Source of the DNA: an uncultured Planctomycetota bacterium
Lineage (GTDB): Bacteria; Planctomycetota; Planctomycetia; Gemmatales; Gemmataceae
Length of the DNA stretch: 64,000 bases
NCBI GenBank assembly: GCA_963849325.1
Contig: CAWKHF010000002.1
Location: 672,001-736,000 of the forward strand
Direction: 5' to 3'
The notes below the pieces were generated by a model that was not told the DNA's origin, did no database searches, and was given only the letters and a program-made list of their open reading frames with translations. This document shows, one piece after another, positions 1 through 64,000 of this stretch (the stretch's first letter is position 1; every line of letters begins with the position of its first letter). Both the position numbers and the translations under genes were made by a program.

Positions 1-99
1 GTTTTGCTTGGCAAGGCAGCGAGAACGGGTAGAATACAAGGATGAATTATTGGTGAGAATCGTCCTCCCATCGCGATCGCTGTCGGCACAGGGACCACT

Positions 100-1532
100 A
101 TGGACACGATGGATACCACCGCCTTCGAGCAGCAGATCCTCAAGCTGGGACTGGTGAGCGAGGCCCGGTTGGCGGAGGTCCGCGACGAACTCGGTCCGAC
201 GTCGGACCTGACTCACCTGATCGGCATCCTGGAACGCAAGAGCTACCTCACGCCCTGGCAGCGCGGCAAGGTCCTCAAGGGCGACAGCGACGGCTTTTTC
301 CTGGGCGGCTATCGCATCCTCTACAAGATCGCCTCGGGGAGCTTCGGCCGGGTCTTCCGCGCCGACGATCCGCGCGGCGGCCGCGTCGTCGCCGTCAAGG
401 TGCTGCGCCGCCGCTGGAGCGAGGACCAGCAGCGCATCGACCTGTTCATCCGCGAGGGCAAGGTCGGCCTGACGCTCAAGCACCCCAACATCGTCGAGGT
501 GCTGGCCATCAACCACGACGCCTCCTCCGGGCAGTATTACATCGTCATGGAGTTCGTCGAGGGCGGCAACCTGCGCGAGATCCTGCAAATCCGCAAGAAG
601 CTGAACGTGGCCGAGTCGCTGCGCATCATCGAGGACGCGGCCACCGGCCTGGCCTACGCCTACTCGCGCGGCATGACCCACCGCGACATCAAGCTGACCA
701 ACCTGCTCATCTCCAGCACCGGGCGAGGCCAAGCTGGTGGACTTCGGCCTGGCCCAGTTCTTCGCCTCCTTCGCCAAGGAAGACGAGAAGGTGGATCGCA
801 CCGTCGATTACGCCGGCCTGGAGCGGGCCACCGGCGTCAAGACCGGCGACGTGCGCAGCGACATCTATTTCCTCGGCTGCGTCCTGTACGAGATGCTGAC
901 CGGCCGGTCGCCGATTGCCATGACGCGCGACAAGCACGCGCGCATGCGCAAGGAGCGCTTCGAGCAGGTGCCGCCGATTCCGCCCGACGAGGTGCGGTCC
1001 GCCGTCGCTGTTCGCGCTGGTGGAGACGATGATGTCGCTGGACCCCAGCCAGCGCTACCAGACGCCGTCGCAGCTGCTCGACGCCGTCAGGGCGGTGCGG
1101 CGCGAGCTGGAGGGCAAGTCGGGCAAAGGCGACGGACGATCAACGTCGCGTGCCGTCTTCGTCGCCGAGAGCGACGAGCACTTGCAGGAGGTGCTGCGCG
1201 AGCGGCTTAAAGAGCTGGGCTACCGCGTCTTCCTGGCCGGCGATCCGGTGCGGGCGCTGGACCGTTTCCGCCAGCAGCCTTACGATGCGCCTCATCGTGG
1301 ACGCTCGCACGACCGGCGAGGACGGTTTCCGCGTCTTCGAGCAAGTCGTCGAGGAGGCCGCGCGCAGCCGCTTCCCGTGCGCCGGCATCCTCCTGCTCGG
1401 CGAGGACCAGGCCGAATGGGCGAAACGGCTGCGCAACTCGCCGCAGGTGGCCGTCATCGTCCACCACATCACCTTCAAGACCGTCGCGCAAAACTGAAAG
1501 AGCTGCTGGAGGCGGCGCACCAACCGACCTGA
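100..1532 (+). CDS. Ser/Thr protein kinase with C-terminal receiver-like domain (frameshifted several times)
   Basis: Motifs [29 protein letters not shown] in ORF 100..1032; DFGLA and SDIYFLG in ORF 737..1210; REC-like tail ([21 protein letters not shown]) in ORFs 1020..1532 and 1150..1497. Confidence 0.88.
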
Positions 1533-1558
1533 CCCGCCGCGCCGGGGCCGCTGGCGGC

Positions 1559-2339
1559 TCAGCGCTGCGGGATCGGACGCCCCATGCGCTCGAGCAGTTT
1601 CTTCATGTCTTCCCATACGTCCTTCTTCTTGTGCGGACTGCGCCCGGCAGCAGGAAGGCCGGATGATAGGTACACATCACCGGGATGCCCTTGTAGTCGT
1701 GAAAGCGGCCGCGCAGCTTGCCGATGCTCTGCGTGGTGCCGAGCAGGTTCTGGGCAGCGCAGCCGCCGAGGGCACAGAGGAATTTCGGCCGCACCAATTC
1801 GATTTGGCGCTCCAGGTATTCGCGACAGTTGCCCGCCTCGGCTGCGGTTGGCAGACGATTGCCGGGCGGACGGCACTTGCAAATATTGCAGATGTACACC
1901 TCTTCGCGCTTCAGCCGCAGGCGGCGAGGATGCGATTGAGCAGCTGGCCGGCCTCGCCGACGAACGGCTCGCCGCGCTGGTCCTCGGTGGCGCCGGGCGC
2001 CTCGCCGACGAAGCACAGCTCCGCGTCGAGCGGGCCGACGCCGAAGACGGTTTGCGTCCGACTCACCACCAACTCGGTGCAGCGCTGGCAGGTGGACACG
2101 CGCTGGGCCAGGACGGTCAACTCGTGCCGCCGCTGCTCGGCGCCGCCGTCGGAGGCCGGCTCGTTCATGGGGGCGAAGAGGGATGGCGGGGTCACTCCTT
2201 CTCCAGCCGCGGGAGCGGGGGCGGGTTGCGCCGGTGCCTGTGCGGGCAGCCAGCGGACGCCGGCGGCGCGGAGGCTGTCCAGGTGTTGGCGGAGCTGCCG
2301 GGCCAGGTCCGCCGCTGTCTGTTCGGGCTGTTCCGCCAT
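1559..2339 (-). CDS. Uracil-DNA glycosylase family 4 (Fe-S), frameshifted near 1915 and 1645
   Basis: [42 protein letters not shown] motifs spread over ORFs 1911..2339, 1603..2364 and 1559..1882. Confidence 0.9.
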
Positions 2340-2429
2340 GCGTACTCTCCTCGCCGTCTCTCACCTGTTACTATAAGAAAGGTTCCGTCTCGAAGTCGAA
2401 CGGCCCTCTCCCGGAATGGAGACCTCCGT

Positions 2430-3321
2430 ATGTCGAACGCTGCCACGGACACGTTCACGCTCGGCCTGGTGCAAATGCGCTGCGAGGACGACCCGGCGGC
2501 CAACCTGGATCGCGCCGTGTCGGCCATCCAGCGCGCCGCTCGCAACGGCGCCGAGATCATCTGTTTGCAGGAGCTGTTCCGCTCGCCGTACTTCTGCCAG
2601 CGTCAGGATCCCGCCCTGTTCGACCTGGCCGAGCCGATACCCGGTCCGACCACGGAGCGCTTGTCGCAGGCGGCCCGCGAGGCCGAGGCCGTCATCGTCG
2701 CGTCGCTGTTCGAGCGCCGCACCCCCGGAGTGTACCACAACACCGCCGTCGTCTTCGACGCCGACGGCAGCCTGTGCGGCCTGTACCGCAAGATGCACAT
2801 TCCCGACGATCCGCTGTACTTCGAGAAGTATTACTTCACGCCCGGCGATACCGGTTTTCGTACTTTCCCGACGCGCTTCGGCCGTATCGGCGTGCTGGTG
2901 TGCTGGGACCAGTGGTTTCCCGAGGCGGCCCGCCTGACCGCCCTGCAAGGCGCCGAGGTGTTGCTCTACCCGACGGCGATCGGCTGGCACCCCAACGAGA
3001 AAGCGGAGCATGGCGCCTCCCAGCGCGAGGCTTGGGAGACTGATGCAGCGCGCCCACGCCATCGCCAACGGCGTCTACGTCGCCGCCGTCAACCGCGTCG
3101 GTCACGAAGGACCGGCCGGCGGCGGCCTGGAGTTCTGGGGTTCGTCGTTCGTCTGCGATCCGTTCGGCGTCCTGGTTGGTCAGACCTCGCAGGACCGCGA
3201 GGAAGTGCTGGTGGTCCCCTGCGACCGCCGCCGCCTGGAGGAAGTGCGCCGCAACTGGCCTTTCCTGCGCGACCGCCGCATCGACGCTTACTCCGACCTC
3301 GGTCGGCGCTGGCTGGGCTAG
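2430..3321 (+). CDS. Carbon-nitrogen hydrolase (N-carbamoylputrescine amidase-like), frameshift near 3040
   Basis: Nitrilase E-K-C triad: [24 protein letters not shown]-terminus [27 protein letters not shown] in ORF 3010..3321. Confidence 0.88.
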
Positions 3322-3336
3322 GGCTAGGACGATTTA

Positions 3337-3395
3337 TCGGAGCCCGAAGCGTGAGCGAGGGAAGCCCTTTCCCTCGCTCACGCTTCGGGCTCCGA
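3337..3395. repeat. REP-like palindrome (AGCCyGAAGCGTnAGCGA family)
   Basis: tcggagcccgaagcgtgagcgaggga ... tccctcgctcacgcttcgggctccga inverted repeat; related copies at 16470 and 36257. Confidence 0.8.
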
Positions 3396-3458
3396 CGACA
3401 TCGTCTACAATGGAAGAATATCGCCGTCGTCCATCCCTCACCCGGAGACCATGGGAAC

Positions 3459-4869
<1,411 letters not shown>

Positions 4870-4883
<14 letters not shown>

Positions 4884-5292
4884 GTTCATCCACGACCGCG
4901 GCCGCGGCCCCGAGATCAAGGGCACGCGCATCACGGTCTATTCCATCCTCGATTACTTGCTGCTGGCGTGGCCCCCAGATCAAATTGCCACCTCCTTTCG
5001 GCTCAGTTCCGAGCAGGTCCGCGTTGCCATCGATTACATCAACGAGCATACGCTCCAAGTTCTGCGGGAATACGTAAAAATTCTGGAGCGGGGAGAGCGC
5101 GGCAACTCGCCAGAAGTGCAAGCTGTCATCGACGCCAATCACGAAAAGTTTTTGCAGACGGTAGCCAAGATCCGGCAGATCGAGGAAACGGATCCGGGTG
5201 CTCGGAAATTGATGGTTACCGCTTTGATCGAGGAGTATCGTCGATCAACCGAGAAGGTGCCCTCTCATGCCAACGATAATGGCAGATCATGA
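4870..5292 (+). CDS. DUF433-family protein (probable antitoxin)
   Basis: [39 protein letters not shown] matches the DUF433 pattern; overlaps both neighbours. Confidence 0.8.
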
Positions 5293-5671
5293 CATCGAGG
5301 GGCAATTCGCGGAACTCGTTCGCATCCTCCTGTCGTCGGACTGGTCCGACTGGTGGGCGGACCTTGGCTGCAAGACGGAGACGTTCGCCTCCTTGGGCTT
5401 ATCCGAGAATTCGCCGGATGCCCTGGTTTGGGACACGTGCCAGGCGCGTCAGGTGGTGCTCATTACCGGCAACCGCAATGACGACGGAGCCGATTCCTTG
5501 GAGGCAACGATCCGCCGTCTGAATCAGACCGATAGCCTACCCGTGATAACGATTTCGAAACCACAGCAAATGGCGCATCGCTCCTATGCGGAGCGCACCG
5601 CCGTGCGATTGCTGGAGTACCTTTCGGAACTCGACAAGTTTCGTGGCACGGGACGCCTGTATATCCCTTGA
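5267..5671 (+). CDS. DUF5615-like PIN-domain protein (probable toxin)
   Basis: N-terminal ADHDI, then PDALVW..C....VLITGN; follows and overlaps the DUF433 gene. Confidence 0.72.
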   Translation: MPTIMADHDIEGQFAELVRILLSSDWSDWWADLGCKTETFASLGLSENSPDALVWDTCQARQVVLITGNRNDDGADSLEATIRRLNQTDSLPVITISKPQQMAHRSYAERTAVRLLEYLSELDKFRGTGRLYIP

Positions 5672-5697
5672 CACGATCCGCTATTGAAGAGGCAAAC

Positions 5698-7402
5698 ATG
5701 AACAAGCCGGACAACCTGGGCGGCATCATCCACACCTATCAGAAGTACGACCCCGTACAGTTCCCCAGCCCGACGGCGCCGCCGCCCGACCTGGTGTCGC
5801 CCGCCTTCGAGCACCTGCTGCACTACGGCAGCATGCGCCGGCTGACCGAGGAAGAGCTGGCCCGCGCCGTGCGCATCGACCCGAGCCAGATCCGCGGCCT
5901 GGGACCGAGTCTCGAATCGCTCATGGCGATGCTGCGCGAGCGCAAGCGCAAGATCCTGGAAACCTACGAGACCGGCCGCGTCCAGGCCGAGGCGCACCAC
6001 AACTTCCACGGGCCGGCCGCCGAGGCCAAGCCGCCGACCAAGCTGCGGCGAGCGTTCGACGAGGCCGTGCGCGAGGAGCAGCTGCACGACCTCGAACAAC
6101 TGTGGTATCGCGCCGGCGACGAGCGCAGCCCATTCGCCCGGCAACTGCTGCACCTGGCCGAAGCGCTCGGCGAGAAATATCAGGTCGACGAGCTGGCCGC
6201 CAAGTACGAGTTCACCGGCCGCACACCCCTGACCGTCCCCCAGGCGCTGGCCGTCAAGGAGGAGCTGGAGACCATCGACCGTCTGCTCAAGCAGCTCGAA
6301 GAGGCGATGAAGACGGCGCAGATCGGCGTCATCGACCTGGAGGAGTTGGCGCAGTTCGCCGAGCCGGGCGACCTCGAACAGCTCAGCGCCTTGCAGCAGC
6401 AGATCCAGGATTACCTGCGCGAACTGGCCGAGCAGCAAGGATTGGAGCAAGCGCAGCAGGGCGGCTTTCAGATGACGCCGCGCGCCTACCGGCTGTTCCA
6501 GTCGAAGCTGCTGACGCGCATCTTCGAGCAGCTGCAGGCGTCGCGTTCCGGCCGGCATCAGGGGCCGGTCGTCGGCGAAGGCGCCACCGAGATGCAGCAG
6601 ACCAAGCCCTACGAGTTCGGCGATTCCGTCACGCACATGGACATTCCGTCCTCGTTCACCAACGCCCTGTTGCGCACGGGTCCGGGGCTGCCGGTGCGGA
6701 TGAAGCCCGAAGACATCGTCATCCACCAGACGCGCAACAATCCCAAGTGCGCCTCCGTCGTGCTGCTCGACATGTCCGGCTCGATGCGCTACGACGGGCA
6801 ATACATCAACGTCAAGCGCATGGGCCTGGCGCTGGACGGTCTGATCCGCAGCGAATATCCCGGCGACTTCTTGCAGTTCATCGAAATGTACACGTTCGCC
6901 AAGCCGCGGCACATCTCGGAGATCGCCGCGCTGATGCCCAAGCCGGTCACGCTGTACGACCCAGTGGTGCGCAAAAAAGTGGACATGAGCAATCCGCAAA
7001 TCAGCGAGATGATGATTCCGCCGCACTTCACGAACATCCAGCATGGCCTGCATCTGGCACGCAAGTTCCTGATCGGCGCAGGACACGCCGAACCGTCAGG
7101 TCATGCTCATCACCGACGGCCTGCCGACGGCCCACTTCGAGGGCGAATGGCTGTTTCTGCTGTATCCGCCCGACCCGCGCACCGAATCGGCGACGCTGCG
7201 CGAGGGACAGCTGTGTGCCCGCGAGGGCATCACCATCAACATCTTTCTGCTGTCGAGCTGGAACCAGACCAGCGAGGACGTGCAGTTCGCCTACAAATTG
7301 GCCGAGGGCAGTAAGGGCCGCGTCTTCTTCACGGCCGGCCGCGAACTGGATCGCTACGTCGTCTGGGATTATATCGCACGACGCAAGCAGATCATTTCGT
7401 GA
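5698..7402 (+). CDS. von Willebrand factor A domain protein, partner of the AAA ATPase (frameshift near 7075)
   Basis: MIDAS LLDMSGSM, FTNIQHGL, LITDGLPTAH (ORF 7103..7402). Confidence 0.87.
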
Positions 7403-7413
7403 GGCGGCGCGGA

Positions 7414-7974
7414 TTATAGAGGTGGAATGGAGCGACGAATTTCGTCCAGGAGGTCGCGTGTGCCGTGCCGGTCGCACCATGTATAGACATAGGGCCAATC
7501 GATGCTTTTGCCTTGAACAGCGATCACATTACGCACATCGTCACGGTCCTTGAATCGCTTCGTGTTCAATGCCCAGCGCAGCTTGGTGATGATGACGTCC
7601 TCCGCGGTGGCCATACTGACTTCGCGGTCTCCCATTTTCATTCGCCGACGCCGCCGGAAGCGTTCTTGATCGTGCGGATCATCGCTCAGGTGGAAGAGTT
7701 CGATCTTGAACGGTATACCGACCACTTCGAGAATGTGACGGCTGGTCAGGGTCGCTGTCTCAAAGGTCATCTGGGGATCAAGACGAAAGGCCGCGCCCAG
7801 ATGGTTCGCCAACCGGGATAGGGGTTCGGAACCGAGTTGAACCACGAAATCCGCATCGTAAGTCGAACGGGGAACGCCGTACAGATTGCTCGATAAGGAA
7901 CCGACCACCATGTAGGGGATTGCGAGTGTTTCAAGCGCATCGATCATGGCGAGGATTGCTTCATCGTCCGTCAT
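7414..7974 (-). CDS. Nucleotidyltransferase-fold protein, MenT1/AbiEii-like putative toxin
   Basis: YMVVGSLSS..YG.PRSTYDADF (GS..DxD), EDVIITKL and KDRDD motifs. Confidence 0.75.
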   Translation of the reverse strand: MTDDEAILAMIDALETLAIPYMVVGSLSSNLYGVPRSTYDADFVVQLGSEPLSRLANHLGAAFRLDPQMTFETATLTSRHILEVVGIPFKIELFHLSDDPHDQERFRRRRRMKMGDREVSMATAEDVIITKLRWALNTKRFKDRDDVRNVIAVQGKSIDWPYVYTWCDRHGTRDLLDEIRRSIPPL

Positions 7975-8201
7975 GGTGCTTGTTCCAAACGCCGTAGGAG
8001 GTTCAGTCTTTCGATGAGGAGTTCCCGAACGCGCTGCTCATCGGCGTCCGGATATTCATTGCGAATTCCATCCGCCATGAGGCGACAGGCTCGGGCGAAA
8101 AGCCGAGGGCCCGATAAGAACTTTTGGTCCAAGGGTGTACGACGCGCACGCAAAACACGTTCGCGGTAAATGTCGTCGATAAGTTCCTCCTTAGGTTCCA
8201 C
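7971..8201 (-). CDS. Small 76-aa helical protein, MenA1-like putative antitoxin
   Basis: GTG start at 8201 with GGAGGG RBS; VEPKEELIDDIYRERVLRARR..GIRNEYPDADEQRVRELLIERL; 4-nt overlap with the NTase gene. Confidence 0.68.
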   Translation of the reverse strand: MEPKEELIDDIYRERVLRARRTPLDQKFLSGPRLFARACRLMADGIRNEYPDADEQRVRELLIERLNLLRRLEQAP

Positions 8202-8244
8202 GATCGACCCTCCCAATGGGCTTGAGGTCAACGGATGACGATCT

Positions 8245-8273
8245 ATTCTGTCTGTTTTCCGAGAAGTTGTCAA
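8245..8273 (-). promoter_or_regulatory. Putative sigma70 promoter of the NTase module
   Basis: TTGACA-17 nt-CAGAAT on the minus strand, about 45 nt upstream of the 8201 start. Confidence 0.5.
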
Positions 8274-8299
8274 TTCAGCGAGCCGCGCGACGATAGCCG

Positions 8300-10091
8300 T
8301 CAGCCGAGTCGGGCCTGTCCGCCCGCCTGAAAATCCGTCACCTCCAGATCGACGCTGCGCCAGCCCTGCCATTCGTTGAGCTTGGGCGTGAAGGCGAGGC
8401 AGCAGGCGCCGCCGGCGGACATCAGCTCGTCGGCCCGATCGGCCATACTCCAGGCGATGGCCCGCAGCACCGTGCCTTGCTGAGCCACGCGAAAACTCAA
8501 GTGCCGTTCGCCGCCGCCGACCTTGCGCGGCTCGCCCTTGACCTGCAAGCCGCCGGCCAGGAACAGCGGCCGTCGATTCTCGGCGCCGTAAGGCTCCAGG
8601 CGATCCAGATCGTCGATCAGGCCGGTGGTGAGTGCGCTCAGGGGAACCTCGGCGTCGAGTATCAGCGTTGGCGTCGGCGGGCCGCCGGGGAAGCGAGCGG
8701 CGGTGTACTCCGCCAGGCGAGCGCGGAAGGCGTCGATGTACTCGGGCAGAACGCGGAAGCCGGCCGCGGCGGCGTGGCCGCCGTGGCCCAGTAGCAGGTC
8801 GCCGCAGGCTCGCAGCGCTTCGTGGAGGGCGAAACCAGGCACCGAGCGACCAGAGCCGACGCCGACGTGAGCGTGACGACCGTTGCCGTTGCCGTCGGGG
8901 TCCGGCAGGGCGACCATCAGCGCCGGCCGGGCATACAGATCGGCCAGCCGGCCGGCCACGATGCCGATGATGCCGGCGTGCCAGTCCGCCTGTGCCAGCA
9001 CCAGGGCGGGATCGTCTCGACGGCCCTGCTCCTCCACCATCTTGCGCGCCTCGGTCACCATGCGGCGCTCCAGCGTCTGCCGCTGGCTGTTCTGCTCTTC
9101 CAGATAGCGGGCCAGCTCGCAGCGCCTGCTCCTCGCGCGCGTCGTGGTCAGCAGATCGACCACCAGGCGAGCGCAGCCGAGCCGGCCGGCCGCGTTCAGC
9201 CGCGGGGCGATCTTGTATCCGATGTCCGAGGCACGCAGCTCGGCCCCTCGTATCAGGCCGGCGGAGTCGCACAGGGCGAGTAGGCCGGGCGAGGTCGTCT
9301 GCCGCAGACGGTGCAGGCCGTGCCGCACCAGAATGCGGTTTTCGTCGTGCAGCGGCACCACGTCGGCCACCACGCCCAGCGACGGCCAGGGCCACGCCGT
9401 CCAGCAGGTACTCGCGGAAGCGCGGCGTCACCTTGGCGCCGCCGCAGGCCCGCTGCGCCAGCGCCCAGGCCAGCTTGAACGCCACTGCCGAGCCGGACAG
9501 TCCGCCGAACGGATAGCTCGTACCCGGCAGGCGCGGGTGGACCAGCACCGCCGCGTCCGGCAGCGTCTCCTTGAACTCGTGGTGGTCGGTGACGATCAGT
9601 TCCAGCCCGAGGCGCTTCGCCTCCTCCGCCTCTTCCAGGCTGGCGATGCCGCAATCGACGGTGACGACCAGCGTGGCGCCGTCCGCCGCGATCTGCCGCA
9701 GCGCATCGCGGTTGAGTCCGTAACCCTCTTCGAGCCGGTGCGGCACGTACAGGTCCGCCGTGGCGCCGAGCAGGCGGAGGACGTTGAGGAGGATGGCGGA
9801 GCCGGTCACGCCGTCCACGTCGTAATCGCCGTAGACGCACAGGCGGCGGCCGGCACGGACGGCGGCGAGGATGCGGTCGGCTGCCTCGGTCACGCCCGGC
9901 AGCAGTTCCGGCGGATGCAGTCCGGTCAGGGGAGCGTCGAGGAAGCGGCGGGCCTCGGAGGCATCGCCCAGGCCGCGATTGAGCAGCAGCTGGGCCACGG
10001 TCGGACCCAGCCCCAGGGCGGCCGACAGGCGTTCGACGGCGGCCGAGTCATGCGGCAGCAGCCGCCAGGTTTTGGCTACGCGATTTGACAA
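8300..10091 (-). CDS. recJ: Single-stranded-DNA exonuclease RecJ (frameshift near 9385)
   Basis: YGDYDVDG, TVDCG, TDHH, PRLNAAGRL, GSGRS, GGHAAAAG, LEPYG motifs. Confidence 0.95.
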
Positions 10092-10387
10092 GGTCGTCCT
10101 TCTTCCGCCGGCCGCCTGGGGAGTGGGGTGCCGGTCCCTCCGATCCTACTACTCGGCGATTATACCGCGAGCCTCGGCGGGAGTAAGCACAAGCCGGACC
10201 CGAACCGCCCCGGTCCCCTCGTCCTCCGCGCTTCCGCCGTCAGCCCCGGCACCGCCGGCATCACCCGCGGCACAATCGTTCCCTGCTTATCCCCTTTTCC
10301 GGAAACATCCCCCAAGATCGTATCTCCCCGCGCCCGATACATTCCATGCAGCCTGGCATTGCACCTCGGAGTTGTGTCCTCGTGTGG

Positions 10388-10432
10388 AGCGCGGGCGTCC
10401 CGCCCGCACCGTGCGGGCGGGACGCCCGCGCT
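10388..10432. repeat. REP-like palindrome
   Basis: agcgcgggcgtcccgcccgcac cgtgcgggcgggacgcccgcgct near-perfect inverted repeat. Confidence 0.75.
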
Positions 10433-10472
10433 TTAACGGCTCGGATCGACCCGCCTGAAAGTGAGGATGTCC

Positions 10473-11135
10473 ATGAGGCGTTTCCCGCTCCAATGGTGCT
10501 TGGCCACCAGTCTCGCCGCTGCCCTGCTGACGTCCGGCTGTCAATATGGCCGGCGGTCGTGCCCGACTTGCGGCATGGCCGCGCCCCCCCTGGCGGCCGC
10601 ACCCGCAGCCTCCTCCCGTAGTCCCTACGCCCCCACGATGATCGCCGCTCCCGCCGTCCCGCGCGAGTCCGAGCCGTCCGGGTCCGGCGACGCGCCTGTT
10701 ATGCATACCGTGGCCAAGCCCGTTTCCCCGGAGCCTCCCGAGGCGGCCGACGAGGCGGTCTCGAAGGCAGCGCCGGTCGCCGCCGTGGAAGCGGAAGCAG
10801 AGCAGCCGACGGTCTCTCCCTACACGGAAAAGCCGGTCGGACGCCGCACCTTCACGGACATCACCGCCGATCCCCATTTCGCTCACGACCCGAAGTATCA
10901 CTGGCTGGTCGGCACCCTCGATTATTCCAAGGTCGAGGATGCCTGGATCCTTCGCTACTGCTCCGTCGAGGAAGACGACCGTTACGGCGGCAGCGTGACG
11001 CTGGTGGACCTGGGCAGCACGGCGGCGTTGAAGAACGGCCAACTCGTGCGCGTCGAAGGTTCCCTGATCAATGCCGACAGCACCCAGCTCCGCCCCGCCT
11101 TCCACGTGCGCGGCCTTCGCATCGTGGGACCGTGA
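10473..11135 (+). CDS. Putative lipoprotein with Pro/Ala-rich linker and C-terminal beta domain
   Basis: Signal MRRFP..LAAALLTSGC (lipobox-like); C-terminal domain similar to that of the next gene. Confidence 0.7.
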   Translation: MRRFPLQWCLATSLAAALLTSGCQYGRRSCPTCGMAAPPLAAAPAASSRSPYAPTMIAAPAVPRESEPSGSGDAPVMHTVAKPVSPEPPEAADEAVSKAAPVAAVEAEAEQPTVSPYTEKPVGRRTFTDITADPHFAHDPKYHWLVGTLDYSKVEDAWILRYCSVEEDDRYGGSVTLVDLGSTAALKNGQLVRVEGSLINADSTQLRPAFHVRGLRIVGP

Positions 11136-11168
11136 GATCACCCTGTTCTACCCCCTTGTGAACGGAAC

Positions 11169-11204
11169 ACCCCCGGGCCGGCGCCGGCCCGGGGGTTTCT
11201 GTTT
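11169..11204 (+). terminator. Rho-independent terminator
   Basis: acccccgggccgg/ccggcccgggggt hairpin followed by ttctgttt. Confidence 0.7.
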
Positions 11205-11487
11205 CGGTTCCCTCGCGGCGGCCTCGGGGCCGAAGGGGCGGGGGAAGCGGAAGATGGAAATGAGGCGGATTCGGAGGTTTTTGGGAAAGCTACTCAAGCG
11301 GGGCGACCTCCGAAGCCGAAATGAAACGGTAGAAATCAGCGCGGTTCCGTCTCCGGGATGGAGGTGGACCCCGCTGGTGTGGAAACGAAGAGGAAGGCTC
11401 GGGTCGCCGCTTTTCCCGGATGGATCGCCCCCTGCCGGGACGCGGCGGCCTTCTGCCGAAGTGAGGCTCCAACGGAGGAATACTCTC

Positions 11488-12606
11488 GTGAATGCTGCGT
11501 TCTTGCTCGTTACAACGGCGTGGTTCGCCGGCGTCGAAATGGCGCCGGCAACCACGGCGGCGCCGGCCGCGACCGCCGCGGCGCCGGCGGCCGCACCGCT
11601 CGGCGGTGCGTGTTGCGGCGGTGGTGGCTACGGCGGCGGCTGCGGCTGTTGCCCGGTCATCGAGTGCTGCTGCCAGAAACCCAGTTGCATGCAGCGCATG
11701 AAGGCGAAATTCCAGAAGAATAGCTGCTGCGAGTGCTGCACTCCCTGCTGCAACACCTGCAACACCTGCGCGACGACCTCGTGCTGCAACACCTGCGCCG
11801 ACCTGCTGCAACACCTGCGCACCGACCTGCTGCAACACCTGCGCCGACCTGCTGCAACACCTGCGCCGACCTGCTGCAACACCTGCGCACCGACCTGCTG
11901 CAACACCGGCTGCAACACCGGTTGCTGTGGCGGCAACTACGTCGCCAGCAGCTGTGGCAGCTGTGGCGCCTGCTGCGAGCCGTGCTGCTGTCAGCAGAAG
12001 CAGGGCTGCCTCGCCCGCATGAAGGCCAAGCGGCAGCAGAAGAATTGCTGCAACACCTGCTGCGAGCCGGTCTGCGGCTGCGGCACGGGTTGCGGCGCGT
12101 CCGTCGGCGCGGGCTGCTGCGGCGCCGGCGTCGGTGGCGCCGTGCCCGGCACCATGCCGCCGGCCGGTGAGCCGATCAAGCTGCCCAAGGATGCCAACCC
12201 CGGCCAGAAGCTGCCCTCCGGCAAGGTCCAGGGTCCGGCCGCTGGCGTGGAAGTCACCCCGACCAGCTCCAACGGGATCGAAACGGAGACCAAAAACCCT
12301 TTTGAACTTGACCGTCGGTATGAAACGCGCGTGGGTCGCGCCGCGGATTACGGCTGGGTGACGGGGCAGCTGTTCTACGTGCATGCCGACGGTGGTCTCT
12401 GGGTTCTCCGTTATGCTCCGCTGTGGAAGGAAGATCCCAACGGCGGCAGCGTGGTCCTGGCTCGTGATCGGCAGATGGACAGCTATCGCGAGGGCGACCT
12501 CGTGACCGTCCACGGCGAGATCCTCAAGCAGAAGGGGTCGATTTTCCTGGGTGGACCTCTGTACCGCACGCAATCGATCGAACTGGTCGATCGCTCGGCA
12601 CGATAA
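11488..12606 (+). CDS. Secreted cysteine-rich repeat protein with C-terminal beta domain
   Basis: GTG start after GGAGG; hydrophobic N-terminus; very dense CC/CxxC content and TCCNTCAP repeats; C-terminal YGWVTGQL..WVLRY..GGSVVL domain. Confidence 0.8.
   Translation: MNAAFLLVTTAWFAGVEMAPATTAAPAATAAAPAAAPLGGACCGGGGYGGGCGCCPVIECCCQKPSCMQRMKAKFQKNSCCECCTPCCNTCNTCATTSCCNTCADLLQHLRTDLLQHLRRPAATPAPTCCNTCAPTCCNTGCNTGCCGGNYVASSCGSCGACCEPCCCQQKQGCLARMKAKRQQKNCCNTCCEPVCGCGTGCGASVGAGCCGAGVGGAVPGTMPPAGEPIKLPKDANPGQKLPSGKVQGPAAGVEVTPTSSNGIETETKNPFELDRRYETRVGRAADYGWVTGQLFYVHADGGLWVLRYAPLWKEDPNGGSVVLARDRQMDSYREGDLVTVHGEILKQKGSIFLGGPLYRTQSIELVDRSAR
11781..11920 (+). repeat. Tandem 22/24-nt coding repeat (TCCNTCAP)
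   Basis: acctgctgcaacacctgcgc(ac)cg repeated about five times. Confidence 0.9.
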
Positions 12607-12637
12607 ACCGCTCCCCCTTCCGCGCAACACTCCTCCG

Positions 12638-12670
12638 GCCCCGTGACACCCCAACGTCACGGGGCATTTT
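12638..12670 (+). terminator. Rho-independent terminator
   Basis: gccccgtgac/gtcacggggc stem followed by atttt. Confidence 0.65.
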
Positions 12671-12687
12671 CATTCACGAGGCCAAAA

Positions 12688-12754
12688 GTTTAGCCGCGAC
12701 GCGCAGCGGAGCGCGGGCGTCTCGCCCGCGCTCCGCTGCGCGTCGCGGCTAAAC
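12688..12754. repeat. REP-like palindrome (GTTTAGCCGCGACGCGCAGCGGAGCGCG family)
   Basis: Same arms at 38147-38205 and 41174-41238. Confidence 0.9.
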
Positions 12755-12786
12755 GAAGGGAATGGTGCCAACCGCAAGCGGCGCTG

Positions 12787-14797
12787 TCAGTGCGACGACT
12801 TTTCGGGGGCGTCCGAGTAGATGCGCGTCGCTTCCATCTTGATGACCGGCTCGGTCAGGTTGGCGCTGGTCATCTGGATCTTGAAGCGGACGGTGCCCGG
12901 CTCGACAGCCTTGACGTTGATGCGGAAGATGGCGTCGGCCTTGGGAGCCAGCTTCTCGATCGGCTCGAAGACGATCGTGCGACCCTCCTCGTGGAAACGC
13001 GCCGGACCCGTAGCACTTTTGAACTCCATCTTGTCCGGTACGGTCGCCACCAGCTTGATGTCGGTCTCGACCTTGGAGCCGGTGTTGGTGACGCGCACCT
13101 CGTAGGCCGTCTCGCTGTTGACCTCGATGGGGTCGTCGGTATCGACCATTTCGAGCATGAGCGCGGACAGCCCCTCGACGCGCGTGGTGAACTCGGCATC
13201 GGCACACAGGCCGCGGGCGGCGACGGCACTGGCGCGGTGCTTGAATTCACCGGGGTTGATGGCCTGGACCTCGAGCTTGACCTCGTGGGTCTGTCCCGGC
13301 CCGACCTCCGGGAGCGTCCACGACACCGTTCGCGTCGAGAAGTCGTGCCGGCCGCCGTCGCTGGCGGCGAGGACTTTGAAGCCCTCCGGCACCAGGTCGC
13401 TGACGATGACGTTGCTGGCCGGCGCGTCGCCGGGGTTACTGACCTTGAAGGTGTACAGCGCCTTGCGGCCGAGGTAGCGCAGGCCCGGCCCGCTCATCTG
13501 CATCTCCAGCTTCGGCATGGTGACGCGGACGTTGGCGGTGTGGCGGGCGTGCAGACCGCCCTCGGCCTCGGCGGTCGCCTCGCACTTCTCGGCGCCGCCC
13601 ATCTTGGTGGCGCACATGACCGTGACGCTGCGCGTCTCGCCGGCCGCCAGGCTGCCGATGTCGAAGTCCAGCCGCGTGCCGCGGGCGTTCTCCAGCCCCT
13701 CGGACAGGGCGGCGTGCAGCTTGACGCGGTCGGCCGGGCCGTCGCCGGGGTTGGACACGGTCAACGTGAAGGTGGCCGTGTCGCCGGCCATGACCTTCTG
13801 CGGACAGTGGGCCTTGAGCGACAGCTTCGGTTCCAGCAGCTTGATGCGCGTGACCGACGAGCCGGTGAACGTGACCCAGGCTTGCGGCGAGACCTCGCCC
13901 CGCTGCTCGGCGAACAGCCGCATTTGCAGGTTCTTTTCCTGCTTGGCTTGCAAGGTGCCCAGTTCCCAGACGAGAACGTTGTTCTCGTTGACCGCCTTGG
14001 GATCGGTGTCCACGCAGCTCGAGTCCGGCCGGCATGCGGATGCGAACGAGGACCTGCTGCACGGGGATGTTGCAGGCGTTGCGCACGATCAGCGTGTAGC
14101 TGGTCGCCTGGCCGACCTTGGCCGTCGCGGCGCCGACCCATTCGAGGCTGACCGCCGGCTCCTGCCGGCCGGTCGTGTTCTCGGGCGTGACCGACACTTC
14201 CGTCGCCGGTTCGCCTTCCGTCGCCTTCGAGCCGACGGTCTTGTCCTCAGGCATTTCGGCCGGCTCCGAACCGGACAGGGTAGGCAGCGGACGGCCGGCC
14301 AGCGACGGATGAAGTGATCGCGGCGGCGCGGCGGTCGGCCGAACCGGCGGCTTCGACGGCGGCTCACTCACGAGTTCCGGCTCGATCAGGCCCGGCTGGC
14401 CGGACACCACCCGCGGAGTCGTCGGAGGCGCGGCGACGAGCGTTGCGTCCGCCGGTCCCTGCGAAAGGCGCGGACCGATCGGCATGATGGAAGGAGTCTT
14501 GGACGCCGGTGGGATCGGCACGATCTCGGACGGGACCGGGGGCGGGGCGATCTCCACGCCGGAAGGCGGTTCGGACAGGAGTTCGGGGCCGGCTGCCGTG
14601 AGACTGAGGGTCTCCGACCTGACCGCCGGGACGACGGAGGGAGCGGAACTCCCGGCCGTCGCCCCTCCGGATGCTTCGACGGTCGGTTCAATCGTGGGCG
14701 TGGATTTCGAACTAGGCCGGGCCCACGCCAGGGCGGCCCATCCGATCAGGCAGGCGCCCAGCACGACGGCCCCGCCAATGGCGACAAGACGATTCAT
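12787..14797 (-). CDS. DUF11-repeat protein resembling chlamydial OmcB, with Pro-rich N-terminal linker (frameshift near 14015)
   Basis: Signal or anchor, Pro/Ser-rich region, four Ig-like repeats ([43 protein letters not shown]), ending EATRIY like OmcB. Confidence 0.8.
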
Positions 14798-14886
14798 CTG
14801 CGTACCTCCCCCGCTTGGGATAAACAGCCTTCCCCCGATATGCTCGCGCCCCCCGCTCCGGGGGTACAGTCTTTTAGGAGGGCGGC

Positions 14887-14914
14887 ACTATAGCGACGGA
14901 TTTTTTTCCGTCAA
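14887..14914 (-). promoter_or_regulatory. Putative sigma70 promoter of the DUF11 gene
   Basis: TTGACG-16 nt-TATAGT on the minus strand. Confidence 0.5.
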
Positions 14915-15036
14915 GACGGATTTGCGTGACACCAAGACAAGGCGCACCCTTCCACCGATTTCCGTTGAGTCGGCGCCGCCGCCCCTCTACACTGTGCGGA
15001 AATCCCCAACCGCCCGACCATCAGGAGAACGACACC

Positions 15037-16466
<1,430 letters not shown>

Positions 16467-16469
16467 CTG

Positions 16470-16544
16470 TCCGAGCCTGAAGCGTAAGCGAAGAAAACGA
16501 CAACCTTCGGTTGTCGTTTTCTTCGCTTACGCTTCAGGCTCGGA
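16470..16544. repeat. Long perfect palindrome with cTTCGg loop between convergent genes (REP or bidirectional terminator)
   Basis: tccgagcctgaagcgtaagcgaagaaaacgacaac c-ttcg-g ttgtcgttttcttcgcttacgcttcaggctcgga. Confidence 0.85.
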
Positions 16545-16547
16545 TCA

Positions 16548-19500
16548 CTAGTTATTCGAGGGCCGTTTGCCGACGAGGAGGCCGGTCTGCATCTGGGCCA
16601 TGGCAGCGGTCGAGGCGAACACGCGGTCGGTCGGGAGTGTCGTCCCAAGGGAGATGGATGACGAGACGGAGGACACGGAGGCGGTCTGCGCCGAGCTGGT
16701 CTGGACGGCGGGCGTGAGGGTGAGGGACCAGTTGAGCAGGGTGCCGCTGTGCGTACCGCTATCCTTAATCATCAGCCGCCAGCTACCGCCGGCGTTGAGG
16801 CCATTAAGCTGGCTCAGCGACGACTCGGGCAGATAGGTGCCCGTAAACGGCACCTGGCCGGCGCTGATGGCGGTGCTGGCCTGACTGGAAAAGACCGTGT
16901 TCTGAAAGTTGCCTCCGCTGCCGCCGCGATTATTGACCAGCGCGATGGTCTTGCCGTTGGGGGCGACCAGATAAACGTACAGCTCGCCGTCGGCGGGATA
17001 GTTGATGTTGAGGCTGACCTGCACGCCGCCGACGGTCATGCCCGCTGGCACGGTGATCGCGGATGCGGTTAGACTTTGGGGATTGATCGCCGACGCGGTG
17101 CTGTTGTCGTAGGTCTGCGCTCCCGGACTTGGCGTCGGCGTGGGGGTTGGTGTTGGGGTCGGCGTGGGCGTCGGTGTGGGAATCGGCGTGGGCGTATCGG
17201 CGGGACTACCGCTGGCGGGCGTGAGGGTGAGGGACCAGTTGAGCAGGGTGCCGCTGTGCGTACCGCTATCCTTAATCATCAGCCGCCAGCTACCGCCGGC
17301 GTTGAGGCCATTAAGCTGGCTCAGCGACGACTCGGGCAGATAGGTGCCCGTAAACGGCACCTGGCCGGCGCTGATGGCGGTGCTGGCCTGACTGGAAAAG
17401 ACCGTGTTCTGAAAGTTGCTTCCGCTGCCGCCGCGATTATTGACCAGCGCGATGGTCTTGCCGTTGGGAGCGACCAGATAAACGTACAGCTCGCCATCGG
17501 CGGGATAGTTGATGTTGAGGCTGACCTGCACGCCGCCGAGGGTCATGCCCGACGGCACGGTGATCGCGGACGCGGTTAGGCTTTGGGCGTTGATCGCCGA
17601 CGCCGTGCTGTTGCTGTACGTCTGCGATCCCTGGGTCGGCGTCGGCGTGGGTGTCGGCGTGGGTGTGGGTGTGGGTGTGGGAGTAGGTGTAGGGGTGGGG
17701 GTCGGGGTCGGCGTGGGCGTGACGGTAGGAGGACCGCTGGCGGGCGTGAGAGTGAGGGACCAATTGAGCAGGGTGCCGCTGTGGCCGCCGACGTCCTGGA
17801 CGGTCAGCTTCCAGGTGCCGCCGGCGCTCTGTCCGTTGAACGCATTGAGGTTGCCGTCGGGACTGAAGGTGCCGGCATAAGGACGCTGCCCTGGGCGATA
17901 GGAGTGGTAGCCTGGCCGCTGAGGACGGTATTCTGGAAGTTGGCCCCAATGCCGCCGCGACGGCTGACCAACTGCACCGTCGTGCCGTTGGGGCTGGTCA
18001 GATTGAGGTACAGGTCGCCGTCGTCGGGATAGTTGATGTTGACGCTGACCTGCACACCACCGAGGGTCATGCCCGCCGGCACGGTGATCGTGGACGTGGT
18101 CGTGCTCTGCGCGTTGATCGACGATGCCGAATTGTTGCTGTACGTCTGCACGCCCTGGAGCGCGATCGTTCCGGTGTAGGGCGACATCGTGTTCCCCATC
18201 AGATCCTGCACGCCGGCGATCGAGAGCGTGTAATTCCCCAGCAGCGTCTGATTCGGGAAGATCAACGCCATCTGCGTGTCTCCCGAACCGTTGACCACCC
18301 GAACCGTCACGGGGATCGTGGAGCCATTCGGGCTCGTCAGCGTGACGGACTGGGCGGCGAAGGAGCTGACGTCGATCGGCTCGCTGAACGTCACCCACAG
18401 GCTGTTCATCGAGTCGGCGGTGGGGCCTTGGGGAGTGACGTTGGTGATGGCGGGGGTGCTGCGTTGGGACAGGGTCCAGCCGACGGCGGCGGCGACGTCG
18501 AGTCGGCCGCCGGTCGTCACCTTGCCTTGCAGACTCGGCAGCTTGTCCGTGGTGTCGAGCACCTGGTTGATGACCTGCGTGTAGCTCCAATCGGGGTGCT
18601 GGCCCCAGACCAGCGCCAGTGCCGCCGTGACCTGGGGGGTGGCCTGGGACGTACCGCTCATGGCCCCATATTGGCCGTTGGGCAGAGTGCTGTAGATGTT
18701 AACACCTGGGGCCGCCAAGGCGACGCTCTTGGGTCCGTAGTTGGAGAACGAGGCGAGCTGGTCGCTGCTGTCCGTGGCCGCCACGGTCACGACATTGTTG
18801 AGGCCGAGGCTGAGACTGGCCGGGTAGTCCGGCGTCGTGTCATCGTTGGCGCTCTCATTGCCGGCCGCCGCCACGAAGATTTGCCCATGCGTCTGCGCGT
18901 TCTGGATAGCGGTGGTGAGGATGCCGGCGTCGCTGGACGGCGCCCCTTCCCAGCTGTTGTTGCTGATCTTCGCCCCATGCTGCACGGCGTAGTTGAGACC
19001 CTGAATGAAGTCGCTGATGAGGCCGCTGCCGTTGCTGCCGATGAACTTGACCGGCATGATCTGCACGTTCCAATCGACGCCGGTCACGCCCGTGCCGTTG
19101 TTGCCGACGGCCCCGATAATGCCCGAGACGTTGGTGCCGTGCCCATTGTCGTCGAGGGGGTTGTCGCTGTTGCTGACGAAGTTCCAACCGAAGAAATCGT
19201 CGGGGTGGGCGGTGTCGCCGTCCGAAGTGCCGCCGCTCTGCCAACCGCCCTGGCTGAGGGGGCGGAGCAGGTCGCCGGCGTCGATACGACCATCGCTGTT
19301 GTTGTCCCAGACGAGTCCGGCGTTCACCGGATTATTGAGGTCGCGGAAGGTGATGATGCCCGGCGTCGCCGTCTGGATCTGCGACTTGTACACGATCTTG
19401 TCGTAGCCGCTGGTCGAACTGGACTTGGTGTACCAGAAGTTGGGGATCTCGGCCTGGTTGATCCAGATGTTGTCGTACAGGTCGGGGCTATCGTAATCGA

Positions 19501-20029
19501 TGCCGGTATCCATGACGGCGACGACGATGTTGGGACTGCCGGTGGTGACGTCCCAGGCCTGCTCGGCGTGGATGTCCGCCCCGGGCGTGCCGCCGCTCTG
19601 GCCGGTGTTGTGGAGGTTCCACTGCTGGCTCAGCAGGGGATCGTTGGGCACGGAGGACACCGTCAGATTGTAGTCTGGCTCGGCGTCGAGGACGCCGGAC
19701 TCGGACTGGTAGGCGGCCAGGGTCTGCGCCACGGTCATGCCGTTGGACAGGCTGACTTCGTACAGTCCCGGCACCAGGGGCAGCGCGTTGGCCAGGGTGG
19801 TGCCCGACACGAGGGCGGGTCCGCCGGGCACCCCCGGCGGCGTCTGAAACTGGACCAGGATGTCGGTGGAACTGTACTGACTGGAGTTGACCGACAAGCC
19901 GTTCAAGTCGAGTACCGTCGTCGGAGCGGCGGCGCTGAGCAGGGTGCGGTCCTCAAGGATTTCCAGGCCGAGAATGGGGCGGATCGGTCGGCGCGCTGAC
20001 CTCTCCCCTCGCTTCCGTGCTGCCGTCAT
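16548..20029 (-). CDS. Extracellular S8 subtilisin-like protease with three proprotein-convertase P-domains and Pro-Thr linkers (frameshift near 17880)
   Basis: LEILEDRTLLS export motif; catalytic VMDTGID, HGTNVSG, GTSQATP; three repeats VQVSLNINYP..G.W.L...D..GTLLNWSL. Confidence 0.92.
16707..17612 (-). repeat. Near-identical internal duplication of a P-domain (about 400 bp, offset 507 nt)
   Basis: 16707-17105 matches 17214-17612 almost base for base. Confidence 0.9.
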
Positions 20030-20526
20030 GGGGGCATCCTCGCGGGTGTTGGCGGAAACACAGGCAAATCCGCGCCGCCGGGACGAAGCGTCCCCGGCGC
20101 GACGCCCTCGGGGCGTGGGTTGGCGAACACAGCCTGGAAAAGCGTGAGAGAGGGCCGCGACAGGATGATCCGTGGACGGGAGGCTCGTCAGGGCGACCCA
20201 TCGCCAGACCGAGTGCGGCGCGGCGGAATCCGCTAGAGAGTAGGCCCGTTGCGAGGACGGGGCATGGCGGTGCAACTCACGCGGCGACTCCTCGGATAGA
20301 CGTAACAGCGATCCGCTCCGCCGGTCGTGGAAGGGAGCCGATGCGGAGCAGAACTCCTATCGACGGGACTTGCGCGGGGAATTGAGTCGCCGCGCGTTTT
20401 CTCCGTGCAAGCTGGGCGAACTTTGCGGATCGAGAGGACGGACGATTCGGAATAGGGAAACGTCGCGGCCTGTGCGGGACATGCCGGTCACTTTTTCGGG
20501 CCCGGAAGCGTAAGAATGAGCGAACC

Positions 20527-20598
20527 GAACCGAGCCGCGACCGTAAGGGAGCGGTTGGAACTCTGAATACTCCGCTCCCTACGGTCGCGGCTCGGTTC
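20527..20598. repeat. REP-like palindrome (GAGCCGCGACCGTnAGGGAGCGG family)
   Basis: Inverted arms; second copy at 61529-61582. Confidence 0.82.
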
Positions 20599-21374
20599 GA
20601 TCCGCCGGCGGCGACGCGACGGCGGGGAAGGTGAGGGTGAAGGTGGTCCCTTCGCCGGGCCGGCTGGCGGCGGCGAGTTGGCCACCGCACTGCTTGACGG
20701 TCCCGTAGGCGGCGGCCAAGCCCATGCCTCCTCCGCCGCCGACGCGCGGCGGAGACGAGAACGGCTCGAACAGCTGGGCCAGTGCCGACTCGTCCATGCC
20801 GCCGCCGCTGTCGGACACCGTCAGGACGATAGCGAGACCGGACGACAGGTCCACCGCGTTCGGCGATTCGGCCGGAATGTTGGCCGTGGACAGCGTCGGC
20901 CTGTCCGCCCGAGGGCATGGCGTCGCGGGCATGGGTGGCAAGGTCGAGCAGCACCTGCTCGATGCCGTCGGCGTCCACCCGGATCGGTCGCAAGGACGGG
21001 TCGAGGTTCAGCCGCAGATCAATGGCCGGGCCGAGCAGGCGCTTGAAGACCTCGGTGCGATGGAGGACGACGTCGTTGAGGTCGAGAAGGACGGGGTGCA
21101 GCATTTGCTGGCCGCCGACGGCCAGCAGTTGACGGACCAGGGCCGCCAGCCGTTCGCTGGCCTGCTGGATCAGCGTCAGCGCTTCGTGATCGGGATCGTC
21201 CGGCCCATGGGCGTCGAGCAGGAGATGGGTATAACCCGTGATGACGGTGAGGAGGTTGTTAAAGTCGTGAGCCACGCCGCCGGCTAGCCGGCCAATCGCT
21301 TCCAGCTGCCGCGAACGGCGTCTCGGTTCTTCCTGGTCTCTGCGTTCGCTATCGAGGTCAAGGCTCGCCGGCAC
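20579..21374 (-). CDS. Sensor-less histidine kinase (HisKA+HATPase), frameshift near 20900
   Basis: AGGVAHDFNNLLTVI H-box; DSGGGM, FEPF, GMGLA, GEGTTFTL. Confidence 0.8.
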
Positions 21375-21748
21375 GGCATCTTCCTCGCGTGTCTTCGTTG
21401 ACCGCGCATCATCCCGGCCATAGAGAGCGAAACGACTCGCTCTTCAGTCTGACGGAACGAAGGGAGAAGGAACGGATCGTACGACGGACGAGTGTCCGTA
21501 ATTCACTTTTTATACACAAGCCCAGGCATTCGGCAAGAAAAAAACGCCCCCAAAAGGATAACGTCGCCCACCTTCAAGGACCGAAGAGTCCGCCTCTTCC
21601 GCTCGAACCGAACAAGAGATCGAGTCGCCAGAATCGTCGTAATCCTTAAATTCTCCGTATCTTAGGGATTGCCGTCGAGACGGGAAATCGCCGGTCCCTC
21701 CCCTTGCCGGCTCCAATAGCGTGCCAAACATATTTTGAAATCGTCCTG

Positions 21749-21777
21749 TTGACTCTGGCCTTCGGAGCGATTACTAT
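21749..21777 (+). promoter_or_regulatory. Putative sigma70 promoter of the giant surface protein genes
   Basis: TTGACT-17 nt-TACTAT in an AT-richer intergenic region. Confidence 0.6.
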
Positions 21778-22076
21778 TTTAATTCGTACATTCCCTACAC
21801 TCCAGACGTGACGCCGCTGTCACCTGCAGCCGGAACAGAAACGTCAGGATGAAAAAGGGGCGAGCAACGGCCCAGCGGCGCCCTCCAAAAGTCCGTATCC
21901 GAAAGTGAAGTCCACGCGCGGAACCCGTGGACAGGCGCTCGCGGAGCGAGTGTTTTACCCCGTATTTCCCGGTAGTCCTTGATCCAGCTGATGGGGCGTT
22001 CCGCGACGCACCCGAGCCGTCTCCCATCGGCGCGTTATTCAGACCTTCATCGAGTCATCCTCACGAGTACTCCCCC

Positions 22077-28703
<6,627 letters not shown>

Positions 28704-28712
28704 CAAGGAAAG

Positions 28713-28770
28713 CCGAGCCGCGAGCGTTAGCGAGCGGGAGCAACACCGCTCGCTAACGCTCGCGGCTCGG
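28713..28770. repeat. REP-like palindrome (CCGAGCCGCGAGCGTTAGCGAGCGG family)
   Basis: Copy at 35136-35189; related element at 42369-42418. Confidence 0.85.
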
Positions 28771-28824
28771 ACAGCAAACGTCCCACACGGTTTTTCATCG
28801 AGTCATCCTCACGAGTACTCCCCC

Positions 28825-35126
<6,302 letters not shown>

Positions 35127-35135
35127 CAAGGAAAT

Positions 35136-35189
35136 CCGAGCCGCGAGCGTTAGCGAGCGGGAGCAACACCGCTCGCTAACGCTCGCGGC
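35136..35189. repeat. REP-like palindrome, copy of 28713-28770
   Basis: ccgagccgcgagcgttagcgagcgggagcaacaccgctcgctaacgctcgcggc. Confidence 0.85.
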
Positions 35190-35230
35190 CCTGTCTCGTT
35201 CGCCCAGGCGCGACGGCTGCGGATTTGCCC

Positions 35231-35259
35231 TTGACTTTCCCTCGCTGCGCGACTAGGTT
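35231..35259 (+). promoter_or_regulatory. Putative sigma70 promoter
   Basis: TTGACT-17 nt-TAGGTT upstream of the gene at 35377. Confidence 0.5.
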
Positions 35260-35376
35260 TCGCCCGCTTTTGTCGGCGAAGAGAGCGCTGCCGGAGCAGG
35301 CGCTCCGGCCGAAGACGCCCGCCACGCAGGGGTTGGGGCGTGGAGTGAACGGACTCACACGGGGGAGGAGAATCCT

Positions 35377-36228
35377 ATGGGCAAGAGGCCCCTGGCTGGT
35401 TTCATCGGCCTATTCGGCGTCGGCATCCTTCTGTCCGCGGGATGCAACACCACCAAATCCAACAACAAACAATCGTTCATGAACGATCGGGCGGACAGCA
35501 GCCTGGGGCTGACCAACAAGGCGATGACCCCGTCGGGCTGGAATAACAAGACGCAGAGCAGCGCCGTCAACAACAGCGGCGGCGCCGGCACTTTCTCGAA
35601 CTCGTCGTCGGCAGGCTCGGCTGGACACGGCTTCGATTCGTCGGCCGGCAGCAGCGATCCGAGCGCCGGGATGAGCGGCCGTACGTCCGGCGCGAGCGGC
35701 TCGGCGGTGCCTCCAGGCAGTCCGATGTCGTCGTCAATGGATGGCGTCAGCGGCCTGCCGAACACCAGTATGAACAACCCAGTCGGCGCGACCCCTGCCA
35801 GTCTGACGAATGGTGCTCCGACGCCTTCCATGCAGATGGCGGGTTCCGACGGCGGCGACGCGAGTTCGTCCGGTATCAAGCGGACCAGCAGCAACCACAT
35901 GACGGACGCGACCGCCGTCACGAACGCGGATTTGCATTCGGTCGCCGATCCCGCTTCCCCCGCAATGGGGATGACCACCTCGACGCGCGCGATGTCCGTG
36001 CCGCCTCCGCCTCCGCTGCCCTCGCCGCCCGCTCCTTCGAGCGGCCCGAGCAGCAAATCGATCGTCCCGTATCCATCGCCGGCCACGTCGTCGTCTGACC
36101 CATCCTCCAGTGCTGCGGATGGCAGCGGCAGTACGCCTCCCGCGCCGACAAGTCCGACGCCCCCCCCGAGCATGACCGGCACGGGCGCGACGAAGCCGTC
36201 GGCGTCTTACCCTCCCTATGTGCAGTAA
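35377..36228 (+). CDS. Ser/Pro/Gly-rich, probably disordered lipoprotein
   Basis: GGAGGAG RBS; MGKR..GILLSAGC lipobox; low-complexity body. Confidence 0.78.
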   Translation: MGKRPLAGFIGLFGVGILLSAGCNTTKSNNKQSFMNDRADSSLGLTNKAMTPSGWNNKTQSSAVNNSGGAGTFSNSSSAGSAGHGFDSSAGSSDPSAGMSGRTSGASGSAVPPGSPMSSSMDGVSGLPNTSMNNPVGATPASLTNGAPTPSMQMAGSDGGDASSSGIKRTSSNHMTDATAVTNADLHSVADPASPAMGMTTSTRAMSVPPPPPLPSPPAPSSGPSSKSIVPYPSPATSSSDPSSSAADGSGSTPPAPTSPTPPPSMTGTGATKPSASYPPYVQ

Positions 36229-36256
36229 TGGAGTGGGAGCCAGCGGGACAAACGCA

Positions 36257-36310
36257 TCCGAGCCTGAAGCGTTAGCGAAGTTGTCGTTCCTTCGCTAACG
36301 CTTCAGGCTC
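36257..36310. repeat. REP-like palindrome between convergent genes
   Basis: gagcctgaagcgttagcgaag ... cttcgctaacgcttcaggctc. Confidence 0.8.
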
Positions 36311-36340
36311 AGATAAATACGTTTGGACTATTCCGGCAGT

Positions 36341-37729
36341 TCAAGAATGGTCCGCGTTGCTCGGGCTGCGCATGAGTCCATACTTCTTCATCTTCTTGTA
36401 CAGCGTGACGCGACTGATGCCCAGGGCGTTGGCGGTGTGAACGCGGCTGTAGCCGTGGTTGACCAGGGTGCGCTGAATGATGTTGCGCTCCACCTGTTCG
36501 CGGTTGCGCGACAGCGACTCCGGCCGACCGTGGTCGGCGACGGCGTAGCAGATCGGCCGATGCTCGCGCACCTGCTGCGGCAGATGTTCCATCAGCAATT
36601 CGGGACCGCTGCTGACCAGGACTGCCTGCTGAATGAAGTTCTCCATCTGCCGAATGTTGCCCGGCCAGGGGAACGCCTCCAGGGCGTCCAGCGCCGGTGT
36701 ACTGATGTCGAACAATTCCTTGTGAAACTTGGTGTTGAAGCGCGCCACCAGGGCGCGGACCAGCGGGGCGATGTCCTGCACGCGCTCGCGCAGCGGCGGC
36801 AGATGGAACGACATGACATTGAGGCGGTAGTACAGGTCTTGGCGGAACTTGCCGGCGGAGACGGCCTCCTCCAAGTCCCAGTTGCTGGCCACGATGATGC
36901 GCGCGGTGCAGTGCCGCGTCTCGTTGCTGCCGACCGGCTCGAACTCGCCGGTCTCGATGACGCGCAGCAGTCCGGCCTGCTGCTCCAGGCCGAGCGTGTC
37001 GATCTCGTCGAGCAGAATGGTGCCGTTGCCGGCCGCCTCGAACTTGCCGATCTTGGCGCGATCGGCCCCGGTGAACGCCCCTTTGGCGTGGCCGAAGAAG
37101 GCGCTTTCGACCAGGTTGGCCGGCTGGGCGCCGCAGGGCACGGTCAGAAACGGCTCGGCGTGGCGCGGCGAACAGTCGTGCATCAGGCGAGCCAGGTGCG
37201 TCTTGCCGGTGCCGGTCTCTCCGGTCAACAATACGGTGACATCGTGGGCCGAGGCCAGGGCCAGGCGCTCGACCAACGGCATCAGCGACGGCGTTTGCGT
37301 CAGCAAGCGCCGGCTGATGACCTGCTCTACCGTCTCGACGCCGTCGGCGGCCAGGAAATCATGGACCCGACCGATACGCTCGCGGACCAGCTGCGTCAGG
37401 CGAGCGGCATCATCGGGCCAACGCACACACTGGGCCACGTACTGTTCGAGATCGTCCAGGTCGTCGCCGTCCTCGCCGGCGACGATCATGATGATGGGCG
37501 GCAGCTTGCGGATGTATATTTCGCGCACCAGGCGCAGCACCTGCTCCGACTCGGCGGTGGAAGCCGTGGCCAACAACAACAAACCATCGGTCTCCTGGCC
37601 GATGTGCGTGCGAATGGAAGCGAAAGTACACTGAAAAACGTGCTGTCCGAAGGCTTTCTTCAGGTGGGTCTGAATGCTGCCGGCCAGACGGGGATCGTCG
37701 CTGACCAGGGCGACGCGACTACTGCTCAT
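36341..37729 (-). CDS. Sigma54-dependent enhancer-binding protein (degenerate receiver, AAA+, Fis HTH)
   Basis: GETGTGKT, GAFTGA, LLDEI, FRQDLYYRLNV, WPGNIRQ, LGISRVTLYKK. Confidence 0.93.
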   Translation of the reverse strand: MSSSRVALVSDDPRLAGSIQTHLKKAFGQHVFQCTFASIRTHIGQETDGLLLLATASTAESEQVLRLVREIYIRKLPPIIMIVAGEDGDDLDDLEQYVAQCVRWPDDAARLTQLVRERIGRVHDFLAADGVETVEQVISRRLLTQTPSLMPLVERLALASAHDVTVLLTGETGTGKTHLARLMHDCSPRHAEPFLTVPCGAQPANLVESAFFGHAKGAFTGADRAKIGKFEAAGNGTILLDEIDTLGLEQQAGLLRVIETGEFEPVGSNETRHCTARIIVASNWDLEEAVSAGKFRQDLYYRLNVMSFHLPPLRERVQDIAPLVRALVARFNTKFHKELFDISTPALDALEAFPWPGNIRQMENFIQQAVLVSSGPELLMEHLPQQVREHRPICYAVADHGRPESLSRNREQVERNIIQRTLVNHGYSRVHTANALGISRVTLYKKMKKYGLMRSPSNADHS

Positions 37730-37995
37730 CGGCGTATCTCCCTACCGCCTGCTTCCGGGCGAGGCTAGGGAGCCTCCGGGCCAGGGAGATGGCGGTGGTG
37801 TTTCCGTGGTGTAATCGGAGGGCCGCCATCCTCAAACGGCCCCGAGCAATCCACACAGGGAGGGAGGCGAGCGAAGGCAGACGTGGCTTCGCGCCGGGGA
37901 TGCCCGTCCGGTGAGACATCCCGCTATCCAGGCGTGTGCTTCCTTCACGGTCCCGTAGGCCAGCAAAACGCGGCTGGCCCCTCGTCGAGAGCTTT

Positions 37996-38024
37996 AATGT
38001 AGGTTCCTTCGCTGTGTCTGTCAA
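37996..38024 (-). promoter_or_regulatory. Putative sigma70 promoter of the sigma54 activator gene
   Basis: TTGACA-17 nt-TACATT on the minus strand. Confidence 0.6.
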
Positions 38025-38146
38025 GAAAAACTTTCTGGAGACTTTGGGTTATCTGGGCAATTTGTCTCGTGATGGCCCTGTATCGGGTTGCAGCGTCTAA
38101 ACTAGCATTGGTCCAATTGCGGCCCTTGTCAAGAATGCGGCGATTC

Positions 38147-38205
38147 GTTTAGCCGCGACGCGCAGCGGAGCGCGTGCCGCGCTCCGCTGCGCGTCGCGGC
38201 TAAAC
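38147..38205. repeat. REP-like palindrome (GTTTAGCCGCGACG family)
   Basis: Same arms as 12688 and 41174. Confidence 0.9.
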
Positions 38206-38241
38206 GGAGAGGAAAGGCGATACCGTCATCGAGCACATAGT

Positions 38242-39828
38242 TTAGCGGGCGGACTTGACCGTTTTCGGCCTCGTGACCATGGGGAAGTCATCGGTGCGGA
38301 ACGGCGAGGCGGGCAGGCCGTCCTTGTTCCACAGGTTGACGACCGGACAGTTGGCCCAGCCGTAGCGCACCGCGACCGGCTGCGTCACCTGGTCACTCCA
38401 GACGAGGACCATATCGCCCTGGATCTCGGCCTTGGCGTTGTAAAACTTCTTGTCCTCGCCGGCGATCGTGAAGCCTTGCAGCGATCCGTCCTTCGCTTCC
38501 AGCCCCTTGCCGACGTGCTTAAAGTGCAGCACCGCCTTGCCGTCCTTGACCGTCATCTTGTCGTAGACCGGGCCGGAATACTCGATCTTCTCGCCGTAGG
38601 CGATGCCGCGCGCGGCCAGGGCCAACCGAGCGCCGACCGGCTCCTTCTTGCGCGGATGGATGTCCTTGGGATCGCCCACGTCGGTGATGACGGCCATGCC
38701 GGTGTTCTTCAGATGCTGGCTCGTCAGCAGCTGCGCCTCGCGCAGCTCGGCCCAGGCGCTCTCCTGCGGCTCGGAGACGATGGGCATGAACGGCGCCAGC
38801 TGCACGAACAGAAAGGGGAAGTCGCCCTCTTTCCAGCTGTCGCGCCAGCTTTGGATCATGGTGGGAAACAGCTTGCGGTACTGGTACGCTTGGCCGGCGT
38901 TGGACTCGCCCTGATACCAGATGGCGCCCTTGATGGCGTAGGGTTGCAGCGGGTGAATCATGGCGTTGTAGAGGGTCGCGGGGGCGTCTTGAGGCCGGGG
39001 ACCGGGGGTCCGGGCGCGGGCGGCGGCTTTCTTGCCTTCTTCCTTGGCCTTCTTCATGGCCTGTTTGTACTTTTCCAGATCGTCCTTGTACTTTTCCAGC
39101 GCCTTGCCGGAGTTGGCCTTGGCCTTTTCGTAGTTGGCGATTTCATCCCGCAATTCCGCGTCCGCTTCGAGGGCGGGCCGAGTGGTCCACGCCTCGGCGC
39201 GGGTGCCGCCCCACGAGGTGTGAATCAAGCCCACGGGTACGTCGAGGGCCTTTTGCAGATCGCGGCCGAAGTAATAGCCGACCGCGGTGAAGCCGGCCAC
39301 CGTCTCCGGTTTGCACTCCTGCCATTCGGCCTTCACCTCCGTCAGCGGCTTGTCCGACGTCTTCTTCGGCACCGTGAACAGCCGGATCTTGGGGTTGGCG
39401 GATTTTTCGATGGCCTCCTTGCCGTTATGGGCGGCGCGGAGCGACCACTCCATGTTGGACTGGCCGCTGCAAACCCACACCTCGCCGACGTAGACGTCCT
39501 TGAGGGTGATGGTGTTCTTGCCCTGGATGGTCAGCGTGTACGGCCCGCCGGCCATTTCCGAACCGACCTGGACCGTCACGCGCCACTTGCCATCCTGGTC
39601 GGCCGTGGCGGACGCGCTGGCACTGGCACTCGCATTCCTCTTCACGACCGCGAACGTCACGGAGACCTGCTCTCCCGGATCGGCCGTGCCCCAGATGGGG
39701 CATTTCATGCCTCGTTGCAGGACCAGGCCGTCGGTGAAAAGTGCATGGGGTTTCACGTCAGCGCGGGCGGGCTGGCCCGCCAAACAGACGGCAATCAATG
39801 CTCCAGCGCTCCAGAGGCGTTGCTTCAT
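38242..39828 (-). CDS. Sialate O-acetylesterase (SASA/SGNH) family protein
   Basis: Signal peptide; GEVWVCSGQSNM, WGGT, WYQGESN, DIHP motifs. Confidence 0.92.
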   Translation of the reverse strand: MKQRLWSAGALIAVCLAGQPARADVKPHALFTDGLVLQRGMKCPIWGTADPGEQVSVTFAVVKRNASASASASATADQDGKWRVTVQVGSEMAGGPYTLTIQGKNTITLKDVYVGEVWVCSGQSNMEWSLRAAHNGKEAIEKSANPKIRLFTVPKKTSDKPLTEVKAEWQECKPETVAGFTAVGYYFGRDLQKALDVPVGLIHTSWGGTRAEAWTTRPALEADAELRDEIANYEKAKANSGKALEKYKDDLEKYKQAMKKAKEEGKKAAARARTPGPRPQDAPATLYNAMIHPLQPYAIKGAIWYQGESNAGQAYQYRKLFPTMIQSWRDSWKEGDFPFLFVQLAPFMPIVSEPQESAWAELREAQLLTSQHLKNTGMAVITDVGDPKDIHPRKKEPVGARLALAARGIAYGEKIEYSGPVYDKMTVKDGKAVLHFKHVGKGLEAKDGSLQGFTIAGEDKKFYNAKAEIQGDMVLVWSDQVTQPVAVRYGWANCPVVNLWNKDGLPASPFRTDDFPMVTRPKTVKSAR

Positions 39829-39930
39829 GATGAGTCTCCTTGTGGTTGGCTACCCCTTTGACGAACAGGATCGTACCATGACAGGAGGACGCTTGCATTG
39901 GTTTTTCGCGGATCATTTCCGGAGGCTGCC

Positions 39931-41148
39931 GTGACCTCAATACGCTGCTGCACCGTGCTGGCGGGGACCGGGATTCTCTTCGTCGGACTGCTGAGCCTGG
40001 CGACCGCGCCCGCCGAGACCTGCCTGTCGCCGTTCGTCAAACGCCTGGACCGGCCGGAGAAATACCTGTACGTCTTCTGCGTCGATGCCGACGCCAAGGA
40101 CAACGACTTTCTCGCCGTCCTCGACGTGGACGCCAAATCGCCGAGCTATGGCCGCATCCTGCACCAGCTCGACCTCGGCTCGGCGGGCAACGAAACGCAC
40201 CACTTCGGTTTCACCGACGACCGCACGCATATTTGGGGTTGCAGTCTGTTTTCCAACCGCGTTTTTGTCATCGACGTGTCCGCCGACCCGGCCCGGCCGA
40301 AATTGGTCAAGACGTTCGATTCCTCGGAGAAAACCGGCCTGACCGGCCCGCACTCGCCGTACGCCCTGCCCGGCCGCATGCTGGTGAGCTACCTCGGCGG
40401 CAAGGACGGCGGCCTGCCGGCGGGACTGGCCGAGTTCGACAACGACGGCACCTTCATCCGCAAATTGCCCTTCCCCAAGGATGCGCCGTATGGCTACGAC
40501 GTGGCCATCCAGCCCGACCACAATCGCATGGTCACGTCCAGCTTCACGCCGCCGGAGAACTATCGCAAGCCGATGGCGAAGATGGATCTCAAGCACTTCG
40601 GCGACAAGCTCCTGGTCTGGGACTTCCGCGCCCGCAAGGTACTGGCCTCCCTGAAGACCGGCCTGGCGCCGCTCGAATGCCGCTGGTCGCTGAAGGAGGG
40701 CGCCAATCACGGCTACTGCAACTGTGCGCTGGATAACTCGCTGTGGGTCTGGGAGGGCGGGGACGGGAATCGGTACACGGCGCGCAAGCTGTGCGACACC
40801 GGCAAACTGCCGGCCGACCTCAGTCAGTCGCCCGATGGTCGTTTCCTGTTCGTCAGCTGTTTCCTATCCGACGAGGTCCAGCAGTGGGACGTTAGCGATC
40901 TTAAAAAGCCTCATCTGGTCAGCACGGTCAAGCCCGGCGTGCAGCCGAACATGCTGCATCTGACCGGCGATGGCCGCCGCATGTACGTCACCAACTCGCT
41001 CCTGAGCACGATGGACCGTTCCGAGGATTTCTGGGTGCGTCTCATCCGCATCGGCCCCGACGGCATGACGATGGACCCGAAGTTCCGGGTCGATCTGGCG
41101 AAGTTCCAGACGGGACCGGCGCGCGGTCACGACATGCTGCTGTATTGA
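39931..41148 (+). CDS. Selenium-binding protein SBP56 / methanethiol oxidase family beta-propeller, exported
   Basis: Signal then AETC.SP; DFLAVLDVD..SPSYG, GNETHHFGF, GPHS.YALPGRML, YGYD, RMYVTNSLLSTMD, RGHDM. Confidence 0.85.
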   Translation: MTSIRCCTVLAGTGILFVGLLSLATAPAETCLSPFVKRLDRPEKYLYVFCVDADAKDNDFLAVLDVDAKSPSYGRILHQLDLGSAGNETHHFGFTDDRTHIWGCSLFSNRVFVIDVSADPARPKLVKTFDSSEKTGLTGPHSPYALPGRMLVSYLGGKDGGLPAGLAEFDNDGTFIRKLPFPKDAPYGYDVAIQPDHNRMVTSSFTPPENYRKPMAKMDLKHFGDKLLVWDFRARKVLASLKTGLAPLECRWSLKEGANHGYCNCALDNSLWVWEGGDGNRYTARKLCDTGKLPADLSQSPDGRFLFVSCFLSDEVQQWDVSDLKKPHLVSTVKPGVQPNMLHLTGDGRRMYVTNSLLSTMDRSEDFWVRLIRIGPDGMTMDPKFRVDLAKFQTGPARGHDMLLY

Positions 41149-41173
41149 TATTCGCGCCCGTTGACGGTGAATC

Positions 41174-41238
41174 GTTTAGCCGCGACGCGCAGCGGAGCGC
41201 GGGAGTCTCCCGCGCTCCGCTGCGCGTCGCGGCTAAAC
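41174..41238. repeat. REP-like palindrome (GTTTAGCCGCGACG family)
   Basis: Same arms as 12688 and 38147. Confidence 0.9.
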
Positions 41239-41249
41239 GGAGAGGAACC

Positions 41250-41837
41250 ATGATCTCCTTCACCTGGGTCTTTCTCGCCGCGATGTTGCCCGTCGGTTCG
41301 GGAGCCGACGATTCGCGCCTGGCTGTCATCCGCACGCCTGCCGACTTCACCCTGACGAACCAGGACGGCAAGCCGTTCCGCCTTGCCGACCTGCGCGGCA
41401 AGGTGGTGCTGGTCAGCTTCATCTTCACCACCTGCAACGGCACCTGCCCCGCCACGACACATCGCATGGCCCAGGCGGCTCAGGCGCTGGCCGGAGATCG
41501 GCTCACGGACAAGGTACACCTGTTGTCGATCACGCTCGATCCGGCCCGCGATCAGCCCGCGGCGCTGCGTTGTTACATGCGCCTGTACGACGTGAATGCG
41601 AAACACTGGACGTTCCTGACCGGCTCCCCAAAGCAAATCGCCAAGGTGCTGTCCGACTGGGGCATGTGGGTCCGCCCGGGGACGGCCGGTCAGCTCGATC
41701 ATCCCTCGCGGGTCTTCCTGCTCGACAAGCGCGGGCGCGTCCGTGAAATATACAATCTCGAATATTTCCGCCCCGCCTGGGTGCGCGAGGACGTGCGGTC
41801 CTTGCTGTCGGAAGTCGGCGAACGGACCCAACCATGA
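41250..41837 (+). CDS. SCO1/SenC copper chaperone
   Basis: [19 protein letters not shown] (CxxxC), [19 protein letters not shown]. Confidence 0.92.
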
Positions 41838-42310
41838 CGGAACTCTCGCACTTTGACGAGCACGGCGCCTCGCGCATGGTGGACACCAGCGCCAAGCCGG
41901 AGACGCTGCGCCAGGCCAGGGCCAGCGGCCTGGTGCGCATGGCGCCAGCCACCCTCGCCCTCATCCGTGACCGCGGCATGGCCAAGGGCGACGTCCTCGA
42001 AGTCGCTCGCCTGGCCGGCATCATGGCCGCCAAACGTACCGGCGATCTCATCCCCCTGTGCCATCCTCTCCCCATCACCAGCGCCACGGTCGATTTCACC
42101 TTCGCCGGCGACGACTTGCTGCACATCGAGGCGACGGTGCGCGTCTTCGGCCGTACCGGCGTCGAGATGGAGGCGCTGACCGCCGTCAGTGCCGCCGCCC
42201 TCACCGTCTACGACATGTGCAAGGCCGTCGATCGTGTTATGACCATCGAGCGCATCCGGTTGGAAGAGAAGAGCGGCGGCCGCAGCGGCACCTTCCGGCG
42301 CGACGATTGA
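41834..42310 (+). CDS. moaC: Cyclic pyranopterin monophosphate synthase
   Basis: [50 protein letters not shown]. Confidence 0.97.
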
Positions 42311-42368
42311 CGCTGCCCCGGCCGGCGCATAAGTATTCAACGGGGATTGAACGTTCTGAAACCTCTCG

Positions 42369-42418
42369 CCGAGCCGCGAGCGAGCCAATTGCGCGTTTCG
42401 CTCGCGCTCGCGGCTCGG
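42369..42418. repeat. REP-like palindrome
   Basis: ccgagccgcgagcg ... cgctcgcggctcgg. Confidence 0.65.
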
Positions 42419-42431
42419 TGGTGGACCTGTC

Positions 42432-43436
42432 ATGAATCCCGTCACGCTGGCCGTACCGCCGTTGGCCGCCTCGGAGCTGGACCCGTTCGCTCCGATTGCG
42501 GCCGATCTGGAAGAAGTCGAGCACATCCTGGCCCTCGTCCTGAAGAACAAGCATCCCCGCGTCGCCGAGGTTGTCGATCACGTCCACCACTATCGCGGCA
42601 AACGGCTGCGGCCGATGCTGCTGCTCTTGACGGCCCGCGCCTGCGGTCGGGTCACTCCGGCCCATCACGTCCTCGGCGCCGTGGTCGAGATGATCCACAC
42701 GGCCACACTGGTCCATGACGACGTGCTCGACGGTGCTCGCGTCCGCCGCCGCGTGGCGACGGTCAACGCCGTTTGGGGCGTGCAGACGAGCGTCCTGCTC
42801 GGCGATTACCTGTTCACGCACGCCTTCCACCTGGCCAGCACGCTCGACGACGTTCGCGCCTGCCGGCTGATCGGCGCCGCCACCGATCGCGTCTGCGAGG
42901 GCGAACTGTGTCAGGTGCTGCAGCGCGGCAACCTGGAGCTGAGCGAGGCGGAATACTTCGACATCATCGACGGCAAGACGGCGGAGTTGACCGCGTGCTG
43001 CTGTCACCTGGGCGCACTGTACAGCGGCGCCGCGCCGGACGTCGTGCAGGCGTTGTCTCGTTATGGGCGCTGCGTGGGACTGGCGTTCCAGATCGCCGAC
43101 GATCTGCTCGACCTGGTCGGCGAGGAGAAGACGACCGGCAAATCGCTGGGCACCGACGTGGAGCAGCAGAAGTTGACACTGCCGCTGATTCACCTGCTCC
43201 GCCACGGTGGCGATGGGTTGGCCGCGCGGGTGCGTCAGATATTGGGCAGTCCCGGCAACCACAAGCGCGAGGCGCTGCGGCCGTATCTCGTCGAAGGCGG
43301 CGCCGTGGCGTATGCTCGCCAACGAGCCGAGGAACTGGCCGCGCAGGCCCGCGCCGAGCTGGTTGGTCTGCCGCCGTCGCTGTGTCGCTCCGTGCTCGAA
43401 GCCGTGACGGAGCGCGTCGTCCACCGCAATGCCTGA
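42432..43436 (+). CDS. Long-chain trans-polyprenyl diphosphate synthase (IspB/HepT-like)
   Basis: GKRLRP, HTATLVHDDVLD..RR, LLGDYL, GKTA, AFQIADDLLD. Confidence 0.93.
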   Translation: MNPVTLAVPPLAASELDPFAPIAADLEEVEHILALVLKNKHPRVAEVVDHVHHYRGKRLRPMLLLLTARACGRVTPAHHVLGAVVEMIHTATLVHDDVLDGARVRRRVATVNAVWGVQTSVLLGDYLFTHAFHLASTLDDVRACRLIGAATDRVCEGELCQVLQRGNLELSEAEYFDIIDGKTAELTACCCHLGALYSGAAPDVVQALSRYGRCVGLAFQIADDLLDLVGEEKTTGKSLGTDVEQQKLTLPLIHLLRHGGDGLAARVRQILGSPGNHKREALRPYLVEGGAVAYARQRAEELAAQARAELVGLPPSLCRSVLEAVTERVVHRNA

Positions 43437-43480
43437 CGTGCTGCTCGCCCGAGTCCAGAGCACGAGACATTGGAGTCCGT

Positions 43481-45070
43481 TCAGGGGGCGGCTGCGGGTC
43501 GCTTGTTTAGACGGGCGAGAGACGCCTTGGCATCCTGCGTCAGTCGCGCCTCCGGGAAACCCTTGGTCAGTTCCGCCAGCAGTCGGCGAGCCTCGGCGTT
43601 GCCAATGTGTTCGAGCACTTCCAGAGCACGCAGTTGCTGCAAGTCTCGGGATGGCAAGGTCGTTTTCCGGCGCTCGATTTCTTCCAGGATGGAGGACACT
43701 CGTTGGCGCACCTCCGCCGTTGGCCGTGCGGCTAGCACGCGCCGCAGCGCACCCTCTGCCAGTACGCCGCACTTCGTTAACTCTGCGCTCGCCGTCTGCC
43801 GCGTGGCGAAGGCGTCGCTGTCCAGGTCGGCCAGCCAGCCCTCGATCTTGTGGCTCAGGGATTCGGAGAGGACGACAGGTTGCAGATGCTGACGCAGCAA
43901 TGGCAGCGTTTGCGGCGGCGAGGCAATCAAGGTGCGGATGGCGCGGTAAGCAACGACCGCATCTTCTCCTGCCAGCATGGACCATAGGCGGGCCAATTCC
44001 GCCGTGTCTGGCGGCTTCGTCTTGATGGCAATCACGTCCCAGAAGTTGATGATGTCGCCGTCCGTTGTGACGAGAGTGTGGCCGTCTGGGCTAAAGGCCA
44101 ATCCCCCCCAGACGATCCCATAATCCGTGTCAGGGGCCATTCGCTCCCGGCCGGTAGCGGTCTCCCATAGATGGACCTCGCGATGTCGAGCCGAGGTCAC
44201 CAAGGTTCGGCCATCGGGACTGAATGCGATGGAGGTGCGGCGGACCCTTCTGTTGTCAGGCTTCTGAAGAATACCTTTCGCACTCCTCGTTTTCACATCC
44301 CATAGCTTTACAGCTGCGCTTAATGACACGGCTGCCAACGTCCGTCCATCCGGGGAGAAGGTGATATTCCAGTAAGAACCCGCTGGCCCCTCATCCTTGA
44401 GCGTGTCGATTGTTGCGCCGGTTTCAGCGTCGCAGAGAAAAATATCCGAACGGAATCCAGCACTTACCGCCAGCGTCTTGCCATCCGGAGAAGAGGCTAC
44501 GTGGTACGGGTCGGGGTGACGGATCGGAAGTTTCACGCGGACTGTGCGCGCTAGCGGTTTCCAAACGATCAACCCTCCAAGTCTATCGCTGGGATCGCAA
44601 GTCGCAATCGCCAGCGACTTGCCGTCCGGGATAAAAGCCAGGGAGACTAACAGCGCGTAGGGAGCGGGTTCACCAACCCTGGCAAGCTCCTTGCCATTGG
44701 CGGCATTCAGGAGCCGGACGACGCCATCCGCGCTTCCCAGCGCGATCGTCTTGCCATCTGGAGCGAAGGCAACACAAATCACGCTATCCTTCGGTCCTCT
44801 TGTGTTCAAGGTCCGCCGTTCCTCTCCGTTAACCACGTCCCATAATCTGACCGGCCGGTGCCCGTCCGTGACGGCGAGGAGCTTCCCGTCGGGGCTGAAT
44901 GCCAGTTCATGAGAATAACGGCGGTATTCGTTCAAAGTGAGCCGCAGCTTTATCTCCTCAGCAAACCCATACGGCGCACCACCCCGATGGAGCAGAGCAA
45001 CCACCCCAAGCATCGACAGTCCGAGGATGCTTCGCCATCGCCGGATATGTGTCGGTAGATTGTGAATCAT
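43481..45070 (-). CDS. WD40-repeat protein with helical C-terminal domain
   Basis: Repeated AFSPDGKTLA..V.LWD; C-terminal LDSDAFATRQ..LRALEVLEHIG tail common in Gemmataceae WD40 proteins. Confidence 0.88.
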   Translation of the reverse strand: MIHNLPTHIRRWRSILGLSMLGVVALLHRGGAPYGFAEEIKLRLTLNEYRRYSHELAFSPDGKLLAVTDGHRPVRLWDVVNGEERRTLNTRGPKDSVICVAFAPDGKTIALGSADGVVRLLNAANGKELARVGEPAPYALLVSLAFIPDGKSLAIATCDPSDRLGGLIVWKPLARTVRVKLPIRHPDPYHVASSPDGKTLAVSAGFRSDIFLCDAETGATIDTLKDEGPAGSYWNITFSPDGRTLAAVSLSAAVKLWDVKTRSAKGILQKPDNRRVRRTSIAFSPDGRTLVTSARHREVHLWETATGRERMAPDTDYGIVWGGLAFSPDGHTLVTTDGDIINFWDVIAIKTKPPDTAELARLWSMLAGEDAVVAYRAIRTLIASPPQTLPLLRQHLQPVVLSESLSHKIEGWLADLDSDAFATRQTASAELTKCGVLAEGALRRVLAARPTAEVRQRVSSILEEIERRKTTLPSRDLQQLRALEVLEHIGNAEARRLLAELTKGFPEARLTQDAKASLARLNKRPAAAP

Positions 45071-45131
45071 GACGCCACGGACCTCCCAAGCCGAACAAAA
45101 CCCTACTCATTCAACGCCCCGGTAGTCTTCC

Positions 45132-48100
45132 CTAGGGTCCGTCGATCGTGAAGTCCGCGTCCGAGAGCTTCAAGACCCTCCTGTCCAGACCAAACTTTCC
45201 AGTAGCCAACTTGGTGAACAGCGCATCGATCGTCGTCGTGATACCGGCGGGGGCGTTGGGATCCTTCTTGACGGTCCAGTCGGTCCTCTGGTTATTGTTC
45301 TGGTAGAGGGAGAATAAGATATCGCCATCTTTGAAGTTCGGGGCTCCGTACTTGTTAGGGGCCAAATGCACCGTCCCCAGGAAGGTTCCCTTGCCCACGT
45401 TGATTATCAACGTGGAACCGAACCCGCCTTCCTGGGCATGGACTTTGAACTTTTCGACCACCGCATCCGGGTTGGCCACGATGATTTGCGAGATGTAAGA
45501 ATCGGCTTTGATCGTCACGTTGTCCGGGATCGCATCCGTGGAACGAACTTGCCAGATACTGCCCTGCAACGCGGAAGTGCCGTCCGTCACCCGCGCAGTG
45601 AGGTTGCCAGCGACCTTTTTCGCGTTCACCTCATCGATATTGCCTCCCTCCGCCTCCACCGCGGCGGTCAGCACGCCGTTGGTTGCGCTGATCGGCTTGA
45701 TGCCGCCGTTGGTGCTGTGGATCGTCTGCAGGAAGATTGACTTCCCGCTCGTGATCGTAGCGATGGATTTTCCTTCGATCTTGCCTGCCACCTTCTGCGT
45801 CGGGCTCCCGCCGATGTCGCCGTCCACGTTGATGGTCTGAATGTCCCCCCCGGTCGTCCTCACCAGGCTGGTCACGTTCCCCCCTGGCAGCGTGAAATTG
45901 CCGTGGACCGTGATCGGGCCGCTTGGTCCCTTCCCGACGGTCACGTAACCGACGAAGTTCCCCGCCACCGTGATCGGTGTGCCGCTGCTGTTGCCTATCT
46001 GGACGCCGCTTGTCAGGTTTCCTCCCACGTTGATTAACTTGATGTCGCCGTCCGGGGTCTTAATCCCCCCAGCCAGGTCGCCCTTGAGGTCGATCTTGCC
46101 AATCCCCTCTGACGCGATGATATTATTCGCACTCAACGAGCCGGAACCCGTGAGGTTGCCGATCGACATTGCCTGGATGTTGCCGTCCTGCCCCCCATCC
46201 GGCGTAGCGACCACCGACAGCTTGTTATCGATCGTGAGTTGCTTGATGGTTCCGTCGGCGTGAAGCTGGCCCATCTTCCCCGGACTGTTGCCGGCGAACA
46301 CAATGGCATTCGCGAACCCGACGTGGATGAGCGATTGCGAGTTCTCCTTATTCACTACCAGCGTGCCGCGAATGTTGGGCGGATCGAACGCTCCTTCCAG
46401 GGTGAGGATGTCAAACGTACCGACATCACCCGCAATCGCTGCGCTGCTGAGGTTCCCGGCCACGAAGGTGCCGGGAATACCCCCAGCGCCTACCGACAGC
46501 ATCATCCCCGGACTGTTCATGTCCTGCAGCTCATCCGCATTGACCGTCGCCCAGATGCCGTCGCTCGCTGTCATGTACTGGATGCCGGTCAGCGAATCCA
46601 CCACTTGCGCGGCGCATCGCGCCCAGCGAACCCAAGGCCACCACGCTATTGATCGAATCCAGGCCCGTAATCGAACCCGTCAGGTTGTTAAAGGAAAGCT
46701 CGATCGCCTTGGTGCCCGTCAGCGCTCCGTTGACCGACGGACCCGTCACGCTGCCCAGGTCGCCCCTCGCCTCCGCCGAGACGGTGCTGCCCACGGGCAC
46801 GTCCACCTCGTCAATGTCGCCGCTGCCCACCGCCGCCGGCAACCCGTAGAGTTGCGTCGTCACCGTGAAGGTGACGTTCTGCACTCCCTCCGCCGCCCCC
46901 ACCGAGGCAATGGTGCCATTCGTGCTGATGACGTAGCTAACTCCCGAGGTATCCAGCGTGAACGTCAAGTTCGGCGCCGAGCCGTCGATGTAGTAGACGG
47001 GTTGGTTGGGGCTGAGCGTCGTCGAACCGCCGCCCCACGTCGCCGTCACCGAGCCGGGTCCCTGATTCTCAATCTCGACGGTCTCGTCCGTGGATGACTC
47101 CACATCGAAGCTGTAGCTGGACACCGAACTGGTCTGTCCCTGGCTGTCCTCGACGTAGCCCGTCAGGGTGTGCGAACCCGTGCTGATGTTGCTGGGAAGA
47201 TAGTAGACCGGCGACGAGCTGCTGGTATAGGGAGCGCCGTCGAGGCTGACGTAGTAGGCGAAGCCGGCCTGCGTGTCGGCCACGGACGGATCGCCGACGC
47301 CGGTGAACAGGATCGGCGCGCTGGCGTCGATTTGCGTGGCGCCGCCGGCGGCGCCGAAGGTAGTGACCGACGGCGGCACCGCCGTCACCGTCACGCTGGA
47401 CGTGGAATCCGTATAGCCGCCGCTGCCGTCCATGATGCGAATGACGGCGTTGTAGCTGCCATTCTGATCGTAGACGTGCGTGAAGCTGAGCGAACCATCC
47501 GGGTTGGTGGTCAGCTCGTCGGACGTGATCTCCTCGAACTGGCCGCTGCCATCCCAGTCGGCCAGGATGGTCGGCGTGTCGCCCGGCGTCTGATCGGTCA
47601 GGTTGGAAACCGTGAAGGTCACCGCCGAGCCTACCGGCGTCGAGCCGGAGTTGGTCACTGTGGCTGTCGGCGGCACGTCGGTCACCGTCACTGTCGTCGT
47701 CGCCAGGCTGGTCGCGCCCTCGGCGTCCGTCACCTGCAACGCTACCTCGTAGGTGCCCGGCGTGGTAAAGACGTGCGTCGGCGTCAACGTGCCGCCGGCG
47801 CTGCCGTCGGCGACGAAGTTCTGGCCGTCGTAGTCGAAGTCCCAATCGTAGCTGAGCGCGTCGCTGGCGCCGGCGGGCTTGCTGGCCGTGCCGCTGAACG
47901 AGACGGTGCTGCCCTGGGCCACTGTCTGGTCCGGCCCGGCATCGACCTGCGGCGCCACGTCGGCGACCGACACGTACAGCGTGCCGATGCTGGTGACGTT
48001 GTTGCTATCGGTCAGTTGCAGCGCCACCAGGTAGGTGCCCGGTGTCGTGAACACGTGCGCCGGCGTCAGCGTGCCCGCCGCCGACGGATCAGCGTTGAAA

Positions 48101-49753
48101 GTGCTGCCGTCGTAGTTGAAGTCCCATTGTGCCGTGCTCGGATCGACGGTGATGCCGGTGGCGTCCGTCCAGTTGCCCGAGAATGAAGCCGTGTCGCCCT
48201 CAGCCAATGCCTGATCCGGGCCGGCGTTGACCACCAGCGAATTCGACGGGTTGACCGTGACGTTGATCGTGCTCAGGCCGCTGACGCCGGCGCTGTCCGT
48301 CGCCTGCAACGCCACCACATAGGTGCCCGGCGTAGTGAAGACGTAATACGGATTGAGCGAGTTGGCCGAGCCGGGGTTGAAGTTCTGACCGTCGTAGTTG
48401 AAGTCCCAGGCGTAGGACAGTGGATCATCGGAGCCGCCCGGATCGCTGGCCGAGCCGTTGAACGACACCAGTTGGCCGGCCGTAACCGTCATGTCCGAGC
48501 CGGCACTGACCGTCGGCGTCACGGCATTGACCGTGAGGTTCATGGTGCTCAGGTTGGTCACGCCGTTGCTGTCGGTGACTTGCAGGGCCACCGTGTAGGT
48601 GCCCGGCGCGGTGAACTGCCAACTGGGTGTCAGCGTGCCCGTCACTTGCGAATTGAAGGTAACGCCGTCGTAGTTGAAGTCCCAGGCGATGCCGCTGCTG
48701 GGATCGACCGTGCCGTCCGGGTCGGTGTACGAGCCGCCGAACGTGTAGGTGTCGCCCTCGTTGACGGCCGCATCGGTCCCCGCGTTCGCCGTGGGACCGA
48801 CGTAGGGCGTCACCGTTACGTTGAGGACCGAGAGGTCGCTGGCCCCCGTACTGTCGGTGATTTGCAGGGCGACCTGGTAGCTGCCCGGCGTGCTGAACGA
48901 GACGGTCGGCGTCAAGGTGCCGGTGACGACGGGGTTGAAGGTGTCGCCGTCGTAGTTGGTGTCCCAGGCAATGTTGCTGGGATCGACCGTACCGCCGGGG
49001 TCGCTGTAACTGCCGGATAGGGTGACGCTCTGTCCGGGGGCGAGGGTCAGGTCGGGCCCGGCGTTGACGATGAGGGCGTCGCTGGGCTTGACGGTGACGG
49101 TGGTGACGTCCTGGCTGACGTTGCCGCCCTGGTCGGTCGCTTGCAGGGCCACCAAGTAGGTGCCGGCGGTGGCGTAAGTATGCGTCGGCGTCAGGTTGCC
49201 GTTGGCGGACGGGTCGGCCACGAAGTTCTGTCCGTCGTAGTTGAAGTCCCACTGGATGGAGGCGATGTCGGCGGTGCCGCCGGGATCGCTGACGCTGCCG
49301 TTGAAGGAGGCGGTATCGCCGGCGTGGATGGTCTGGCTCGGCCCGGCGTTGACGGTCGGCGGCACGTCGGTGATGTTGATGGTAGACGTGTCCGTGGCCG
49401 AGTCGGTGCCGTTGCTGACGATGAGGGTGACGGTGTAGGGAGTGCCGGGATTCGCTGGGGCGGCGTAGGCGTGGCTGACATCGGTGAGATCGACGCCGCT
49501 CTGGCTGGAGCCGTCGCCGAAGTTCCACTGGTAAGTCAGCAACGCGCCGGGGACATCGGTGCTGGCTTGCGCTGACAGGGCCATGGTCTGTCCTTCCAGG
49601 CCGGTGCTGGGTACCACGAAGGCATCGATGTTGACGGCCAGCAACTCACGCGATTCCAACTCTTCGAGGAACAAAAGAGTTGGAGGGGGGGGTAATGTGT
49701 CTTTTTTGTGGCTTTGCGGGCGGCGTGATGCGAGTCTTCAGCCAGGCAAACAT
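45132..49753 (-). CDS. Large extracellular PKD-repeat protein with beta-solenoid-like C-terminus (frameshifts at G-tract near 49690 and near 46610)
   Basis: AAGGAGG RBS, ATG at 49753, LEELESRELLA motif; repeated WDFNYDG..TP.H.F.TPGTY.VALQ.TD; continues in ORF 45132..46604. Confidence 0.8.
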
Positions 49754-50117
49754 GGATGCCTCCTTGAGGTGACTCCGAGAGTCGGCCACGCCACGGCGTT
49801 GAGACGTGAGGTTGATTCTGTCAACGGCTGCGAGAAGGAGAACTCCTCCTGAATTCGCCCTCTTGTAGCATCTCGTTGACCTGGCTGCAACTAAAAAATG
49901 AAAAAATGTGAGATCGGCCCCCGGTCGTTCCGAACGCCTCCACGTGCTCGTCTAAGGCCAGAGTAAGCGGACCGGCGGCTCACCAGCGATAGCCGTACAT
50001 GAAACACAGGTCATCCGGCGATGCCACCGTTCCTGCTTTGCGGATAAAACCACCCGCGTAAAGGTGTGAATACGGCACGAACACGTTCTGGTGAAAGTCG
50101 AGAGGGAAGTGAACGAT

Positions 50118-50414
50118 CTAGCCGCCGGCAATGGCCCCGACGACGAAAAACGGCTCCGCCCCCGAGGCGACCGCGTCGGGCAGCGGGGCGTCCGGCCGTT
50201 CGTGGGATAGATCCTGCTCGCAGGCAAAGAACCGCACGAACGGTCGGCGCTGCCGTGTGACGCGATCGCGGATCGTCCCGCGCAGCATCGGATAACAGGC
50301 TTCCAGCGCGTCGAGGATCGAGCGCTGGGTGGCCGGCCCCTCGACGGCGAGTTTCACCTCGCCGTTGATGTGGGCCAGCGTCCGCAGATGGTGCGGGAGT
50401 TCGATTCGGATCAT
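50118..50414 (-). CDS. MoaD/ThiS ubiquitin-like protein
   Basis: 98 aa beta-grasp pattern ending AIAGG; 4-nt overlap with upstream gene. Confidence 0.9.
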
Positions 50415-51526
50415 GGCAGGGTCTGGACCTCAACGGACACCACGGCGGGAAGATCGCGGACAATCGGTGCCCAGCTGTCCCCGGCATCGGCCGAGGCATA
50501 CACCTGCCCGCCGGTGGTGCCGAAATACACGCCGCACGAATCGAGCGAATCCACGGCCATCGCGTCGCGCAACACGTTGACGTAGCAGTCGCGTTGCGGC
50601 AGACCTTTGGCGAGCGGCTCCCACTCGTGTCCGCCCGTGCGGCTGCGGTAGACGCGCAGCTTGCCCTCCGGCGGATAGTGCTCCGAGTCGCTCTTGATCG
50701 GCACGACGTAGAGGGTGTCCGGTTCGTGCGCGTGAACGTCGATGGTGAACCCGAAGTCGGTCGGCAAATTCCCGCTGACCTCGTGCCACGAATCGCCGGC
50801 GTCGTCGCTGCGCATGACGTCCCAGTGCTTCTGCATGAACAACACACCCGGACGCGAACGGTGCTTGGCGATGCGGTGAACGCAGTGGCCGACCTCGGCG
50901 TTGGGATCGGGGATGTACTGAGACTTCAGTCCCCGGTTGATTGGCCGCCACGTCTGGCCAGCGTCGTCAGTCCGAAAGGCGCCCGCCGCCGAAATGGCGA
51001 TGAAGATCCGCCCCGGATCGCTCGGATCGAGAAGGATCGTGTGCAGGCACATCCCACCGGCTCCGGGCTGCCAGCGCGGCCCGGAGCCGTGGCCGCGCAG
51101 GCCCGGTAGCTCCTGCCACGTCTGTCCGCCGTCGCGGGAGCGGAACAAGGCGGCATCTTCAACCCCGGCGTAGACGAGATCCGGATCGGTCAGCGACGGT
51201 TCCAAATGCCAAACTCGTTTGAACTCCCAGGGATGCGGTGTCCCATCGTACCATTGGTGCGTGCCGGGGACTCCGTCGTAGACGAACTGGTTGCCCACCG
51301 GCTCCCACGTCTTGCCGCCGTCGTTGGAGCGCTGAATCAGCTGCCCGAACCAGCCGCTGGACTGCGAAGCATACAGACGGTTGGGATCGACGGGTGAGCC
51401 TTTCAGATGATAGATCTCCCAGCCCCCGAAGTGGGGGCCGTTGACCTCCCAGCGTTCGCGCTGACCATCCGATGTCAGGATGAACGCACCCTTGCGTGTA
51501 CCCACCAGGACCCGAACTCCACTCAT
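50411..51526 (-). CDS. BNR/Asp-box beta-propeller protein
   Basis: Repeated SxDGGxTW boxes ([40 protein letters not shown]); no signal peptide. Confidence 0.9.
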
Positions 51527-51710
51527 CCTTTCCTCCTTTCTGAGTTACCGGAGATGTTCACCGTCGAACATCTCGCTCCCTTTCGCACGGATGGGGAAGG
51601 ATGTTACCGCAGACGGGTCGTCCGGTCGAGGTCGGTAGTTTCGCAGCCGTTCGCGGGACCGTCGCGGCTCGAAGGGCCGCGGCGAAACGGAAGGTGTCCG
51701 GGGCGCGTCG

Positions 51711-53000
51711 TTAGTAACGATACATGAGGCTGACACTCAACCAATGTGCCTGCGCTCCCACCTGGCTATTATTAAAGTCTCCCCCCACGAGGGCGCTCTG
51801 TCCAACCGCCTGTTCATTGCCGAACGAGTATTGGTAGGCGAGGTTGACGGCCCAATTATTCCACTGCTTGCCATAACCTGCCGAAACGGCTTGATTCAAG
51901 ATCGCTGGAATGTAGGGAGTTAGCGTCTGGTTGGGGACCGGCTGAGGATGATAAATATAACCGAGACGTACAACCTGAGTCTGACCAAAATAGTATTCGT
52001 AGCCCAGACGAACCGAGACGCTGCTATACCAGTTCAGGGGAAAGTTGTCCCGAATCGTGGGTCCGGCCAGCATGGGGATAAGGGGGTTGCTGCTGTCGCT
52101 CAGCCGCAGGCCGACATTATTGAAGGCGTCCGACCAGTCAAACCACATGACTTGGAGCATGGCGCGGTGCTGCCCCTCCTCGCCGAAGGCGTGGACGAAC
52201 CCTCCCGACAACGAACGAGGCAAGGTGATATCGACATCGGCGTCGAAACGACTGGAAATCGTTACGGGCAGGACCTTCTCGACATCGACCGAGGCGTTGC
52301 CATGCAAATTATAGCGCGTCTGGGCGATGTAAGACAGGCCGAGCATCGTCCGTTCGCCAAGAAGATATTGCAGACCCACCGACCAGGCGGGGGTGACACC
52401 GGTGGCATGGAGGTCGAGCAGGGTCGAGACCCCGCGCAAGGTGCCGCTCTGGACAACAAAAGGACCATCGAGCTGGGCGTAGGTCACTCCCAGCCCACAG
52501 GTCCCACCCACCGAAAGCCGATCCGTGACTCGATATGCGAACCCCGGGAGGATGTCGGTAACGGCGGCAAACGACTTGTACTGCTGCGCTCCCAGAAGCG
52601 GGCTATTGATTTGCCAGTCGGTGCCGAAGCCCGCCGGGGCGAACACCCCTATGCCGTAGGCGAAATCGCCGCCCTCACTCCGTTGAATGAGCGAGAAAAA
52701 CGGCAGGGCCAACGGCGTCTCGCCGCTGTGGACGTGACTATTCTGCGGACTGCTGTAATCCAGATCGGTGAACAGTCCGTCCACGCCCACTTCGTAGAGA
52801 CCCTTGCCCTCGACATTGGCCATGCCGGCGGGGTTGTCGTAGAGGATGACGCCGTTGTCGAAGCTGGCCACGTTGTTGCCGCCGCGACCGATGGGGACCG
52901 CGCCGATGCCATCGCGCTCGACGCCATCGGCCCACGCCGGCCTGACGCTGAGAGCGAGCAGGCATCCGAGGCCCAAGCATAGACCGATCCTGGATTTCAT
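51711..53000 (-). CDS. FadL/OmpP1/TodX-family outer-membrane channel for hydrophobic molecules
   Basis: Signal peptide (..PAWA), hatch G..GRGG...DN..LYDNPAGM, GIGVFAPAGFGTDW, amphipathic strands, C-terminal aromatic YRY. Confidence 0.88.
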   Translation of the reverse strand: MKSRIGLCLGLGCLLALSVRPAWADGVERDGIGAVPIGRGGNNVASFDNGVILYDNPAGMANVEGKGLYEVGVDGLFTDLDYSSPQNSHVHSGETPLALPFFSLIQRSEGGDFAYGIGVFAPAGFGTDWQINSPLLGAQQYKSFAAVTDILPGFAYRVTDRLSVGGTCGLGVTYAQLDGPFVVQSGTLRGVSTLLDLHATGVTPAWSVGLQYLLGERTMLGLSYIAQTRYNLHGNASVDVEKVLPVTISSRFDADVDITLPRSLSGGFVHAFGEEGQHRAMLQVMWFDWSDAFNNVGLRLSDSSNPLIPMLAGPTIRDNFPLNWYSSVSVRLGYEYYFGQTQVVRLGYIYHPQPVPNQTLTPYIPAILNQAVSAGYGKQWNNWAVNLAYQYSFGNEQAVGQSALVGGDFNNSQVGAQAHWLSVSLMYRY

Positions 53001-53256
53001 GGCTGGATCCCTGACGTCCTTGTCCCGTGGAGCCATTGCACTGCGAACCATCCTCCGCCAACGAGTTCGTCCTTTTCCGATTGTACCGTCTCTACCTCAC
53101 GTATCGAATGGAGGACCGCGCCGCTGGATTTCTCTCATCTCCTAATCGTCATTCCTCCTACATCCGGCCCAGCAGAAACGGAGAAGTCGATGGAATCGGT
53201 AAGGTCATCCCATGCGTAGGTTGCCCAAGATACCCAGTTGATTTCGGACGAGGAGG

Positions 53257-54177
53257 TCAGCGCAGGACATGCGGCAAAGGGAAATGGACTTCTTCCCGGC
53301 GCAGGGTGCGTTCCTCGACCTCGGCATCGAATCGCGCACGCAGCCAGTCCAGACATTGCGTCACCAGGAATTCGGGCGCGCTGGCCCCTGCCGTAAGCAC
53401 CACGGTCTCTGCCCCGTCGAACCAGGCCGGGTCGATGTCGCGGACGTCGTCGATCAGGTAGGAGGACGCTCCATATTCGCGGGCCACCTCCGTCAGACGG
53501 AGAGAATTGGAGCTATTGCGGCTGCCGACCACCAGGACGAGGTCGGCCTCGCGGGCCAGCGTTCGCAACACTTCTTGGCGGTTCTGGGTGGCGTAGCAAA
53601 TGTCTTCGTTGGCCGGAGCGACGATGTGGGGGAATCGGCGCCGCAGGGCCTCGATCACGCGGTTGGCGTCATCGACGCTCAGGGTGGTCTGGGTGAGATA
53701 AGCGACCGGGGTCGTCTCGGAGAGGGGCAGACTCCTCACGTCCTCCGGCGTTTCCACCAGATGAATACGGCCGGGAGCTTCGCCAAGTACGCCAACAATC
53801 TCGTCGTGCCCGGCGTGACCGATGAGAACGAGAGTGTAGCCCTGCTGCGCCAGGCGCACGGCCTGAAGATGGACCTTCGCCACCAGGGGGCAAGTGGCAT
53901 CGATGGCTCGCAGTTGTCTCCGCCGGGCCGCGTCGCGGACCTCCGGCGCGACGCCATGCGCGCTGTACAACAGGGTGGCCCCCGATGGCACGTCCTCGAC
54001 GGAATCGACGAAGACCACTCCGCGCCGGCGGAACCCTTCGACCAAATGCCGATTGTGGACGATCTCGTGAAAGACGTACAACGGCGGCCCGAACAGCTCG
54101 AGCGCTCGTTCCAGACTTTTCACCGCCATCACCACGCCGGCACAGAAGCCGTGAGGGTTGGCCAAGAGGATCTTCAT
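53257..54177 (-). CDS. ispH: 4-hydroxy-3-methylbut-2-enyl diphosphate reductase
   Basis: GFCAGV, EIVHN, SAHG, DATCPLV.KVH, GHDE, ICYATQNRQ, SSNS, TAGASAPE. Confidence 0.96.
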   Translation of the reverse strand: MKILLANPHGFCAGVVMAVKSLERALELFGPPLYVFHEIVHNRHLVEGFRRRGVVFVDSVEDVPSGATLLYSAHGVAPEVRDAARRRQLRAIDATCPLVAKVHLQAVRLAQQGYTLVLIGHAGHDEIVGVLGEAPGRIHLVETPEDVRSLPLSETTPVAYLTQTTLSVDDANRVIEALRRRFPHIVAPANEDICYATQNRQEVLRTLAREADLVLVVGSRNSSNSLRLTEVAREYGASSYLIDDVRDIDPAWFDGAETVVLTAGASAPEFLVTQCLDWLRARFDAEVEERTLRREEVHFPLPHVLR

Positions 54178-54204
54178 CGCTCGCGTCTCCTTCAGCAAGA
54201 AATC

Positions 54205-54322
54205 AACCACGGATGAACACAGATAAACACAGATAAGAGAAAAAACAAAAAGACTTGGATTGGCTTTTTCTCTTATACTTCTTCTCTTTCTTATCCGTGT
54301 TTATCTGCGTTCATCCGTGGTT
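54205..54322. repeat. Palindromic element AACCACGGAT(G)..ACAC.GAT with AT-rich spacer
   Basis: aaccacggatgaacacagataaacacagataa ... ttatccgtgtttatctgcgttcatccgtggtt; sister copy at 58119. Confidence 0.85.
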
Positions 54323-55357
54323 CATTTTTCCGGCAAGTTGCTTGGACGGTTCCACTGCCTGTTGGGCCAGTCCTTTCCGCAGGGCCAGGAAGCGCTCTTC
54401 GCAACGGCAGAACGCCGCGACGACGGCCGGGTCGAAATGACCGCCGGACTCTCGGATGATAATGGAGCGGGCCACCTCATGGCTGAACGCCTCTTTGTAG
54501 ACCCGTTTGGACGTGAGAGCGTCGTAGACATCGGCCAGGGCGGCAATCCGTCCACAGAGGGGGATCTCCAGACCGGACTTGCCGCGCGGATAGCCCGTCC
54601 CATCGAAGTGTTCGTGATGCGTCAGGGCGATGTCGCGCGCCATGCGCAGGAACTTGCGCGCGGATGTTGGCGCAACGCGGCGTGGAGGGTACGGGCCCCG
54701 ATCAGCGTATGCTTTTTCATGATGGCGAATTCGCTGTCACTGAGTTGGCCCGGCTTGAGCAAGATGTTATCGGGGATGCCAACCTTGCCGATGTCGTGCA
54801 GGGGGCTGACCTGGTAGATCAGGCGGATGAACTCGGGAGTAATCTGGCCGGCGAAGTCCGGTTGCCCGGACAGATCCTGGGCGAGGATGCGGCAGTAGTT
54901 GCGCATGCGCTCCAGATGTGCCCCGGTCTCCCAATCGCGCGACTCGGCCAATTTGGCCAGGGCGAACAGGGCCAGATCGCGCGTCTCCAGCGACAGGATG
55001 CGCTCGCCGGCGCCGATGCGCACACGCAGCTCGGCGGGGTTGAACGGCTTGATGATGAAGTCGTCGGCTCCGGCCGACAATCCTTCGAACGATGTCCGTA
55101 TCCTGATCGCGGGCCGTCAAGAGGATGAAATAGATGTAGGAGGGAAAGTCGCCGGCGCGAATCTCGCGGCACAGTTGCAAACCGTCCATCTCCGGCATGC
55201 TCCAGTCGGAGATGACCATCTGGTACGTCCCGCCGCGCAAGATCTCCAGGGCCTCGCGTCCGTCACAAGCGAGCCGGACTTTATACCCGCTCTCCTTGAG
55301 CAGGTAGCTCAGCAGTCCGCGAATAATGTCATCATCATCGACAACCAGGATGCGCAT
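54311..55357 (-). CDS. Response regulator with HD-GYP c-di-GMP phosphodiesterase (RpfG-like), frameshifts near 55085 and 54650
   Basis: ILVVDDD, ISDWSMPEMDG, DDFIIKPF; ETGAHLER, LHDIGKVGIPD, HHEHFDGTGYP, ADVYDAL. Confidence 0.92.
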
Positions 55358-55390
55358 GGTGCCCTCGTGTTGATCAGGTCTGTGCTTCGT

Positions 55391-58091
55391 TTAGCCTACC
55401 GGGGCCGGCGTTACGGCCCGCGGATCGAACTGGAGAATCCGCTGGCATTCCTCGCGCACGGCCGAGAGGCCGTGCCGGGCTCCGACCAGATCGGAAGCCT
55501 TGGCGAGCATCTCCAATCGGGCCGCCGCGGCCTGGAGACCCTCGGCCGAAAGGCTGGCCGCCGCCCCTTTGAGGCTGTGCGCCAGCAGGGCGAGCTTGCT
55601 GCTTTCTCCCAGAGCGAGGCTCTGCTCAATCTGCCGCAGGTCTTCCGGCAGCCGTTTCTGGAACTTGGCCACCGTCCGTTCCAGCACGTTGGGGTTGCCC
55701 AGGCAGCGCCGGAGCAGATCCTTCAGGTTTAACGGTACGCTGCTCAACGTCCTCGTTTCGCCGCCGGAATGGGCCGGCTGCCCGGTCGCCGTGGTCGTCT
55801 CGGTGGCGGACAGATGGACCTCCACCGCCTGGATCACCTGCTCCGGATAGAACGGCTTACTCAAGTAACCCGTCATCCCGGCGCGCAGACAGGCTTCCCG
55901 ATCGCCGGTCAGGGCGTTGGCCGTCAGGGCGATGATGGGCAGCGGGCTAGTCCTCCGCCCAGCCAGAAGCCCGGCCTGTTCCTTCTCCCGGATTAACTGG
56001 GTCGCTTGCAATCCGTCCATCTCCGGCATATGGCAATCCATGAGCACCAGGTCGTAGGCTTGTTCCAGCAGCGCCTGCACGGCGAGCTTGCCGTTGCCGA
56101 CGATTTCGCAATCGAAGTGGGCATCGCGGAGGATCTCCGCCACCAGATCCTGGTTGACCTCGTTGTCCTCGGCCAGGAGAATGCGTGCCCGCTTTCGACC
56201 GGCTTCGGCCAACGGCCGGCGTATGCCAGTTGATGGACTCTCCGCCAGCCGGCTGACGCCGACGGTTCCCCCTCCGCCCTCCACTCGATCGCCGTTGGCG
56301 GTCAGACCCTTGAGAACAACCTCCAGCAGATGCGATTGCTGGACCGGCTTGGTGAGGCAATCGGCGAAGCCGGCCGCCTCCAGGCGGCCCTCATCGAGCG
56401 GTTCGCCCAGATAGCTCAGCAATAACAGCGTCGTTCGAGCCAGGGCGGCATCGGCCTTGATGGCCCGAGCCAGCTGTTCGCCATCCATCCCCGGCATCTG
56501 GAAGTCGAGAATGGCCAGCCGGAACGGCTCGCCGGCACGGACGGCCTCCCGCAAGGCCGACAGGGCACTGGACCCGTCGGCCACGGTTTGCACCTTGAAG
56601 CCCCAAGCCCGCAGCTGCTGCTCCACGATCTCGCGGCAGGTCGCATTGTCGTCCACGACCAGGATGCGCAGTGCCGCGCACGTTCGAGGCGAGGATACGA
56701 GCTTCCTTGGTCCCGCGCGGCGGCTTTTCCAGGACCATGGTGCACCAGAAGGTCGAACCTCGTCCGGGTACGCTCTCCACCCCGATTTGCCCACCCATCA
56801 GGGTGCAGAGGTGCTTGGAGATGGCCAGGCCCAGGCCGGTGCCCCCGTAACGCCGTGTCGTCGAGGAATCCACCTGCGAGAAGGAATGGAAGAGCCGATC
56901 CATCCGCTCGGGAGCGATGCCGATGCCGGTATCGGTGACGCGGAACCGCACTGTCAGATTTCGCTCGCTCTGCTGCTCCAGCGTCGCGCGGATGACGACC
57001 TCGCCCCGCTCCGTGAATTTGACGGCGTTGCTGGCCAGGTTCGCCAGGACCTGCTGGAGCCGGTTGGGATCGCCGCGCAGCCGCGGCGGGATGTCCATCT
57101 GGACCGAACAGGCCAGTTCCAACCCTTTGCGGCGCGCCTGGGGAGTGACCAGCTCCGCCACGCTACCGACGACGTGGCGAAAGTCGAAGTCGATGGTTTC
57201 CAGTTCCAGTTTGCCCGCTTCGATCTTGGAGAAGTCGAGGATGTCGTTGATCAGACGCAACAGAACCTCGGCGGAGCTGTGGGCGGTGCGGGCGTAGCGC
57301 CGCTGCTGGCCATCCAGGTTGGTGTTCAAGAGCAGATGGGTCATTCCCAGCACGCCGTTGAGCGGCGTGCGCAGCTCGTGGGACATGGTGGCCAGGAACT
57401 GGCTCTTGGCCTGGTTGGCCGACTCGGCGCTCTCGCGGGCCGACTCCAGCAGCGACGACTTGCGGGCCAGTTCCGCCGCCTGCGCTTCCAGGGCGTTCTT
57501 GGCCTGCAACAACTCGACGTTATAGCGCTGCAATTCCTCCTCGGCCCGCGTCAGCTCCAGTACCTTCCGCTCCAGCATTTCCAGCGAGTGCTGAACCGAC
57601 TTGCCCAGCTCGACCTTTTCGGCCATCGATTGGGCCAACTGCAAGACCTCGATGGCGTCGAACGGCTTTTTCAGGATCAAGAGGTTGCCGGTCTTGCCCA
57701 GCTGGATGGCGATCTCTTTCCAGTCGTAATCGGAGAAGGCGGTGCAGACGACGCAGGGCAATCCCGGCAGGTGCTTCCACAGTCGCTTGATGGTCTGGAT
57801 GCCGTCGATGCCGGGCGGCATGCGGACGTCCACGAAGGCCATGTAATAGGGTTGGCCCTGGCGAGCGGCCTCCACGGCCAGGGCGATGCCCTCCTCGCCC
57901 TGGTACGCCGAGTCGATCTGGACTTGCAGCTGGACATCCGGCTTGAGGGCCGTCCCGTTGTGCGAGCCGAACAGGTCCGCCTCCAGGTCGTCCAGCTCGG
58001 CCTTGCGGCCGGCGGAATCGAACACCTTGCGGAAGTCCGCATGGATGTCCTTGTTATCGTCAATGATCAGGATTCGGTTGACACAGGTCAT
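55391..58091 (-). CDS. Cytoplasmic hybrid histidine kinase REC-HisKA-HATPase-REC-REC-Hpt (frameshift near 56680)
   Basis: [60 protein letters not shown]. Confidence 0.92.
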
Positions 58092-58118
58092 CGTCTAGCT
58101 CCGTTGCTCAAAAAGACA

Positions 58119-58239
58119 AACCACGGATGACACGGATAAAAGAGACAAAGAAATAATCAATTATGTCAGTGTGACTGGCCAACCCCTTCTTTCACGTCTT
58201 TTATCCGTGTCATCCGTATTATCCGTGTCATCCGTGGTT
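58119..58239. repeat. Palindromic element, sister of 54205-54322
   Basis: aaccacggatgacacggataa ... ttatccgtgtcatccgtattatccgtgtcatccgtggtt. Confidence 0.85.
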
Positions 58240-61200
58240 TGTATTTCCTTCTCGGCCGTTTCTTCCAGGAGCGGGAACTCAATGGCGAAGGTGGCGCCGG
58301 TGCCGGGTCCGTCGCTGTGTACCTGGATGGTCCCGCCCATCTCGGTCATGGCGTTGGCGGCCGAGTGCAGGCCGAAGCCATTGCCGTAGCGCTTGGTGGT
58401 AAAGCCGTAGTTGAAAATCTTCTGCAGGTTCTCGCGCTCGATACCTCGGCCGCTGTCGCCGACGGAGATGCGGGCGCGCGACCGGCCGACGCCCCGAATC
58501 CGAACCGTCAAAGCCCGGTGGCCCACTCTCTGCGACTTGATCGACTCGACCGCGTTCTTGACCAGGTTATCGAGTACCTGCACCAGCTTTAACCGCTCCA
58601 GCTTGGCCTCCGGCAGCGACTCGAAATCGCGGACGACCTGGATGTCATGCTTGGCGAACGAATGCGTGTGCATGACCAGAACGTCGCCGACCAGCCCCTG
58701 AAGATCGACCGCTTCGCGGATGGAAACTTTGCGGGCATAGTTCTGCTGCGCGCTGATGATGTTGCGGATGTCTTGCAGTTTCTCGCGCAAGAAGTCCATC
58801 TCGGTGAGCATCTGGCGCTGCTCGGTCAAGAGGGTGTCGGAGAGCTTGGTCAAGTACTCCGGTAACTTCTTGCCGCGCGGATCGGTCTGGAGGAAGGACG
58901 CCAGGTTGTCGCCCTGGGCCTGGAGCAGGGCGGCGGCCTTGGCCGGGCCTCGGAAGTTCCATCCCTGCAGCTGACTGTTGACGGTGGTCACCGAGATGTT
59001 GACGCTGTTGAGGACGTTGCCGACGTTGTGCAAAACGCCGGTGGCGATCTCGGTCATGCCGGCGCGGTGGGCGATGTCCACCATGCGGGTCTGCGTCGTC
59101 TGCAGGTCGCGGACGGCGCTTTCCAGTTCGGCATTGCGCTGATCCAGCTCCTGGTGCAGGCGACGCAGCTTGAGCAGCGAGCGGACCCGCGCCCGCAGCT
59201 CTTCGGCGTCGAACGGCTTGACCAGGTAATCGTCGGCGCCGCCGTCGAGTCCCTCGATCTTCATGGCGCGCTCGGCCTTGGCCGTGAGCATGACGAAGGG
59301 GATGTGAGCGGTCGCCGGCTCGGCCCTCATGCGCCGGCAGAAGGCGTAGCCGTCCACGCGCGGCATCATCACGTCGGAGATGATGAGCGCCGGCAGTTCA
59401 CGCAGGGCCACGTCGATGCCCTCGGCCCCATCGCAGGCGACCACGGTGCGGTACTGCGACGCGAGGATGCTGCACACCATGGTCCGCAGCTCCGGCGTGT
59501 CGTCCACAACCAGAATCATGGGGGCATCCACGGGGGCCGTCGAAGGAGCATTCACCAGGGCCGGTGGGGGTTCGCAGGCGATCAGGTCGGCAAAGCGCGT
59601 GCGGAAGATATTGAACTCCATCTTGGAGTCGCCCCCCGAGAAGGGCCGCGCCATCGCCGGCGCGACGCCGGTCCCCCTCGGCTCGGCCAGGACCGGGACC
59701 GAGTTCATCGGAATGCGGAACCAGAAATGCGACCCTCCGCCCGCCTCGCTCTCGACCTGAATTCGTCCGCCGTGCAACTCGATCAGTTCTTTCGCCAGGG
59801 CCAACCCCAGGCCGGTGCCGGGGAACTCGCGCGAGGAGGAGCCGTCGATCTGCACGAAGCGCTCGAAGATGCGAGCCTGATCGGCCTTGGCGATGCCGAT
59901 GCCGGTGTCGCGCACCGAGACCCGCACCTCGTCGTCTTCCCGAGCCGTCTCCAGGGTGATCGTTCCCCCCTCGGGGGTAAATTTGATGGCGTTGGACAGC
60001 AGGTTGCTGATGACGGTATCTAGCTTTTCCTCATCCGCCCGGATTTCCGTCGTCGAGGCGTCGGCGAGGACGCGCAGCTGCACCTTCCGCCGCGTCGCCA
60101 GGGGCTGGGCCGCGAGCGTCAGCTTGTGGATCAACTGATTCAGGTCCATCGCCGCCGGAAGCAGCTTCAGACGCCCGGCCTCCAGCTTGGAGAACTCCAG
60201 GAGGCGATTGATTAGCTCCAGCAGGCGCCGGCCGTTGATGTTCACCACGTTGAGCATGTACGAGAACGTCAGCCGGCAGCTGCGGTCCATACTGCTCCAG
60301 GGTCTGCTCCACCGGCGACAGGATCATCGTCAGCGGCGTGCGCAGCTCGTGGCTGACATTGGAGAAAAACTCGGTTTTCAGGCGATCGTGCTCGCGCAGC
60401 TGGCGCAAGGAGTGCTGAAGCTTGCGCCGGCTGCGGGACAGTTGGCGAGTTCGGCGGCGTACTTTCTTCTCCAGGTTGGTGTTCAGATCGCGGATGGTCT
60501 GGGCATTTTGATCGAGCTTCTCCACCATGGCGTTGAACTGACGGGCGAGGATGTCAATCTCGTCATTGCCCGTGGGCTGGACGCGCTCCGTCAGGCAACC
60601 CTGCTCGACGCGCTGCATCCCTTGCAGCAACCGGCCGACGCGCGCGGCCACCGACCGGGCCAGGACGGTGGCGAAGACGATGCCCACGCTGACGGCCGCG
60701 ATCGTGATGAAGGTGGTGTGATTGCGCAGGCTGGCGACGGCCTCGGCCTGGTTTTCCGGGTACTCAACGAGGTCCGCCGCCCGCTGCCGGGCCATGGTGC
60801 CGATCATCAGGGCGGTGGTCAGGATGATGAGGGCGAAGCAAAGGTTCAGCCGCCCGCGCAGACGACTCTGCGGCAGGGCCGGGTAATCGATGGCGATGCC
60901 GCTGTCCAGAAGGTGATGGATGACCGGCTGAAGGCACAGTTCGATGACGAAGAAGGTGGTCATCAGGGCCATGGTGATGCCCATGAAGACCGCCAGGGTG
61001 ATGTTGGTCATGACGGTCCACGAGGCGCCGTCCATCAGTCGGAGGGCGATCAGCACCGGCACCAGGGTGACACTGGGCACCAGCCAGGCCTCGTTTTTGT
61101 GATGGCGCGCGGGAAATACCACCGCCTCGCGGCCGGCCCGGGCGGCCAGGACCACCTCCACCGGCTCGTCGCCCTGGAGGTGGGCCAGGACGCGCCGGAG

Positions 61201-61482
61201 GTGCCGCGTCTCCCACATCGAGGCCAGCACCGACGACAGTACGGCCACGACCACCACGATCCCCGCCAGGACGTAGAAATGGTGGCGGACCTGGTCGGGC
61301 ATGCGCAGCGTCAGGTTGACGTAGTAGACCACCAGCAAGCCGCCGACCGAACCGGACAGGCGGGTGGCAATCATCATCAGAAGGATGTAGTGCGGACCCA
61401 ACCACCGCACCAGGCGGAGCAAAGGACCGTGCGCCATGCGGCGGGAGTCGGCGCTCAGAGATGCGGCAACGCGGTCGCCCAT
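58161..61482 (-). CDS. Membrane sensor kinase: multi-TM (about 6), HAMP, HisKA-HATPase, REC, second HisKA-HATPase (frameshift near 60275)
   Basis: Hydrophobic N-terminal segments; DEIDILARQFNAM (HAMP); [48 protein letters not shown]. Confidence 0.9.
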
Positions 61483-61528
61483 GTAACTCGCCAATGAATC
61501 CGTGCTCAGGCCAAGGGATGACGCTATT

Positions 61529-61582
61529 CGAGCCGCGACCGTCAGGGAGCGGGAACAACCGCTCCCTGACGGTCGCGGCTCG
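61529..61582. repeat. REP-like palindrome, sister of 20527
   Basis: cgagccgcgaccgtcagggagcgg ... ccgctccctgacggtcgcggctcg. Confidence 0.82.
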
Positions 61583-61599
61583 GTTGGGTTCGCCGGCCC

Positions 61600-62682
61600 T
61601 TATTTGTAGCCCCGGCTGCCCAGGTGCAGGCAAATCAGCCGTTGCAGTCCGAGGACGAATGGACCCAGGTCGAGGGATTTCACCCGCGGCCTCTTGGCGA
61701 GAATCGCTCGACGATGTTCTTGCCACTGGCGCAGGAAATGGGCCTCGTGTTGTCCCGCAACGATGACCGACCGGATCTCTTCCCGATCACCTTGCCGGAG
61801 TTGTCCCAGGCTAAGGCTCCCTTCCATCAGGGCGCGCGCATACACCCCGCTGGTGAAATCGCCCTCGCCGAGTTCGCGTTCCCACGTGGTCGTCAGGTTG
61901 CCGATCCGCCCCATGCACTGCCCATGCCAGGCCGCTTCCCGCAGGTGTCCGACCTCGGCGGGATCCAAATCGGGCGAACACGTGAGGTCCAGGGTGGCCG
62001 AGACCATCATGTGCATGTTGTGGGGCAAGTAAAGGTCGTGCTCCGTCACGTTGAGCAGCGCGGGATTGCTATTAAGCAGGTGCGAATAGCGCATCGTGTT
62101 GAACAGCTGCAAGTAATCGTAACGGAGCAACGAGGCATAGGCGCCGTAGCACGGAAAACGCCGCGCACGGGCGTGAATCTCGTGCCATAGCTCGAAAGTG
62201 AACTGCGCGTAGTCCTGTTCCTCTTGGGAGAATCGGCGCAGGTCGGGGGTGGGGTCTCCCAGAGGGAGGCGGAGATAGCATTCCAGCAGCTCTTCATCGC
62301 CTTTCTGGTCGGCCACGTCATCCACCAGCACGTCCAGCATGATGCCGAGGACTTTCGTATCGCACACCTCGTCGCGCCATTCCGGAGCGACGCTGGGGAG
62401 CATGGTGACTTCGACGCCCTGGCGGGCCCAACGCCATAAATAATGATTTCGCCGGCCGACCCGAGCGTAGCCATCGGCCCAGTGCTCTAGGGCCGGGCTG
62501 AGGCGCTTGGTCAGGACCGGCGCGATCTCGCGCTGGATGTCTTCGGGAGACGGGAAAAAGGTCTCCGGCACCGAGACTCGGCCTTCCCCGACCCACTCGG
62601 GAGGACCGAACCTGTCATCGACCGGAGCAGCCGGTCGCACGGCCGGATTGTGCTGCTCCTCGCGAGCCAGGGCAATGGACAT
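61600..62682 (-). CDS. Class I isoprenoid/terpene synthase-like protein
   Basis: Asp-rich DVLVDDVAD (DDxxD) and, about 140 aa later, RIGNLTTTWERE resembling the NSE/DTE Mg-binding motif; helical, 360 aa. Confidence 0.7.
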   Translation of the reverse strand: MSIALAREEQHNPAVRPAAPVDDRFGPPEWVGEGRVSVPETFFPSPEDIQREIAPVLTKRLSPALEHWADGYARVGRRNHYLWRWARQGVEVTMLPSVAPEWRDEVCDTKVLGIMLDVLVDDVADQKGDEELLECYLRLPLGDPTPDLRRFSQEEQDYAQFTFELWHEIHARARRFPCYGAYASLLRYDYLQLFNTMRYSHLLNSNPALLNVTEHDLYLPHNMHMMVSATLDLTCSPDLDPAEVGHLREAAWHGQCMGRIGNLTTTWERELGEGDFTSGVYARALMEGSLSLGQLRQGDREEIRSVIVAGQHEAHFLRQWQEHRRAILAKRPRVKSLDLGPFVLGLQRLICLHLGSRGYK

Positions 62683-62775
62683 GGTTGCTTCACCTTAAAA
62701 GGTAGTTTTTGTCTCTCTATAGAATGTCCCAGAGTACAGGCGAGACGCCTGCGCTCCGGGACACGACACCATCCG

Positions 62776-63309
62776 TCACACGGATATAGCGGTGAAATGT
62801 ACCTGCGTATCCGATGCGAATTGCGGGCCAAGGGCGAGGAGACTCGAGCTGGCGAACCCGCCCATCGGGTTTCCAATGCTGCCGGTGGACCCGGAAATCG
62901 CTCCGTTGCTGCCCACGAGGAGAGCACCACTGGGAGGGACGATCCCCTGGATGAACGAGAAATCCAAGGTGGTCACCGTCGCCAGCGGCTGCTGCCCGAG
63001 CGCTCCGGGGAAGAAGGTGAAGGTCGCCCGCCCCATCGTCCCGACCATCATTCCATCCAGGAGCAACGGCGTCAGCGCTTCCTGATACTGGCCGATGACC
63101 GGACCCAGGGGTTGTGTTCCTAAATAGATGTTCCCACCCAGGGACGACGGCTGACCTCGTTGGTCAAATGTTATCCCTGTGCCGACGATGTTGATGTCGA
63201 AGGGGACCGACAGGGGTTGCCCCGAAGGGAGATCGCGCGCCTCCAGGGCTTCGAGTCCCAGACGAACACTCCGCCGATTGTGGTCTTGACGCCGGGGACT
63301 GAGAGTCAT
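62776..63309 (-). CDS. Small secreted beta-rich protein with planctomycete export motif
   Basis: MTLSPRR..LGLEALEARDLPS followed by about 150 aa of hydrophobic beta strands. Confidence 0.7.
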   Translation of the reverse strand: MTLSPRRQDHNRRSVRLGLEALEARDLPSGQPLSVPFDINIVGTGITFDQRGQPSSLGGNIYLGTQPLGPVIGQYQEALTPLLLDGMMVGTMGRATFTFFPGALGQQPLATVTTLDFSFIQGIVPPSGALLVGSNGAISGSTGSIGNPMGGFASSSLLALGPQFASDTQVHFTAISV

Positions 63310-63533
63310 GATACACTCCAACAAGTTGGCGAGTTGCGTCGCATGAGCGCCCCGAGGGCAGTCACGGGAGAGAAAGCTCGCCGGTTTGGAAGCCGCTTCT
63401 TGGCTGGTTCGCAAGAAGTCTAGTTTGCAAGATCCGAAAAGGCAAATAGCGCCGTCTCCCGCGCGATGGCTGTCAAGGTTCTCTTCGTCGAAGCACGCGA
63501 GAAGAAGGTCGGGAAGGAATTCTTGTAGGGAAT

Positions 63534-63562
63534 TTGCTTTATTGACCGGGCAGACCTACATT
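63534..63562 (+). promoter_or_regulatory. Possible sigma70 promoter of ribB
   Basis: TTGCTT-17 nt-TACATT. Confidence 0.35.
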
Positions 63563-63643
63563 TCCTTGACTCCTATCCCTTTAGAGATGGCTCAGCTCCC
63601 TTATGGAGAGCGATCCGAACAACCCCATAGCGAGAACCTGCTC

Positions 63644-64000
63644 ATGATCCGTCGCTTTTCGTCCGTGGAAGAGGTGGTCCTGGCCTTAACGGCTGGCCGT
63701 GCCGCCATCGTGCTCGATTCGGAAGAACGCGAGAACGAAGGGGATTTCCTCGCCGCCGCGGAAAAAGTCACTCCCGAGCTGATTCATTTCATGCTTCGCC
63801 GGGGGTGCGGCCAGCTGTGTGTTCCCGTCGCCCGCGAGATCGCTTCGCGGCTGGAACTGGAACCGATCGGCACCAACATCAACTCGGCCGGCACGGCGTT
63901 CGCGGTGCCCCTGGACCATCGCGGCTGCCGGACGGGCATCAGCCCCGCCGAGCGCGTGCTTACCATTCAAGAGATGCTCAATCCCTTCAGCCGTGCGGCC
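63644..64000 (+). CDS. ribB: 3,4-dihydroxy-2-butanone-4-phosphate synthase (RibB or RibBA), truncated by the window end
   Basis: Not in the ORF track; manual translation MIRRFSSVEE..IVLDSEERENEGDFLAAAEKVTPELIHFM..GQLCVP..TAFAV..TGISPAER. Confidence 0.9.
   Translation, partial: MIRRFSSVEEVVLALTAGRAAIVLDSEERENEGDFLAAAEKVTPELIHFMLRRGCGQLCVPVAREIASRLELEPIGTNINSAGTAFAVPLDHRGCRTGISPAERVLTIQEMLNPFSRAA

Follow-up and report, generated by a model that had tools for sequence, protein, structure and literature searches.

Introduction

The closest described relatives of the protein considered here are bacterial class I terpene synthases such as LrdC (6oh6), selinadiene synthase (4okm) and epi-isozizaene synthase (3kb9). 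The protein is encoded in the window, a stretch of 64,000 nucleotides from an uncultured Planctomycetota bacterium. Its predicted structure has the same single α-domain fold as these enzymes (Z 19.8–20.6), and its DDxxD motif and N/S-T/E triad lie at corresponding helix ends and with the same spacing. An arginine before the final glutamate of the second motif is also common to these synthases and to the family of the window protein. In class I synthases, the second position of this NSE/DTE motif is not among the three metal ligands. The family differs from the known enzymes in that it falls below the Pfam and NCBIfam thresholds, has Leu instead of Asp at that second position, and shows no evident effector triad or RY pair, with PHNMH and HLGSRGxK found instead. 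Fusions to DXS or DXS-like domains occur in it, and its partners are a sensor kinase, FadL and IspH rather than a prenyl synthase. An Arg-Asp-Gly effector triad is described as conserved in class I synthases (PMC11234867).

Several more distant systems share the fold. The non-canonical class IB, ID, IE and IF terpene synthases have a class I-like fold that is missed by standard sequence models, as is the case here (PMC11234867). According to that paper, DDxxD and NSE are replaced in these classes, by DYLDNLxD in class IB and by D(N/D), ND and RxxKD in class ID; the window family keeps both canonical motifs, which sets it apart from class ID (PeuTPS type) as defined there. Plant isoprene synthase (3n0g) and the hemiterpene synthases have the class I fold in common with the window protein according to Foldseek, but the likeness to isoprene synthase is in fold only, not in sequence, and the window protein has no β-domain. 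The combination of DXS, IspH and a synthase without elongation resembles the needs of a DMAPP-using enzyme of the hemiterpene synthase type, and PMC7067565 links plant HDR/IspH variants to volatile isoprenoid emission.

In the N-prenyltransferase DabA (6vkz), a terpene-synthase fold serves prenyl transfer; it matches the window protein with Z 19.6, but no sequence similarity was detected. Trans-prenyl diphosphate synthases (PF00348) share the superfold (Z 16–18.5) and the first DDxxD, but the window protein has N..T..E in place of a second DDxxD. It carries one DDxxD rather than the FARM and SARM pair, does not match PF00348, and has no RR after the first motif, an absence already pointed out in an earlier note made from the sequence. 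Fusion of a terpene-synthase domain to an upstream isoprenoid enzyme is known from bifunctional 'assembly-line' synthases, in which a prenyltransferase is fused to a cyclase. Such fusion is also found in the window family, but the partner is DXS, which stands six steps upstream and is usually catalytically dead.

The reading favoured here, with a probability of roughly 0.6, is that of an active, Mg-dependent enzyme by which a prenyl diphosphate is ionised, with dedicated paralogues of MEP-pathway enzymes feeding it; its product is possibly small and may be a signal.

Organization of the locus

The open reading frame has exactly the limits given in the earlier note. It lies in the window among the following genes:

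51711..53051, minus strand: FadL/TodX-family outer-membrane channel for hydrophobic compounds
53257..54210, minus strand: IspH/LytB paralogue, with three Cys and His/Glu residues conserved
54622..55357, minus strand: response regulator with REC and an HD-GYP-type HD domain, in two frames here
55391..58091, minus strand: second hybrid kinase, REC-HisKA-HATPase followed by REC-REC-Hpt
58161..61494, minus strand: partner histidine kinase with membrane sensor, HAMP, HisKA, HATPase, REC and a second GHKL
61600..62682, minus strand: gene for the class I terpene-synthase-fold protein, 360 aa, ATG to TAA/TGA stop
62776..63414, minus strand: small conserved protein immediately upstream, sharing 61% identity with the upstream ORF in a same-genus MAG
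63386..64000, plus strand: RibB (DHBP synthase) paralogue without the RibA part, divergent, running off the window

The synthase-like gene, both kinases, the HD-GYP regulator, the IspH paralogue and the FadL/TodX channel are thus all on the minus strand. The partner kinase is split here by one frameshift near 60270–60274; in a same-genus MAG it is unbroken and 1092 aa long. Likewise, the second hybrid kinase consists of two overlapping ORFs in the window and of one 931-aa protein at locus L029. The IspH/LytB paralogue is the second copy in the genome, and a second ribB locus is found on another contig. Whether the small protein at 62776..63414 is a member of the module is uncertain. A 315-aa 'conserved upstream gene' was discarded as a gene-calling artefact, as it is an antisense ORF over ribB. 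Between 61300 and 63600, the promoter scan found no promoter-like site, and terminator-like sites were no commoner than in shuffles.

Metal-binding motifs and C-terminus

Residues 1–32 are predicted to be disordered and vary among homologues. The conserved elements of the protein are:

62308..62322, minus strand: DDVAD, first metal-binding motif, aa 121–125, conserved in the family
62011..62025, minus strand: PHNMH, family motif, aa 220–224, between helix 212–216 and helix 224–234
61873..61899, minus strand: NLTTTWERE, second metal-binding motif of NSE/DTE type, aa 262–270, with ligand positions N262, T266 and E270
61603..61626, minus strand: HLGSRGYK, C-terminus conserved in the family alignment

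Both metal-binding motifs had been recognized in the earlier note, the second as a variant with Leu for Asp, and both are present as described, the Leu being at the second motif position. D121, D122 and D125 are each Asp in 261 of 263 sequences. Of 265 sequences, 263 share N262, 263 share T266 and 264 share E270, and R269 is near-invariant across the family. The pair of motifs, DDxxD and (N/D)xxx(S/T)xxxE, is kept in 252 of the 259 members that cover both (7 exceptions). In the broad alignment A2, which reaches ~30% identity, D121, D122, D125, R269, E270 and D275 are invariant. Judged from the alignments, the two metal-binding motifs are intact and under strong purifying selection.

The sensor Arg of class I synthases is presumably located about 46 residues before the Asn of the second motif, here N262. 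No Arg is found there; the family has E214-H215-D216, followed by PHNMH, which does not vary in the close family but does so in distant members. In the region of the canonical RY pair, the chain reads R357-G-Y359-K360. The protein ends in HLGSRGYK and, as stated in the earlier note, has no WxxxxxRY tail; the Arg at 357 is shared by 218 of 259 sequences and the Lys at 360 by 187 of 188. HLGSRGYK may take the role that basic residues play at the C-terminus of canonical synthases. Many of the invariant pocket candidates are polar (Q192, N195, H215, H221, N222 and D275), which is unusual for a cavity forming hydrocarbons and was counted against the favoured reading.

Predicted fold

The proposal of a class I terpene synthase-like protein had been made to depend on an all-α isoprenoid synthase fold. 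This fold was recovered by Foldseek and VIA-align with the AlphaFold2 model (pLDDT 86.1, pTM 0.85) and, together with the conserved motifs, it supports the proposed identity. The top Foldseek matches are terpene synthases. With VIA-align, 114 chains were found at Z of at least 8, with terpene synthases at the top of the list and prenyl-diphosphate synthases below them. The eight best chains (Z 20.6–19.8, 257–286 residues aligned) are all class I terpene synthases, and the best of them is LrdC 6oh6 (Z 20.6, r.m.s.d. 3.3, 275 residues aligned).

In the model, DDxxD is located at the C-terminal end of helix 100–125, and N..T..E at the end of helix 241–272. As modelled, these helices occupy the positions of helices D and H. 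By homology, both motifs would face one cavity.

Family distribution and annotation

Homologues of the window protein number 514 at E ≤ 1e-3 (90% clusters) and 653 among 50% representatives. The family is large, belongs to the Planctomycetota and is unannotated. In public annotation, standalone members are 'hypothetical' and the sole named fusion is labelled plain DXS, so that both this clade of terpene-synthase-fold proteins and the DXS fusion are invisible in databases. All loci with a family gene come from MAGs. The distribution is patchy, with a synthase-like gene in 5 of 301 sampled genomes of the phylum and, within the genus, in 2 of 6 further genomes. Of the sequencing runs listed, one is of soil DNA (share 0.08) and none is of RNA.

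The window protein matches no Pfam family at E ≤ 10, and therefore misses the gathering thresholds of PF19086 and PF03936; it has no match in NCBIfam. Neither the protein nor profile A1 matched any PDB sequence. Profile A2 gave two marginal matches only: 3a4l (E 0.13), over a C-terminal helical region and judged spurious, and AtTPS18 (E 0.53). In this last, weak match the motifs are in register, NLTTTWERE lying against the N-D-x-x-T-x-x-x-E of AtTPS18, with a spacing of 141 residues in the window protein and 144 in AtTPS18.

Weak PF19086 matches occur in 10 of 35 close relatives (best E 0.0017). A distant paralogue (L021:9569-10690), which matches the family profile at 2.9e-52, alone exceeds the PF19086 cut-off (29.6 vs 23.7 bits), and this ties the family to PF19086. 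The context of distant paralogues includes one P450-synthase-FAD oxidoreductase-GST operon, a synthase fused or adjacent to a SAM-methyltransferase, and a polyprenyl synthase at 2 kb. PF19086 gave no match at 0.01 in the window's own genome and none at 1e-8 in the 301 genomes of the phylum; as the control likewise matched nothing in any of these genomes, the absence of canonical synthases is weak evidence. The open-access literature searched held nothing relevant on fusions of DXS with a terpene synthase, on terpene synthases of planctomycetes or on an isoprene synthase from bacteria.

DXS and other fusions

An N-terminal DXS or DXS-like domain is present in 64 of 150 family representatives. 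The fusion at locus L052 is a bona fide DXS (TIGR00204, 707.9 bits for a cut-off of 466). A separate full-length DXS is found in 4 of the 5 fusion-bearing genomes, and a second copy of IspH in 3. The ThDP-binding and catalytic motifs are lost in 9 of 13 aligned fused DXS-like domains, and one domain is truncated. As most of these domains are dead, a regulatory scaffold fits better than precursor supply. One PilZ fusion in the family, and a degenerate GGDEF protein that neighbours a family gene, also point to regulation. One RibB fusion (P0121) was found on a single 2.5-kb contig.

Conserved neighbourhood and sensor kinase

The sensor domain of the kinase, a family-specific, multi-helix membrane domain that belongs to no Pfam family, is present in 46 of 53 loci, and in 45 of these it lies downstream and on the same strand. 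It occurs in only 2 of the 301 sampled genomes of the phylum, both times adjoining a synthase-like gene. Its model (pLDDT 81.6) gave only generic helical-hairpin matches (Z ≤ 10.2). The prediction of a complex between the synthase-like protein (aa 40–360) and the HAMP-to-REC part of the kinase (aa 270–780) scored 0.00, which has no weight either way.

The flanks contain IspH paralogues in 32 of the 53 loci and FadL/TodX channels in 27. HD-GYP regulators, counted with the HD domain alone as query, which excludes REC-only matches, are present in 25. RibB paralogues, divergently placed, flank the gene in 22 loci, all within one clade. A geranylgeranyl-reductase-like (GGR-like) enzyme occurs in 11 loci and a P450 in 2. 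No prenyl-chain-elongating enzyme was found among the neighbours scanned. This neighbourhood hints at an undescribed terpenoid signalling module.

Discussion

According to the favoured reading, an allylic prenyl diphosphate would be bound through its diphosphate by three Mg2+, held by D121/D122/D125 and N262/T266/E270, and would be ionised. The carbocation would then be quenched or cyclised in a pocket lined by aromatic and unusually polar residues that are invariant in the family. A Planctomycetota-specific module would include this enzyme together with dedicated copies of the first and the last enzyme of the MEP pathway, where DXS, often fused to the N-terminus, and the IspH paralogue alongside would provide the MEP supply. 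Some clades add a GGR-like flavoenzyme or a P450, and the FadL/TodX outer-membrane channel is often present. Since no chain-elongating enzyme is found among the scanned neighbours, a short substrate (DMAPP, or HMBPP or GPP) is plausible. The hydrophobic product would be sensed as a signal, or its synthesis would be under c-di-GMP-linked control. This last step, the weakest of the reading, is suggested by the tight linkage of the membrane HAMP kinase, the phosphorelay and the HD-GYP regulator.

The protein could instead be a ligand sensor that is no catalyst, its fold holding IPP, DMAPP or HMBPP at the Mg-diphosphate site. The signal would then pass to the adjacent kinase and c-di-GMP circuit or, in the fusions, to the (pseudo-)DXS that would tune pathway flux. 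Binding alone would require the same conservation of the motifs, which stay invariant in the synthase-like domain while most fused DXS-like domains are catalytically dead. The very tight pairing with a dedicated kinase, the frequency of HD-GYP regulators together with the PilZ fusion and the degenerate GGDEF neighbour, and the lack of chain elongation in the module argue in the same direction. However, reductase-like and P450 tailoring genes adjoin the family gene, distant paralogues are found in classical biosynthetic operons, and the dedicated active DXS, the IspH copies and the FadL channel suggest a flow of mass to a product. Moreover, we know of no sensor built on a terpene-synthase fold. 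A pure sensor is considered unlikely.

A narrower version of the enzymatic reading is that of the first bacterial hemiterpene-type synthase, making isoprene or a methylbutenol-like compound, in a c-di-GMP-coupled terpenoid autoinducer circuit. The dedicated DXS and IspH would push carbon to DMAPP, and a small volatile would be released, pass the outer membrane by FadL/TodX and be detected by the membrane HAMP kinase inherited along with the synthase; from the kinase, the signal would reach the HD-GYP phosphodiesterase by way of Hpt and REC. This scheme derives from the context, where IspH and DXS are present and an elongation enzyme is absent, and is rather improbable in its entirety.

Slightly less probable still is a prenyltransferase-like function, in which the ionised prenyl cation would be passed to a polar co-substrate as in DabA. 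A possible acceptor is a relative of the 1-deoxy-ketose phosphates made by the associated DXS and RibB paralogues. DabA is among the best fold matches (275 residues aligned), and the many invariant polar residues could hold a second substrate. The divergent RibB paralogue, of which the genome has a second copy, and the RibB fusion fit this possibility, as does the chemical likeness of DXP and DHBP by our own reasoning. Nevertheless, the RibB link is limited to one clade and the fusion to one short contig, and no test indicated an acceptor. As most DXS-like fusion partners are dead and incapable of making DXP, the 1-deoxy-ketose-phosphate idea is only a minor rival. Finally, a chance ORF or a decayed gene, which the frameshifts in neighbouring genes of the assembly might bring to mind, is refuted by the full-length, unbroken alignment to homologues of 53–78% identity, the conserved motifs and the confident fold model.

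As an enzyme, the protein would give access to the terpenoid chemistry of a phylum whose sampled genomes yielded no canonical synthases, an absence that counts for little given the empty control. A small-molecule signalling unit made up of a terpene synthase and the private sensor kinase, phosphorelay and c-di-GMP phosphodiesterase co-inherited with it would be of a new kind. DXS is the flux-controlling enzyme of the MEP pathway. Should the protein prove to be a sensor, a terpene-synthase fold would for the first time be found monitoring the levels of isoprenoid precursors, and with the dead-DXS fusions that pathway would have a new mode of regulation. The DXS fusions and the kinase/IspH/FadL neighbourhood, which lay outside the earlier note, are the more unusual part of the system.

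Sequence motifs and family

At the position where the earlier note had placed an atypical class I terpene synthase-like enzyme, an open reading frame of exactly the extent claimed was found. Translation of sub-ranges confirmed the observation, including the aspartate-rich motif, the variant second motif with leucine at its second position, and the atypical C-terminus, which has the form HLGSRGxK without an RY pair:

61600..62682, minus strand, synthase-like gene, 360 residues
62308-62322, minus strand, DDVAD, residues 121-125
62011-62025, minus strand, PHNMH, residues 220-224
61873-61899, minus strand, NLTTTWERE, residues 262-270
61603-61626, minus strand, HLGSRGYK, C-terminus

The position occupied by the leucine is not known to be a ligand position in class I synthases. 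Pfam and NCBIfam give no match to the protein with the cut-off relaxed to E ≤ 10, and sequence search of the PDB gives none either. A word-indexed search returned 514 homologous proteins at E ≤ 1e-3, the best being 53-78% identical across 83-100% of the query; those named by the source are each a "hypothetical protein" of a Planctomycetes, Pirellulales or Gemmataceae MAG. Among the 50%-identity representatives, exhaustive searching with HMMER identified 653 homologues with E ≤ 1e-3, of which 283 reach E ≤ 1e-30.

All 269 fetched proteins were aligned into a family profile, and 259 cover both motifs. D-D-x-x-D and (N/D)-x3-(S/T)-x3-E are both present in 252 of these; the other seven depart from the pair at one or more positions. 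Near-invariant residues are R78 (254/255), D189 (267/268), Q192 (264/268), Y218 (264/267), R248 (263/265), R269 (264/265), and D275 (265/265). D121, D122, D125, R269, E270, and D275 are among the columns still invariant in 45 sequences reaching down to about 30% identity. Many of the invariant residues are polar. Judging from these alignments, the family is real and conserved.

Predicted fold

An AlphaFold2 model of the window protein, built on a 35-sequence alignment, is all-helical, with a mean pLDDT of 86.1, a pTM of 0.85, and disorder limited to residues 1-32. Each metal-binding motif sits at the C-terminal end of a helix, DDxxD on helix 100-125 and N..T..E on helix 241-272. The lowest-confidence part of the core (residues 211-220, pLDDT 65) overlaps the segment E214-H215-D216-x-Y218-x-PHNMH ahead of helix 224-234. 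An Arg-Asp-Gly effector triad is described as conserved in class I synthases in PMC11234867; no counterpart was seen in the window protein or its family.

Foldseek returned just five PDB matches at E ≤ 1e-3, with TM scores of 0.49-0.58, headed by tolypothrichol synthase (9kgb, E 2.4e-4), with the hydropyrene and abietadiene synthases next. A Foldseek-independent structure search gives a clearer picture of a terpene-synthase fold. Its best match is LrdC (6oh6; Z 20.6, rmsd 3.3, 275 aligned), with a pimarane-type synthase at Z 20.2 and selinadiene synthase at Z 20.1; the first chain-elongating prenyl-diphosphate synthase ranks below the terpene synthases (Z 18.5). The predicted fold is thus of a known kind. 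The terpene synthase-like interpretation, which a fold other than the all-alpha isoprenoid synthase would have contradicted, is supported by the model for fold and metal site, as class I terpene synthases match best.

The sequence bridge to canonical synthases is thin but consistent. Sub-threshold PF19086 matches occur in 10 of 35 close relatives. Both motifs of a broad profile fall in register with the DDxxD and N-D-x-x-T-x-x-x-E of AtTPS18 in a non-significant alignment (E 0.53), where they are spaced by 141 residues in the window protein and 144 in AtTPS18. Genome G008 holds a distant paralogue that matches both the family profile (2.9e-52) and PF19086 above its gathering score (29.6 vs 23.7 bits).

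Gene neighbourhood

In the window, the gene opens a co-directional series and is preceded by a divergent ribB:

63386-64000, plus strand, RibB-only paralogue
62776-63414, minus strand, small conserved protein
61600..62682, minus strand, synthase-like gene
105-nt spacer
58161-61494, minus strand, hybrid kinase with membrane domain, HAMP, HisKA, HATPase, REC, and second GHKL domain
55391-58091, minus strand, second hybrid kinase with REC-REC-Hpt
54622-55357, minus strand, REC with HD-GYP-type HD domain
next, minus strand, IspH
next, minus strand, FadL/TodX

Genes past FadL look unrelated (BNR, PKD, WD40). A further IspH and a further ribB locus occur in the genome, which makes the cluster copies paralogues; DXS is encoded elsewhere in the genome. 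The cluster IspH keeps the three Cys and the His/Glu residues and shares 63% identity with the genome's other IspH. The other ribB (G000:C12:567958-568484) sits in a 401-residue frame that also carries a frameshift; it is probably the housekeeping ribBA. A polyprenyl diphosphate synthase (42432-43436, plus strand; PF00348, 231 bits) is encoded 18 kb away from the synthase-like gene, beside MoaC and SCO1-like genes, and is probably unconnected with the module.

A scan with one genome per species yielded 52 further loci, all in Planctomycetota MAGs (Pirellulales, Planctomycetaceae, Phycisphaerae). Neighbouring ORFs were called and clustered, and representatives were identified by Pfam and NCBIfam. 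The counts are minima, because contig ends shorten many loci.

Families at the 52 loci and the window (53 in total), counted from six-frame ORFs
IspH, 32
FadL/TodX, 27
HD-GYP domain, 25
RibB, divergently upstream, 22
Legionella-OMP-like porin, 16
DXS or DXS-like, fused to the synthase-like gene, 13
Geranylgeranyl-reductase-like flavoenzyme (123-150 bits against TIGR02032, cut-off 158.8), 11
308-residue protein with weak, degenerate GGDEF domain (17.5-24.7 bits), 7
P450, 2

Among the neighbours scanned, no PF00348 prenyl synthase was seen. The protein of about 308 residues (L055:6284-7207, L059:6221-7147, L064:2349-3278, L052:6206-7174, and others) lies directly 5' of active DXS fusions with start/stop overlap. 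By eye, we take its RxxD site to be intact and its GGDEF signature to have degenerated to GPDRL; it may for this reason be a c-di-GMP receptor.

Partner kinase

The N-terminal 250-residue membrane domain of the kinase, used alone as query, was found at 46 of 53 loci. In 45 of them it lies downstream and co-directional, next to the synthase-like gene or separated from it by the reductase-like gene and IspH. Three of the seven loci lacking it have 2.4 kb or less of downstream sequence. The domain has no Pfam family; ten reference copies are mutually homologous (E ≤ 1e-23). Among 301 sampled genomes of the phylum, the synthase-like family occurs in five and the kinase domain in two (G000, the window's own, and G285), adjoining the synthase-like gene each time. 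The link is specific; with so few genomes, which are moreover related, it demonstrates co-inheritance and not a mechanism.

A single frameshift at 60270-60274 interrupts the partner kinase: residues 2-410 of the intact orthologue from the same-genus MAG map to 61500..60274, and residues 412-1074 to 60269..58269 in another frame. The second kinase and the REC/HD-GYP gene each occupy two frames, and the DXS of this genome spans three. Systematic assembly indel errors seem more likely than true pseudogenes.

Genome G128 has, in place of the HAMP kinase, a 1693-residue Ser/Thr-kinase-AAA-TPR-GAF-HisKA-HATPase protein with a REC-HD-GYP regulator after it (L019:9697-14778); in this lineage the signalling output is retained with a different input module. 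At L054:5054-8494, the ORF as called gives a HAMP hybrid kinase a C-terminal piece matching the last third of IspH (PF02401 positions 184-266), which would be an artefact of gene calling over a frameshift, or else a remnant.

Fusions

The N-terminal stretches of the 150 best family representatives were classed by phmmer against references. DXS or DXS-like sequence was found in 55 (64 with a profile of the DXS-like region), RibB in one (P0121, a metagenomic protein from one 2.5-kb contig), and two PilZ domains in one; 56 have stretches shorter than 120 residues, and 37 an extension without a class. Complete DXS was confirmed by Pfam and NCBIfam in some fusions, such as P0124 and the L052 N-terminus (TIGR00204, 707.9 bits; cut-off 466); others retain only a remnant (L060, 91 bits). 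The ThDP-binding motif GDG...NDN, the AEQH glutamate, and the GADGPTHHG stretch are kept in three of 13 aligned fusions (L052, L057, P0124) and all gone in nine; in the last, the N-terminal half is missing. None of the 13, those with dead DXS included, shows any variation in the synthase-like motifs. A separate full-length DXS is also present in four of five genomes with an active-DXS fusion.

Family history

For 54 synthase-like domains, a quick maximum-likelihood tree was built without four loci that have in-frame stops, and was rooted on the G008/G176 paralogues by a long branch. The window pairs with the same-genus MAG (support 99) within a clade of 35 members (support 99), mostly standalone proteins from Pirellulales/Planctomycetaceae. 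The dead-DXS fusions L060 and L071 belong to it too. Of eight active-DXS fusions, seven fall in a different, 10-member clade (support 96). The family ancestor was possibly fused. The cluster IspH of the 10-member clade is of a different, shorter type (28-31% identical), so that the IspH link spans two IspH lineages.

The low-GC genomes G008 and G176 have five family matches each. One paralogue lies in a P450-synthase-FAD oxidoreductase-GST operon (L023:8439-9404). Others have a CMAS-like SAM methyltransferase as fusion partner or following them (L024:7793-9661, L025:8999-10816), an arrangement similar to the methyltransferase-synthase pairs that make methylated terpenes. A DUF116-polyprenyl synthase is found 2 kb from a tandem pair. 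These classical biosynthetic settings favour catalysis as the likely ancestral function of the wider family.

Proposed function

It is proposed, with a probability of roughly 0.6, that the synthase-like protein is an active prenyl-diphosphate-ionising enzyme. Conserved metal ligands, homology to synthases, adjoining tailoring genes, dedicated active DXS and IspH copies, and an outer-membrane channel for hydrophobic molecules argue for it. That the protein is instead a ligand sensor or regulator appears unlikely, even with the dead DXS partners, the private kinase, the HD-GYP, PilZ, and degenerate GGDEF domains, the absence of an elongation enzyme from the module, and the polar nature of the invariant residues in its favour. 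A DabA-like transferase, DabA being matched at Z 19.6 in a structural ranking where synthases continue to rank 21, is more doubtful still, and other chemistry takes the small remainder. If the protein is such an ionising enzyme, its product could be a signal read by the kinase, a suggestion drawn solely from co-inheritance.

In a structure-guided search for non-canonical synthases (PMC11234867), classes ID to IF are set by new motifs in place of DDxxD and NSE, all examples being actinomycete; the present family keeps the canonical motifs and falls outside those classes. According to a 2018 review (PMC5864225), a bacterial isoprene-forming enzyme was then undiscovered and the plant isoprene synthase had no bacterial homologues. 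The DMAPP:IPP ratio of plant HDR/IspH is tied to volatile isoprenoid emission in PMC7067565. No account of a DXS-terpene synthase fusion or of planctomycete terpene synthases was found in the full-text literature searched, most subscription journals lying outside it. As far as could be found, no description exists of this family, of its fusions to DXS or dead DXS, or of its co-inheritance with IspH, FadL, and a private sensor kinase.

Other features of the locus

The small protein upstream (62776-63414, minus strand) has an N-terminal motif of the LEALEARDLPSG type and no family match, and shares 61% identity with the equivalently placed ORF of the same-genus MAG; its true start is probably an internal Met. 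The spacer contains a perfect inverted repeat of 24 bp around a loop of 6 nt (61529-61582; RNA fold -68 kcal/mol, z -7.6), with no T-run after it. The palindrome has 87 matches in the genome with both strands counted, hence roughly half as many sites; it is a dispersed, REP-like repeat and not locus-specific.
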